A stretch of DNA of 64,000 bases. It comes from Epiperipatus broadwayi (lineage: Eukaryota; Animalia; Onychophora). This document shows, one piece after another, positions 1 through 64,000 of this stretch. The notes below the pieces were generated by a model. It was given only the letters and a program-made list of their open reading frames with translations, had not been told where the DNA came from and searched no databases. The stretch covers positions 26,350,001 to 26,414,000 of the forward strand of contig JAQFVV010000003.1 in NCBI GenBank assembly GCA_028023455.1, read 5' to 3'. The position numbers and the translations under genes were made by a program. The first letter of the stretch is position 1. Each line of letters starts with the position of its first letter.

Positions 1-1767
1 TGTATATATTTTTATGTATATGTTTGAGATGTGCGCCTAAATTATAAAATTTAATGTTTCAATAACATGTTTTAAAATTATTATTAATTCTTTTTATTAA
101 TTATTAGTTTTTTTATCAAAGTATTATAGATGCGGCTCAAATATATACATAGGAGCAAAACTTACTAACAAAATATTGATGTTTTTAAATATTTATTATA
201 TGTCATTTTTAAAATTGCTTGTTTTTCTATTAAACTATATATTTTTTTATAAAATCCAATATGGAAGATGCAAGTGTTGTTAATTATCTAAAAATAATTA
301 GGGGTTGGAAGCACTATTGTGTTAATCTGGGGAAGATATTTTTTTAATTAAAAGTTTACTTAAAATAAATGGGATTAAGTAGATTAAAGATTTACTTGTG
401 TTAAAAACATGTTGTCAAATCTATTTCTAATCTGGAAATAGATTTGAATTTATTTTTGGACGTTATCTTACAATTGCATCTTCAAAAACAACTGATAAAA
501 GAAAAAGTATAAAATGACTGAATTTTGAATCACAAAAGAGATTAGCTACTTTTAGAGAAAGGTATTATAAACACATTTCGTTTTGCTTGAAACTTAAAAT
601 GATGTAGCAGTAAATCCACCCTCTTGCTGACCCTAGTGGGTCAGTCTTCCCACTAATGTACCATCTAACTGCTGCCCTGAAAGAAAGTAAAGATCCGATA
701 AAGAACTTTAGAATGCTAATAGAAGTTTCCGGCCACCGAAGTACTTGCATTTCAATCGCCGTGCCATACTTTAAAATGGATTCTTAAAATTACAAGGTAA
801 ATTTCCAAGCCGCCACCTAATAGTCAATTTAGTCTAAATAATCTATCAAGATCTCTTCTCATGTATTCTTTAACTTTGCCTTTATATATATATCTGTGAA
901 TGTAATTTTGCTCTCAAATAATTTCTTTATATCTAATCCTATCTCATATGCTCTTAACTTTTTAATTTTGGTGCAGTCATTTATTTATATATTATTTGAT
1001 TTATATATCTGCTTGCTTATTAATATGTCAATCTAAAACAATCTGACGAATTGAATTTTCTAAAAATCCTTTCTTCTTTTTAAGTAAGCCTTCATGAATC
1101 AAGTTTATTAACGTCCTCTTAAAATATAACGTATTATTAATTAATACACTCGCCAGATTGTTTTACGTGCCAACATTTTATTTATTATAAAAATATATTT
1201 GTTTAATTCTGGATTTTCTACCTTGTGTAAATCCAGAACTTAAGCTAATTAACGCTTTGAAATCTTATAAAATATTATTTATTTAATTCTAAAAAAAAGA
1301 TGACTTAATTGTTATATATATATATAACTGCTAGTTATTTTTTTTATACTCTTAAAATATATGCTATGTATTCCAGTTATTGTAAAATCCACAAAGGTGG
1401 AATTAAATTGTTTTAAATAGTGGGAAAGGGAAGGGGGTGAATCTTAATGTTTGTTTTACTAAATCAAATCTTAACATGTATTTTATTAATTTGAAATCTA
1501 AATCTTAATGTATCTTTTGCTATATAAAATCTTTAAGTATATTTTAAGTAAATGAAATGTAAATTTCTCTATATATATTATAATTGCATGGCGTATTATA
1601 GTATTCAAACAAGGGTCATTTATTTTAAAGCTGTAAAATTTATTCAATGTTGTTAGTGACATTCATTCGTACTGCGTTTCTGTCATTTAGCCTATCTTCG
1701 TTCTATATATACGTGCTTCTTAATCTGGGGGTTACGATGAGTTCGAACCCATAGATTTCTTCTCAAG

Positions 1768-1955
1768 TCTTCGTATAAAAATGCCTCTGGCAGTGATCCT
1801 GTAAGTTTGGCACACGCTATGCATATTCTTTCTTCGTATAAAAGGCCACTGGCTGTGACCCATAAGTCTGGCACATGCTATGCCCATCCATTTCTTCATA
1901 TAAAAAGGCCTCTTGCGGTGAGCCATAAGTTTGGCACACGCTATGTCCATCCATT
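1768..1955. repeat. 3 x ~63-bp tandem repeat in a GC-richer, CpG-retaining, probably TE-derived patch
   Basis: Unit tcttc(g/a)tataaaa..gcc.ctggc.gtga.cc.taagtttggcacacgctatg recurs at ~1768, ~1831 and ~1893. Confidence 0.85.
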
Positions 1956-3098
1956 TCGTTTTTCATCCAGAAGCACGACCTTTTCCTCTTAGTTATTTTT
2001 AGGCTATTATGTCAGGACCGCAAACTTCTTCGAATTATTATTATTTCTTTTGCTTCATGACCCAGTTTAATGCTCTAATATTAAAATTAAGCTTTGCTTA
2101 AAAGATATATATAAATGCCAATTACTTCTATTTTATTAATTAAGCTTATTTTAATCATATACAATCTCACCGTCGTAATTTATATATCTATTTAAGAGTA
2201 TATGCCTTGGGAAAAATAAAGCATTCATCTTACTATTGTTAAATGATTTTCATTAAATATTTTGTCATAGTTCAAATATAATATTTTAACTGTCTTTTGT
2301 TTATCTTCATGACCTCAATGGCGTGAAAATAATTTATATCATATGTATAATGAATTTCGGAACACTCCTAGAAATATATACATTAGTCATCATGTTTCAG
2401 AACAGTAAATCAAAGCGTTAATGGCAGTATTATGTAATTCTTTCTAATATCTGATTGGCATCTTAATATTGGACCCACCAAAGATGTGTGTTTATTTGTA
2501 AGATATTATTTAGCTAATAAAGAGCATATGAGAAATAATAGCGTGAATGACACTATGTAATTATCTACCGCTTGCTCATTCACGCACATACTAATGTATT
2601 TAATTTATAAATGAATATAAATAATTTTTCATTATATTAAACTATATTTTATTGTCTAACTTATTTGAGTAGTTTGAATTCCTTTTCCTCCACTTCCACA
2701 TATTACAGCCATGCTTATATATCTTTTAGTTTAGTCATAGTAATAGATGTCTCATTGTCTTCTTCGCTCTCCTAGTCGGCCGGATTTAAAATTAATTCTC
2801 ATGTGCTATCACTATTATGTGATTCATTAGGTGTTTGATCTGAGCTTATGGAGTGGGTTCGAATTCAGGCTGGTCCCTGACCTAAATCTTGGGCTTGACT
2901 GGATTTGAAGTACATTTTGTGAGTTCCAGCTCATGTTAGATGGATAAACATATTTTGACTGGCACAGTACATTATGTGTATTATTAACAATATCCAACTA
3001 TAAATTTACATTGAAAAATAAATGGTGCTTGCCACCTGGTTGAAAAAATAAATGGTGCCCACCATCTGGCCAATATTATAGAATGTGCTCTTAAGTGC

Positions 3099-3118
3099 AA
3101 AAAGGTTGGGGACCCCTG
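3099..3118 (-). mobile_element. Isolated hAT (Charlie-like) terminal inverted repeat
   Basis: aaaaaggttggggacccctg is the reverse complement of CAGGGGTCCCCAACCTTTTT, a typical hAT/Charlie MITE terminus; partner TIR not found. Confidence 0.4.
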
Positions 3119-3949
3119 TCTTACTGTATGTAAACCATGCTCTGTATATAAGTATGTCAGTAAATGGTATGCTTATATGTGATCAAAGCTAAGTATAGGT
3201 TGGTTCACTGTACATTTTACATTTATTGACAGTTTACGTATTGCTTGCTGGGGATTTCCAATACTGCCACATTATTTTATCTATATTTGAGCATTTAGAA
3301 AGTTATATTTAAATTATAAAATAGAAATTCCTATTTATCATGATTGATTGGTTTTGGAAATATGAATGGGTGATCAGGGCTCAATGTTTTATAAAAATAA
3401 TGATAATAATAAATTCAAAATTTGCATACTTATTTCACTTTAGTTTTTTTTTTTTTAAATATCAACTTGATTGTTTGTCTTTTTGTCCATAATTTTTGAA
3501 ATTAGTTTTACCAATAACAATTTTATATTCAAATTTGAATTTTGCTTAGAAAAGTTTGTTTACTTTGAAGTAAAACTTATCTTAACAAATTTGTGTTCAA
3601 ATTTGAAAGTCTAAAATGTTGGTCTATATATATTGAAACAGACACGTTGTTTCACGAATATATCTTAAAGAGTTATTTTCCTCTTCTACCTAAAGTGATT
3701 GATTAAAGTAAAAAGGATGTATATAAAAGCAACCAACTTTTCAATAATCTTATAAAAAACAGTAAAATGTTTCAATTTAAGAGAAGAAAAAGAAAATCAT
3801 TATTTTAAATAATAATTAAGAGTTAAAAAAAAGATAAATCTTCATTATTGATTTTTATAATTTTTAAATCATGAAATAAATACATCTTTAAGCAGTTAAA
3901 ACTGGCATTTATTAAAGTATTATATATTTTAATTTTGAGCATATGTTGA

Positions 3950-4500
3950 AGACAAAATGTAATAATTGCTGCCTTGTTTTCCAAATTTGATAATCTGCCT
4001 AATTCCTCATCTGTTCCTGCTAAAACTAAAATATCCAATTATCAAGAAGAGAAAAACTCAGGCTTAAATGAAAGCTGTTTGACAAATCAGATACAGTGAA
4101 GTCATGCTAAATTAATCCAGAGAATTAATCAGGGTATAAATAGTGGAGTTTGAAGTTAAAAAAAAGTTCTATCTATGTGTTGTTTAGCTGTTTAGTTGCC
4201 AAGTGATTTTAGTGCAGAGTCACCTTTGGAATATTATATTTTCAGCCACACAGCTTATCCCAGCTGAGAAATCTAGTTTTACTAAGTGTGAACCCTACAG
4301 TTGTTGGATGTTGAAAAGTATTAATATGGGAAGCATAAGGATGATAGGCTAATCAGTAATAGCTTTCTATCTACAGCCATGAATCTCCAGACCATGCCTG
4401 GGTGAATATGCATAAAAAATAAATAATGCCATTCAGCTTAAATAAACCAACCCCTTTTTGAAATGCAATAGAGACTTGTAGTGGATGAACACACCGGATG
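3950..4500 (-). mobile_element. Decayed non-LTR retrotransposon RT fragment (R4/RTE-like)
   Basis: Minus-strand frameshifted IFQGDS-like motif near 4230, followed by DILVLAGTDEEL resembling the segment after the YxDD motif. Confidence 0.35.
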
Positions 4501-4529
4501 ATAATGAAGATAATGATCTTATAAAGAAT

Positions 4530-5260
4530 AAATACTTATATGTTTATAATCAAAAAACATCTTTCTTGAAATAAATCATAAATGATTATATTTTTATATG
4601 CAAATACATTTTTATTAGGATAAATCATAAATGCTTATATATTTTATATACCAAATACATCTGTGTGGATATAAAAAATAAATACTTTAGAATCAAAATC
4701 ATCTTTCTTGAAATAAATCATAAATGATTATATTGTTATATGCAAATACGTTTTTATTAGGATAAATCATAAATGTTTATACATTTTGTATACCAAATAT
4801 GTCTGTGTGGAAATAAAGAATAAATACTCATATTTTTATATGCAAATACGTTTTATTGGGGATAAATCGTAAATACTTAGATGTCTATAATCAAAATGCA
4901 TCTTTAATGAAATAAATCATAAGTGATTATCTTTTTATATGCAAATATGTCTGAATTAAAATAAAGAACAAATATTTATATCTGATATGCAAAATACGTT
5001 TGTATGGAAATAACTCATAAATACTTATATATTTGTATACAGTATACATCTTTATTGGAATAAATCATGAATACTTATATTTTTATATACAAAATATGCA
5101 TTTATTGGAATAACTCATGAATACTTATATTTTAGACACATGTTATGTCTGTATCGAAATAAATCCCAAATACTTATATGTTTATAACCAAAACGTCTTT
5201 AATGGAATAAATCATAAATGATTATATAAACAAAATATGTCTGCACTAGTATAACTCATA
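4530..5260. repeat. Degenerate ~47-bp AT-rich minisatellite with ~142-bp trimeric higher-order unit
   Basis: Recurrent ataaatcataaat(g/a)(a/c)ttata..tttata..caaa..; catctttcttgaaataaatc at 4558 and 4700. Confidence 0.85.
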
Positions 5261-8200
5261 TATCCCACATATATCAATCTGAATGAAATATAAATGTTAT
5301 ATGATTAAGGTACGTCTATAGATGGTGGAATAATAAATGTTATGTACAAAGCACGGATATACTGGGAACGATTAGAAGTGCTTAAGAAAATAATACACAT
5401 CTATAAGAAAAGGAATTACAAATGCTTGTCAGTAAAATACAGCTGTACATGGATCAAGGAATAATATTTGAATCACAACTAAAGAATTAAAGGACACCGC
5501 GGATAAATACATCACCAATGAGAGTAACTGATCAATGGAACCAAAGAAAATATGTGCATACCAGAAAATGGATTCTAAAGATGAACTATATAAAAAATAA
5601 ACTAATGATAAACTTTATGGGATTATTGTCCAAAATAACTATGGAGAACTAATGATCTTAACAAATGTTATGGAATAAATTTGTTGTTATATAAAACCAA
5701 TACAGCTGTTCATGTTGCATCACTTGTCATTCATTGCACTTGTTCACGAGAATCTCATGCCTCCTGAGCTAGACGTAGGTAAGTCAGATTGTAGTGAGAT
5801 GGAACTCTAGTGGTGCCATTTGGGGAAACCAAACATACAAATTTCTAGGTGTTTCTAGTCTCTATGGTACTACATCCTCTGATGAGCAGGAAATGTTGTA
5901 GGTGGAGTGATGTCTGTATTGGGGAATGCCAATCGATGGTCCCTTCTTACAATATGCTCATCAGGAAATAGTTACAACTGAGGTAAAGAGGTTGTATGGG
6001 GTGTCTGGTTACAAAATATTAACCTTGTAATAAAGATTTGACAATATTTCTTAATATCTAACTGCTGTTATATTTATGAACTAATGGTTTGTATTTTTTT
6101 TAATGTTCTATGCACAACCAAACATTGTTGTTGTTCAATTCTTTAAAACTGAAAATTATTTCATTTAATTTTTTTGTTATTGAGAAATATAAAGTTTTCA
6201 ACTTTTGTCTCATGGAAATTAAAATTTTGTTTTGATGTTTAATTACCTTCAGCAATCTGAATTTATTTAATCTAGATAGACTTTATGTTCTGTACAGAAG
6301 CATGTGATATTATTAAGAATTTTTTAATTTTTTATTATATTATGAATGAGAGTATTTAAGTGTCCTATAAGCCATTAATTTTTATAATGTAAAATATGAA
6401 TTAATATTATTAATGATATCTTTGTATAATGTATGAAAGAGAAAAGTAACAGTAGTCGCCATTATGTAATTAACTATTCAAATCACATGCATCAGCATTT
6501 GTTAACATTTGTCAATAAAACATAAATCATGCATTTGCAGTGAAAAAAAAAAATCAAATATAATTTAAAAGAAATTAAATAAATTAAAATACCTATAACA
6601 TAAAATATCTTTCTATCATTAAACATAAAAATTTTAATTTAAAAAATAGAACATAATAATAAAATAAAATGCAAAACTAAAATTTATTTTGATTTTTTTA
6701 AAAAATATTTTTTGATTTTATATATATATATAGCCATATTTAACAACTGCAGTTTGTACTTTTGAATAAATTATTTATTTTCATCAATACTAGACAAACG
6801 ACAACCCCAAACAAACATAATTTATTTGAGACATGGGACAAAATATAAACTATTATGAATGTCTTTGAATTATTGTCATACTATATCAGCACAGGTTTTG
6901 TCAGAGTGAATTTATTAAAATACTGCATCCACTATGACAAAGATGCCCCAATGGTGGAAAATATTATCCGAGCATGTATTTTACATGTATGCTTTATTCA
7001 AAAGACCAGCCAAGATAATGCTTGATTTTTTTTTTTTTTTTAAAGACTTACAAGTATGAAAATATTATATAAATAAAACAAAAATATGAATGCATTAAGG
7101 GAAAGCACTACTTTCCTGCTTCTATGGACTGCATGCTAAATAATTCTGTATGATTTCTTTTACCATAGCAAATTGTATTCTTTGCTTTCAATTGTTTACT
7201 TTGGCAGTCATCATCTCTGTTTTTTTCATTTCTGATAATGTCTAATTTTTACAATTAAGCTGCAAATATAACACTTTGTTTTTAAGAAAATATTGATGTC
7301 ATATGGTAGTTATAGAAAATCTATTTATTTAAATTGAAAATCTCAGACTTGTCAATCAAATGTTATTAATCAATTTACAATATCTTTAGATAAATTGTGT
7401 TTGATTTAAATAGTCATTCTTTTTGGCCTAAATGTTTTAGACAATGACAGATCATTATTTTCTCATAAATATTACTGACTTATGCTGTACCTAGAGAATA
7501 TTTCCATTACCTATTATAATTATGAGTCTTAATCTTGACTTGTTATATCTATAAATATGTACATAATATGATAACAATAAAAATAACTATTGTATTTTTA
7601 AATTACTTGTAATTAATGTGTGTGAAAGAGATTTTGTGCATTACGAACAGCTTTATTTTATGATTTTCAGATTTTCAAAATTTTTTTCACATTTTCCCTT
7701 AATTACAGTTATGACATTGCAGTACTGTGTTCAGTGAAGACTAAGGTCAAGAGAATTTTTTATATAAAAATATTTTTTAATTAATAAAAATTATATATTG
7801 TTATCATCATTATTATATTTTAAAGGATTTTATTCTACTAAATTTACTTACAATTTTTTCTTTCTCCACATGCAAAGCAGTTGGATATAAAATATAAATA
7901 TAGGATGAACTAATGGAAACAAATTTTTTACGTGTGGCTTACAAGATTTAAATATTTATATCTATTTTTTATATATAAAATAAAAAAGACATTGCACATA
8001 ATTATTATTACTTATAAAATAAGCTTTTATTTTCACTTTACACATTACATACAAGAGACTCGTGTAATAATGATGAAATATCTACCTACCATATCCATGA
8101 TTAGGTTCATATCCAGGCCAAGAAAACTTGAAATTTTTTTCAATATAATTTTTTTTTCAGGAAGTGGCCAATAGTCAGTGCAATTAATCATCAGTCATTG

Positions 8201-9539
8201 GTCAGTAAATGAATATCTAGCTATTATTAGTTAGATGGAAAACTATCAAATTCTCACCACCTAGCTATTAATATGCTTGATGGTACTGCCTTTTCCTTCC
8301 CCATTTTTCTATGAACTATGAAGAAATGTTTGGGAGACCTTTACTTTGCAAATGGGCTATCGAAGATGTCTAACTCTTATTTACCACAATACTCATAGTA
8401 TTGAAAATATTACCTTGAAAATATAAAAAGGTAAGTCAATAAATAGATTGTAAATGGCTTATAAAAATCTAAAACAAATAAAGTATACTCAAAAAAAATT
8501 TTATTTCTTGATTTAAATATCCACTGACTTTATATACTTATCCCATAATTTTATCAATACCTTTGAAATTAAAACTGCAAAGTTTTTTGCTTCAATCAAT
8601 TGTACACAATTTTTTCAACCTATTTAATTATCCATAAAATGTTTCTCACTAAGATATTCGTTTAGAGATCATTTAGAGGACTTAGCAAAAATGCTTCTTT
8701 GCAAATATTATTTTTGCTCATAAAAATTCTATAACAGTATTTCAAATATAGTTGCCATTTATCTGGCATTAAACATGTGTAATCTGAAATCAAATAGATT
8801 TTATACTTATTAATGCACATGAAAAATGTATGTTATAATTTCATTTATTATTTCATTCTCTGACTTTTTGCTGTGTGTATATATATAGATGAATCAGTCA
8901 AGTACTATTAACAAATAATATAATTTCAGTTTATAATGTCAGTTTTAATCTATACTATGCTGGATTATATCATAGATGTTAACTTTAAAAATTGCAAGAT
9001 GAAATTCCATTAAATTATCAACATTTATTTCTAAAATGCTGTAAAAATCTTTTAATTATTATATATAATTATTTATGGCACAGTCTTATTTATTTGTGAA
9101 AATATTTAAGAAATTGAGATATTCCACTTCTGGTTAAAGATAGATTTGACAAATAATATTACTAAATGGCATAATTTTAGTTTGTGTATGTCATAGCTAA
9201 GATTAAACTAAAATACATTGTGAAATCTTGTGAATATATCAATATACATATGGGTGTCTTTTAAAGAGCATAATGGCATTGTGATTATTGCATTCACTTG
9301 GATTGTTATGAACTATAAGCAGGATTAAAATAATTTGTATTAAGTAACTGGCCTGTAAGCAACTAGCTAGCATCCAGTATTGCTTAGTCAAATGTTTTCT
9401 TTCAAAAATAACTTTTATTAGTTAAAAGATTACCAAAATTTTCAGGTATACTTACCCGTTGATGATTACAAAGTGTTCAATGTTACAAGGTAAAACAATT
9501 ATCGACCAGGTTTATAAAAAGTATATACGCTCAATAACA

Positions 9540-10900
9540 ATTATATCCATAAAAGGGTTGCTATAATGTTGTTTAATGTGTATCTGTACATGGGTCTACA
9601 TGGCCCAACTGCTGAGAAGTCATCCATTGCCCAATGATCCCCATCCCTGGGGCCTCAAAGTGAAGGCCCAAATGCTTCAGCTGAATAGGTAGACATCCAG
9701 CATTGCACCAACCACCATAACAGGTAACAAGGTCCAAATCCCAAGGCCATTAGACATTAAATCCTTGACCACAGCCAATCCCATTCCAGGTACCTCTGTC
9801 TCCCAATTTAACAGTCCAAATGGGCAGGGACCACTTTCAATCTACCTGCCCCAAATTGGAATGCTAATTGGGGAAAAACTTAACAAGTGATGATCACATA
9901 TCTTCACTGCTCAAAAACAATCCATCAAGGGAGTGCAGCAGCCCATCAGAGTGGAAATGGTGCTGAAAACTTTGACCCTGTATCCTTCTTGCAGGTTTTC
10001 CTGGTAGTGGCAATAATCATCAATAGTCTACACCCATAAACCAGGCCCCAACAACCGTCACCATCAATCCCTGAGGAAGAAATGAGGAGTGCAGACCCAT
10101 GCCCACAAATATTACAACAAACCTCCATCAATTTTAGAAAGATATTTATAGCGGGAGTGTCTAGTATCCATCATGTCAACTGAATTTGTCTGTGGTTATG
10201 TTCTTGATAAAAGAATTTTTTCCCTTTATTCCTTAAATTTCCCAATCCTTATTAAAAGTTATTCGTTGAGTGATTTCGGTAAAATGGTTGATTGTTCATC
10301 TTCCTCATCCGTTAAATCCAATATATTATCATAAGCCTCTTGCATAACGTTATTTATCCCATACTTCTATTCCCTCCAGTTTTTACTGCCTTTGCATAGA
10401 TTTTCATTTTTGATTGTAATGCTTCTTCATACTTGAATTCTTGGTTATTAACATTAAATAAGTTGTTTGACTTTCTTCTCTCATTAGTTATAAATTAGAT
10501 TTTATAGTTTTGTTCTTACTAATCGGTTTCACTTTTTAGATAACATTGTTTTCAATTTTAAACTTTTTGAAGCCTTCAATGACATTCACTTCATTTTTCC
10601 TTTGTGATATTTTGGGTGACATATAGTCCAAATCACCTGAAGTGATTTCTTTGTTAACTGGATTCTCATCTTCCGTCAGTTGTTTATTTATACTGCTGTT
10701 TTCTTGACTCGCATTTCCCCCTCTATTTTGCACTTGACTTGAAATGTTCTCTGCCATCTTTGTTTTCATAACTATGTCATTTAAAACCTTGTTGCTGTTA
10801 GAAAATTAAAAATTTTCTTCATTTTGATAGCAACACTTAAAGGTAATGAGCTTACCCTCAGTTTGGCTTCAAATATTACAGTGAAGCTTCATTATCCTTT
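9540..10900 (-). mobile_element. Possible decayed 5' end/ORF1 of a LINE
   Basis: Low-complexity N/K/E-rich ORF 10536-10769 starting at aagatggc, adjoining a GC-richer block; no diagnostic motif recognised. Confidence 0.25.
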
Positions 10901-13900
10901 TTTAAATCCATCTAATATAGGGGACCTGAAACCAACATTGTATTCCTAGAGCCACTAGGTGGCACACTCTGGTCAAATGTTTTATAACAAAGAAGTTGAA
11001 AAATATGTATAATTGTCTGAAACAAAGATTATATACCAATGATTTTGAAGGAATAATAAAGTCTGCTGACAAGTGTATCAAAATTTGGAGGAATTTACAT
11101 CAAGAAATAAATGAGTTTTGGGTTAGTATCTAACTATTATTAGTATTTGGAGGGTAAAATCTGATAATACAAATTAATCTGTGTTATTTATGATGTGTGT
11201 TGATATGTGCGGACTGAAAAACAAATAATATGATTGCAATTTAGATATGGTTTCATCAAATGTGAAGGAGGTAGTATGTTTCTATAGGTACTGAGCTCTG
11301 GATTTATCTTTGCCTTTAATTATATATATAATAGATTCAATATTATTAAATATATATTTATTTTTAATCTGAAACAAATGAAAGTATTTAGGTAATATGA
11401 TCAATTAAAAGCTTTTGATTATTGTGTTTGATAGTTTGCCATTGTTCCCATTTTCATAATTTATTTAAGCTTTTTGTATTTAGAAATGTATTTACAAATA
11501 CACACATTTATATATATATACACACATATAGCTTTCATAATTTTTAATATTCTATTAATTCTAAATAAGATATTGTTGAATTACACAATAACCTAAATAA
11601 AGTTTTCTGAATTGCATTTTAAAAAGCATCCTTAATAAGCTGTGATGGATAAATTATATTGTATTAAAAATCATACAAAGTGTTTGTAAGAATTTCTGTA
11701 AAAATAGTTTTATAATGTTATGGTTATTAAATTGTTTTATCTATAATAATAAAAAATAGCGGAATAAGTAGCTGTAACAAGTATCTAGTAAAAATGATTA
11801 CAAAGGAATCGGTGGAAATTAATAAAATTTCCCAGTAAAGAAGTTGCTGTAGGCTATAATATATTTTTTTAAAAATAATTTCCCTATCATTTCCTTATCC
11901 TTTATAGAGTATTTTTCTTTTTTGTAATACAGTTCTTCCGTTAGGGAAAAAAATACTCATCAGGGGCTATTATTTCAATTTTTTTATTATCTAAGTAACA
12001 ATTTACACATACTTATATATGATGTGTACATCCATATATATATAAATAGATAAATGATTAAATAACTGAAGATTCTTAGATCGAAACTCCACCTCTTATT
12101 TTGATATTCCAATGCCACATGACTTCCTGAGCAATATTTATTTGTTTTTATTATTATTATTATTAATACTGTTTGATATTTTTAGGCCATTTTTGAATAA
12201 TATAAAAGTTTGTTATCTCCACTGGCATCTATCATAGAACATGATTCTTACTGAGAAATAGCTTTATTTTCCTCTAGACACTCATCATATAATTCCATCC
12301 CATACAGAATATTAGCAGTTTTGGAGAAAGTATTGGGTTTACACCACATTAAAAAATGATATTACAATGGTTCCTGTTATAGTGTTCAACATTTTGTGTT
12401 TATACTTACTAAACAATTGAACAGTTTATTGCTCAGGAGTTCATGAAAAGTTTGATAACTAGAACTGACCGTTGAACCATAATCTTCTTTTACTTAATGT
12501 TTTCTATTGTGTCATTCAGTACAGACAATTTTCATATTTATTGGATTGAAAATGTGGTTGGAAAGTTGCTCATGCTCCAAGAAAATCTATTTATCTTCTG
12601 GGTTATTTTTGGCATATTCTGATGGGTATATTTGCCCTAAACTCCCCATAATATACTGATTTGCAAGCAATGTTACTACATTCAATCTAGTACACTGTTT
12701 GAGGTGTTTTATCCTCAGGTACATGTGTTGGTGCAGATAGAAAATGTAAAGTAAAAAAATGTTTATTGCTAATAACAACTATGCCATTAATAAAAAAAAG
12801 AAAATAGTGTCCAACTCTCCAAAAAATGGAATATGTAAATCATTAATTTAAATAAATTAGCATTTGCATTTAAATACTATAACATATCCAGACATCTATG
12901 AATGCTATAATTCTGGCTTCACTGGCTGAAATTGCACTCAGCTACAATTAACAAACTAAATTGAATAAACCTTTACCTATTCAATGTTCAAAACATTGAA
13001 ACTTTATTATTCACCATAATAAAACAATTTATTATAATGAAACAATTTATTCAAAAAATTATCTAGGTATATTTTGCATTTTAAAATCTTTTCAATGTAA
13101 ATAATTACAGTTATGTACTTATTTAGATATTAAAGCATTCTGAAAGCTATTTAGGAAGGAAATGTCATTGCAAGAAAAAGAAAGAAAATGCAGAATGATC
13201 CTAATTGGGATATTCTTAAGAAGTATTGCTAACATACAGTTAATAATATGATGAATAACATCTACTTTTTTTATATTTGTTTATACTGGGGATAATTAAT
13301 GGACTGCCATTTTAAAACTCACTTAATTTTTATTCAAAATCACAATAAATGATGTCTAATGTTAGAAAGTCAACTGAGCCTAGTAGAAATAATCCTTCAA
13401 GCATCTAGAAGCAAAAATTCTTTAGAGGAAAATGTTTTTTAGAAATGATTACTAGAAAAAGTTTGGTATGGTAAAGATATACACAGCAATTTAGCCCACT
13501 GTTAAAAGTTGTATACTTAAAATAAGTTATAGCATCCCTGGATCAATTCCTACCTGAAGTACTAAAACAAGTGAATGGAAATATTTTGCCTAATGTATCA
13601 TATTGGTGTTCAAATGTCACATGATCTTAATAACTAATTATGTTATAAGTAAATTAATTAATGCAATAGTAATAAGTGTGTATATACTTGTAAGATAATC
13701 AAACTAGAGTCAAAAATATTTTATGTTGTTATTCTTCTATTATGGTATAGAATAAGTACAGCTTTGAGTATTTTTTATCTTTTTGTTCTGAAATATGAAC
13801 CCAGTAAAAGCAGTATGTTTAAAAAAGAACTTCCTTGGCATGTAATTTTAATAAGCTACTACTGATATTCTCCAAATTGCTGTAGAATAATGTCATGCTG

Positions 13901-16900
13901 TCTTTCATGAAAAATATTACATATGCTGTACTACTCACATAATGTAAAAAGAAAAAAAAATGTTTTATATAAAAATGGTTAGTATAAAGCAATCAAAGGA
14001 CAAATTCTTAAATCTTTTCATAATTATTCATGGCAATGATGTTACAGATCTTTAGATGAATAAACTTGAAAAAAATAAATTAATATTAAAAATCACACTA
14101 AACTAAATAAATTAATGAATTTTACTGAATGCTGAGAAATTTGTTGGAATAAATAACAAAATGTTTTTCTACATGTGTTAGTTGTAAAAATAACATCTTT
14201 CTTCATAATTTTCAGCAGTGCATAGCTTATCTTAATTTAGCACAAAATATTAAACTGCTTTTTGCATTATTAGGAAATTGCAGATGGTTGTGGCTAATAT
14301 TATAGGATTGTAGAAGTAATGTTTCAGTAATTTACATACAGTAATATAGGGAATATACAACAGCTTTGACAGTGCACTGGATTTATTACAGATATTTTTT
14401 ATATTTGCCACTATACTATCTTTATTTAATTAAACATTGATTTGCATTCTTGTTCTGCTTTCACACTTAACTTTTCATTTTTTTTTTTTTGTCATTTTTC
14501 TAAAGGTAGCAGATATTAATGGACTTCATTTTATTCATACTGTTATCTTTGAAATACAGCAGCAGTACTTCTATTATTTTGGTTTTAATTTCACAAGCTG
14601 TGCATATGGCAGCTGAAAGCTTTCGCTTAATTTAAGAATTTATTCATTACTTGCACAATTATAACTGTACAAATTTTAAAGCCATTCCTCCCTTACTCTA
14701 GAGCTATTTAATATAAGATTCAAACTTGAGGGTTTTTTTTTTTTTTAATTCAGGATACTAACCTGAGTAATATAATAAAATAAAATTGGATGCTAGATAC
14801 ATAAATATATTAGCTCCATCTTTGACTTTAATCACTCATGAAAGTGAACACCTGTAATCATTCTGATAATGTGAATATTGTAATTTCTATACCATTTGAT
14901 ATTCATTAATTACTGAGATTTTCAGTTTATGGTTCTAGAATAGGGTGAAGAATGCAACTGTTGAAAGCATATGAAAAAGTACTGTAATATTTTAGAGGTT
15001 TCTTTATTTGCAGTATTGAATGTAATAGTGATTTTTCAAACTGTATTTCTTTTTTCTACGGGAATATTTTTTGTTGTTGCTTTGAATCAGAATATCTTAA
15101 TTATGATAGCCTTTATATAGATGGCATGCAAGTTTTTACATGTCTGATTATTCTAATTTAATAATGGAAACAAGTTTCAATAGAAGATTACTGAAATGTA
15201 GTATATACTATTATATAATATTTCATCCTGTATTTGTTTGGAGTTCTGAAATAAGATATCATCATCTAATCACTATATCTGGTTCTTTTTCATTATTTCT
15301 TTATAATGAATTAATTTATTCTTAGGCTAATGAGTGACATGTGGCGATTTTAATAATTAAATATTAAGAAATCTTTTTTTTTTTTATGCTTTGTATGTTT
15401 TAATGCACAAGGCATTCACTTTGAACTTTTAAGTATTGTTTTTGCTGAAAAAATACGTTATTTTAAGAAAAATAATATAATACAAAAGATTAATAAATAA
15501 ATGTTGCTACAATATATTGAAAGACTAAAACGTTCTACTGAGCAATTTTTTTTAGCAAAATCATTAAATTATTAGGAGATATAACATTTTAAGATATTTT
15601 TAGATTTGTTGATATAATACATTGGTTAGATTAAAAAAAAGTCTATTGAGGAACTTCCTTTAACAAAATCAGTAAATTATTATTAGATATAATATTTGAA
15701 AATATTTTTAGATTTATTGTTATCAATAGTAACAATGATTACATAACTTCCATTTTATTTTAAAATTATTTTCTTTTTCAATGCTGTTCTTAGTATTATA
15801 TCTAATTATATTACTTTCAAATAATGCTACAATATTTTGACTATACCAGTAAGTCATTTTCTTAGAGATCAAGTAACATTGGGGCATAAGGTTTTAACAT
15901 CACTTCTGTTACTTAAATATCACATGACCTTCTGAGTAACTAATAATTTGATGATAACTATGATCTTCCATCACTGAAATATAATAAAATAAAGACAATA
16001 CTAATATATATTCAGAGAAAACATAAAAAATATAAAATACAAACCTTAATGCATTTTATATTCAAAACAACAACCAATCGAAATGCAAAATCATTTATAT
16101 TATTAATAAGGTAGATTCAGTAATGAACATTATTAGATTTTGTGTTTATCATTGAGTCTGTTATTTATGTTATCACCAAGTATGAGTGCATTTTAAAACA
16201 TGCATTTAAATATATAATTTATTATTTCCTTTGGTTATTTCTGATAATACATTAAAGTTTATTTAATATTTTCAATGTTTTATCATAATATATAATATTA
16301 GTATTGCCTTTAATTTATCAATCATATATTCCATGACTTCGATGATAAACTATTACCAAGAACAAGATAGTTATTTTATAATAATGATCAACAGAGTAAA
16401 AATATTATTTTACCTTGCAAAGGTAAATCTATAATAATTAACAACATGAGACATAGATCAGATAAAAATATAAATGAGATAAAACATATAGTTATTCAAA
16501 AAACAAAGATAATGTTAAGAATGGTAGATATGGCAGAGATCAGAATGTGGAACAGAAAGAATTATTTTGCAGTATAAAATTTGCAATTTGAAACTTTAGC
16601 ATAAAATATGATAATTGACTGTGATTTAAGACACTGGAATATTTCCATCTCATTCAACATATGATGACTTGATAGTTAGTTAGAATAGAATGGTTGGAAC
16701 ATGGAAAATAAACAAAAAAAAGTGACAAGAAAACTTATTATTGCTGTGGAATTTCCTAGAGTAATGTTTTATTGCCACTACTAATAAATATGGGATAATT
16801 ACTGAATTATGGTAAGTTACATAACATTTCATTTATAATGTATCTCATATTCAATTTATTTTAATAATTATCATTATTTAATTTTTCAAATTATCAGATT

Positions 16901-19900
16901 TTGAAAATGAGATTGATAAGCAATTAGAAAACATATTAGTGATAAGTGTTTCAAAAAGTGGAGGCAATAGCAAGAAAAATAAACTGTTCATAGAATTTTA
17001 ACCAGATAGGAATATAGTTCCATAAATAGTGCAAAAGAAACAACAATGTTTGAATCTCCTAGTAATTCCAAGAAAAAAGATTTGACTTTAGCTGTTAATT
17101 ATTACAATTGAGGCAACAGGATGAAGCAATTAAATCAAGATTAAGCACTTTTTAATTTCTATAATATTTAGGTAAATATTATTAGATGAATAAATTAAAA
17201 ATTTAGCAATTAACAAATAAAAATAATTCAGACGTGGCTGTGATTGGTATAAATAATCTGAATGTACTTTATGTGGAATTTTACATTTAAGTAAGTTTGT
17301 ACTTCTCAAAGTTTGCCTAATTTACAGTTAATTATTATTAATTATTGCTCTGAAAAAAGATAAGATAAATTACAGGCTCAGCGCATGTAGGTTTACCACT
17401 TCTTCTTCACCCATGTTGAAGGTTATATGTTGTTACTTTTTTTTTTAAAGCAAAACAGCATTTATCTAATAGATCTATATTAACCTGGATTTTATCCTCC
17501 AATATATCTTTTCATCTATATAAATAAAAAGAAAAGTTGTAAAAATCTTTAGACAGTCTGCTGCTATGCAATAGACTCTTCAACAATAATCCAATCCAAC
17601 TGATAGATAGAGTTTAAATGTTTCTTTTTTTTTTGTTTTACCCTCTAAATATAAATACATAGATTCACCATGTAATGAAAATGATTCAATGTGATTGTCT
17701 GGATAAGAATGCTTAAAAGAAAAATTCTAAAAACTTACTTGTAAACTTAAATCTCAAATTTGAGCTGGACATTTAATGGGTATGACCAATGGAGATTGAC
17801 TAATATGCACAAAAACCTGCACACATCAGTATATATTGCCAATAAATATGATTTTAATATATATATGAACAATAAACAAATTTATGTGTTTGAAATTATT
17901 TTCAATATTAATTGATATATATATATTTTCAATTTTAATAAATATCTCAGGATAATTTTTAAAAATCAAGTATTAATGTAGAATAATAATTTGTCATTAT
18001 CATGCTTTTCTGTTTATTAGAATTTGTGTAATGTTTTAAAAACGTATATAATATGGGTCACAGATGTGCTTCTCCTGACAATTGGCTGTTGTATTCTCTG
18101 GAAACAGATAACGGCTTGTTTTTAATATTATCTTAAACAACTTATTAAACTTAAGATTCTTATAATAAGGAGGAAGAGTTTGTTTTTTTTAAAAAAAAAA
18201 ATATTATACAAAAATTACTTATATTTACTGTATTTGGAAAATATTAGTTGACAGATTCATATTTGGCATCGTTGTTTTGCCAACCATATACCCTTCTATT
18301 ATATGACTTTAAAGTATGGAAAGCTTGTTTGTAAGTTTTTGAATAAGATAGATAACCTAGCATATATATACAAAGAGATTTATAGTGTAACTGAAATATT
18401 TGACTATGATGCTTATAACTTTGGTTTGACTACAGACGGAATAAATATGGAATTTTTTTTCAACAGGAATGGATTTTTTTTTTAAGTAGTCAGTTCCTAA
18501 CCAAGTAAATGGATATATAACTATTCTTAATTAGAAAATAAAATAAAAATTGAAAAATTGCTCAAACTCCAACCACCAGATAATTCACCAGACTGGTGAG
18601 TAGTTTTTTCTTCACTGATTCTCCATGATGTAACTTTTAGATGGGTCTTTCCCCTGAAATGTACTATTTAAAGCCTGTTATCTTAGCCCTTATTTTTTTT
18701 ATCTATATTTAGAAAATATATGTAGTAGTTATTGAATACAGATTAGAATAATTGAGCAAAGGATATGATTATGCAATTATTCACTCCTTTTGAGAAATGC
18801 AGTCTTCAACACATTAATTAACAAACTGAATATATTTATATAAGAATTTATTATTTACTATTTGAACACAATTGAAAGAAAACATATTAACAAAAGCCAT
18901 CTTAATTGTAGGGTTGAATATATTTATATGACATTTAAATAAATATGTAAATATTATTTAGATAAAATATATATTAAATTAATTTAGTATTTAATATAGA
19001 GATTTAACATTTTTGAAAGATGGAATCATTTATGACAGTTCACTTTTCTGTACCACTAAATTTCATGTGATGATATTACTGTGCGTGTAAACTGAAATAT
19101 TATGTACATAATTATTTATTGTATTTTATCAATTTATGTGTGTCATTTCTTTCAAATAAATCTACTTACCAAGTTTTCATGGTCAAATGCATAGTGTAAT
19201 GGGGGCAATATATCTCTTCCATTATTAGCAATTTCTTGTAAATGATTATGATCATTCTAACTCTAGAAGAAAAAACCAATGAGAAAGGTGAAAAATAAAA
19301 AATTAAAGATGTTTTGTAATATTATATAAACCTGCTCATGACAATTTTTTTTTCCCAAAAAATCTTTAATTTCTTGCCTAACTGTAGCATTCCATTATAT
19401 TCCATCCATGAAAATTATGCTCAAAGTTCATTATAAAATTCTTTTATAAGAACTATCATGTTCAATTGGTTTAGATGTTCAGTCCAGTGAAGATGTTCCT
19501 TTGTAATTGTAGATTCAAATTTATCAAACTGAAGAACTTTTCAGTTGATATTATAATTTAACTGTTTTTCCAGTGTTTTTTTATTTTATTTTGATAATAA
19601 AGGATCCATGCCTCTCTTTTGTATTATAAATGTGGTAGAATAACATTCTTATTTTCAACTAATTTAATTGTACTAGTTCTATCATTATGATAAATTTTTG
19701 AAAAATCCATTAAATTTAGAAATTTTTTCTATGTTCTTTTTTTTTGTTTTTTGTAGTTGTTGGTTTTGTCAGTGTCATTTGTTGACATTATTTATCCATT
19801 AAAAATAGATTTTGTGTAAATTTTCTTATATTTTTTTCCACATCATGTTTATATTTTATAATAATTTAATATTTGTAATATCAGCATTGATTTATATATG

Positions 19901-20789
19901 CGTCTATAGTTTTGAAAGGGCTTATGATGTATTTATCGGTGTCTCCGGTCTCCGCTTGCCATGTCTATAGTCTAGTGATCAAATCAGGATGAAATTTACT
20001 TTTTTTTCAAGAGCTGAAATTTCTAAACAATCTTTGAATTTTTTTTTTTTTTCAGATAGTCCAACTTAATTAATCATTCACTTATTGTCACTAAATAGAT
20101 ATGTAGCATATTTTTAGCTTGATTACAATGCAAGAAAGGAAAACCATATGCTCTTACCAACTGTAGTGACTAGCCTGCTGGATAATATCTTCTCATTCAC
20201 TAATCATATGTTAATGGATTCTGGAGATGTCTTGGCTTTATTGTGACTATTTAAAACTGTTTGCCTTTTATCTGTATTTACGTGTATTTTGAATTCTTTT
20301 CCTAGAAATTAGTACAACCAAGCAATGATAATAGAACCTTATTTTGCCATCAAATTATACTTATTTAATTTAATTAATTCTAGGTCTCAATTTTAGAAGT
20401 ATCTTCTAAATTTTAATGATCCTCATAGAATTAAGATATATTTATATACATATATATATAAAAAGGTCAAATGACAATTACCAGTATTAGTAATTAATAA
20501 TGGAACTTTTCTCTAGCTGTCAGCTTCTTTAACTTTTTACAATAAGAAAATGGCCACTTATTATGTTCTTCAAACTTCTTATAGAGAGTTAACTAAAATT
20601 ACAATAGCCAGAGGCAAATAGGAGTTTTGTTAATTAATTTTACTTGGAAATTATTACTTATAAAGTATTATTTGTTATATAAATATATACGTGTGTGTGT
20701 GTGGGTGTAGCACTAATTTGCCTATTATTAAATATTTCTAACTAGTTTGATTGTTTTGAATCAAATGATAATCATTTCTTTTTATTATT

Positions 20790-21085
20790 CTCCTCAATTC
20801 ATAGATTGGTGGCTAATATAGTTGATCAGCCATCTCTCTGTTACCAGATCTTTTATTAATCTGTAAAACCATTTTTCCCAATTGCATCCATATATTCATT
20901 CCATTGTATGTATTTCTCTTGCTAGATTTCTTTTCATCATTTTGTCCATTAACAATGTACACTATTCTGAATATATCATTAAGCGATCGACCATTCTGTT
21001 TTTTTCTTTGAATAATGATTTTCAAAATTCATATTTTCTTTTTCAACCAGATTCATTATTTTTTCATTCTAGTTGTCCATAAATA
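20790..21085 (-). mobile_element. Decayed 3' end of RTE/RTE-X-like LINE
   Basis: Minus-strand WTTRMK...LKIIIQRKK...R.GNREMADQLY resembles the RTE C-terminus (WT.R.TNEEVL...LLK.IRKR...DR..WR). Confidence 0.4.
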
Positions 21086-21732
21086 CCATTATCACGCAAT
21101 GCTAACATTACATTTCAAAGGCTTATATATATATATATTTTTAGATTAAAACAATGGCCATGTCTTTGATTCATATAAAGCTTTACCCCAAATGTAATTC
21201 TTGGATGAAATATTTTTTAATGTGGAATATCATATAGAAGTGAAAAACTTCATCAAAGTGCCAATTATATAACAAATGTTTTACTTCAAATATTTAAAGC
21301 TCCAACAATTTTGCACATATGATTGTAAATCATGGGTTAGACATTTTTAGAGAATTGCGTCATGCAGTTATTTATAAAATAAGATAAAATAATGTTTTTC
21401 ATATTGATATGTCATTAATTCAGAGGTAAATAAACTATGCATTGTAAGGATATATAAATGAAAATTTTTGCAGTCATCATGAAAAATAGTTTTCCAGACT
21501 AAATAGTTATGGGCTATTTTTATTTATCTCTGATGGTTCACCAATGTAGCAGTTGGCATTTTCAGAAGCAAAAAAAAAGCATAATTCAAAGACATTTTTT
21601 AGAAATTCAGTCATCAACTTATGATATTCAGAAGTTATTATTTATCTGTCAAGAAATTTGTTTAAAAAAAAATTTCAGAGATGTTCAGTCATAAACATAG
21701 TTATTTTATGCATATATAAATTTTTTAAATCT

Positions 21733-21868
21733 ATTTTTAAATGAAAATATTTCATCTGAATGTTACATTCAGTTATTAATTGAACTGACAAAAAAAAAAT
21801 CAATTTTTAAATGAAGATATTTCATCTGAATGTTATATTCAGTTATTAATTGAACTGACAAAAAAAAT
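21733..21868. repeat. 70-bp direct tandem duplication
   Basis: atttttaaatgaa(a/g)atatttcatctgaatgtta(c/t)attcagttattaattgaactgacaaaa at 21733 and 21803. Confidence 0.9.
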
Positions 21869-22927
21869 CTTAATTTTTTTGTTAGTTATTGATATTTCTC
21901 ATGAAGTCAAATAATGTTCTCACATTGTCGTTAGTATGATCAATTGCTCAGGATATCAAGTGACATTAAGAGATGAGTACAATAGTTCTATTTATTTTGA
22001 TGTGATTTTTTTTTTCTTAATTGTGAATGAATTCAGTAGCTTTTAGCTCTTGAGTTTGATATTCTTGCAATTGCTTTAAACCAACTGGTTTACGATATAC
22101 AGGTTTCCAGTTAGTTATCCATCAATTACATTAATTAAGTCATTTACTATCATTTCTTTTCTTGGTAATCAGATGAGCAATGGTGCATCCAACAAAAGTA
22201 TGACCATATTTACAGTTGATGAATATAAAAATAAATCACAATCCAGAAATCAGGCATAAATATTATCCAGCAGAAGAAATCTTGAAATTTTAATTTTTAA
22301 TATTTTTGACTTCAATTAAGTGCATTTTTATATAGATGTAATTTTTTTAATGAATCCTATGAAAACAAGGTTTATTATGGGATACAGTGTATGGAAAGGT
22401 AAATGTGAATTTGGATTTTTTCATTAAAGTAATGAATTTAATCATGTTGTATTTCCTTACATGCCAAAGAAACTATATATCCCTGTTATTTTTAGATATG
22501 AGTGTGCTAAATTATTCTATTGGTTTTACAATACTTTTGTAAAAAACTCAGTACTACATATTATTAAAGCATAAATCAATAGTTAGGAATTGCATATTAT
22601 AAATGAATTTAAAAGATAATTTAATATGTTCAAAGTTTTTCATAGTTTTTAGATTGCACCATTAATGTTAAATTTTATAAAATAATAATGATTACATTTT
22701 GGAAAAAGTAGAATTATGAAGTATTCATTAATTAATAATAATAATAATGATGATGATGTTAAACCATTAAGTATCACATGATCACTATCTCTTATACTAG
22801 CACATAATTGTTTATAAACAAAGCAAAACTCTCCACACAGTATTGCCACCCTGTGCCAACCAGAGTAATCAATGAATGCCAGAAGGTTTGTGCATAAAAT
22901 CCCTATCTAATGCCTACTCATCCAATA

Positions 22928-22969
22928 TCCCCAGACTAGTTTCTGGCTTGTGGCCATCATCAGTGAGGA
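22928..22969 (-). ncRNA. Type I hammerhead ribozyme A1 (intact core)
   Basis: Minus strand UCCUCA-CUGAUGA-UGGC(CACAA)GCCA-GAAA-C(UA)G-UC^-UGGGGA; stem I extends via AUCCAA/UUGGAU after an internal loop (22917-22983). Confidence 0.9.
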
Positions 22970-23356
22970 GCTTTGGATCTGAGAGCACTGCACCTAGATC
23001 TTAGGATCTAATGCAACTCTCCAGCACCCACCTTTTATCTCTACTTAACTACAAAACTATGAGAATGAAATTGAAAACACAAAAATATTTTCAATCTAAG
23101 ATCAATAGCTTATAAAGTCATATGGGTCTGAACTCAGTTCAGCACCCATACATTTTGGTGTCTTTGACTCTTTAACAACCATAGCCACCACTGTCCTAAG
23201 CATCACATGATCACTATCTCTTATACTAGCACATAATTGTTTATAAACAAAGCAGAACTCTCCATACAGTATTGCCACCCTGTGCTAACCAGAGTAATCA
23301 ATGAATGCCAGAAGGCTTGTGCATAAAATCCCTATCTAATGCCTACTCATCCAATA

Positions 23357-23398
23357 TCCCCAGACTAGTTTCTGGCTTGTAGCCATCGTCAGTGAGGA
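23357..23398 (-). ncRNA. Type I hammerhead ribozyme A2 (intact, CUGACGA)
   Basis: Same fold as A1; N7=C, loop II UACAA. Confidence 0.9.
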
Positions 23399-23808
23399 GC
23401 TTTGGATCTGAGAGCACTGCACCTAGATCTTAGGATCTAATGCAACTCTCTAGCACCCCCCTTTTATCTCTACTTAACTACAAAACTATGAGAATGAAAT
23501 TGAAAACAAAAATATTTTCAATCTAAGCTCAATAGCTTATATAGTCATATGGGTCTGAACTCAGTTCAGCACCCATACATTTTGGTGTCTTTGGCTCTAA
23601 CAACCATAGCCACCACTATCCTATTAGGCAGGATTGGTGTTAAGCCATTAAGCATCACATGATCACTATCTCTTATACTAGCACATAATTGTTTATAAAC
23701 AAAGCAAAACTCTCCATACAGTATTGCCACCCTGTGCCAACCAGAGTAATCAATGAATGCCAGAAGGCTTGTGCATAAAATCCCTATCTAATGCCTACTC
23801 ATCCAATA

Positions 23809-23850
23809 TCCCCAGACTAGTTTCTGGCTTGTGGCCATCATCAGTGAGGA
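23809..23850 (-). ncRNA. Type I hammerhead ribozyme A3 (intact)
   Basis: Same fold as A1, CUGAUGA core. Confidence 0.9.
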
Positions 23851-24263
23851 ACTTTGGATCTGAGAGCACTGCACCTAGATCTTAGGATCTAATGCAACCC
23901 TCCAGCACCCACCTTTTATCTCTACTTAACTACAAAACTATGAGAATGAAATTGAAAACACAAAAATATTTTCAATCTAAGCTCAATAGCTTATATAGTC
24001 ATATGGGTCTGAACTCAGTTCAGCACCCATACATTTTGGTGTCTTTGGCTCTTTTACAACCATAGCCACCACTATCCTATTAGGCAGGATTGGTGTTAAA
24101 CCTTAAGCATCACATGATCACATCTCCTATACTAGCACATTAATTGTTGATAAACAGAGCAAAACTCTCCATACAGTATTGCCACCCTGTGCTAACCAGA
24201 GTAATCAATGGATGCCAGAAGGCTTGTGCATAAAATCCCTATCTAATGCCTACTCATCCAATA

Positions 24264-24305
24264 TCCCCAGACTAGTTTCTGGCTTGTGGCCTTCGTCAGT
24301 GAGGA
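24264..24305 (-). ncRNA. Type I hammerhead ribozyme A4 (CUGACGA; 10.1 U>A)
   Basis: Core intact; base pair at the foot of stem II is an A-A mismatch. Confidence 0.8.
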
Positions 24306-24718
24306 GCTTTGGATCTGAGAGCACTGCATCTAGATCTTAGGATCTAATGCAACCCTCTAGCAACCCCCTTTTATCTCTACTTAACTACAAAACTATGAGA
24401 ATGAAATTGAAAACAAAAAATATTTTCAATCTAAGCTCAATAGCTTATATAGTCATATGGGTCTGAACTCAGTTCAGCACCCATACATTTTGGTGTCTTT
24501 GGCTCTTTTACAACCATAGCCACCACTATCCTATTAGGCAGGATTGGTGTTAAACCATTAAGCATCACATGATCACCATCTCTTATACTAGCACATAATT
24601 GTTTATAAACAAAGCAAAACTCTCCATACAGTATTGCCACCCTGTGCCAACCAGAGTAATCAATGGATGCCAGAAGGCTTGTGCATAAAATCCCTATCTA
24701 ATGCCTACTCATCCAATA

Positions 24719-24760
24719 TCCCCAGACTAGTTTCTGGCTTGTGGCCTTCATCAGTGAGGA
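24719..24760 (-). ncRNA. Type I hammerhead ribozyme A5 (10.1 U>A)
   Basis: CUGAUGA core intact; same stem II variant as A4. Confidence 0.8.
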
Positions 24761-25156
24761 GCTTTGGATCTGAGAGCACTGCATCTAGATCTTAGGATCT
24801 AATGCAACCCTCCAGCACCCACCTTTTATCTCTACTTAACTACAAAACTATGAGAATGAAATTGAAAACACAAAAATATTTTCAATCTAAGCTCAATAGC
24901 TTATATAGTCATATGGGTCTGAACTCAGTTCAGCACCCATACATTTTGGTGTCTTTGGCTCTTTAACAACCATAGCACACCTATTACTGTTAAGCCTAAG
25001 CATCACATGATCACTATCTCTTATACTAGCACATAATTGTTTATAAACAAAGCAGAACTCTCCATACAGTATTGCCACCCTGTGCTAACCAGAGTAATCA
25101 ATGAATGCCAGAAGGCTTGTGCATAAAATCCCTATCTAATGCCTACTCATTCATTA

Positions 25157-25198
25157 TCCCCAGACTAGTTTCTGGCTTGTGGCCATCATCAGTGAGGA
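25157..25198 (-). ncRNA. Type I hammerhead ribozyme A6
   Basis: Core intact; distal stem I extension mutated (tcattat for ccaatat). Confidence 0.8.
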
Positions 25199-25680
25199 AC
25201 TTTGGATCTGAGAGCACTGCACCTAGATCTTAGGATCTAATGCAACTCTCCAGCACCCACCTTTTATCTCTACTTAACTACAAAACTATGAGAATGAAAT
25301 TGAAAACACAAAAATATTCATTGATTACTCTGGTTGGCACAGGGTGGCAATACTGTATGGAGAGTTTTGCTTTGTTTATAAACAATTATGTTCTAGTATA
25401 AGAGATAGTGATCATGTGATGCTTAATGGTTTAACACCAATCCTGTCTAATAGGATAGTGGTGGCTATGGTTGTTAAAGAGCCAAAGACACCAAAATGTA
25501 TGGGTGCTGAACTGAGTTCAGACCCATATGACTATATAAGCTATTGAGCTTAGATTGAAAATATTTTTTGTGTTTTCAATTTCATTCTCATAGTTTTGTA
25601 GTTAAGTAGAGATAAAAGGTGGGTGCTGGAGAGTTGCATTAGATCCCAAGATCTAGGTGCAGTGCTCTCAGATCCAAAGC

Positions 25681-25722
25681 TCCTCACTGACAATGGCCAC
25701 AAGCCAGAAACTAGTCTGGGGA
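25681..25722 (+). ncRNA. Type I hammerhead A7, probably inactive (G8A: CUGACAA)
   Basis: tcctca-ctgacaa-tggccacaagcca-gaaa-ctagtc-tgggga on the plus strand; the C3-G8 pair is broken. Confidence 0.75.
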
Positions 25723-26117
25723 TATTGGATGACTAGGCATTAGATAGAGATTTTATGCACAAGCCTTCTGGCATTGATTGATTATTCTGGTTGGCACAGG
25801 GTGGCAATACTGTATGGAGAGTTTTGCCTTGTTTATAAACAATTATGTGCTAGTATAAGAGATAGTGATCATGTGATGCTTAATGGTTTAACACCAATCC
25901 TGCCTAATACGATAGTGGTGGCTATGGTTGTTAAAGAGCCAAACACACCAAAATGTATGGGTGCTGAACTGAGTTCAGCTATTGAGCTTAGATTGAAAAT
26001 ATTTTTGTGTTTTTAATTTCATTCTCATAGTTTTGTAGTTAAGTAGAGATAAAAGGTGGGTGCTGGAGAGTTACATTAGATCCTAAGATCTAGGTGCAGT
26101 GTTCTCAGATCCAAAGC

Positions 26118-26159
26118 TCCTCACTGACGATTGCCACAAGCCAGAAACTAGTCTGGGGA
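26118..26159 (+). ncRNA. Type I hammerhead A8 (core intact, stem II mismatch)
   Basis: tcctca-ctgacga-ttgccacaagcca-gaaa-ctagtc-tgggga. Confidence 0.75.
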
Positions 26160-26487
26160 TATTGGATGAGTAGGCCTTAGATAGAGATTTTATGCACAAG
26201 CCTTCTGGCATTCATTGATTACTCTGGTTGGCACAGGGTGGCAATACTGTATGGAGAGTTTTGCTTTGTTTATAAATAATGATGATGATAATAATAATAA
26301 TATATTTTTTATTTTATTATTTATATAATTTTATTAAACAAGCAATATACATATATATACAAGAGAATAACTCCAATGCAGAATTTGTGTGAGGAATTAT
26401 TCATAAGAGTCATTATATTATTACAATATATATATAATAAAATATTATCCAGGTATATCCATGTTTAATTTATTAAAACATATGTAT

Positions 26488-26530
26488 AAACCAACGTTTC
26501 GACCAGTTCACACTGATCATCAACTGGGTA
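26488..26530 (-). ncRNA. Decayed minimal (Penelope-type) hammerhead
   Basis: Minus strand ..cag-ttgat-gatcagt(gtga)actggtc-gaaa-cgtt-gg; 7-bp stem II and palindromic ACGT stem III, core damaged. Confidence 0.5.
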
Positions 26531-26659
26531 ATAAATATTATAAAATAATTGTAGAGGCAGGAAAGAACTGATGTTAACAATAATGATCTACCCAGATAAT
26601 GTTTCATTTATATCTGTAGCCTATGAAAATCTTCGATTTAAAATATGTATACATAAAGA

Positions 26660-28075
26660 TTGATACAAAGAATAAATTATAAATATAAGGAATACATATA
26701 AAATGTAGAAAAAAAAGAATATTTACACATTGATTAAACACAGATAATACAATAACCAAAGTTTCAAAAAATTTTTGAATATATGAAAAGATAAATGGTC
26801 AACATCTATTGAGTAGTCAGTAACAAAAGAATTAAACAGTCTGAGAAATGTAACTAAATTGCTATGACTACTTTTATAAGTAAAAATCTGCAATGTCAAT
26901 TGAAAATTCTTAGCGAAGCAGGTATTTATAACTGACACTTTATGACAAAATAATGAATGATGATATATGCCAATAATAATTCTATACTTATATAGTTTAA
27001 GAACAGACAACAGATAGATATCATGCACAAAAGATAGTCTAGACCTATCAAAAGCAATATGCATGGTGAAATACTGTAAAGTATAAAATGAGTAATCAGT
27101 ACAACAACCCCAAATGGAAATATTATAACACAATATACTTTGATAACATGCAAAATAAATAGCCATCAAAATAGATCAAGGCAAGAAATTTACTAGATAA
27201 TGAAATAAGTAATTAATTTTGTGTAACCAAGAGCATAAGTAGGCAATATGACTTGACCAAGATAATCTTGAATTAGTAAAAACATCTAAATAACTAGTTA
27301 TCAACAAAAATGATATGACCACACATACAAATACTATTGGAATAAACTTTATATTGACTACAAATACTGAAAGTAGAAAACCCTTATTTTATTGCAATTG
27401 ACAGTTAAACAATTTATCATAAGCCAATTATTTATTGATTCCAGATCTTTATTAATCACTTGATAAAGAATACTATATGAAGCAGCATCACAATATAGCA
27501 ATATCTTCAGAAAAACCATAAATCATTGAATTCAAAGGTAAACTAAAAATGTCATATATGTATTTAAAAATATATAGGTCCAAATATAGACCCCTGTGAA
27601 TCTCCATAGTTAACAAATCACTAGTAACATCTTGTATTTGAGTAGCCTGCTTTCTGTCTTTTAGATAACTTATTAATCAAGAAACAAAATGATCTCGAAA
27701 ATCATATGAACTCAAAATCCAAATAAACAGCTGTTATCTTGAGCCCTTCTTCAATGACGCTCTTAAATTATATACATGATTATAAAGAGCATCTAAAGTA
27801 TTCTTTCCAATCTTAAAGACCAAACTGGTATGCTGAAATCACTTTATGTATGTTCAAGAATGATATTGTCTTATGTTTCATCATTTCAAATAACTTAGCA
27901 ATAACAGAAATGTTTGAAATAATTATCATCTTTTTAAAAAAATAATAACATGTGATGTGATGTACTGTAGCTTTTCCTTAAACGGAGTCAAGAATCTCTC
28001 AACAATTATGCCCAGAAAAACCTGTTAGCCATTTTATTTAAGTATAGACAGCACTGCCATCTGCAAAAAAGAATG
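26660..28075 (-). mobile_element. Decayed CR1/L2/Jockey-group LINE, RT and C-terminal region
   Basis: Minus-strand motifs ISVIAKLFE, YQFG, AVYLDF, SYLKDRKQ, SQGSIFGP and IYFACYQSILCYNISIWG (ORF 26723-27169). Confidence 0.8.
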
Positions 28076-28249
28076 CAAAGCACATTGTTCTAAGAAAAAA
28101 AACTGTAAATAATCAATTTAAAACAAAGTACTGCAAAAATCTATTGTATAGAATTTATATATAATCATAAAATGTCTGTTTTTAACAAACAAAAAAATTA
28201 CTCAATCTGATTTGAAAATAACAAGATAAGACATAGCGATACATGGGTT

Positions 28250-31200
28250 TTCCAACATGGCGGTAGCCATGAAAGATACATATATAAAAATGAAAACAGC
28301 AAAATAAAGAGAATACAACAAAGAGATAGAAGCATTAATGAATTCTGATACCCAGATTTTATTGACAGAAAATTATATTAATAAATTGGATTTATTTACA
28401 GTGAACAATAATGATGCCATAAGAAATAAAATTGGAATGAGCATAGTTTACAAAAAATTTCAAATCGTTTTAACTCAACCATATTGAAAGATTTATTTTT
28501 AGCTTTTAAAACATTTTTTTTTGCAAATCATTTGATAATATTAGCTATAATCAATCACCACTTCTTATTTTACAAAAGTTCAAAGAAACTTCTGTTTGAA
28601 CTATTCAACAAGGAAAATATATGTTTATATATTACCTGTATCACTGATTATTCAAACTCCAGATACATTATAATTGGATTTCAAATGGAGGAGCAAAGAG
28701 ATAATTCTAAAGAGAATCAGAAAACATTAAATAACTATGCTGTGATAGCAATTGATCCAAGCAGAAATAGAATATTAACTGGCATAATTAAAAACATCTA
28801 GGATATCAAAAAACAAATTTTATAAAAATAATGCAACCATTTTGTGAAGTCCTTGATTTTCTATCTATATATCACAATAACACACCAGTTACGATACACA
28901 GTAATAGCTTTAGATTCAAGATAAAACTTAATGACCATCACTCATTACCGATCAAGAAACTACACTTTATCAATCAATGGTTTAATGTCTCAATGTTTTC
29001 ACTGAAAACAGCACAATCATTTGATTCATAATTGTCCAAAAATATATTGTAAAAACTGTAATTTTAAATTAACCCCAACACACCAATGTCCACAGATCAA
29101 TTCACTAATTGAAAGCAATCCATCACCAGAGACAAATAATAAAATCAGAATGAAGCAAAATACAGGACAGTCAAATGAAAATATTCTAAATAAGGCATCA
29201 TCAGACATGATGGATGCTCTCACCTCAACTATTGACCATGTGCTAAATATGAACTCGGAAAATATTTTAAATAATACATCACTGGAAATGATGGATGCTC
29301 TCACCTCAACCATGTTAAATCTTAACTCAGAAACAAAAGTGAAACCCAGGCAGGCTATTAAAGAAGTAAAGAGGTAGAAACCCTCAAAGAATTGACTTAG
29401 AGGATAATGAATCAGAATATTCCCATTCTCAATAAATTTTAATATAAAAAAGTAAAAATTCATGGAAAAAAATTAAGATTCTAACTAGTATATTTTCATG
29501 GAGGAAAAAAACGGAAATGTCAAATCAGGCAAGTATACCCTGTTCACATTGTCAAATAGTACTAATAACAAAAACAAGTTGCAGAGGGTTCAAACAATAA
29601 TTAGTAATAGTGAAACTATAATGGAACAAACAAACCTGATTAAAGCAAAACATTATTAATCACGCCATAAATTTATTAGTTAATAAGTAATTTTGATTTT
29701 TGTTTATATATATATATGTATTATAATTTATATAAAAAATAATAGTAATTTAAATTAATAATTAAAAATTTTATATTAACAGAGATATCAAAATGAAATG
29801 TAAAGTTTGTTTGTTTAATATAAGAGAATTAAATTCATTAGAAAAAATATATCGATTAAAAAAGTGGTTTGAAATAACACAGCCGCTACATGTTTTAGGC
29901 ATCCTCGTAACAAAAATATATAATGGTTCCATAACTAGCCCAGAGCTTTATATAAATAGTACAGTATTCACAATGTTCTCCTCAGACATATTTTCCAGTG
30001 ATGCACATGATTATAACCTTCCTATATCTATCAAATGCAATAAATATATATATTCCATCTAGCACAAAAACAATTAATACAATTATTCAAATTATTAATA
30101 CTAGATTACCCACTACACCTTATCCATGGTTGCTATTGGGGGATTTCAATATGATAAATTTATTTTAAAATGGCTTCATATAATATCTTTTGTTTTAGTC
30201 AGTGAGGAGGTTTTCTCCCTGATGGGGCTATTTCATTCAACAATGGCAGATTTACAACATTGATTGAACTAATGTTCTACTTACCTTAATTTCATTGCAC
30301 AAATTTTTTTTAGCACAGGCAAAACGATAATCCTCCAATCACAAACAATAGAATTCCTATATTCTGAAATACATATACATCTTAATAAAATTAAACTAAA
30401 AATGGACTCTACACCAACATGGTTAGCATATATAAGCATAATTTCACACACAATACAGTATGTTACAAAAAGTTCACTCACAAGACTATATACATTAGTT
30501 GAAAATTTTCAGAAAACAACCATTTATCTAGCAGGAAATGAAAATAATAAAGAGAAAACTATAATCCTTAAAAACATAACCTAGCAAAAAAAAAAAACAA
30601 ATTAAAAGAATACATGGCATTAAAAAAAAAGTAAATTATCTTAAACACGCATGGGCAATGCAACATATTAGATGGTATGTCAGTCAGCCACCTAAATACA
30701 GAATTCCAACAACAATAATATATTGTTCAATTCTTGCTAAACACAATATACAATTATTTCAAAGAAAAATTACAGATCTGTGAGTTTTTGAACATGACTC
30801 CATTCTTTCTAAGAAAATCAGATGAAAATATAAAATTTGAAAATAAAGAATTCAAATAAGAAATAAAATCCCAGATCCATGGGATCTCAAAGATGGGTTA
30901 TTCACATTTGGAATGCCATATCACACAATATTTAGCAGATATAGCAAATTTTCTTATAATACAAAATTTGAACCCCATCTTAATAATTCTTATTCTAAGA
31001 AAGCAAGAAAACCCTATCTCACTTGACAATCCACATCCAATCTTAATGAGCCCACTAGACATAAATATACTTGAATCATTTATCAAAAACAGACTAGAAT
31101 CATATCTTCAAATTATATCCAAACATCAATTTGCCAAAAAGGCTCTTCAGTTAATCAAGCAGCATTTATTTATAAAGTCATTGACGCAGTAAAATAAAGT

Positions 31201-33100
31201 AAAAACATACACCAGTAGTTGTACTTTTAGATATAAAGTCAGCTTTTGGTAATGTATTGATAAGTTAATAGAACTACTAATAAACATATCAATTCCCAAA
31301 GCATATATGTATATAATTATTATTTGCTACTAATAGGGAAATATACATTACTTTAAATGAATATGCATTTATTTTATAACGTCTTGGGTGCGATTACAAT
31401 TACGATAGAATGACAGCCTGTTAAGCTAAATTGCGCAGACGCTGTGAGAATGTCTGCGCAATTTAGCTTAACAGGCTGTCATTCTATTGTAATTACTTTA
31501 AATGGTAAAATAATCGTTTCAGTAGTACCAAACTGTTCCATATCACAAGAATCTGCACTAAGTTCATTTCTTTTTATAATGTACATTAAGTTGTTAATTA
31601 AAGAAATTAAAGCAAAAACAAATGGAATATATACCACAATTGAGCTCTTGCATTCTATGCATTGCTTATATGGATGACATTTCTGTTTTCCTAAAGAGCA
31701 AAAAATAATACCCAAACTTATAAAAATAATTGCAGATTATTCTAATACAATTAAATATTAACCTTGAAAAATCATGTACCTGGAAAATTTATACAGCAAG
31801 TATTATTAGATTATTTCAAGGGAAAACCTACTACTTTCTTATGTTTCCCTTTTTACATTGAGAATACAATTAAAAAATGGATAAAATTCAAAGGAAAAAG
31901 CATATCTATCATTACATGCAAAACTGTCATTGTGTAACATGTTAGTAATAACTAGAATAACATATTATTCTCTTATAATTTTTTCCAAAGGATTCATGTA
32001 TAATATTTACACTCTATGCAGAAAGTTATTGTGGGGGGAGAGGATCCATAGCAGTATCCATTAAAAAATTGATATTGGCATTACCTTTGAATGAACTGGG
32101 TCTCTATGGTATACATGTTGTCCATATTCAAAAAATTATAAACACCTTATCATCTTGTTAAATATATATGCAATGATAATCCATGCAATAAAAATTATGC
32201 CAACAGTTAGGCCACTACTGCTCAAAGATTACTGGAAAGCATTATGACATCCATTAATAAATGTAAATATACCATCTATTCAATTAAATAAAAATATAAA
32301 TACTGGGAAACATTTAAACTTAAATATACAAACTAAAACATAAACACCATTGTGCATTAACAATAAACAACTAAGTAAAAAACATAAATATTGGTTATTG
32401 GAACCAAAATATTTTGACTTCCTAATAAAGATAAACTTTGAAGTACTCCCAACAATTAATTTATTAAAATACAAAAAATATTGCCAAAAACATAAATGAC
32501 ATACATTCTCTATGTCATCAAGAATAAGAAAGAATACATCATTTCTTATGCATTTGTCAAGAACTTTAAAACAATTGCAAAACTATTTATTTTATCACAG
32601 CACAAAAAAATATAACAATCAGATTTTACTAGATGTATATATAAAAGGTATATCCTCCAATGTTAGGGCTAGTACTTCTATAGTATACACCTTTTGGTAT
32701 ACTAGATGTAGGTTTGGTATAAACAATACTAGAAGACAAAAACATAATAAATATTCGATAAAGAGATGGGGAAAATAACAGAAACACAAACATATATTAA
32801 CCCATGGTCCCTAATGAGACTCCATTCAAATCTGTACATGGTATATAGTCAAAAAAGAGTGCATATTAATATGAACGTATGCAAATTATATAATCAAAAT
32901 ATTTACTATACTTCTTTGTGTATATATATGCGGGGGTTTTTTTGTTTCCTTTTCTTTAATAATGACAACTATTTTTCATCTTTGTATATATTTTTTATTG
33001 TAGTTTTGTTTTTTCATTGTAATGTTTTTTCTATCTTTGTGTATATATTCCTCATTTAATATGTAATCTATTGAGTTTCAATAAAATTCTTTTGAAAACT
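28250..33100 (+). mobile_element. Decayed, internally deleted L1/Tx1-like LINE (ORF1, APE endonuclease, RT, 3' UTR)
   Basis: ORF1 zinc knuckle C-F-H-*(C)-KQHN-H-LIHN-C at 28994-29035; APE start MKCKVCLFNIRELNS at 29793 and GDFN at 30139-30150; RT motifs LILRKQENP..L..HPI, SQESALSSFLFIMYI and YMDD at 31667-31678; FWYTRCR near 32690; aataaa at ~33080. Confidence 0.85.
31402..31490. mobile_element. 89-bp hairpin MITE with AATT target-site duplication
   Basis: 39-bp inverted arms (one mismatch) around an 11-nt loop, flanked by aatt at 31398-31401 and 31491-31494; removing it restores ITITLNGKII in the L1 RT frame. Confidence 0.85.
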
Positions 33101-36100
33101 AGTAATAACAATCGTTGAATGATTTATTGCCCAAAAGTTCATAAGAAGTTCTAGTACTGGAAGTAATCCAGATAGTATGTGATTCATATATCTTGAGTTT
33201 CAAGGGATCTTGAGTTACAAAGTCTACCATTACATCCAAATTATGCACAGCAAGTAGTTGGTTTTTTAAAAAATAAAATTAACAAAATTACTTTAATAAA
33301 CTAATAATAACGTGAAAGCTTTCACATTATTATATATTATCTGTTTACGCTTAAATTTAATATATTTAATAAACTAAATAGTGCATGTATGTTGACATTT
33401 ACATCTAACATTATTTATTTCCTTCCATCTTTGTTTTATTTTTGTATATAATGCTCTTTAGTTTAGAATATTGCAATAATGTTATTGTTGGTCATTAAAT
33501 TTGGAATATTAAGAGAACTGCCATATCCATCTTTCAAAACTAGATGATTCACTTATTCATAATTTGAAAAACAATTAAAATTAGAAATTAATAAAAAAAA
33601 TAATAATTTTATAGTTCATGTTGCAACTAGTATGTGCTGTGATCATGAAATGCCATATCTCATCACAAACTGCTAGTATTATATGCTCAAAATCATGAAC
33701 TTGAAATTTCAGATATGTTAATATCATGTTATCTTTTGCATTTATCCATCAATTTTTATTACAAAAAGAATAAAAAAGAGATTAATCATTTTATTTTTAA
33801 TCATAATATGTCTGTAACTTTTAAACATATGAGATGTTAATATCTTTATTTTATACTGTACATACTTATGTGCTTATCTATTGTGCAGTAATTTATTTTT
33901 TAAGTATTTTTGTTCATATCAATGTATTTATTGTAAAAATTATTTTAACTTATTGGTATAAATATATACATATTTATTTATGGTAAAAAGATTATAATGG
34001 AAATATGCAGACCATTCCATACTATACATAGATTTTGAATATCCATAGAGCCTTAGAATAAAATGCTGTGCATTTTGACCTCTTCCTGTAGTTATTGTTG
34101 TGATGTTAGCATTACAAACAAATTTGAATTCATTACTAGTGTTTATTATTGACAATTTATGGAAGTACTTTATGTCATCACATCAAACAATGGTTTAGAA
34201 AGGCGAGGATAGCTACTTTTAAACCAAATACCTTGTGCAATTTAGCTCAATGGTGAGCAGTAGACTTAGGGGCTAAAGTTTCAAAAATTGATTCCCAGGT
34301 TTGGAAAATAACAAAAAAACTGGTTAACTGATTGAATATAATTATTAAATATAGCCTGATACTTGGTGCTTGAAAGTCACATGACTTACAAAGGATGAGA
34401 CCATATGATTATTTAATTTCATTAATACTTGATAAGCCTAACATATGTGGATATTATAACAATTTGCAAATTTAATTCAAATCTATGTTTATAGACTGAT
34501 GTTTGTTTGAAATTAAAGAAAAAAAACCATCCATATTTTGTTATTATTTCTATCATTAGGAAAACAAGTTTCTGATAGTCAAGTTTTGGAATGCATCTAT
34601 AGAAAGTTCTCATTAAGATTTATTAAATAAGATTTTCTGCACCCTTATGAGTTAAAAATATTGAAATTACAATAAACTCAAATAAAAATCTGAAATAATA
34701 TAATTATTACTCATTACTATAACTACACTAAAGGTATTCCATAAGTTTAATGTCCATAGGAGTGTGGTACTTCTCCCACCAGTAATAAAAGCCACATTAT
34801 ATTACAAGACCATTGACACACTTTTAACAATTCATTTTAATTTCAATCTTCATTCTCTAGTTTCTATGAGCAAACTATCCCAAAGAAAATTTCTAAAGCA
34901 GCTTATAATTAGGAAAAAAAAAACAACCAAAAAACATTATGGTCCAAAACATAATCCCTGTTATGGTTCTGGCAATTGAATGTACTAACTACTATACAAT
35001 GAAATCCTTAGAGATATAAAGTGTAGAATAATTTGTAAATTTTAAGTAAAAATAAAATCATATTAGTGTTTTTAATAATCAATTATCTAATGTTTATTGT
35101 AAACAAAATTAACAGTCATATTATCAAAATTTTATTTAAAAAATATTTGTTGTGATCAGAAATAAAGTAATTTTAAATAATTTGCAATTGATATGGTATT
35201 GAATTCTTTTGATTTTTACTCATTAAGTCATTCAAGCATAATACTTGGCTAGACTAAGATTTGTTTTAGTATAAGAAACAATAAAATTACTCAATTTGTT
35301 AATTTTTTTGTTATGCATAAAGAGTTATTGGAGTATTGTTCATCTGCACTATTTAAAAATAATGATCAATAACACAAATGTAAGTTAAGATGATGGGTGC
35401 TAGCAGGAATTTGATAAATTCAAATAATTTTTAATATGCATAATTTGTATATTTTTGTTTGTGTTTTTATAAATATATTCATTTATAAATAAAAATTACA
35501 ATTTTAAGAAAAATATAGATATGTACACAATGTACGAAAAAAATTAAATAAATTCAACTGCAATAGAAATAATGTTTTTATGTGTATCAGTAAGTGGAGT
35601 ATGGTCTAGGTAGCAGACACATTCCATGATTAAGTTTCAGAAGTTGAAATGGTAACCATACTCAAGAAATCATTTATGGAAGAGCAGCATGCTATTATGC
35701 ATTGTTTGTAGACAAAGAAATTTTCATAAGAAATATTCATTTAAAATGTTTCTACATATGGTACTACAGTAAAGATGTCAAAAAAGAATTACTGAGATAA
35801 GAGACTCATTTTGAGGGATTGGTAAAGCAATGGAATAACTCTTATCAATATCAGGTGATTAATGAAAAATAAATTATTTTTCCAGTTTTATGTTGTACTT
35901 ATTCTGGGTTTTTTTTTTTTACAATCATTTATAATCTATTTGCTTCTATCATATTACATGTTAATATGTAAAAATTTACTGCTCAATGGTCTTTGGAAAT
36001 TTTATTAAAAATAGTTACATTTTTAGTGATTTTTTTTCTTGCTATTTAAATGCTTTTAATAACGGTGCAATAAATGGAAGTATATTTTAAAAAATGATAT

Positions 36101-36189
36101 ACTGTAATATAATATTTAAAAAATTAGTACATATTATTATGAATTATCACATGCATTGTATTGGAAATAAAAATTATATTTGACTATTG

Positions 36190-36510
36190 TTTTGCGAACG
36201 AGAATATCGGCAGCAGTGTAGGCTTTGAACGTTCCATCATCAGATTTTCAATAGGATGGACTGCTGAAAAGTTGGAGAGTGGAGTGGATTGAAGCCTGTC
36301 TATTAAAGTATGAAGATTGGCTATCAATATAAATCTGAGCACTTATTGTATATATGTGCAGAGATGATAATCTGGACCAACTGACGAGTGCTGGTTTAGA
36401 ACGAAATATTAATGTTGGTGATTATTTATCTTTTAGACATATATGTGGTCAAGTGCATCAGTGGTATGAGATAGTATGCAGAGTTGAGGATCGTGTGAAA
36501 GTCAACTCAA
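36190..36510 (+). mobile_element. Solo HHR-bearing fragment (family B-related; possible Penelope 3' end/pLTR)
   Basis: ccaa-ctgacga-gtgctg(gtt)tagaac-gaaa...ttgg at 36377-36418; flanks homologous to 60150-60400. Confidence 0.65.
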
Positions 36511-37850
36511 AATACCTTATATATTACATTGTTTGTACAGGTATATATATAGCCTGTATGTTAGATATGAAATAGAGGAAAGTAATTCTATTCAGTTGAC
36601 TAGAGAGATATTTTTATTAATTTTTTTTATAATCTTTAAAACTTCTATTTTATTACAATACTTCAAACATATGAGTAAAAACATATGGAAAAAAAAAGAA
36701 GCAAATAATCCCCAAGATGCCATTTCTGGCAGAAAATACACATCAGACATCATCGTTTTCTTTGTTCAGTTTTTGTATATTTGGGCTAAAAATGTAATAA
36801 TCTATAGGCTAATAAATGATGAGAATAATTATTAGTATATTTATCTAGAGATGTCAAATGAGTGGGTGCAATAAGCTTGAATAATTATAAATTGTGAAAT
36901 ATTTTACCTGTATCAACCAGTCATTCTTAATTTTTAACCAAACTGCTCACTTTAATCATATGGTTAGTTGTTTGTGAAGTCATTTGACCAAACCAAGAAT
37001 TATTTATTTTTAAAAACTTCACTCAGCTCAGAATCAGATCAAATGCTTTTATTAAAGACTGTGCTAAACCGCAAAGGTAAACAAATTTGTGATGTTGTTT
37101 TTTTAATTACAAATCAATGTGCATCGCGTTTTTTTTTTAAATATAATATAGCGAAAACAAGTAAGATATTTACCACCTACTAATCAAGCAGATATTAGCT
37201 TAACTGTATGATGTGCAGAAAGAATAATTTGCATGTTCGTGTGTTAGAATGAAAATAATTAATTATTATTATATATATTTTTTGTAATGATAGCAATTGT
37301 CTAGTTTGTTTTTATATATAATTACTTTTTCTAACTTGAATCATTCTTCCGAGATGCTTATTATTTTATGGCTTGAAAAATTACTTATCGTTTATAATCA
37401 AGTTTCAACACTAAAAATGACCTCCAGCGATTTCCGGCATTAATTTAACTTCTTATAACATTTGGATAAATTGCTAATCTGTAGAAGGTTCATTCACTCA
37501 TCGATTTACATGGGGAGTTTTATTTTTTCACTCAACGAATTTTTTTTTAGTTTTAAATCAGTTATTAAATTTACTTTCATCAGATAATGCTTTTCCTATT
37601 AAAAGTCGCGAATAATCGCTATGAAAAATTTGCATATTTAAACATTGTGAATTCATCTTTTATTCATTCTTATGTTTTTATTTTTACTATTGTTTTTGTC
37701 TTTTGGAATTTTATTACTAAGAAAATATATTAAAAGTCACAACTAATTAAATAATGCATTTTAGTAATGGAAAATATTAAAATTTACGGTGTTGCTTTAA
37801 AATCGAAGAATTAAAATGAGAGTGGCAAGCGATAGCATACTGATTGCCAC

Positions 37851-37920
37851 GTCGATTAGTGCAGCGGTAGAGCGGGACTCTGGAGCTCAGAGTCCAAAGA
37901 TTGAGATTATTATTATCGAC
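37851..37920 (+). ncRNA. tRNA-like / SINE-head remnant
   Basis: gtcgat/atcgac acceptor-like stem, A-box TAGTGCAGCGGTAGAGC, 8-bp stem ggactctg/cagagtcc; T-arm degenerate. Confidence 0.4.
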
Positions 37921-38579
37921 AATGTCGTCATAGAACGTGCGTACAATATTCTGTTACCATTTTGACGGGCCAACCAATCCTTTCCATTTAGATGATGACA
38001 CTGAGATTATCTCCTTTATATTATTTCTACTATCTTCAATTATTGTCAAATAAAATTATTTCACTTTTATGCTTTTTAAGCATTTAATGATGCAAAGAGT
38101 TTATTAGAGCTTATGATACAATTCTAAAATTAAGATGCTAGAATAAATTATAAAAAGTAGCAAGCAATAGCAGACTACCACCAACAGATCAGATTTTATC
38201 ATTTCATGTTAACCATCTATTGTCTAGCTACTCAATCTATTTTTGGACCCAGAACATATTATTCAAAGTACACCTTTATCCCCATAGCGAGGGCAATTGG
38301 TTCCCCAAAACTCATTGATAAGCAAGAATATTGTATAAAGAACAAGTAGTTATAATGGTTTTCTATGGAAAAAAATTTGACAGGTTACTTCGCCTAAAAA
38401 TTAGATTATAAGCTGGGAATAAAGAATTTAACCCAGTATACATAGTAATTAAAAAAAACTTATATGCTTTTATAAATTGTGCTATGTGTATTATGCAAGT
38501 AGAAACTTTAAATATACATGTATGTATGTATGATAATGCAACTTAAATCTATGTAAAAAAAAAAAAAAAAACTTAGCTT

Positions 38580-39150
38580 AAAGTTGTTCTTTTTGGTAAT
38601 CCATTCATGAATCATAATTATTCAGCTTTGTGAGTCATCAGTTATTAAATTCTACGTCCATGTTCTCTTCTAAATTTTTTGATGATCTTGGGGTTTTGTT
38701 TTTTTTTTTTTGGAAGAGTGATCCAGATGTTGATAGTTGAGTGTCTCTGAAGCAAAAGTTTTGAATGAAATGTATGACATGCTTGGATTTTCTTTTAATA
38801 TGGGATGCTGAGATTTGATGATTTTGAAAAGTTTGGATACATCTAAGATGGTTTGAGCACTTTGTTCTATTTTGTCTTTGTTTGAAAAATAGTAGTGATA
38901 TTAAATGTAGATAAACTCATAGAAGAGCAAGATGTCATGATTTCTTTCTCTTTCCAGTTGATGTAAGATATCCATTTTGGATGTAAGATATCCATTTTGG
39001 TTTCCAATCTCAGAGATATTCTTAATTTTTTTATAGTCATATTAGTTGCTTTCATGGTTTCAATTGGAAATGTATATAGTAATAAACTTTTAAACAGAAT
39101 TGCTAGAAAAAATGCTTCTTTTAACTGTCTAAAATTACAGCAAAAAATGA
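38580..39150 (-). mobile_element. Decayed CR1/L2-type LINE 3' end
   Basis: Minus-strand DILLFY...KIEQSAQTI... and a frameshifted SWNGLPK (WN.LP motif). Confidence 0.5.
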
Positions 39151-39244
39151 ATGAGAAAGTGAAAGTAAACTAGCAGTTAACATTTTTTGTGTTCTTGCGT
39201 GCAATTGTTTCTCATTGCACTGAAAAAACTCCATACTGATTAAA

Positions 39245-39705
39245 ATTACAAAGAAATCAAGTCATATATCACATGACCTAATTTTATAACATATTACAAA
39301 TGTTATATATAGAATTCACAAATAAGCTCTTAAAACAAGCTTTGCAGAATATTCCCAATCCCAGACCAGTTTCTGTACTGGCTTCCTCAGTGAGGTGCTA
39401 GGATATTCAAGCATTACATTAAAAGTACCAGGACAAGCCCAGCACTTTAGCTAATAGATAACTATTAAATAGAAAATCTGAAAATTTTAGACATTTATGT
39501 CTTCCAATCCAACTATCTAACTTAAATAGCCATATGGGACTGAACCAAGTTCAGATACACCATATAAATAACTTTAGCAATATAAAATCACCAAAGCCTT
39601 AATAGCAAAAAAATAAAAATACAAAGAAATCAAGTCATATGTCACATGCCCTAATTTAATAAGCTTGTATTACAAATGTTACATATAGAGCTCACAAAAA
39701 AGCTT
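39245..39705 (-). mobile_element. Diverged ~373-bp relative of family A (1.25 units) with a decayed hammerhead
   Basis: Direct repeat acaaagaaatcaagtcat at 39248 and 39621; minus-strand cctca-ctgagga-..-gaaa-ctggtc-tggga at 39355-39398; shares the tatggg-ctgaac-nnn-gttcag-ccata hairpin. Confidence 0.7.
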
Positions 39706-40105
39706 GTTAAGACTTGGACAATAGAAGAGCAATACAGAGACTTCAGACCACTCAAAGAAGTATGGAGAGATGCATGTTGGGAGTAACAAGAAGAGATCGA
39801 AAATGCAATATATGGGTAAGAGAATAAACAGGTATTGCTGACCTCATTGAAAAAATTATAAGACCGAAGTGGAGTTGGGCTGGACATATTGCTCGAAGAG
39901 ATGATAATAAAGGGACAATTGAAATCTTATTAAACTGGATTCCAAGAAATTGTAAAAGACCCAGAAAGAAACCACGTGAGTTGGATGGATGAAATAAGAA
40001 AGTGTGCTGGGATGATGTGGAGAACAGAAGCTAAAGATCGGAGATGATGGATTAAACTTGGATAGACCTTTATCCTGCAGTGGAATGATAATGGCTGATG
40101 ATGAG
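39706..40105 (+). mobile_element. RTE-clade LINE 3' end
   Basis: Reads QRSMERCMLGVTRRDRK.NIWVRE.TG..D.IEKI...KWSWAGHIARR.DN....LNWIPR..KR, ending ggctgatgatg. Confidence 0.9.
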
Positions 40106-40349
40106 CTTTTTTATTTATGTATCTAGACTATATGTTATACTTGTATACAATGACGTATATATTAAATTGTATAATGTGAAATCTGAATCACTGTGTTTGC
40201 CCTCAAGGAAATATTCCATTCTAAATTTGTTATTCTTATTCAGAGGATTAGTGAGTTAAGACTTAGCAAAAGTTGGTGGTCATTTTGTTCAAATCTAGCT
40301 TAGAGAGATAATTAGCAGTTTGGAAATTCAAATTAGTTTTGAAAGAATT

Positions 40350-43300
40350 AAAAAATGTCATCAATTGGGCAAACTTGTATTGGTGAGTTTGATGTGGGTA
40401 ATGTGTCCACCAAATAGCTATTGTACTTAAACCAAGTCAAAAAAATTTTCACTCTAAACGGAATAGAGGACAATAAGTGAAAAGTGGCAGCACTCATGTT
40501 TTTCTGGTAAAAAAGTTACTGTAATAATTAATAAATTTTATGACCCTTCCATAACAGATAAAATATCATATGATGGATTAATAAAAAAGTTAATGAATAT
40601 TTTAGTCCTCATCAATTCTGTTATGTAGCTCGTTTACATTTAAGAAATACAAAACAGTTTAAGGGTGAAAGAATAGAAGAGTATAATTCAACTCTGAAGA
40701 AGCTAGTGAAAGATTACTGGTATGAGGTGTTTGTTGAGGAAATAATTATGAATCAATTACTCTAGGGCATGTCTGATGATAGGTTCAGACAACAGTTATT
40801 AACAGAGACTACTCTAATGTGTGAAATTGCTATAAAGTATAGCTTATTAGCTAATTTTAGAACAGGTTCATGCTTTAAATCTAAATCTGAAGAGAATATT
40901 AATATGTAAGTTTCTAAGATGTATAAAAAATGTATTAATCCATGAACATCTGAATACAAAAAGGAAGTAAAGTTACATACTTCTGTTTTGGCAAAATAGA
41001 TCATGGAGCAAAAGATTGCAACTGGAAGCAGGAAAAGTGTTTTGAATGCAGAAGTAAAGGGCATTTAGCACACATATGTAGAAATTTGGGAATAGGGGAG
41101 CAAGAAAAATTCGGATGCAGAAAAATAGGAGAGGTAAATCCTTTAATACTCACATTATTAAAAACATAGAAGTTAAGGGATTGCAGCATTCATGATGAAA
41201 TTGCAAATCTGTGGAAAAGAAATTACAACGGAGATAGATAGTCACTTAGGGATATCTATAAATGTTCAAGGTAGATTGTAGTGCTGTCAGCTGCTGACAC
41301 TAACATTAAATTAGAAAAAACATATTAAGGCACAAAAGTTGAGTGGAAATGTGCTGAAATTACTGGAGCAAATAAAAGTGCCAATTAGATACCACAAGAA
41401 AATTAAATTACCATTGTATATAGTAAAATATATTGTATATATATTAGCTCTATAATAGGAAAAGAATGGTTCCGCTGATCCAAGTTAGTATTGTTAAAAA
41501 AAATTTCTCTCGAACAAGATATTAAGATTTATTTAGGAAGAATTGGATATAATATCAAGGGGTTCAGTAGAGATTGAGTTAATTGATAATGCACATTCAG
41601 TTGTACATAACTGTGAAAAATCCCATTCTTGCAGAAAACCAAAGTTGAGAGAAAAGTTCAAGAATTGGTCAATAAGGGCATAGTGATGCCAGTAGAAATA
41701 TGAGATTGGGCCACACCTATAGTCATAATAAAAACTGCAATGGTCAGATTTGAATATGTGGGTGTATATAGTAACAGTAAGTAAGTATTTAAATAAGGGA
41801 GCATATCCAGTACCTAATGTGAGAGAGATATTGGCTAGTTTGCAAAATTCATCACATTTTGTGAAACGATCTTAATTCTGCTTTTCACCAAAAACCAGTG
41901 ATGGACAAGTCACCAGAAATATTAACTCTAACGACCCCTGTGAGATTATTCAAATGCAATCTGCTACCATTTAGTATTTCAATGGTGCTGAATATATTTC
42001 AAGCAAAAATTAATGCTTTATTATGGGATTAGAAGGCATAATATCTAAATTTGATGACAAACTTATAACAACATACTCAGAAGTTATGCTTCATTAAAGA
42101 TTTTAAGGTATGCGAAAAATTGCAGAGATTTGAAGTCAAATGCTTAAGAAAGCATGTGTAATATGAAAGAATTCAAATTCCTAGGGCATATAATCAGACA
42201 AGGATAAGTGACCATTGCCTGAGAAAGTAAAAGCCATAAGAAATATGGCTAAACCAAGAAATGTTAAAGAATTCCAGACATTTCAGGGTTTGATAAACTA
42301 TTTTAAACCTTTTCTACAGAATAAGGCTAAAGTTACAAACTGTATGAATTATTAAAGAAAAATCAAAAGTTACAATGGTTAAAAAATACATGAGAAAGCT
42401 TTTATATGAACTAAAACCCTGCTGTTCTCAAATTATTGGTTTATTTTGATATCTATAACTACAGACACCTCAGAATGGGATGTGGGGGCAGTTTATGTTT
42501 ACCATGTACAAGGGCAAATGATCTTTAGCCTATGCATCAAGAGCTCTTTCTAAAGCTCTGAGAAACTATAGCCAGATTGACAAAGAAGCCTTAAGATCTT
42601 TTCACAATGTAACTGATCACAAGCCATTATTGGCAATATTAGCAGATGATAAGCTAGGACCTGATCATTTGAATCCACATATGTTACTGTGGAAAAATAT
42701 ATTAGCATGATATAATTACCAGCTGTCATATCAGAAAGGAAAAGAGATTTCACATGCCGATGCTTTGTCTAAAAATCCAGACAGATGAACCACAGAGTAA
42801 CAAGATATAAATTAATTGTAAATGTTCTACTGTCAGTCATTTAAAACAGTGATACAGTTGCAAAATGGACAAGAGCTGATAAAGAGTACCATCTGCTGAT
42901 AGGCTGGAATAGAAATGGCTGGCCATCTAAGAACTCACAATAGCTTGTGGCTGCTTTTTGGACAAATTGTGACAAGTTATCAGTCAGTAAGAATTGTGTA
43001 TTTATGGATGATAGGGTTATAATACTAACAGAGGATAGAGATTAAGACTATTACATGAAGGCCATTCAGTAGTTGTGTATCTGGTGGCCAAAAAATAACT
43101 TTAAATATTAAGAAACACATTTAAAAATGCACAGCTTGTCAGTCTGAAATGAGTAAGAAATCTAAGGAGTATACACTGTGGCCTAAAGCAACTAAACCAT
43201 GGCAGAGACTTTTCATGGACCATGCAGATCCAATTAGTGGTAAAATACTTTTCATACTCATAGATGCATACTCTAAGTGGATTAAGTATTGCATTGTGTA

Positions 43301-43790
43301 AAATACAAGTGTGAGTGAAACCATACAAAGTTTAAATGCAATATTTTTATGGCCCTATGCTACATCAACTTCCATGCCATCAACAGTTACATATAAATCT
43401 CCAGCTGATGAGCAGGGAATTTCATATAAAACTAGCAATGTTACTTCCAAAAGTGGATGAACACTTATCATTATGATAGTGAAAACAACATATATGAAGT
43501 TTGGTTACATGCTCTGATCAAAAAGAAATAGATTGAAAGTAATCACTGGCAAACTATCTAAACAAATAGTAACCATTCAAATAGTTGACACAATATCTGA
43601 TGAAATTCAAGAGAATCAACAGACTCAGCCAGAATGTAGAAAGCTGAAGTTGTAACAGAAATGCAAAATGAGATGATCATGGAATCAACAAAAGAACATC
43701 GATCACCCAGACCCAAATGTAAAAGACAGAGTCCTAAAAATTAAGAGATCATGTGTAAAATGGATTTCTAGAGTAAGAGGAGGATTTTTG
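40350..43790 (+). mobile_element. Decayed Ty3/gypsy LTR retrotransposon (gag-pol; Mag/K02A2.6-like)
   Basis: gag MSSIGQ..IGEFD and zinc knuckle CFECRSKGHLAHIC; RT DWATPIV..., YPVP..REI; RNaseH AYASRALS..ERNYSQIDKEAL; integrase PWQRLFMD...IDAYSKW; purine tract agagtaagaggagg at ~43770. Confidence 0.9.
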
Positions 43791-44385
43791 ATATATATAT
43801 TAATAAATTATGAAATTAATTTACAGAGAGTAAATAAATAGAATCAGATTAATCAAATAAAACATATTGTGTATACTAATTATTATCTGAAGGAAAAAAT
43901 AAATAATTAGAAAATGGGGGAAAAGTTAAAATATTTAATTAAATTTTCAGAGGCAAGATTAAACTGATAATATATCCACCACCCAAATTTTCCCCAATGA
44001 GCTTAATTACTCCAGAAAAAAGAATTGAAAGTATATAAACTAGAAAAAAGCAACACATGCTCTTTGTCGTCTTTGAGGTAGCTGTGTTACCCGAATGAAG
44101 TAATGGAAGAAACCAGTGGCAGACATCTTATTCCCAGGATCTGTCTTACAAGCTGCTAGGCTTAAAGGACATTAATAATAATAAAGGTAAGTGTATTGCC
44201 ATTAGTATTAATAATAGTGAATAGACTTAATAAGTGAAGGGACATATATTCCTAATTAACTGTGAACAGGTTATATAAATTATAATAGCATTTTTATTTA
44301 TGTATCTGTATATTATACTTTTATATATTATATGTAAACTTATAAATAAATATTAGAAAATACAGAACAAAAAATTTAAACGTCA

Positions 44386-44430
44386 CTTAGGAGCGCTTTC
44401 AACTATCATTGTAGTTGTTGTCAACTAGTA
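44386..44430 (-). ncRNA. CpG-decayed minimal hammerhead
   Basis: Minus strand ctag-ttgacaa-c-aacta(caatga)tagtt-gaaa-gcgc-tc-ctaag; back-mutation gives CUGACGA / GACUA:UAGUC / GAAA-GCGC-UC. Confidence 0.5.
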
Positions 44431-44469
44431 CTTTGAAAGGTCAACTTGTCCATAATTCCGTGATCTTAA

Positions 44470-46690
44470 CATTTACTGCCTGCCTATTGATTAAATTTTG
44501 CTTGTATTTATGTATTAACATAGGTTCCTTGATTTTATTATTTTTATTATTTCTTTAAGTTTGCAATATTGAAATCTGAATCATTGTGGTCTTTGTATCC
44601 TCAAGAAAATAATACTCTGTACTAAATTTATTATCCTTACTCTGGGAATTAGTGAACTAAGATATAGCAGTATCATTTAACTTTGAATTAGCATTAATAT
44701 TTCATTATTTTAATAATTCCAGATAGTGAACTCTCAAATGATTTATGTGTCTTCTCACTCATCTACCATTTGTAGTTTGCACTTCTCTTAATTGTCTTAA
44801 AACAATGCTAGTTTTATTCCTAAAAACCATTTTCTTTTTAATATCATGAACCCAAATGGCATCACCAGCTTTATAGTTTTCGTAATCCAAGTCAATTTGT
44901 CTTGATGTTGTATTATTAGAGAATAGTTTTCTTTAACACCTATTTCAAATGCTGTACTACTTTCTTTGCTAGACTATTGGATTGTGAGTGATAAGGTGGT
45001 GTTAATATGTGATAAATTCTCCTAGTTGTTGAAAGTCTTTGAGAAAATCAGGCATGAACCTGTTCCATTATCTGAAACAATAATTCAGAGTTACTATGAT
45101 ACACAAAATTTCATTTAAAGCCTTCACAGTGTTTTCTACCTTTGAATCTTTAACTCTTATACTTTGTCCATTTTGAGTAAGCATCTAGCAGCATCAGGAA
45201 TATATTTCCATTAAATGGACCAGTGTGTTCTATATAGAGTCTTTTCCACAGCTTATTTGCTTTACTCCATGGATCTAACTTCTTTGAAGATATCATAGCA
45301 GTAGATGGACAATCCTTACAACACTTGACTTTCTGTACAATCTGGCTATTCAAGCTCTTTCCAAGACTCCTCTGCATGATTTTAATGCCTTTGTAAATCA
45401 TATATATTCTTTCTCTTTACCTGAATTCCTAGTGGCCAAAACCAACTTCTTTGTGAGCTTTTTTTTCATTATATATAATTCAGTAATTTTAATTTGCTGT
45501 TTAATTTGTACCATTATTTTACCTCATATATCAATCCCATTTACATCCATAGCCATAACATTGTTTTTTTATAGGGACTCACTTTCACACTTTCTTTATT
45601 AATTTTGTCCTACCCTTTAGTGAAATTATGGACAGCCCTACACTACTGTCAATTTCCAAATTGGGTTTTTGTCCAAGAATTTGTACATTTAAATAAATGT
45701 GATTATTATCTACAACTCTATATTGTTATTACTTCAATTTTACTCTTGATCCCTCCTCTTCATGATTTGAAATCTGCTCGTAACTCCTTGTTTCTATCTT
45801 TTGGCTGTCAAGAGAAAGTAAATGACCATTTTTCTCCACATATGTGGCATTTAATACTTTTACATCCACAGGCCTTCTTTAAATGTCCCTTCTCACTGCA
45901 AAAATAACCTCCAAAAGAGTTTGTAGAACTTCAACAGCTCATTGTCAGAATGTCCACCTTTATCTACTGTCATATTACGTTAGTGCATCTCTATTATTTT
46001 GAAATTCTGCACTGTCTTCCATTAATAATTGTAGTGTTATACATTTATTCACAGGGTGCTTATATGTCAAGGCTACTTCATCAAGAACTTGGTGTAACTT
46101 GTCAGTCATCCCCCTTAGCCATTACCAACGAGCATATCATTTCACCATGTTTTTCACTAAATCCTGCAGTGCTATATCAAAATACTAATACTTCTCTTTA
46201 GGTTCTTATTTCAGACATGACACTTATTTAGATGTTACCAATTTTAAGTATGTAACTTTTATTTTTAAGTTCAATATATGCTACTTCTGCAGGCTTTGGT
46301 TCATAAATCTTTTTGCTATTGCAGAACATCTTTGCCTGCCAGCCATGTCAGTGTTGCTACCCCTAGGTTGCATCTTTAAACTTATTAATGAGCATATATT
46401 TTTGTATGTGCTCCACATACAAACACCAATTTGCTGCATTGTTTACTTCAAATTTCTTATTAATGCACATATATTTTTGTATGTGTTCCACATATAAACA
46501 CCAATTTGCAGCATCATTTACTTCAAATTCCCTATTATTACCACTATTGGAATTTGTTTAATTTATGTACAAATGTCATAGTCCTTTCAATTACAATTTT
46601 GATATGCTATTTATCCATGGTAGCTTTTATCTGTAATCTTGGCAATTGTACCACTCTGCTGTATCTATCAGGGGATATGCGTACCAGCCA
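44470..46690 (-). mobile_element. Decayed Ty3/gypsy element, RT/RNaseH deleted
   Basis: Minus-strand gag (IGNFEV..ANWCLYVEHIQKY, tandemly duplicated), twin zinc knuckles, integrase WKRLYIEHTGPFNG..LLDAYSKW, SDNG, PPYHSQSN, GDAIWV, RRHINHLR. Confidence 0.85.
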
Positions 46691-46999
46691 ATTAGCAATT
46701 AAATAAATAAACAACAATATAAAATAAATAATAAACATGATTATTATATTCATAATATATATATAGGTAGGTAAACTAATTACAAATCTTTGAAACAGTC
46801 TCTAACATAAACATTTTTTGTAATGTATATATTACTTCTGTATACATGCTACTTGGGAATAAGAAATCTACATCTGATTTTCCAAGCTTTTGCAACACAC
46901 ATTCCATTAAAAATTAGAATTGATCCTACAACTTACTAATTTGATTTTTGCAGTGTTTTGAATTTGTCTGTTTTCTAGTACATATATATATAATTGTAG

Positions 47000-47098
47000 A
47001 AGGGCTTGGAATATAGTGGTTAGCTTATCTATCTGCCATATTTATGACTTGAGATTTGAATCCAGGCAGGGATTCATCTTGGATTTTTTTTTTTTTAA
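47000..47098 (+). mobile_element. Decayed tRNA-derived SINE
   Basis: A-box tagtggttagc, B-box-like gatttgaatcc, ends in a T-run. Confidence 0.45.
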
Positions 47099-47505
47099 GA
47101 TTTTAAATAAGATTGTGATATTTTTTTAAATGTATTTGGTTCATAATTAATTTTATTTAATCATGCATTTGATGAATAAATAAGTTTCTAATTTTTTATG
47201 TGAGAGTAAAACAAGGGAAAAAAAACTGCCAATTGCAAAAGCCGGTGAATAGTACCCCCTCCACTATTCCTCTTTGGGAGATTTTGGGAGAAACTTGTAG
47301 AATGTTTCACTATTTGTCTATACATAATATATCTTTCACTGCAAGGTAATCAATTCTAACTACAAAATAGTATATCACTTATTTGGTCTTCTGATTATTA
47401 TTTTTACTCATGTATGCATAATTTTTCTTTAATTTTATTAACTATATTACTTTTTTAATTCAATTGTAAATAATTTTCTTCTTTTCTGATCTAATTAAGA
47501 ATCTT

Positions 47506-47609
47506 TTTTTTTTTTCATGTATCATAGCATCGGCCGGGATGCGAACCCGCTAACTCGGGACAACTGCTTGTAAGGCAGTTGTTCTGAGCTCTCAACCACC
47601 AACGCTTAA
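47506..47609 (-). mobile_element. Young tRNA-Gly(TCC)-derived mini-SINE / retropseudogene with poly(A) and 15-bp TSD
   Basis: Minus strand GCGTTGGTGGT...CTGCCTTACAAGCAGTTG..CGGGTTCG..TCCCGGCC matches the eukaryotic tRNA-Gly-TCC pattern (recalled); A-tail; perfect TSD ctaattaagaatctt at 47491-47505 and 47610-47624. Confidence 0.85.
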
Positions 47610-50600
47610 CTAATTAAGAATCTTATATTACTTTTTACATAAAAATGGAACTATATTTTCAAGCTTAATTTTATATTTGCAAAATAGAGATATTACTTTT
47701 ATTTGATCCCAAGTTTTTTGCTATCATAGCTATTTCTTACAAAAAAAAGTTATATACAGTAGGAAAGATAAAAACCATGTAATAATTATATCATTAGATA
47801 ACCATAAAGTAATATAATGGGAAACCATGAGTTTGTCTTTAGGAGGAATATAATACTTCTGCCAAAGGTTTAGGAGACATGATGTTACATATATTGTTTA
47901 TTTTTTGTGCTAGCATATCATTGCTCAAATTCATCTGGTTAATTGAACTTTTATTCTGTATCTAATAATAAATAGTTAATCAATATTACATGTTATTTAT
48001 GATGAGAAGTTTCCGAGATTCATCTATTCCAGTCTCCAACTTCAGGCAATACCTTCTATTAACCATTATACCTTGAAATTTTTTAATAATAATTTTTGAT
48101 GCTTCTACTTAATGTTTATAAAATTATTAGTTTTATATTATGCTTTTTTCTCTTGTATTTATATAGGTATGCCAGGTACTTTTGCTAAAGGCAAAGCAGT
48201 AAAATAAATAGTACAATTGAGAAATAACATGTGATCATCATTGGTAAATATATATTAAACATGGTAGGACACAATTTTTAAAATGAAAAATGTTAAACCT
48301 TCTTTTCAAGGTTACTTTTTTCTATATATATACTAACTACCTTTATAAATGTGAATATTCAATGACTAGCAGATTGCAGGAAAAATAGATTTTTTGCCTA
48401 GTTCGAGATAATTGGAGTTCTTCTCCCCTCCTATGTATATGCATGTGTTAAATTGTCTGCCTGCAGATAATTTGCATAATTAGGCAAGAAACTATTTCAA
48501 GAGAGCAATAGCACTTTGTTATAAAATTGTAAAAATTTAAAATATACAATTTTGAGTTTTGCTTGTAAAAACATTTTTATTGTTGTTGTTTATTTTAGAA
48601 CTATTTTTTGCAAAACAAATAATCAAATAATGATGGAGTCAATGCCAAACAGACTTTCTAAACAGTTTCTAGTTATTGATCTTTTTCATGCCATCAAATT
48701 AGAGTAATTATATGGTACTTAATCAGGAGGTTATGCAATAACAAGTTAAGTGTGACAGTTTTATTCACTTAACAAACTGATATATTTTTTAAACTAATCC
48801 AAGAACCAGTCCAGGAACCTTTAACCTTTTGGTCTGACACTTTTATCTTTGCAAATACATAGTTTAATAATTGCCAAACATATTTCCAGGTTAAGTTCAG
48901 TTTTATAAGAAAGTCCAACAGCCATATAATTGGTATCAGTTATTAACTTTCTTAATGATCATTCTGGAGACAGGTAGAGAGAGTATTTCTTTTAATTGAC
49001 TTTGTTTCTGCATATTTAAAAAATTCCAATTTATTTATTGTTATATTGGCATTTTTAACATATTTATTTACCCTTTATAACTCTTTATTATGATCAAGAA
49101 TTATTATTTGGTCTCAGTACCCTATTGCCTACTTACTCCACCATTCTTCAGGTAGACACCTTAATATACATATATATTTTAATACTTATCTGTTTTATTC
49201 AATTTGCTTTTAGGAAGAGTTCTTACATAAATATTTTAACATCTGTTACCTACTTACTCCATCTTGCCTTTAGTAAGAGAACTTAACATACTGTAATGAT
49301 GAGTTACAACCTGATACACCATCCAATTATTTAAGACTGCCAATTTCAGCCACATAAACATATTTGCTTAATCAATAAATTGCCAAGCAATTTATCATAT
49401 TAACATTTTTCCTTTCCAACATATATATTTATATAAACATCTTTTTATTTTTAAAGAAATAATAAAAATCATTAAACAACTAGGGAAAACAGATAGGTAT
49501 ACTAACACTGGAATAAAATGTGTTATGTGTCACTAACGGGGAAGAACTATACCAAAAACTTGCACATAAACCTCAGGAAACAATGACTAAATTTAAATCT
49601 AATCACATAGCAACCAGCTGTAGAAACAAAATCTAAAATGTTCACAAATTATTGTTTTTAATCCCAATTATATATATTATGTCTGCTCAACAATGGAAAC
49701 TGACAAGGTTGATATATTTAAAAAAACTGCATGCGATCTGTAAAGTGTTGTTAATTGTTATATTGTCTTCTGCCTTTGAAGATAAAGCTTTTTTTTCTGC
49801 TTAGAAAGAAATTCGAATACAAAGATGGATATATATATGTTATATATATATATTGTTAAATAGAATTCAGAATGAGGCTGAACTTTTAAAGCAACCATAT
49901 GAATTGGAAGGAATAATTTAAAAGAGAAGATTCAATTATTTGCTAATTAAGCAACTTTAGTTGAATTCACGTAATTACAATAATATACAATAATTAACTG
50001 TTTTGTTATAGAGAAATATCGCCACTAAAGTCTTGAAAAGTAAATAAATCAATAGATATATAATATTATCTTTATACCATTGTTGTTTGCTAAACAGTTT
50101 ATACCATAGGGAATAGTCATCAATAAAGCCATGAAAGCTTAAAGATTTCACCTACCCATTTAGAAGAAACCTGAAGACCATCTTTTGCCTTGAATAAAAT
50201 ACCTAACCAAATCCAAGAGAGGGTAATTGGAGAAGATTACTGCTTTTTGATCCAGACAAGAAATTTCCATTCTTCATGTTAGTAGAAATTCATCTTCATT
50301 CATAGGAACTTATTTGGCAAATAAACAGTTTCCAGCAGACTCATCAAACTTTAATTAATATAATGGGATAAAAATTGTGATTTTTGTTTTATTATTTTGT
50401 AATTTTTGTCTATGGTAAATTTTCTGTGTATTTTCATTTTATACAATTGGATGCCAATGTGTTATAATTTTGGGGAAATTCATTATGAGAGTAAGGAGGG
50501 GGAAAATATTAGATTTAACTTTTTTTTTATCATCTTCATTTGTATAAAAATAAAAAATTACACTAATTTTGACCTCCTCATCCATTGACTTTTGACAACA

Positions 50601-50801
50601 TAAAGGGAAATGAGAGGTGAGATATTTTAATATTATCTCACATTAGGCAATACACTAGATAATGATAGAGTTTATATTAATTTATTTATTATTAATTAAG
50701 CTTACTTTTATATTGCTTTGTATAGATGATTTATAACCATTGATCTATCTGGACAACAAAGATTTTTTTATGTTTGTATATATATTTTTAAAATAAATTA
50801 A

Positions 50802-51137
50802 GATATTGCTGAACCTCACTGCACTCGTTAAAATATGTATAGGACAGCCAATCAGAATGTCATGATAGCCATCTAAACGACAATCAAACCTAAACACACA
50901 ACAAAGATTTTATGAGAAAAGGGCAACTCCTTATCTCAACTTTTCTTTCTATATATCTGTGTGTTTAGGTCAAATCTAAATACTTATGACTGGTTTAGAT
51001 ATATAGAAAGAAAAGTTGAGATAAGGGGCTGCCCTTTTTGTGTGTTTAGGTTTAATTGTCGTTTAGATGGCTATCATGACATTCTGATTGGCTGTTGTAT
51101 ACGTATTTTAACGAGTGCAGTGAGGTTCAGCAGTATC
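50802..51137. mobile_element. ~336-bp foldback MITE, possibly Kolobok-like
   Basis: Near-perfect ~140-bp inverted arms (16-bp insertion in the left arm) around a ~38-bp spacer; flanked by ttaa / tcaa; termini GA...TC. Confidence 0.8.
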
Positions 51138-54100
51138 TCAATTTTTTCAATTTTCAACTATCTGCCCTTTGCAAATTAAAATATTATTTATATATATATT
51201 TTAAATTATCCAGATAGAATCGCGATCACATATATATAATAATGTTACATATTCATTGTTGTAAATAATTGGTCAAGTGCATGAACTTCTACCATTGGAT
51301 TGAGGGTAAGGACTATTTTATTAATATCATTATTAGATATCAATATGGTAGAAATTCATCCTTGACAAAACAAATTACACGTGTCAGATTGAATTATTAT
51401 CCGTATTTTATTTTTTTGTTAATCAATAAATGTTAATATAATTTGTTATTTTAATCTGGTCTCTAGCTCATCATTATTTCCATATCCACCATCAGCTTTA
51501 TAGCTTTTCATTATTCACATACCCATTATAAAAATTATAATCTTAATTATTTTAATACATATCAATATTATTATTATTATTATTATAGAGGAAATACATA
51601 TACATATTTAGGTCAATTATTATAACTTTAATACATATATACTTATACTGCACATGCATATTTTTTTATATATATCTTATGGTATTTGATTATGCTTATA
51701 GGATTTTTGGTAATTAATTATCACCTATATAGAGGTGCAATAACTACTATTAGTGTGATCTTCTTCCCTGATAAGAGAGTCCAAGCAATTACTCCCTTTC
51801 GAATACTGTGATATAACGTGGCTAGAAAGAGGTGAGAATTGGATGAATTGACCCAAATTGTATCTAGGTTAATAAAAAATAGGTAGAGCTAGTCTATTGG
51901 AAGTAGATACAATCATAGGTTATGTATTTCATCGCATAATCACTTGCATCCTTTCCGAAGACCCAAAGTCTGACCATAGTAAGATGTGCTCCCCCTATCT
52001 CCTGTGGAATCCACCAGCCTGTTACAATACATATGTATGTATCTTACTACTTTGTTGCCTACTTGCTTAACTTGCCTTCAGAAAGAGAATTTATTATATA
52101 TATATATGTATCTTAGCACTGTATTGTCTACTTACTCAACATGACTTCCATGAGAAAATTTAAGGTACTTAGATATTATAGTACTTTATTGCCTACTTGT
52201 GTCTTTAGGAAGATAACATATATTTATGTTATTATTTATGATAATTTATAATAATCTAAATATATCACACAGTCAGATGTATTCATAATGCACATACTTA
52301 TTAAAATTTTACAGAATGATATAAAAAATTAAATGCTCATTAATTGACTAATTTGGGTTCAAGTTGTAAATTATAGTCAAATACATTTTAAGAATAAAAT
52401 AAAATATTACTGTTTTACTTATGTGTTGCCAAATATATATTAATTTAAAATTTACTTTTTATCACAGATTTCAGCACTTTATAAGATTATGATCATTGGA
52501 TTTGAATAAACTTAAAGGTGGAAAAAAAAAAACATTTACCCTATGATGAAGTAGATCATAATAAAAGTAATTATCAGAAGCTTTTTAATGGTTGAAAGAC
52601 ATGCACAATTTCTAGATGACACAGAACTTAGAAAAATAAATTTTAATAATATATTACACAATAAAAATTTGCTCGTCATGTTCGTAATTATTATTATTGA
52701 ATGATTTGTTGCTTATATTTGAGCACTAAAGTGACATATTGAGCTTTGATCCAGAAATACTTTACTTTTAAGTTTGTTATTACAATTGTGTGTATTTAAT
52801 GTAATGGTAGAGCAATGAATTTGAATGCTAAATGTTGGTATTCAAAGTTTAATTCAAAACACTTTTGGTATTCCAGTATCTTGTGATCTTTCAAACAAGA
52901 AAACATTCAGTTATTATATTTATAATAATATGTTATATATAAATAGAGTGTAAAAAATTTCTCTACATAAAATTACCTGAACTATGATCTGATCTTATGT
53001 AAGAAAGCAAAAGAATTATTTAGCACACTATGTCTCTACTTTAATCTTGCCTTTAAAAAAAAAAAATCAGGATGAGAAGTAGTACATTGAAATGTAGTCA
53101 ATATGTTCAAACAAATTATCTTTTAAATAAAAATAACACTAAATGTGTTTGTTTACATTTATATAGATTTTTTTTTTTTTAAGATGTGTATTATGTGAGC
53201 ATGTAACGTTTATTTATACCAACCTTTCTATTTTGTTTATATTTCTGGGAGTATTTTAGTAATGAGAGTTCATTGTTCCATGAAGTTATTTCATTCATGT
53301 AAAGAATAATTTTATTACCGAAATGGATTTAATTTGCATGTATTTTAAAAATATAAAATAATAAGTGGAGGATCATCTTATGCAATAGCTCCAGATGTAA
53401 ACATTGTGGGTGGAAGCATCTCCACCAATCATTTCTACACGTTTCAAATAGTGCAAATTTTACAAAGTTCAAGTCATCTTTTATTTAAATAATTATTTGT
53501 TTTAATTAATAACAGAATAGAAATAAACTTCTAATAATAATAATTGTCACTGTTATTAGCTAATATGTCTATAAATTGATCCATAACAGAAAAATTATTG
53601 CTAGGGGATTTTTTTTCTTACCCGGAAGAGTTTATTTATTTATATACAAACATACACGCTTCATTGTATATGCACAAGTATATGAACATAATAGCAATAT
53701 AACTACTATTAAGTGATAATACTTGATCATCATCAGTGGTAATTATTTTAACTTCACAATTGTATCACAATCTTTAATGAACCCTTTTTATTATTATGAC
53801 ACATAATACAAATATATACACTGTATAATGAGCAAAAAAATAAAAATAAAACGTAGTTTGTCAAATTGCATACTTTCTAACCACAGAAAATTAATGATTA
53901 GATTGTATATTTTAATTTCCTATGTATTTAAATTTATAGTTGTGCACTATACATAAACATTTGCATTATGAGCAGTAATTCATTCTATTTACTGTAGAGC
54001 TATTGTAAACTTAAAAGTATGTCCCAATATTTCATCACATGACAAATGATTGCACAATATTTTGTCATGTTCATTATATCACATATTTCATTATTTCATC

Positions 54101-54389
54101 ACAATTCAAAATTATTATGCAATACTTTAATATAAAAAAAAATTTATTAAGAATTTTTATAATGAAGAGAGATTATCTTTTTTGATTATCTATTAAAAAT
54201 TGGGATTTGGGATAAAAAGTTAGTGAAGGGAAGGGGAGGGTAAATTTTTTTATTAAATATAGAGCACATTAAGTTTTAATTTTTGTACATAATGTATACA
54301 TATTTTCTCGAAAAATTAAATAATTGTATAAAAATCTTATTAATTATAAAACATTATTTATTCATAAGATTCTTATCATTGTGAAAATT

Positions 54390-54620
54390 ATATTTATTTC
54401 TGCTTTTTGCAAAATTTAGAAGTTTTATACCATCTAGTATATTCAAAAAATTTTGTAAATCGGGGAATGTTAATTTGTAATTTTCTTTGACCATTAGTTC
54501 TGCTTCCAAATTGTTTTAATGATAAATTACTTGTTTCTTTGTGCCAAACTGTTTTCATCAAGCAGAAAATTCTCTCAGATGCAGTGTTAATTATGTGGAA
54601 GCAATAAAATATAGCCACCT
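54390..54620 (-). mobile_element. hAT-type transposase C-terminal (dimerisation) remnant
   Basis: ORF NTASERIFCLMKTVWHKETSNL resembles the hAT motif NA.VERVFS.M...W...RN.L. Confidence 0.5.
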
Positions 54621-57179
54621 ATTTTCAGCAGGTTTGGTTCCTTGAATTTAGAAAAAAGCCATTTTTTAACAACTGTCCTTTTCCCCCCAGTTTCCCCCAT
54701 TGTCTAATAAAACGTTTTTAAAATTGAACTTTATATACAAAAATATAAAATTCATATATATTAATCAGTTATAGAATACTTATTTTTGAAAATAATTTGT
54801 AATAATTACGTATATGAAATTGTGGGTTGGCAGAATTTCAGAGTAATAAAGTAGGACAAGGGATTTCTGTTTTTAAATCGAGACATGCATGCTGAAATCT
54901 GGATGGATGGCCGCCCTATATACAAGTAGTTTTTTTTTATCATTTTTGACAAGTAATTTTTTTATATATATATAATTAATAAGCGATTTTTTTCCCAAAT
55001 GAATAATATAAATTGAAACTTTTCAAACAAAAATAGTTAATAATAAATTAATGAATTAAAAATAAAACTTTTGAAATATTAAAATACGAACAATATATAT
55101 AAAAAACGATGTATTTTCTGCATTTTAACATTTGAATTCCCAGTACATTTATTTTCTTTGTGCATTATCCAAATCATTATGTATAGTTTGTACTTTTTGT
55201 ATTACAATAAAAAAAGAAAACGAACAAAAACATTATGCACTCGCATTCAGTAACTTATTTGATATTTTGGATAATTATGAAATATAAATAAATTCAATTA
55301 AAAAAACAAGGAACAACTGAATCTCAAAGTGGAATATTTCGTAATCTATATTACATTATTGGGGGGGGGGGGGAATAAGTATTTACAAAGTTTCATAAAT
55401 TATTTATTTTTAAAAAAATCATTAAGAATTATTTATCAAATGCAAAATAAAGTTACTTAAGGAAAAACTATTTACTAAATAAAATTTTTATATTAAAATA
55501 TTGAATAGTAATTTTGAACTGTAATGAAAATTATATGTGTTTGTGTTATATTAAATAAGATAAAATGCTATATGATAATTTATCTTGTGTTGAAATTTCA
55601 TAGAACCACTTGAAAGAACCCTGATATGTCCTACATTAAAATCCTTAACTAATGTACTGACTATTGGCCTTCATCAAGAAGCATTTGGATTATTGTCTAC
55701 AACTTTTTTGAACCCAAACAAATTTGCTTCTACGGTTATATTGATGTGATATTAAGCTACAATTATATATTATGATGGCCTCAATTGTACATTTATTACA
55801 GTTATTTTTGTTAAAATGTCAAACAAAATATCACTTTACCACTTTATTTTCAAAAACATCTGTATTAGAAGCAGTAATTCATTTTACGTTTTGAAATAAA
55901 ATAGTCGATTACTATTTCTAATGCAGGGAAGATTTGTAATACTTTGATATATAGATAAAATACTTTTATTTCATAAATATATACAGATTAATAAGTCTAA
56001 TTGAGTGAGCTGCCTTTTTTTTTTTTTTAGCAGAGATTGGGTTTATAATAAAAAGTAAAAAAAAAATATTTTCTTAAAATTCAAAAAAGTCATGGAGCCA
56101 AAGATTTCTAATTAATGATAATTAAGATATTTTATCAGTTTCCATAAATATATTTATAGATTTTTGTTTTATTTTTATTTCAACATGTGTAAAGTAATTT
56201 ATATTTGTCATATTTCTATCTAAACTAAATTGTGTTATGATATTTTGATATATATATATATTGATTTGTTAAAGAATTTCAGATTGTTTCTTTGCACTTT
56301 TTTGTTAGGGAATAGATACTATGCAATCTGACTTTATTCTTCAGAATTTTAAATATTTCAGATCATAGTAAAATAACTTTTATAAACAATTTTGAATAGG
56401 TAATTACTTAACAGAAAACAATTTATTTTTGCTCCAAGGCAAATAGATCTTTTAAAAAAAAAAAAGATTGAAGATCGATAAAGATATGGGTGGCTGATTT
56501 GCATTGTTAGATAACAATGATTTTAAAGATAAAATTTCTTTAGAATCAAATAATTGAAAGTATGCAATTTTAAATTATGATTCCTAGAGAGAAAAGAAAA
56601 TATAAATGGATTGATATTATGAAAATTATAAAATATAAATAAATTGATAGAGTTACTTAATTTACTTGTTATCCTAATGATTTTATTCCTTCTAAAGTTT
56701 TTTTAAATCTGAAGTTTTATAAAAGTAATTTTTCTTTAAAATATATTTTTGAGTTTACAGAACAGAATGTTGATAAAATTTCTTGCAAATTTTTCTAAAA
56801 ATTGTATTAATTTTAGTCAGTTTTGTGTCTTTTTTTTTTTTTGAAATTTTAATTAAAATTAATGATTTTATTATAAAGGATTATATTTTTGTTAGTTTAT
56901 ATATTGAAAATATCTCTCAATCTGTTGATATATTAAAAAGTATTAATGTATTTCTTTTGTTTTGGGAAAACATGAATATTTTTCTGCTGATAAGATTAAA
57001 GTTATTCATGATTTGCTTTTATTATTAGAGGATTCAATGTATTTCATAAATAATAATGTTTTTATAAAATTAAAGTAGGGAGGGTTTTCTGTCTACTTTG
57101 ATTTTTTTTAGAGAATAATATACATTCTTATACTATAAGCAGTTTCTAAATAAAATAGACCCAATTTGTCATGCCTGTT

Positions 57180-57560
57180 CTAGAGGAGAGGAGACCTTTA
57201 ATCATTCTGTTAAATATATGTCCAGGCTATAACAGTATTCATCTCTCAACACTGCATTATAGCAGTGGATAAAATCCTGGACATCAGGGGTTGTCTCTTC
57301 TCTGGAGACTTTACAGTTATCAGGTTATCTATCTTCCTGACCTACGCTTTTTGGTACACAAGGTGCAGGACAAAGTTCACACAACAAACACCGGACCCCA
57401 ATGCTATATTTTGCGATAGGCTCAAAGCTCTTCAAAACAAGGACAAGATACTATCCTCTAGATTTTTGTTTAATAATACATGGAGCCTACTAGTATGGCC
57501 CACAGACTCTACATGAATTTTGGACCTGCTTTATCTACATTGTAGTGTATTGTGGAAGAA
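57180..57560 (+). mobile_element. L1/Tx1-like LINE 3' fragment
   Basis: AFWYTRCRTKF..TPDPNAIF..RLK, the same C-terminal motif as the L1 copy at ~32690. Confidence 0.55.
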
Positions 57561-57949
57561 GTAGTCTATGTTGCAACATGTTGGATTCTATTAGAGAGGC
57601 ATTGATTTCACACTACATGTATCCCAGCTGATAAGTTAGCATTATTGGGTCAACCTCAAAAGGGGTGGGCAATACCAACAAAATAGTACGTATTTACTCA
57701 TATATCAACCTGCTAGTGCAGAGAATGGTTCTGGCATACATCTACCAGACCAACGTCAGCAATGGATGAGCCAACATTAACTAAGTGTATTTATTATTCA
57801 TCTGTACAATTTTATTATGTCAATAAATATATTTTTAAATAATATTATTAATCATTTTTTAGTTGTTTTTTTTTTTTAAATTATTGATTAAATCTGTGAT
57901 TATTTTTATTTGTTATTGAAAAAGATAAATTGAATAATTTTTTGATAGA

Positions 57950-58780
57950 ATAAATGCTTTTGATTGTAAGATTATATTTACTATTGAAGGGAGAAGGGGT
58001 ACTTTTGATTTTGTTAACATTTTTAGATTTAAATGTAGATAAAGTTGATAATATTTTACTTTGTATCATTTTATTAAAGATAAGAATGTTAAAAATATGA
58101 TAAGGTCTGATAGTTATCAACTCTTTATTCATAAAAAAAAATTTCTTTATTAAATGTTTGTTATAAGGATAAAAGGCTTAATAATTTTGAAAGTTAGGCT
58201 TATATTCAATGAAGTCAAATTGCTTCTGTTTATAATTAAAATGAATTATAATCATGATTTTATTAAGAATATTATATTTAATTAAAATATAAACCTAATT
58301 TTAATGTTGATTTGAAAAGAGCTCATTTTTTTACTATTTAAGTTTTCAATTTATAGATTAACTTATAAGAATAATCATTTATTGAATTGGTGTGAAAGTT
58401 TCTTAATGAAAAACCTGGATTTAAATTCATTATTGAATAGTTTAAAATAGTCCATTGATGATAAATGTATTGGTATAGTTTATAATTTTTTTTATAATTA
58501 TAAAATTTATATAGGCCAAAGTAAATTAAGTTTTAATGAAAGTTAAATTTTATAAGAGTAGAATTAAAAATAAATATCACACTTGGTTTTGTATATTCAT
58601 GAATTAAATATGGGTCATAAAATATTGTTTAATAATGCAGAGATTATCTTTTATTATATATATAAAAATTCTAAAAAGAAGAATTTATAGAACTCCAATG
58701 ATAAATCTTCTGGAATTGTTACTATCAATCTTATGAAAACTTTCTTTGATATTAAAGTAGGTAATTTTGAAATAAATTAA
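57950..58780 (+). mobile_element. Decayed Penelope-like element (RT C-terminus + GIY-YIG endonuclease)
   Basis: FTIE..G...FLDL, I.SDS...HK, NY..DFIKNII, then in-frame GIVY (58472) ... KIYIGQSK (58508-58519) and H....F.NAEII. Confidence 0.75.
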
Positions 58781-60010
58781 GGGATTTTGGGTCCTGTTTA
58801 TATATGTTTGTGTGTGTTATATTTGGTTAATTTTCACATGAGAAAGTTTATTTATTTTTTTTTTTTTTGCTAATGCTTAATGTTTTATGTTTTTCTATAT
58901 TATTGTATAAGTATATATCATGTAACACATTGGATACATGATTAGAAAATTAGAGTACTAAAGAAAAAAACCTCCAAAGAAGGTCATTTCAAACACCCAG
59001 TAATGTATAAATGAAAATATAGGAAAATATAAAGAAAATTAAAAGCAAATTTTTATCATTTAAAAATTAATTATATATGCATTATATTTTAGATAATCAA
59101 CTATGTTATAAATCTCTCTTCAATCATTAATCCTAGTTTTTTTATTTATTTTGCAAAACAATTACAATTAGCATGACATCATTTCAAAATCATCTTGTTT
59201 TTGTCTTGGCCTATCTTTGTAATCAGGCTTATTAAAGTTTTATTTTTTGTCTGCATTTTCTAAAAATGTATTTATATTGGAAGATGTGATACATTTAGAA
59301 AAATACTAATTCCAAAGTCTATAATAATTTTTTAGACTAAACATTATCCAATAATGAACAATATTTCTGAGTGTAATTTTTATTATACCACTCTTATACA
59401 GATGAGAGATTATCCAATAATGAATAATATTTCTACAGTGTAATTTTCATTGCACCACTCTCATGCAAGATAGGAACTTGTTTCTATTTGCTTTGGAATG
59501 TAATCATAAACATATGACCAAAGACATATGAAAAAGATTATGATTCCCAAGACACACATTTCATACTGAACCAGCACTTATTAGTTGACCCAGACCACAA
59601 CCTCTTACACATATCTTTATCATTTGTTCAGTAAATATATATATAGCAAATTACTGCAGTTTAATTGATGTGTCAAACATGCTGCCCTCACAACTTTGAC
59701 ACAAATCACTTAATGAAAGTATATTAAAACATTTTATTAATCATTCTATGGCTAAAGATTATCCAATAATTAATAATATTTTTGTAATGTAATTTTCACT
59801 ATACCACTCATGCAAGGTTAGGGACTGTTTTTTATCTGCTTTTAACACCTTGTGAAGAGATGTAATTATAAATATATGACCAAAGATGTGTGAAAAAGAT
59901 TTATGATCCCCAAGATACACATTTCATGCTGAACTAAGACCACAATTTCTTATCCATATTTTTATCATTGTTCAGTATATATATGGATAGCAAATTACTA
60001 GTTTAATTGA

Positions 60011-60412
60011 ATACAAGTATAATGTATATACTGAACTTTAAATGTAATTAGAGAGGATTTGAACACAGATTTTCAAGCTCCCTTCAACTATCCACTCCAT
60101 CTTATATAACTGATGTGCATGACTACATGAATATTTTTATTATCAGATTTTCAATAATATGGATGGCTGAAGAGTTGGAGATTGGAGAAGATTGAAGCCT
60201 GTCCATTAAAGTTTGAAGATTTATCTTAAAATAAATAGTACTGATTATATGTATGCATAAGAAATAATGATCTGGACCAATTGATGAATGCTGATTCTAT
60301 ATTGGAGATCATTTATCTTTTTTACATTATGTGGTCATCTGTATCAGTTATATAAGATGGAGTGAATAGCTGAAGGAAGTTTGAGAATCTGTGTTCAAAT
60401 CCCCTCTAACTT
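60011..60412 (+). mobile_element. Nested ~400-bp HHR-bearing insertion with inverted ends and 12-bp TSD
   Basis: tagtttaa(t/c)tga at 59999-60010 and 60413-60424; inverted arms 60047-60123 / 60334-60410; partial HHR at 60272-60306; homologous to 36240-36500. Confidence 0.75.
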
Positions 60413-60757
60413 TAGTTTAACTGATGTGTCAAACATGCTAACTTTACAAGTTTGATACAAATCACTTAATGATGGCATATTAATAATTTTTATTAGTCAT
60501 TCATTAGATTAGAGATTATCCTATAATAAGTAATATTTTTGGAGTGTAATTTTTACTACATCACATCCACACAAAGTAGGGACTGGTTTCTATTCATTTT
60601 TAACACCTTGTGGAGAGATGTAATTATAAACATATTACCAAAGACATGTGATAAAGATCTATAATACCCAAGATGAACATTTCATGTTAAACCAGCACTT
60701 ATCACTTGGTCCAGTCCGCAATTTCTTACACATATCTTTATCATTGCTCAGTATAAT

Positions 60758-60858
60758 TAGGTAGGTAGGTAGGCAGGCAGGCAGGTGGTTGGGCAGGTAG
60801 GTAGGTAGTAGGTATATAGACAGACCGACAGAGATAGAGAGACAGACTGATAGATAGC
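60758..60858. repeat. Compound (TAGG)/(CAGG)/(GACA) microsatellite inside a family B unit
   Basis: Directly visible; other units have a short (TA)n here. Confidence 0.9.
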
Positions 60859-61402
60859 AAATTACTACAGTTTAATTGATGTGTCAAACATGCTGCCCTC
60901 ACAATTTTGACACAAATCACTTGAAATATAAATAATTTTAATTAGTCATTCATTAGTCTGGGGATCCAATTATTTCTGTAATGTAATTTTCACTACACCA
61001 CTCTCATAAGATATGTGTAAAAAATTGTGATCTGGGCCAACTGATAAGTACTGCTGCATGAAATGTCCATCTCGGTGATCATAGATGTTTTAGATCTTTT
61101 TCATATGTCAATTTTTTCACATCTTTGGTCATATATTTATGATTACATTCCTTCACATGGTGTTAAAAGTGGACACAAACTAGTCCTACCTTGTGTGAGA
61201 ATGATATAGTGAAAATTACACTATTCATTATTAGATAATCTCTAGTCTAACGAATGACTAATAGAAATTATTAATATACTTTCATTAAGTAATTTGTGTC
61301 AAAATTGTGAAGGCAGTATGTTTGGCAGATCAATTAAATTGTAGTAATTGTTATGTATATATATTGAACAATGATAATGATATGTGTAAGAGATTGTGGT
61401 CT

Positions 61403-61450
61403 GGGCCAACTGATGAATACTGGTTCAGCATGAAATGTGCATCTTTGGTG
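61403..61450 (+). ncRNA. Type I hammerhead B7 (best preserved family B copy)
   Basis: ccaa-ctgatga-atactg(gtt)cagcat-gaaa-tgtgc-atc-tttgg; one mismatch in stem II, AUC triplet. Confidence 0.7.
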
Positions 61451-63149
61451 TCATTGATCTTTTTCATGTCTTTGATCATATGTTTATGATTACATCCTCC
61501 ACATTCCTATCTTGCACGAGAGTGGTTTAGTGAAAATTTTACAACAGAAATATTATTTATTATGACAATTCCAAGTTTCATTTATCTTCTATCTCTCTTA
61601 GCTTTTAAAGTTTTAAAACTAAGAAAAGTCTATTGTTTGTTGTTGTTTTTTTTCACATTAGTATAGATTTTTTTCTTTTGTATATTGCATTCTCAGTTTT
61701 GAAAACATATTCATTAAAGAATATTGTAATCGCAGCATTGAAGCATTCATAACAAAATGAGATTAAATACTAATAAGAACATTTAGGAGTTTTTATATAT
61801 GTAGGCAAAAATGAAAAAGCTCTAAGTAAAGACCTAATTCTGTCATTTCCAGCACTTGAACTTTATGAAACCCAAGCTTTAAACCATTTGATTATTTTAT
61901 TGAATTAAATAAGTAATAGGTAATTTTTGATGATGATGATGATGATGATCGTATATGACCAGTCCTCATTTAGAAACATCCAATCTGTCATTTAAATCAA
62001 ACCAGCTTTAAATATGTGCATGCACATCCCCAAAAAGAAGAACTATTTATATTGGGATGCTATCTCCCTCTCGATAAGAGAACCAATAAAATTACATGCA
62101 TCTATAAATGTTACAAACCAACTACAGAATTTTATTCAGTAAAAAAATAAAATCCCTCATTATTTGAAAACATGAGATTGAGATATTCAATTACAGTGTA
62201 ACTATTCAATAATAATGATTTATTTATAAGAATAATTATGCACTTTACAGATATATTTGTTTGATATAACCAGCATTTATGTACATGAATAAATCAAGAT
62301 CTGTTTTTGAGGACATATTTTCAGTTGCTAGTTCAAATAATTTAATTATTAAATAACTTATTTTATATATGTATGTTTTCTTTCACATTTAATATATATA
62401 TTAATAACTTTGAATACCTTATGAAGTAAAATCATTTTGGTGAGAATTTTGAGAAGTAATGTTTTCTTTAAATACAAATACTCTTCTGGCAGATGTCAGC
62501 TTACTATTTTAATCATTTTCATTTAACTGATTAAAAATATCATATTTACCTTTGATGTACTTTAAGATAATGTTCTTGGCATAAGGTGAAATAAATAAAA
62601 AATGCTGAGTAAATCAAATGTTATTTTAATAACTAGTCCACCAAATATAAATACCAAATGATATTTAAAAAAAGAACTTGAATATAAAAGATAATTATAT
62701 ATTTTAATACAAATTAATATTGATGTTAGATTTTTGTTTGTTTGTTTGTTTAGAATTTAAAAAATAAACGAAGAAAAGAAACATATGTATGTTCTTGTTT
62801 TTATATGAGTAGAAAAAGAATGTAAATAACAACAGAAAGACCCTCATAGTATAATATTAACCGATCTGCTTGTCATAACCTGGGCTTGAATTCTGGCTGA
62901 AAAAATATTCACATTTGAAATATTTTTTTTAGATTCCAATAAAGTTCAACATTTTTCTTTCAAATAACTAAATTTAGGTGATGCTATAATTTTGTTATTA
63001 TCTATTCTTAACTAGAGAGTGAAACAAGAATGTACTCTTGTCATTTTGAAATTTTATTTTATTTTTTTCCAAAAACTTTGGATACAAAAAAATTACAGAA
63101 AACCTGATTGTCTTAAAACTGCGGAGCTAAGGGTCTCTAATCCTTTGGA

Positions 63150-64000
63150 GAGTTGGTTATTTCAGTTAAAAGTCTATGGAAAATTCAGTCCTGCAAAATT
63201 CACTTTATGTCCAGGATTCCACATGTAGCCATTCGGGGGCTAACATGCGATCTCTGAGGCAAAACCCTTTTAAAAGCTTTATGAAGTATTTCCAATATAT
63301 TTAGATTTGAGTCACTAAAAATGTATTTACATCTGACTAGCCAGATTGCAAAAGAAAAAAACACAGATATTCTGATTTTTGAAAAAATACCTGACTTTAT
63401 GGCATTTTGTATAAATAGGACATCTCTGTGATCATGGGAGACCTTTTTGTTGATGAACGTCCTAACTTGACCAAGAGCTGGACATGTATGGATGATATGG
63501 GTGATGGTTTCATCTGCCAAAGAACCCAGCTGACACTGGGGGTTGAGATTGTTGAAGCCTCTTTGCCACACAAGAAAGTGGTTCATTGGTAGAGAGGAGA
63601 GGTTGCATTTCAGCAAGAAGTCTGAATTTGGGTTCTGGGAACCACCTTTTTTATTTCTTTATTAGTAGTTTATTAGTTAGTCCTATAGCGTTATGCAGTG
63701 GCAGTAGATCTGGATGTTTCAGTTTGTATGTCTCCCAGTAAGTGGTCTTTCTATCTTGAACAGGATTTATCAAATTTGTAGTGGAAGTCACATAGTCCGA
63801 TAGATCAGTTAACCACTTGCTACATGAAGGAGGAGGGGTGTCAGTGGAAGTTACAGGCAGCGCTGATGTCAGGTTGACTTGTTTAAAGCGAGTCAATCTA
63901 ACAACCGCAATTGCCTCTGTAAGTACAATATGGACACTGCGTGGAGACCAAGCCCATTTAGTTCTCTTGGCATATGTGCTTTTCTTATGCTTATGGCAGC
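63150..64000 (-). mobile_element. L1/Tx1-like LINE post-RT region (zf-RVT), continues beyond the window
   Basis: PRELNGLGL; SLPMNHFL...PQCQL.S.ADETITHIIHTCP; FAIWLVRCKYIF (ORF 63200-63616). Confidence 0.85.

Follow-up and report, generated by a model that had tools for sequence, protein, structure and literature searches.

A probable non-LTR retrozyme of Epiperipatus broadwayi inserted as two divergent arms with Penelope-like anatomy

The 3.5-kb segment 22758-26274 of the analysed window, a stretch of 64,000 nucleotides from the onychophoran Epiperipatus broadwayi, is with a probability of about 0.75 a non-coding, non-autonomous element of the non-LTR retrozyme kind that entered in one retrotransposition event, was copied by a Penelope-like element (PLE) and follows a hammerhead life cycle. 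The kind is already known from the metazoan non-LTR retrozymes and the sequence family may fairly be called a candidate new one; the initial annotation, which had proposed a candidate new family, holds for the sequence and not for the kind. The anatomy of integration is directly visible in the DNA: 5.6 units on the minus strand and 2.1 inverted units lie between 15-bp target site duplications (TSDs; Table 1).

Eight type I hammerhead ribozyme (HHR) motifs are spaced 429-455 bp apart in the element, and TRF gives a tandem period of 455 bp with 95% matches. The motifs and the period agree with the simple tandem array described initially, except that the orientation flips for the final 2.1 units (25319-26274); that reading did not include the Penelope-style anatomy with an inverted arm. 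In both arms the RNA-sense 3' end is the outer boundary, which on the left is the place named T2 (unit position ~468) and on the right the place named T1 (~410). At the joint 25318/25319, where about 3 nt are common to both sides, unit position ~132 meets ~346. The left TSD copy sits within an (AAT)n(GAT)n microsatellite, and the flanks have a GC content of 25-28% in a host genome that is very AT-rich. Only short ORFs of at most 80 aa are found in the element, which bears out the earlier description of non-coding units carrying one type I HHR each.

Table 1. Coordinates of the features of the element, in positions of the window
Feature	Position	Strand	Description
TSD, left copy	22743..22757		AATAATGATGATGAT; exact 15-bp repeat flanking the element
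TSD, right copy	26275..26289		AATAATGATGATGAT; exact 15-bp repeat flanking the element
Left arm, 5.6 units	22758..25318	-	BLAST of the unit against the locus; TRF period 455
Right arm, 2.1 inverted units	25319..26274	+	BLAST of the unit against the locus; end mapping
Tail	22758..22812	-	End mapping; ~55 nt extra by which the left arm (T2) extends beyond the right-arm end (T1)
Central hairpin, example	23120..23150	-	UAUGGGUGCUGAACUGAGUUCAGACCCAUA; one per unit; comparison of families A and B
HHR motif 1	22917..22981	-	CUGAUGA; helix II UGGC/GCCA; predicted cleavage plus-strand 22934/22933; 90.8 bits (model R1 built here)
HHR motif 2	23346..23410	-	CUGACGA; helix II UGGC/GCCA; loop UACAA; predicted cleavage 23363/23362
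HHR motif 3	23798..23862	-	CUGAUGA; helix II UGGC/GCCA; predicted cleavage 23815/23814
HHR motif 4	24253..24317	-	CUGACGA; helix II AGGC/GCCA, A.A at 10.1-11.1; predicted cleavage 24270/24269
HHR motif 5	24708..24772	-	CUGAUGA; helix II AGGC/GCCA; predicted cleavage 24725/24724
HHR motif 6	25146..25210	-	CUGAUGA; helix II UGGC/GCCA; predicted cleavage 25163/25162
HHR motif 7, broken core	25669..25733	+	CUGACAA, G8>A by CpG decay; would-be site after 25716
HHR motif 8	26106..26170	+	CUGACGA; helix II weakened, UUGC/GCCA, U.C mismatch; site after 26153

The pattern CTGAYGA-N13-GAAAC occurs eight times in the whole window against 0.27 expected, always within 22939-26148; six units carry the HHR on the minus strand and two on the plus strand. 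Core boxes, a UH cleavage site and an open helix I identify the motifs as type I. Stem I is a 6-bp helix (UCCUCA/UGGGGA) followed by an internal loop AGC/UA and a 6-bp extension AUCCAA/UUGGAU, all three as previously read from the sequence, and the predicted cleavage sites (22933/22934, 23362/23363 and others) fall where they had been placed. A full core had been attributed to each unit: six of the eight are canonical, one reads CUGACAA (G8>A) and another has a helix II mismatch. G8 is essential for hammerhead function. Likewise, the 4-bp stem II assigned to each unit is found as UGGC/GCCA in 5/8 motifs, while two have A.A at 10.1-11.1 and one has a U.C mismatch (TTGC). The closing pair G10.1-C11.1 of helix II is absent, being replaced by A.A, the dominant variant genome-wide, or by U-A, which characterizes the subfamily of this array; helix II can alternatively be parsed with a G-C pair and one extra A on either side. 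Helix III has two pairs and is palindromic (ACUAGU). The monomer RNA has a predicted fold of -162 kcal/mol (z -5.96), in which helices I and II are retained as the initial annotation would have it, and this prediction supports a highly self-paired molecule.

Rfam Hammerhead_1 (RF00163), proposed earlier as a check, gives no match to the family of this locus (family A) at the gathering threshold of 34 bits, nor at E<=10 on 4 kb or on a 91-nt slice. The model misses family A because helix II of this family has A.A or U-A, and not G-C, as its closing pair. A sister family of 425 nt in the same genome (family B), whose stem I is identical, is detected by Rfam Hammerhead_1: its HHR scores 32.1 bits in the same pipeline, and five family-B-type motifs elsewhere in the genome score 34-40 bits. 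Since A.A replaces G10.1-C11.1 in the dominant genomic variant, the catalytic competence of the family A HHR is uncertain. An alignment of 143 motifs that spans several families of this genome shows base pairing in 86.5% of cells, compared to 82.0+-0.4 after shuffling and 28-54% when partners are slid, with two-sided changes at 11 pairs; the alignment was fitted to the model and its counts lean towards it, and independent regex parsing agrees. Across families helix II varies (AGGC/GCCA, UGGC/GCCA, AAGC/GCUA, GACC/GGUC), stem I is constant (UCCUCA/UGGGGA) and loop 3 is self-complementary in all families seen (UA, CG, CAUG).

Family A is dispersed in the genome: a first look gives at least 2,947 candidates, and an older subfamily counts 9,043. 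The genome copy count suggested initially thus yields thousands of dispersed copies with TSDs: exact flanking repeats of 11-17 bp are found at 18/23 loci, versus 3/506 mismatched-pair controls. In families A and B, every two-armed locus has the orientation '<..>' with the 3' ends outward. In 18/18 two-armed loci analysed, one end lies at unit position 400-412 (T1) and the other at 446-468 (T2), leaving a one-sided tail of 36-59 nt. The inner joints may cluster around unit positions 346-367. Family B shows this pattern of ends too, with the two places ~118-123 and ~174-183 nt downstream of its GUC. T1 and T2 are 111-179 nt from the cleavage site, and the arms read through uncut sites. Microhomology between the target and the element ends is present. 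The family is also found in contigs from runs of four organisms, these contigs being of unrecorded kind and uninformative on starts, ends, strand and circles.

Units of the array differ from each other by 2-7%, with private changes of about 0.4-2.2% per unit, so that the array is "young", as it had been called, in a relative sense only. At seven sites units 2 and 4 share a variant that differs from the one common to units 1, 3 and 5. This pattern indicates that the units already differed at the time of insertion; such subset-specific variants shared among units speak against an origin of this array by rolling-circle copying of a single monomeric circle. In sampled genomic copies the core CpG has become TG in 8 and CA in 6, a neutral decay showing that individual copies are not under selection.

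Several observations bear on the machinery that moved the element. Intact Penelope ORFs are abundant in the genome and autonomous PLEs co-occur with the family. Their domain assignment is based on the genome search, on visible YVDD and GIY-YIG motifs and on Atlas neighbours; Pfam returned nothing on three intact PLE ORFs, probably due to the extremely K/I/N-rich composition of these proteins. When the unit is compared by BLAST with 14 PLE loci, a tiny sample of more than 10,000 candidates, no similarity appears except for a small, unrelated fragment close to one locus, and regex scans found no hammerheads behind four PLE ORFs. PLE insertions comprise partial tandems, an inverted 5'-truncated copy and a tail of 30-40 bp at one end, with a bias towards microsatellites (PMC8557442). 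The family displays a partial tandem with an adjacent inverted 5'-truncated copy and an extension at one end only, and this match with the published signature is what we count in favour of PLE mobilisation. A link between retrozymes and PLEs was proposed earlier (PMC7229834; PMC4209133; 10.64898/2026.07.22.740005).

The HHR could instead be a catalytically dead or very weak relic, carried by a short non-autonomous retroelement or satellite that spreads without self-cleavage or circles. The failure of Rfam Hammerhead_1 would fit such a relic, as would a dominant variant whose A.A leaves only three G-C pairs in helix II, the low activity in vitro of PLE-type hammerheads (PMC4209133) and the distance of T1 and T2 from cleavage sites that the arms cross uncut. 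We nevertheless consider it unlikely, because families diverged beyond alignment still retain the core boxes, stem I, the pairing of helix II and the palindromic helix III, the HHR and the central hairpin being the sole conserved blocks shared by A and B, and because the hammerhead of the sister family reaches the Rfam gathering score.

Mobilisation by a LINE, L1-like or other, with the inversion arising from ordinary twin priming, is improbable. L1 target-primed reverse transcription likewise gives 5' inversions and TSDs of variable length (11-17 bp), both of which Ostertag and Kazazian are said to have described in 2001, and microhomology of the target with the element ends is compatible with the same process. 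The family lacks, however, both a poly(A) tail and a 3' microsatellite tail; essentially all its insertions are two-armed, not a minority of them, always with one T1 and one T2 end (18/18), and type I HHRs are a hallmark of PLEs (PMC4209133). We regard a foldback-type or other DNA transposon with long inverted arms of tandem subrepeats as hardly credible: the arms are indeed inverted repeats of tandem units, but the TSDs range from 11 to 17 bp, the two arms are of unequal size and their inner joints vary, the outer ends (T1 versus T2) are not inverted copies of each other, and there is no transposase.

We privilege the hypothesis of a PLE-copied retrozyme, for which transcription, self-cleavage, circularisation and the identity of the enzyme are inferred. 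Arrays would be transcribed in the HHR sense, and adjacent motifs would pair via the palindromic helix III to form double hammerheads that cut after GUC. A host RNA ligase could close the monomers into highly self-paired circles, and the PLE reverse transcriptase would copy circles, multimers left uncut or several RNAs one after another. How integration proceeded is shown by the DNA anatomy: the target was cut with a stagger of 11-17 bp, and its two 3'-OH ends primed cDNA that began at two fixed places of the RNA, T1 and T2, about 47 nt apart. The two cDNAs extended inward and were joined in the middle of the element, which explains the divergent arms, the tail on one side only and the duplicated target. 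No current model accounts for these paired starts, never the same one twice (18/18, and again in family B at an equal distance from the ribozyme), nor for units of mixed source in one insertion and the rare duplications at unit junctions, where 1/46 carries a duplicated T1-T2 segment and another has a short duplication exactly at T2. Such observations would fit a coupled reaction in which the two target strands are primed on the same template, or else a series of template jumps between RNAs with terminal redundancy. That abundant ORF-free elements record the PLE integration mechanism with unusual clarity is a tentative proposal; if true, the origin of the PLE 'tail' and pseudo-LTRs becomes directly testable.

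The closest known systems are shared in part. Metazoan non-LTR retrozymes of coral, mussel and axolotl (PMC7229834) also consist of tandemly repeated non-coding units that each carry a single type I HHR, have a GC content below 50% and TSDs longer than 4 bp, lack LTR, PBS and PPT, give highly self-paired monomers in which the HHR is unblocked, and coexist with PLEs. They have RNA forms, which for the family described here are predicted; its helix II closing with A.A or U-A and missed by Rfam is unlike theirs, and the text of PMC7229834 does not contain a divergent two-arm anatomy with a one-sided tail. The unit of 429-455 nt, placed initially near the upper end for retrozyme monomers, exceeds the ~170-400 nt of Cervera & de la Pena 2020 (PMC7229834) and falls within the consensus range of 51-972 bp reported by Li, Clavereau & Pollet 2026 (10.64898/2026.07.22.740005). 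The latter authors likewise view animal retrozymes as non-autonomous PLE derivatives; their vertebrate argument relies on co-occurrence and pLTR similarity, while ours relies on insertion anatomy, pLTR similarity not being found at the 14 PLE loci.

PLE hammerheads (PMC4209133) share type I topology, a palindromic 15.2-16.2/loop 3 and an extra nucleotide after A9, their 'minimal' motif differing from the canonical 6-bp helix I and 2-bp helix III found here. PLE insertions (Craig et al. 2021, PMC8557442) resemble ours in the partial tandem with an inverted 5'-truncated copy, the tail at one end and the microsatellite or AT-rich target; our tail is 36-59 nt instead of 30-40 bp, the element, unlike PLEs, has no ORF, and the PLEs sampled in this genome (14 loci) have no sequence match to the unit. 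The HHRs of newt satellite 2 and of the axolotl retrozyme, in the account of Forster et al. 1988 relayed by PMC4209133, also have an unstable helix III with a palindromic loop, features that imply that adjacent motifs cleave as a dimer; there is no evident sequence relation to them, and the host here is very AT-rich. Plant LTR retrozymes (PMC4918200) are also non-autonomous, HHR-bearing and propagated through circRNA intermediates (inferred here), but they have type III HHRs in LTRs, PBS/PPT, 4-bp TSDs and Gypsy helpers, none of which is found here.

With this locus, a large and very AT-rich animal genome contributes a well-resolved retrozyme family; the general picture of retrozymes is unchanged. 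Elements of this sort find no match in Rfam and are invisible to ORF finders, and are therefore under-annotated. Closure of helix II by A.A or U-A widens the natural sequence space for activity tests. The strict anatomy (outward RNA-sense 3' ends, a T1 end paired with a T2 end, duplications of 11-17 bp) supports on structural grounds, and without recourse to sequence similarity, the proposal that animal retrozymes ride on PLEs, and makes the element a compact system for studying PLE integration.

Other candidate signals were discarded. A type 2 Pol III promoter sought by eye near the conserved hairpin is rejected because HHR-sense U4-U5 runs at five places per unit would terminate Pol III and because its A-box-like part is not conserved in family B. 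A bacterial promoter/terminator scan gave fewer sites than shuffles and is irrelevant for this genome. Weak Rfam matches to RefA5, SR1, IRES_HepA and snoRNAs are attributed to chance, that to RefA5 falling on the central hairpin.

The repeat at 22758-26274, delimited from the sequence itself and from the alignment of one unit to the locus, is made of two blocks, or arms, carrying hammerhead motifs (HHRs) in opposite orientations (see table). TRF gives a period of 455 bp with 95% matches over 23197-25318. The pattern CTGAYGA-N13-GAAAC has eight matches in the 64-kb window, all within the element (six minus, two plus), versus 0.27 expected by chance, and the GC content is 38-40% versus 25-28% in the flanks. 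The initial annotation had described a tandem array devoid of real ORFs. The repeated HHR units are present and all ORFs of the element are at most 80 aa long, but the array is not uniform, its last 2.1 units being inverted. Because one target-site duplication (TSD) encloses both arms, the whole composite, inversion included, is a single insertion.

Features of the window and of other loci of the same genome (locus identifiers beginning with L). Family A is the ~455-nt unit family of the window element and family B its ~425-nt sister; T1 and T2 are fixed unit positions where insertion ends fall, and the tail is the segment between them; R1 is a covariance model built from motifs of this genome
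Feature	Position	Strand	Description
TSD of window element	22743-22757, 26275-26289		AATAATGATGATGAT, within (AAT)n(GAT)n microsatellite
Left arm	22758-25318	minus (HHR)	5.6 units, single orientation; outer end T2 at 22758; tail 22758-22812
Predicted cleavage, left arm	22933/4, 23362/3, 23814/5, 24269/70, 24724/5, 25162/3		plus-strand positions
Right arm	25319-26274	plus (HHR)	2.1 units, orientation opposite to left arm; outer end T1 at 26274
Predicted cleavage, right (inverted) arm	after 25716, after 26153		
Variant motif	25687		core CUGACAA (G8>A)
Variant motif	26124		helix II with U.C mismatch
Family B HHR	L031-L042, e.g. L038:428-2541, L040:1391-2411		UCCUCA CUGAAGA GACC-CAUA-GGUC GAAAC-CG-GUC UGGGGA
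Hammerhead-like family	L010:378-442, L027:3171-3237		stem I UCUCCA/UGGAGA, helix II GGGC/GCCC, 8-nt palindromic helix III ACCAUGGU; core CUGACGU
Second array	59336-61570	left part minus, right part plus	older, more decayed, different HHR family: ...GGCCAA CUGAUGA AUACUG-GUU-CAGCAU GAAA UG-UG-CA UC/UUUGGU (slash, cleavage)
Motif similar to that of second array	L049:1169-1200		near a GIY-YIG locus of a Penelope-like element
Lone hammerhead	39348-39407	minus	41.5 bits with R1; stem I ACCUCA/UGGGAU, helix II decayed
Family B-like segment	39412-39677		~270 bp, 72% identical to family B, adjoins lone hammerhead
tRNA match	47526-47605	minus	39.2 bits; long extra segment in variable region
AT-rich tandem repeat	4521-5227		period 99/142 bp, ~5-7 copies, 69-74% matches
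ORF	63200-63616	minus	138 aa; weak zf-RVT match, 17.5 bits, below cut-off
Tandem Penelope-like elements	L053:2300-8137, L055, L056 (other contigs)		intact ORFs of 871-901 aa, extremely K/I/N-rich; ~432 bp spacer between ORFs, unit 3,135 bp

In RNA sense the family A motif reads AUCCAA-AGC-UCCUCA / CUGAYGA / (U or A)GGC-CACAA-GCCA / GAAA / C-UA-G / UC, followed after the cut by UGGGGA-UA-UUGGAU. Helix I of 6 bp is continued by a 3x2 internal loop and a 6-bp extension, helix II is short, and helix III has two pairs, its six letters ACUAGU being palindromic. Cleavage is predicted after GUC, and the cleavage positions listed in the initial annotation proved correct. Cores are canonical in six of the eight window motifs. 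The G8>A change carried by one right-arm motif inactivates the hammerhead, as established by mutational work. The 4-bp helix II proposed earlier, closed by U10.1-A11.1, holds for 5/8 motifs; two have A.A there, and one has a U.C mismatch in helix II. Across the genome, A.A at 10.1-11.1 is dominant, being present in 55 of the 111 intact motifs that were sampled. The ancestral motif has C at position 7, within a CpG that has decayed both ways among sampled copies, to TG in eight (harmless) and to CA in six (killing G8), indicating that individual genomic copies drift neutrally.

The Rfam model Hammerhead_1, advised as an Infernal check in the initial annotation, gave no family A match, whether at gathering score or at E<=10, and a slice cut down to 91 nt did no better. 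This miss is real, since the same pipeline scores family B at 32.1 bits; a genome-wide search with RF00163 finds family B at 30-40 bits. We attribute the miss to helix II being closed by a non-canonical pair.

Stem I of family B (UCCUCA/UGGGGA) is identical to that of family A and is likewise followed by an internal loop and an extension, here of 5 bp (GUCCC/GGGAC). Its helix II, GACC/GGUC, differs and is fully paired, and its helix III palindrome, ACCGGU, also differs. An older family A subfamily has helix II AAGC/GCUA, with G-C replaced by A-U through changes in both strands, and other families in the flanks have stems ACCUCA/UGGGGU and UCUCCA/UGGAGA, one with palindrome ACCAUGGU. Beyond the HHR, the only alignable part of families A and B is one central hairpin (UAUGGGUGCUGAACUGAGUUCAGACCCAUA). 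The pairing kept across families points to selection on the fold. R1, built from 27 motifs, retrieved 143 motifs from all fetched DNA; their alignment, which is fitted to its model and mis-registers helix II of family B, leaving the direct motif parse as cleaner evidence, has standard pairs in 86.5% of cells versus 82.0+-0.4 when shuffled (0/500 reach it) and 28-54% with partners slid, and both-sided changes in 11 of 18 pairs (2/500 shuffles). Loop 3 is repeatedly self-complementary (UA, CG, CAUG), in keeping with the double-hammerhead model of newt and Penelope-like element (PLE) motifs (PMC4209133); self-duplex energies are -4.8 kcal/mol for ACUAGU and -8.3 kcal/mol for ACCGGU. The hammerhead-like family of L010 and L027 has U in place of the conserved A at position 9, and may be inactive or non-canonical.

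The 455-nt monomer cut at GUC sites folds at -162.2 kcal/mol, versus -122.2+-6.7 for shuffles (z -5.96); its antisense strand folds at -115.7 kcal/mol (z -4.58). The minimum-energy fold includes helix II and pairs the 5' end to the strand of stem I plus its extension. The predicted fold thus contains stems I and II, as anticipated, and is globally compatible with the ribozyme fold, like that of most metazoan retrozymes (Cervera & de la Pena, PMC7229834).

At every two-armed locus ('<..>') the arms read outward in RNA sense, both outer ends being RNA-sense 3' ends. In 18 of 18 family A loci one end maps to T1 (unit position 400-412, ...GCUUUGUUUAUA) and its partner to T2 (446-468, ...GAUGCUUAAUGGUUUAAC), a mixed pairing with a probability of ~4e-6 under free choice by each end; the tail (36-59 nt, median 47.5) is on one arm and absent from the other. 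These ends lie 111-123 and 157-179 nt after GUC. Family B shares the two-arm architecture and, with ends ~118-123 and 174-183 nt past its GUC, the spacing from the ribozyme; its TSDs are 12-17 bp long. Its copies L036, L038 and L039 have partial internal duplications of the ribozyme 5' half. Inner joints differ between loci, lying at 344-351 in 7 of ~25 family A loci (including the window right arm, at 346) and at 366-367 in four; these clustered inner (5') ends may mark a site where reverse transcription pauses or where joining is favoured. Three of 46 monomers are 499-512 nt long. Among irregular unit junctions, the T1-T2 segment is duplicated in tandem in one, and ~57 nt immediately upstream of T1 are duplicated in a second; a further unit has a short duplication located precisely at T2.

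The 5.6-Gb host genome has at least 2,947 first-look candidates for the family A unit, on many contigs, scored copies being 94-96% identical to the window unit; the older subfamily has 9,043 candidates, with copies 86-89% identical among themselves. Exact flanking direct repeats of 11-17 bp occur in 18 of 23 loci with ends inside fetched DNA, and repeats of at least 11 bp in 3 of 506 mismatched left/right control pairs, indicating that family A is a mobile family. In the window insertion, private changes of ~0.4-2.2% per unit and a TSD intact at 15/15 positions point to a fairly young, not brand new, event, which tempers the "young" of the initial annotation.

How the array was copied can be judged from its units, which differ pairwise by 9-23 substitutions. 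Seven sites split them into units 2 and 4 with one allele and units 1, 3 and 5 with the other, and many subset-specific alleles also occur in other loci, implying that the units were already heterogeneous when inserted. Such heterogeneity speaks against a single monomeric circle copied by rolling circle and is compatible with a multimeric transcript of another array left uncut, with a dimeric circle, or with switching from one RNA template to another. Neither window insertion end is at a ribozyme cleavage site, and the arms span several uncut sites. A sequencing-run search found no run recorded as RNA that contains the array. Of its sampled words, 6-38% are present in 14 runs (eight coded organisms, five studies), and the four runs mapped contribute short contigs by the thousand across the repeat and none across its flanks; these data show only family abundance in several related samples.

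In structure, family A matches the definition of metazoan non-LTR retrozymes (PMC7229834), in agreement with the initial assignment. Its 455-nt unit, placed there near the known upper end, is above the 170-400 nt of 2020 (PMC7229834) and within the 51-972 bp of 2026 (10.64898/2026.07.22.740005). The latter work proposes that such elements are non-autonomous PLE derivatives, which family A fits. The published signature of PLE insertions, contrasted by its authors with that of LINEs, comprises partial tandems, an adjacent inverted 5'-truncated copy, a one-end extension and a microsatellite target (PMC8557442), and the anatomy of family A matches all four traits. Variable TSDs and outward 3' ends are the expected outcome of target-primed reverse transcription initiated on both nicked strands of the target. 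The kind of element is already known; the two-arm, one-tail anatomy, in neither PMC7229834 nor 10.64898/2026.07.22.740005 and present in family A, is a modest addition. The main interest lies in a hammerhead variant overlooked by standard models and in insertions that provide a clean natural record of PLE-type integration.

From sequence searches, PLEs are abundant in this genome: GIY-YIG gives 10,240 first-look candidates, many of them paired at a spacing of a few kb, either in tandem or inverted. Their open frames reach 901 aa, and the nearest Atlas clusters of the PLE protein examined carry RVT_1, HTH_animal and GIY-YIG. No sequence link of family A to a particular PLE was found among the PLE loci compared. 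For the tandem PLEs of L053, L055 and L056, Pfam hmmscan on the whole proteins gave no match, though GIY-YIG had scored 39 bits in the genome search, and no canonical hammerhead was seen behind their ORFs.

Elsewhere in the window, the second array has the same divergent two-arm layout and gave no match to R1. The lone hammerhead and its adjoining segment (39348-39677) look like an old, degraded retrozyme copy. The tRNA match, the sole Rfam match at gathering score in the window, may represent either a tRNA gene or a repeat derived from a tRNA. The AT-rich tandem repeat appears unrelated to retrozymes, and the 138-aa ORF may be the remnant of a reverse-transcriptase-bearing element.
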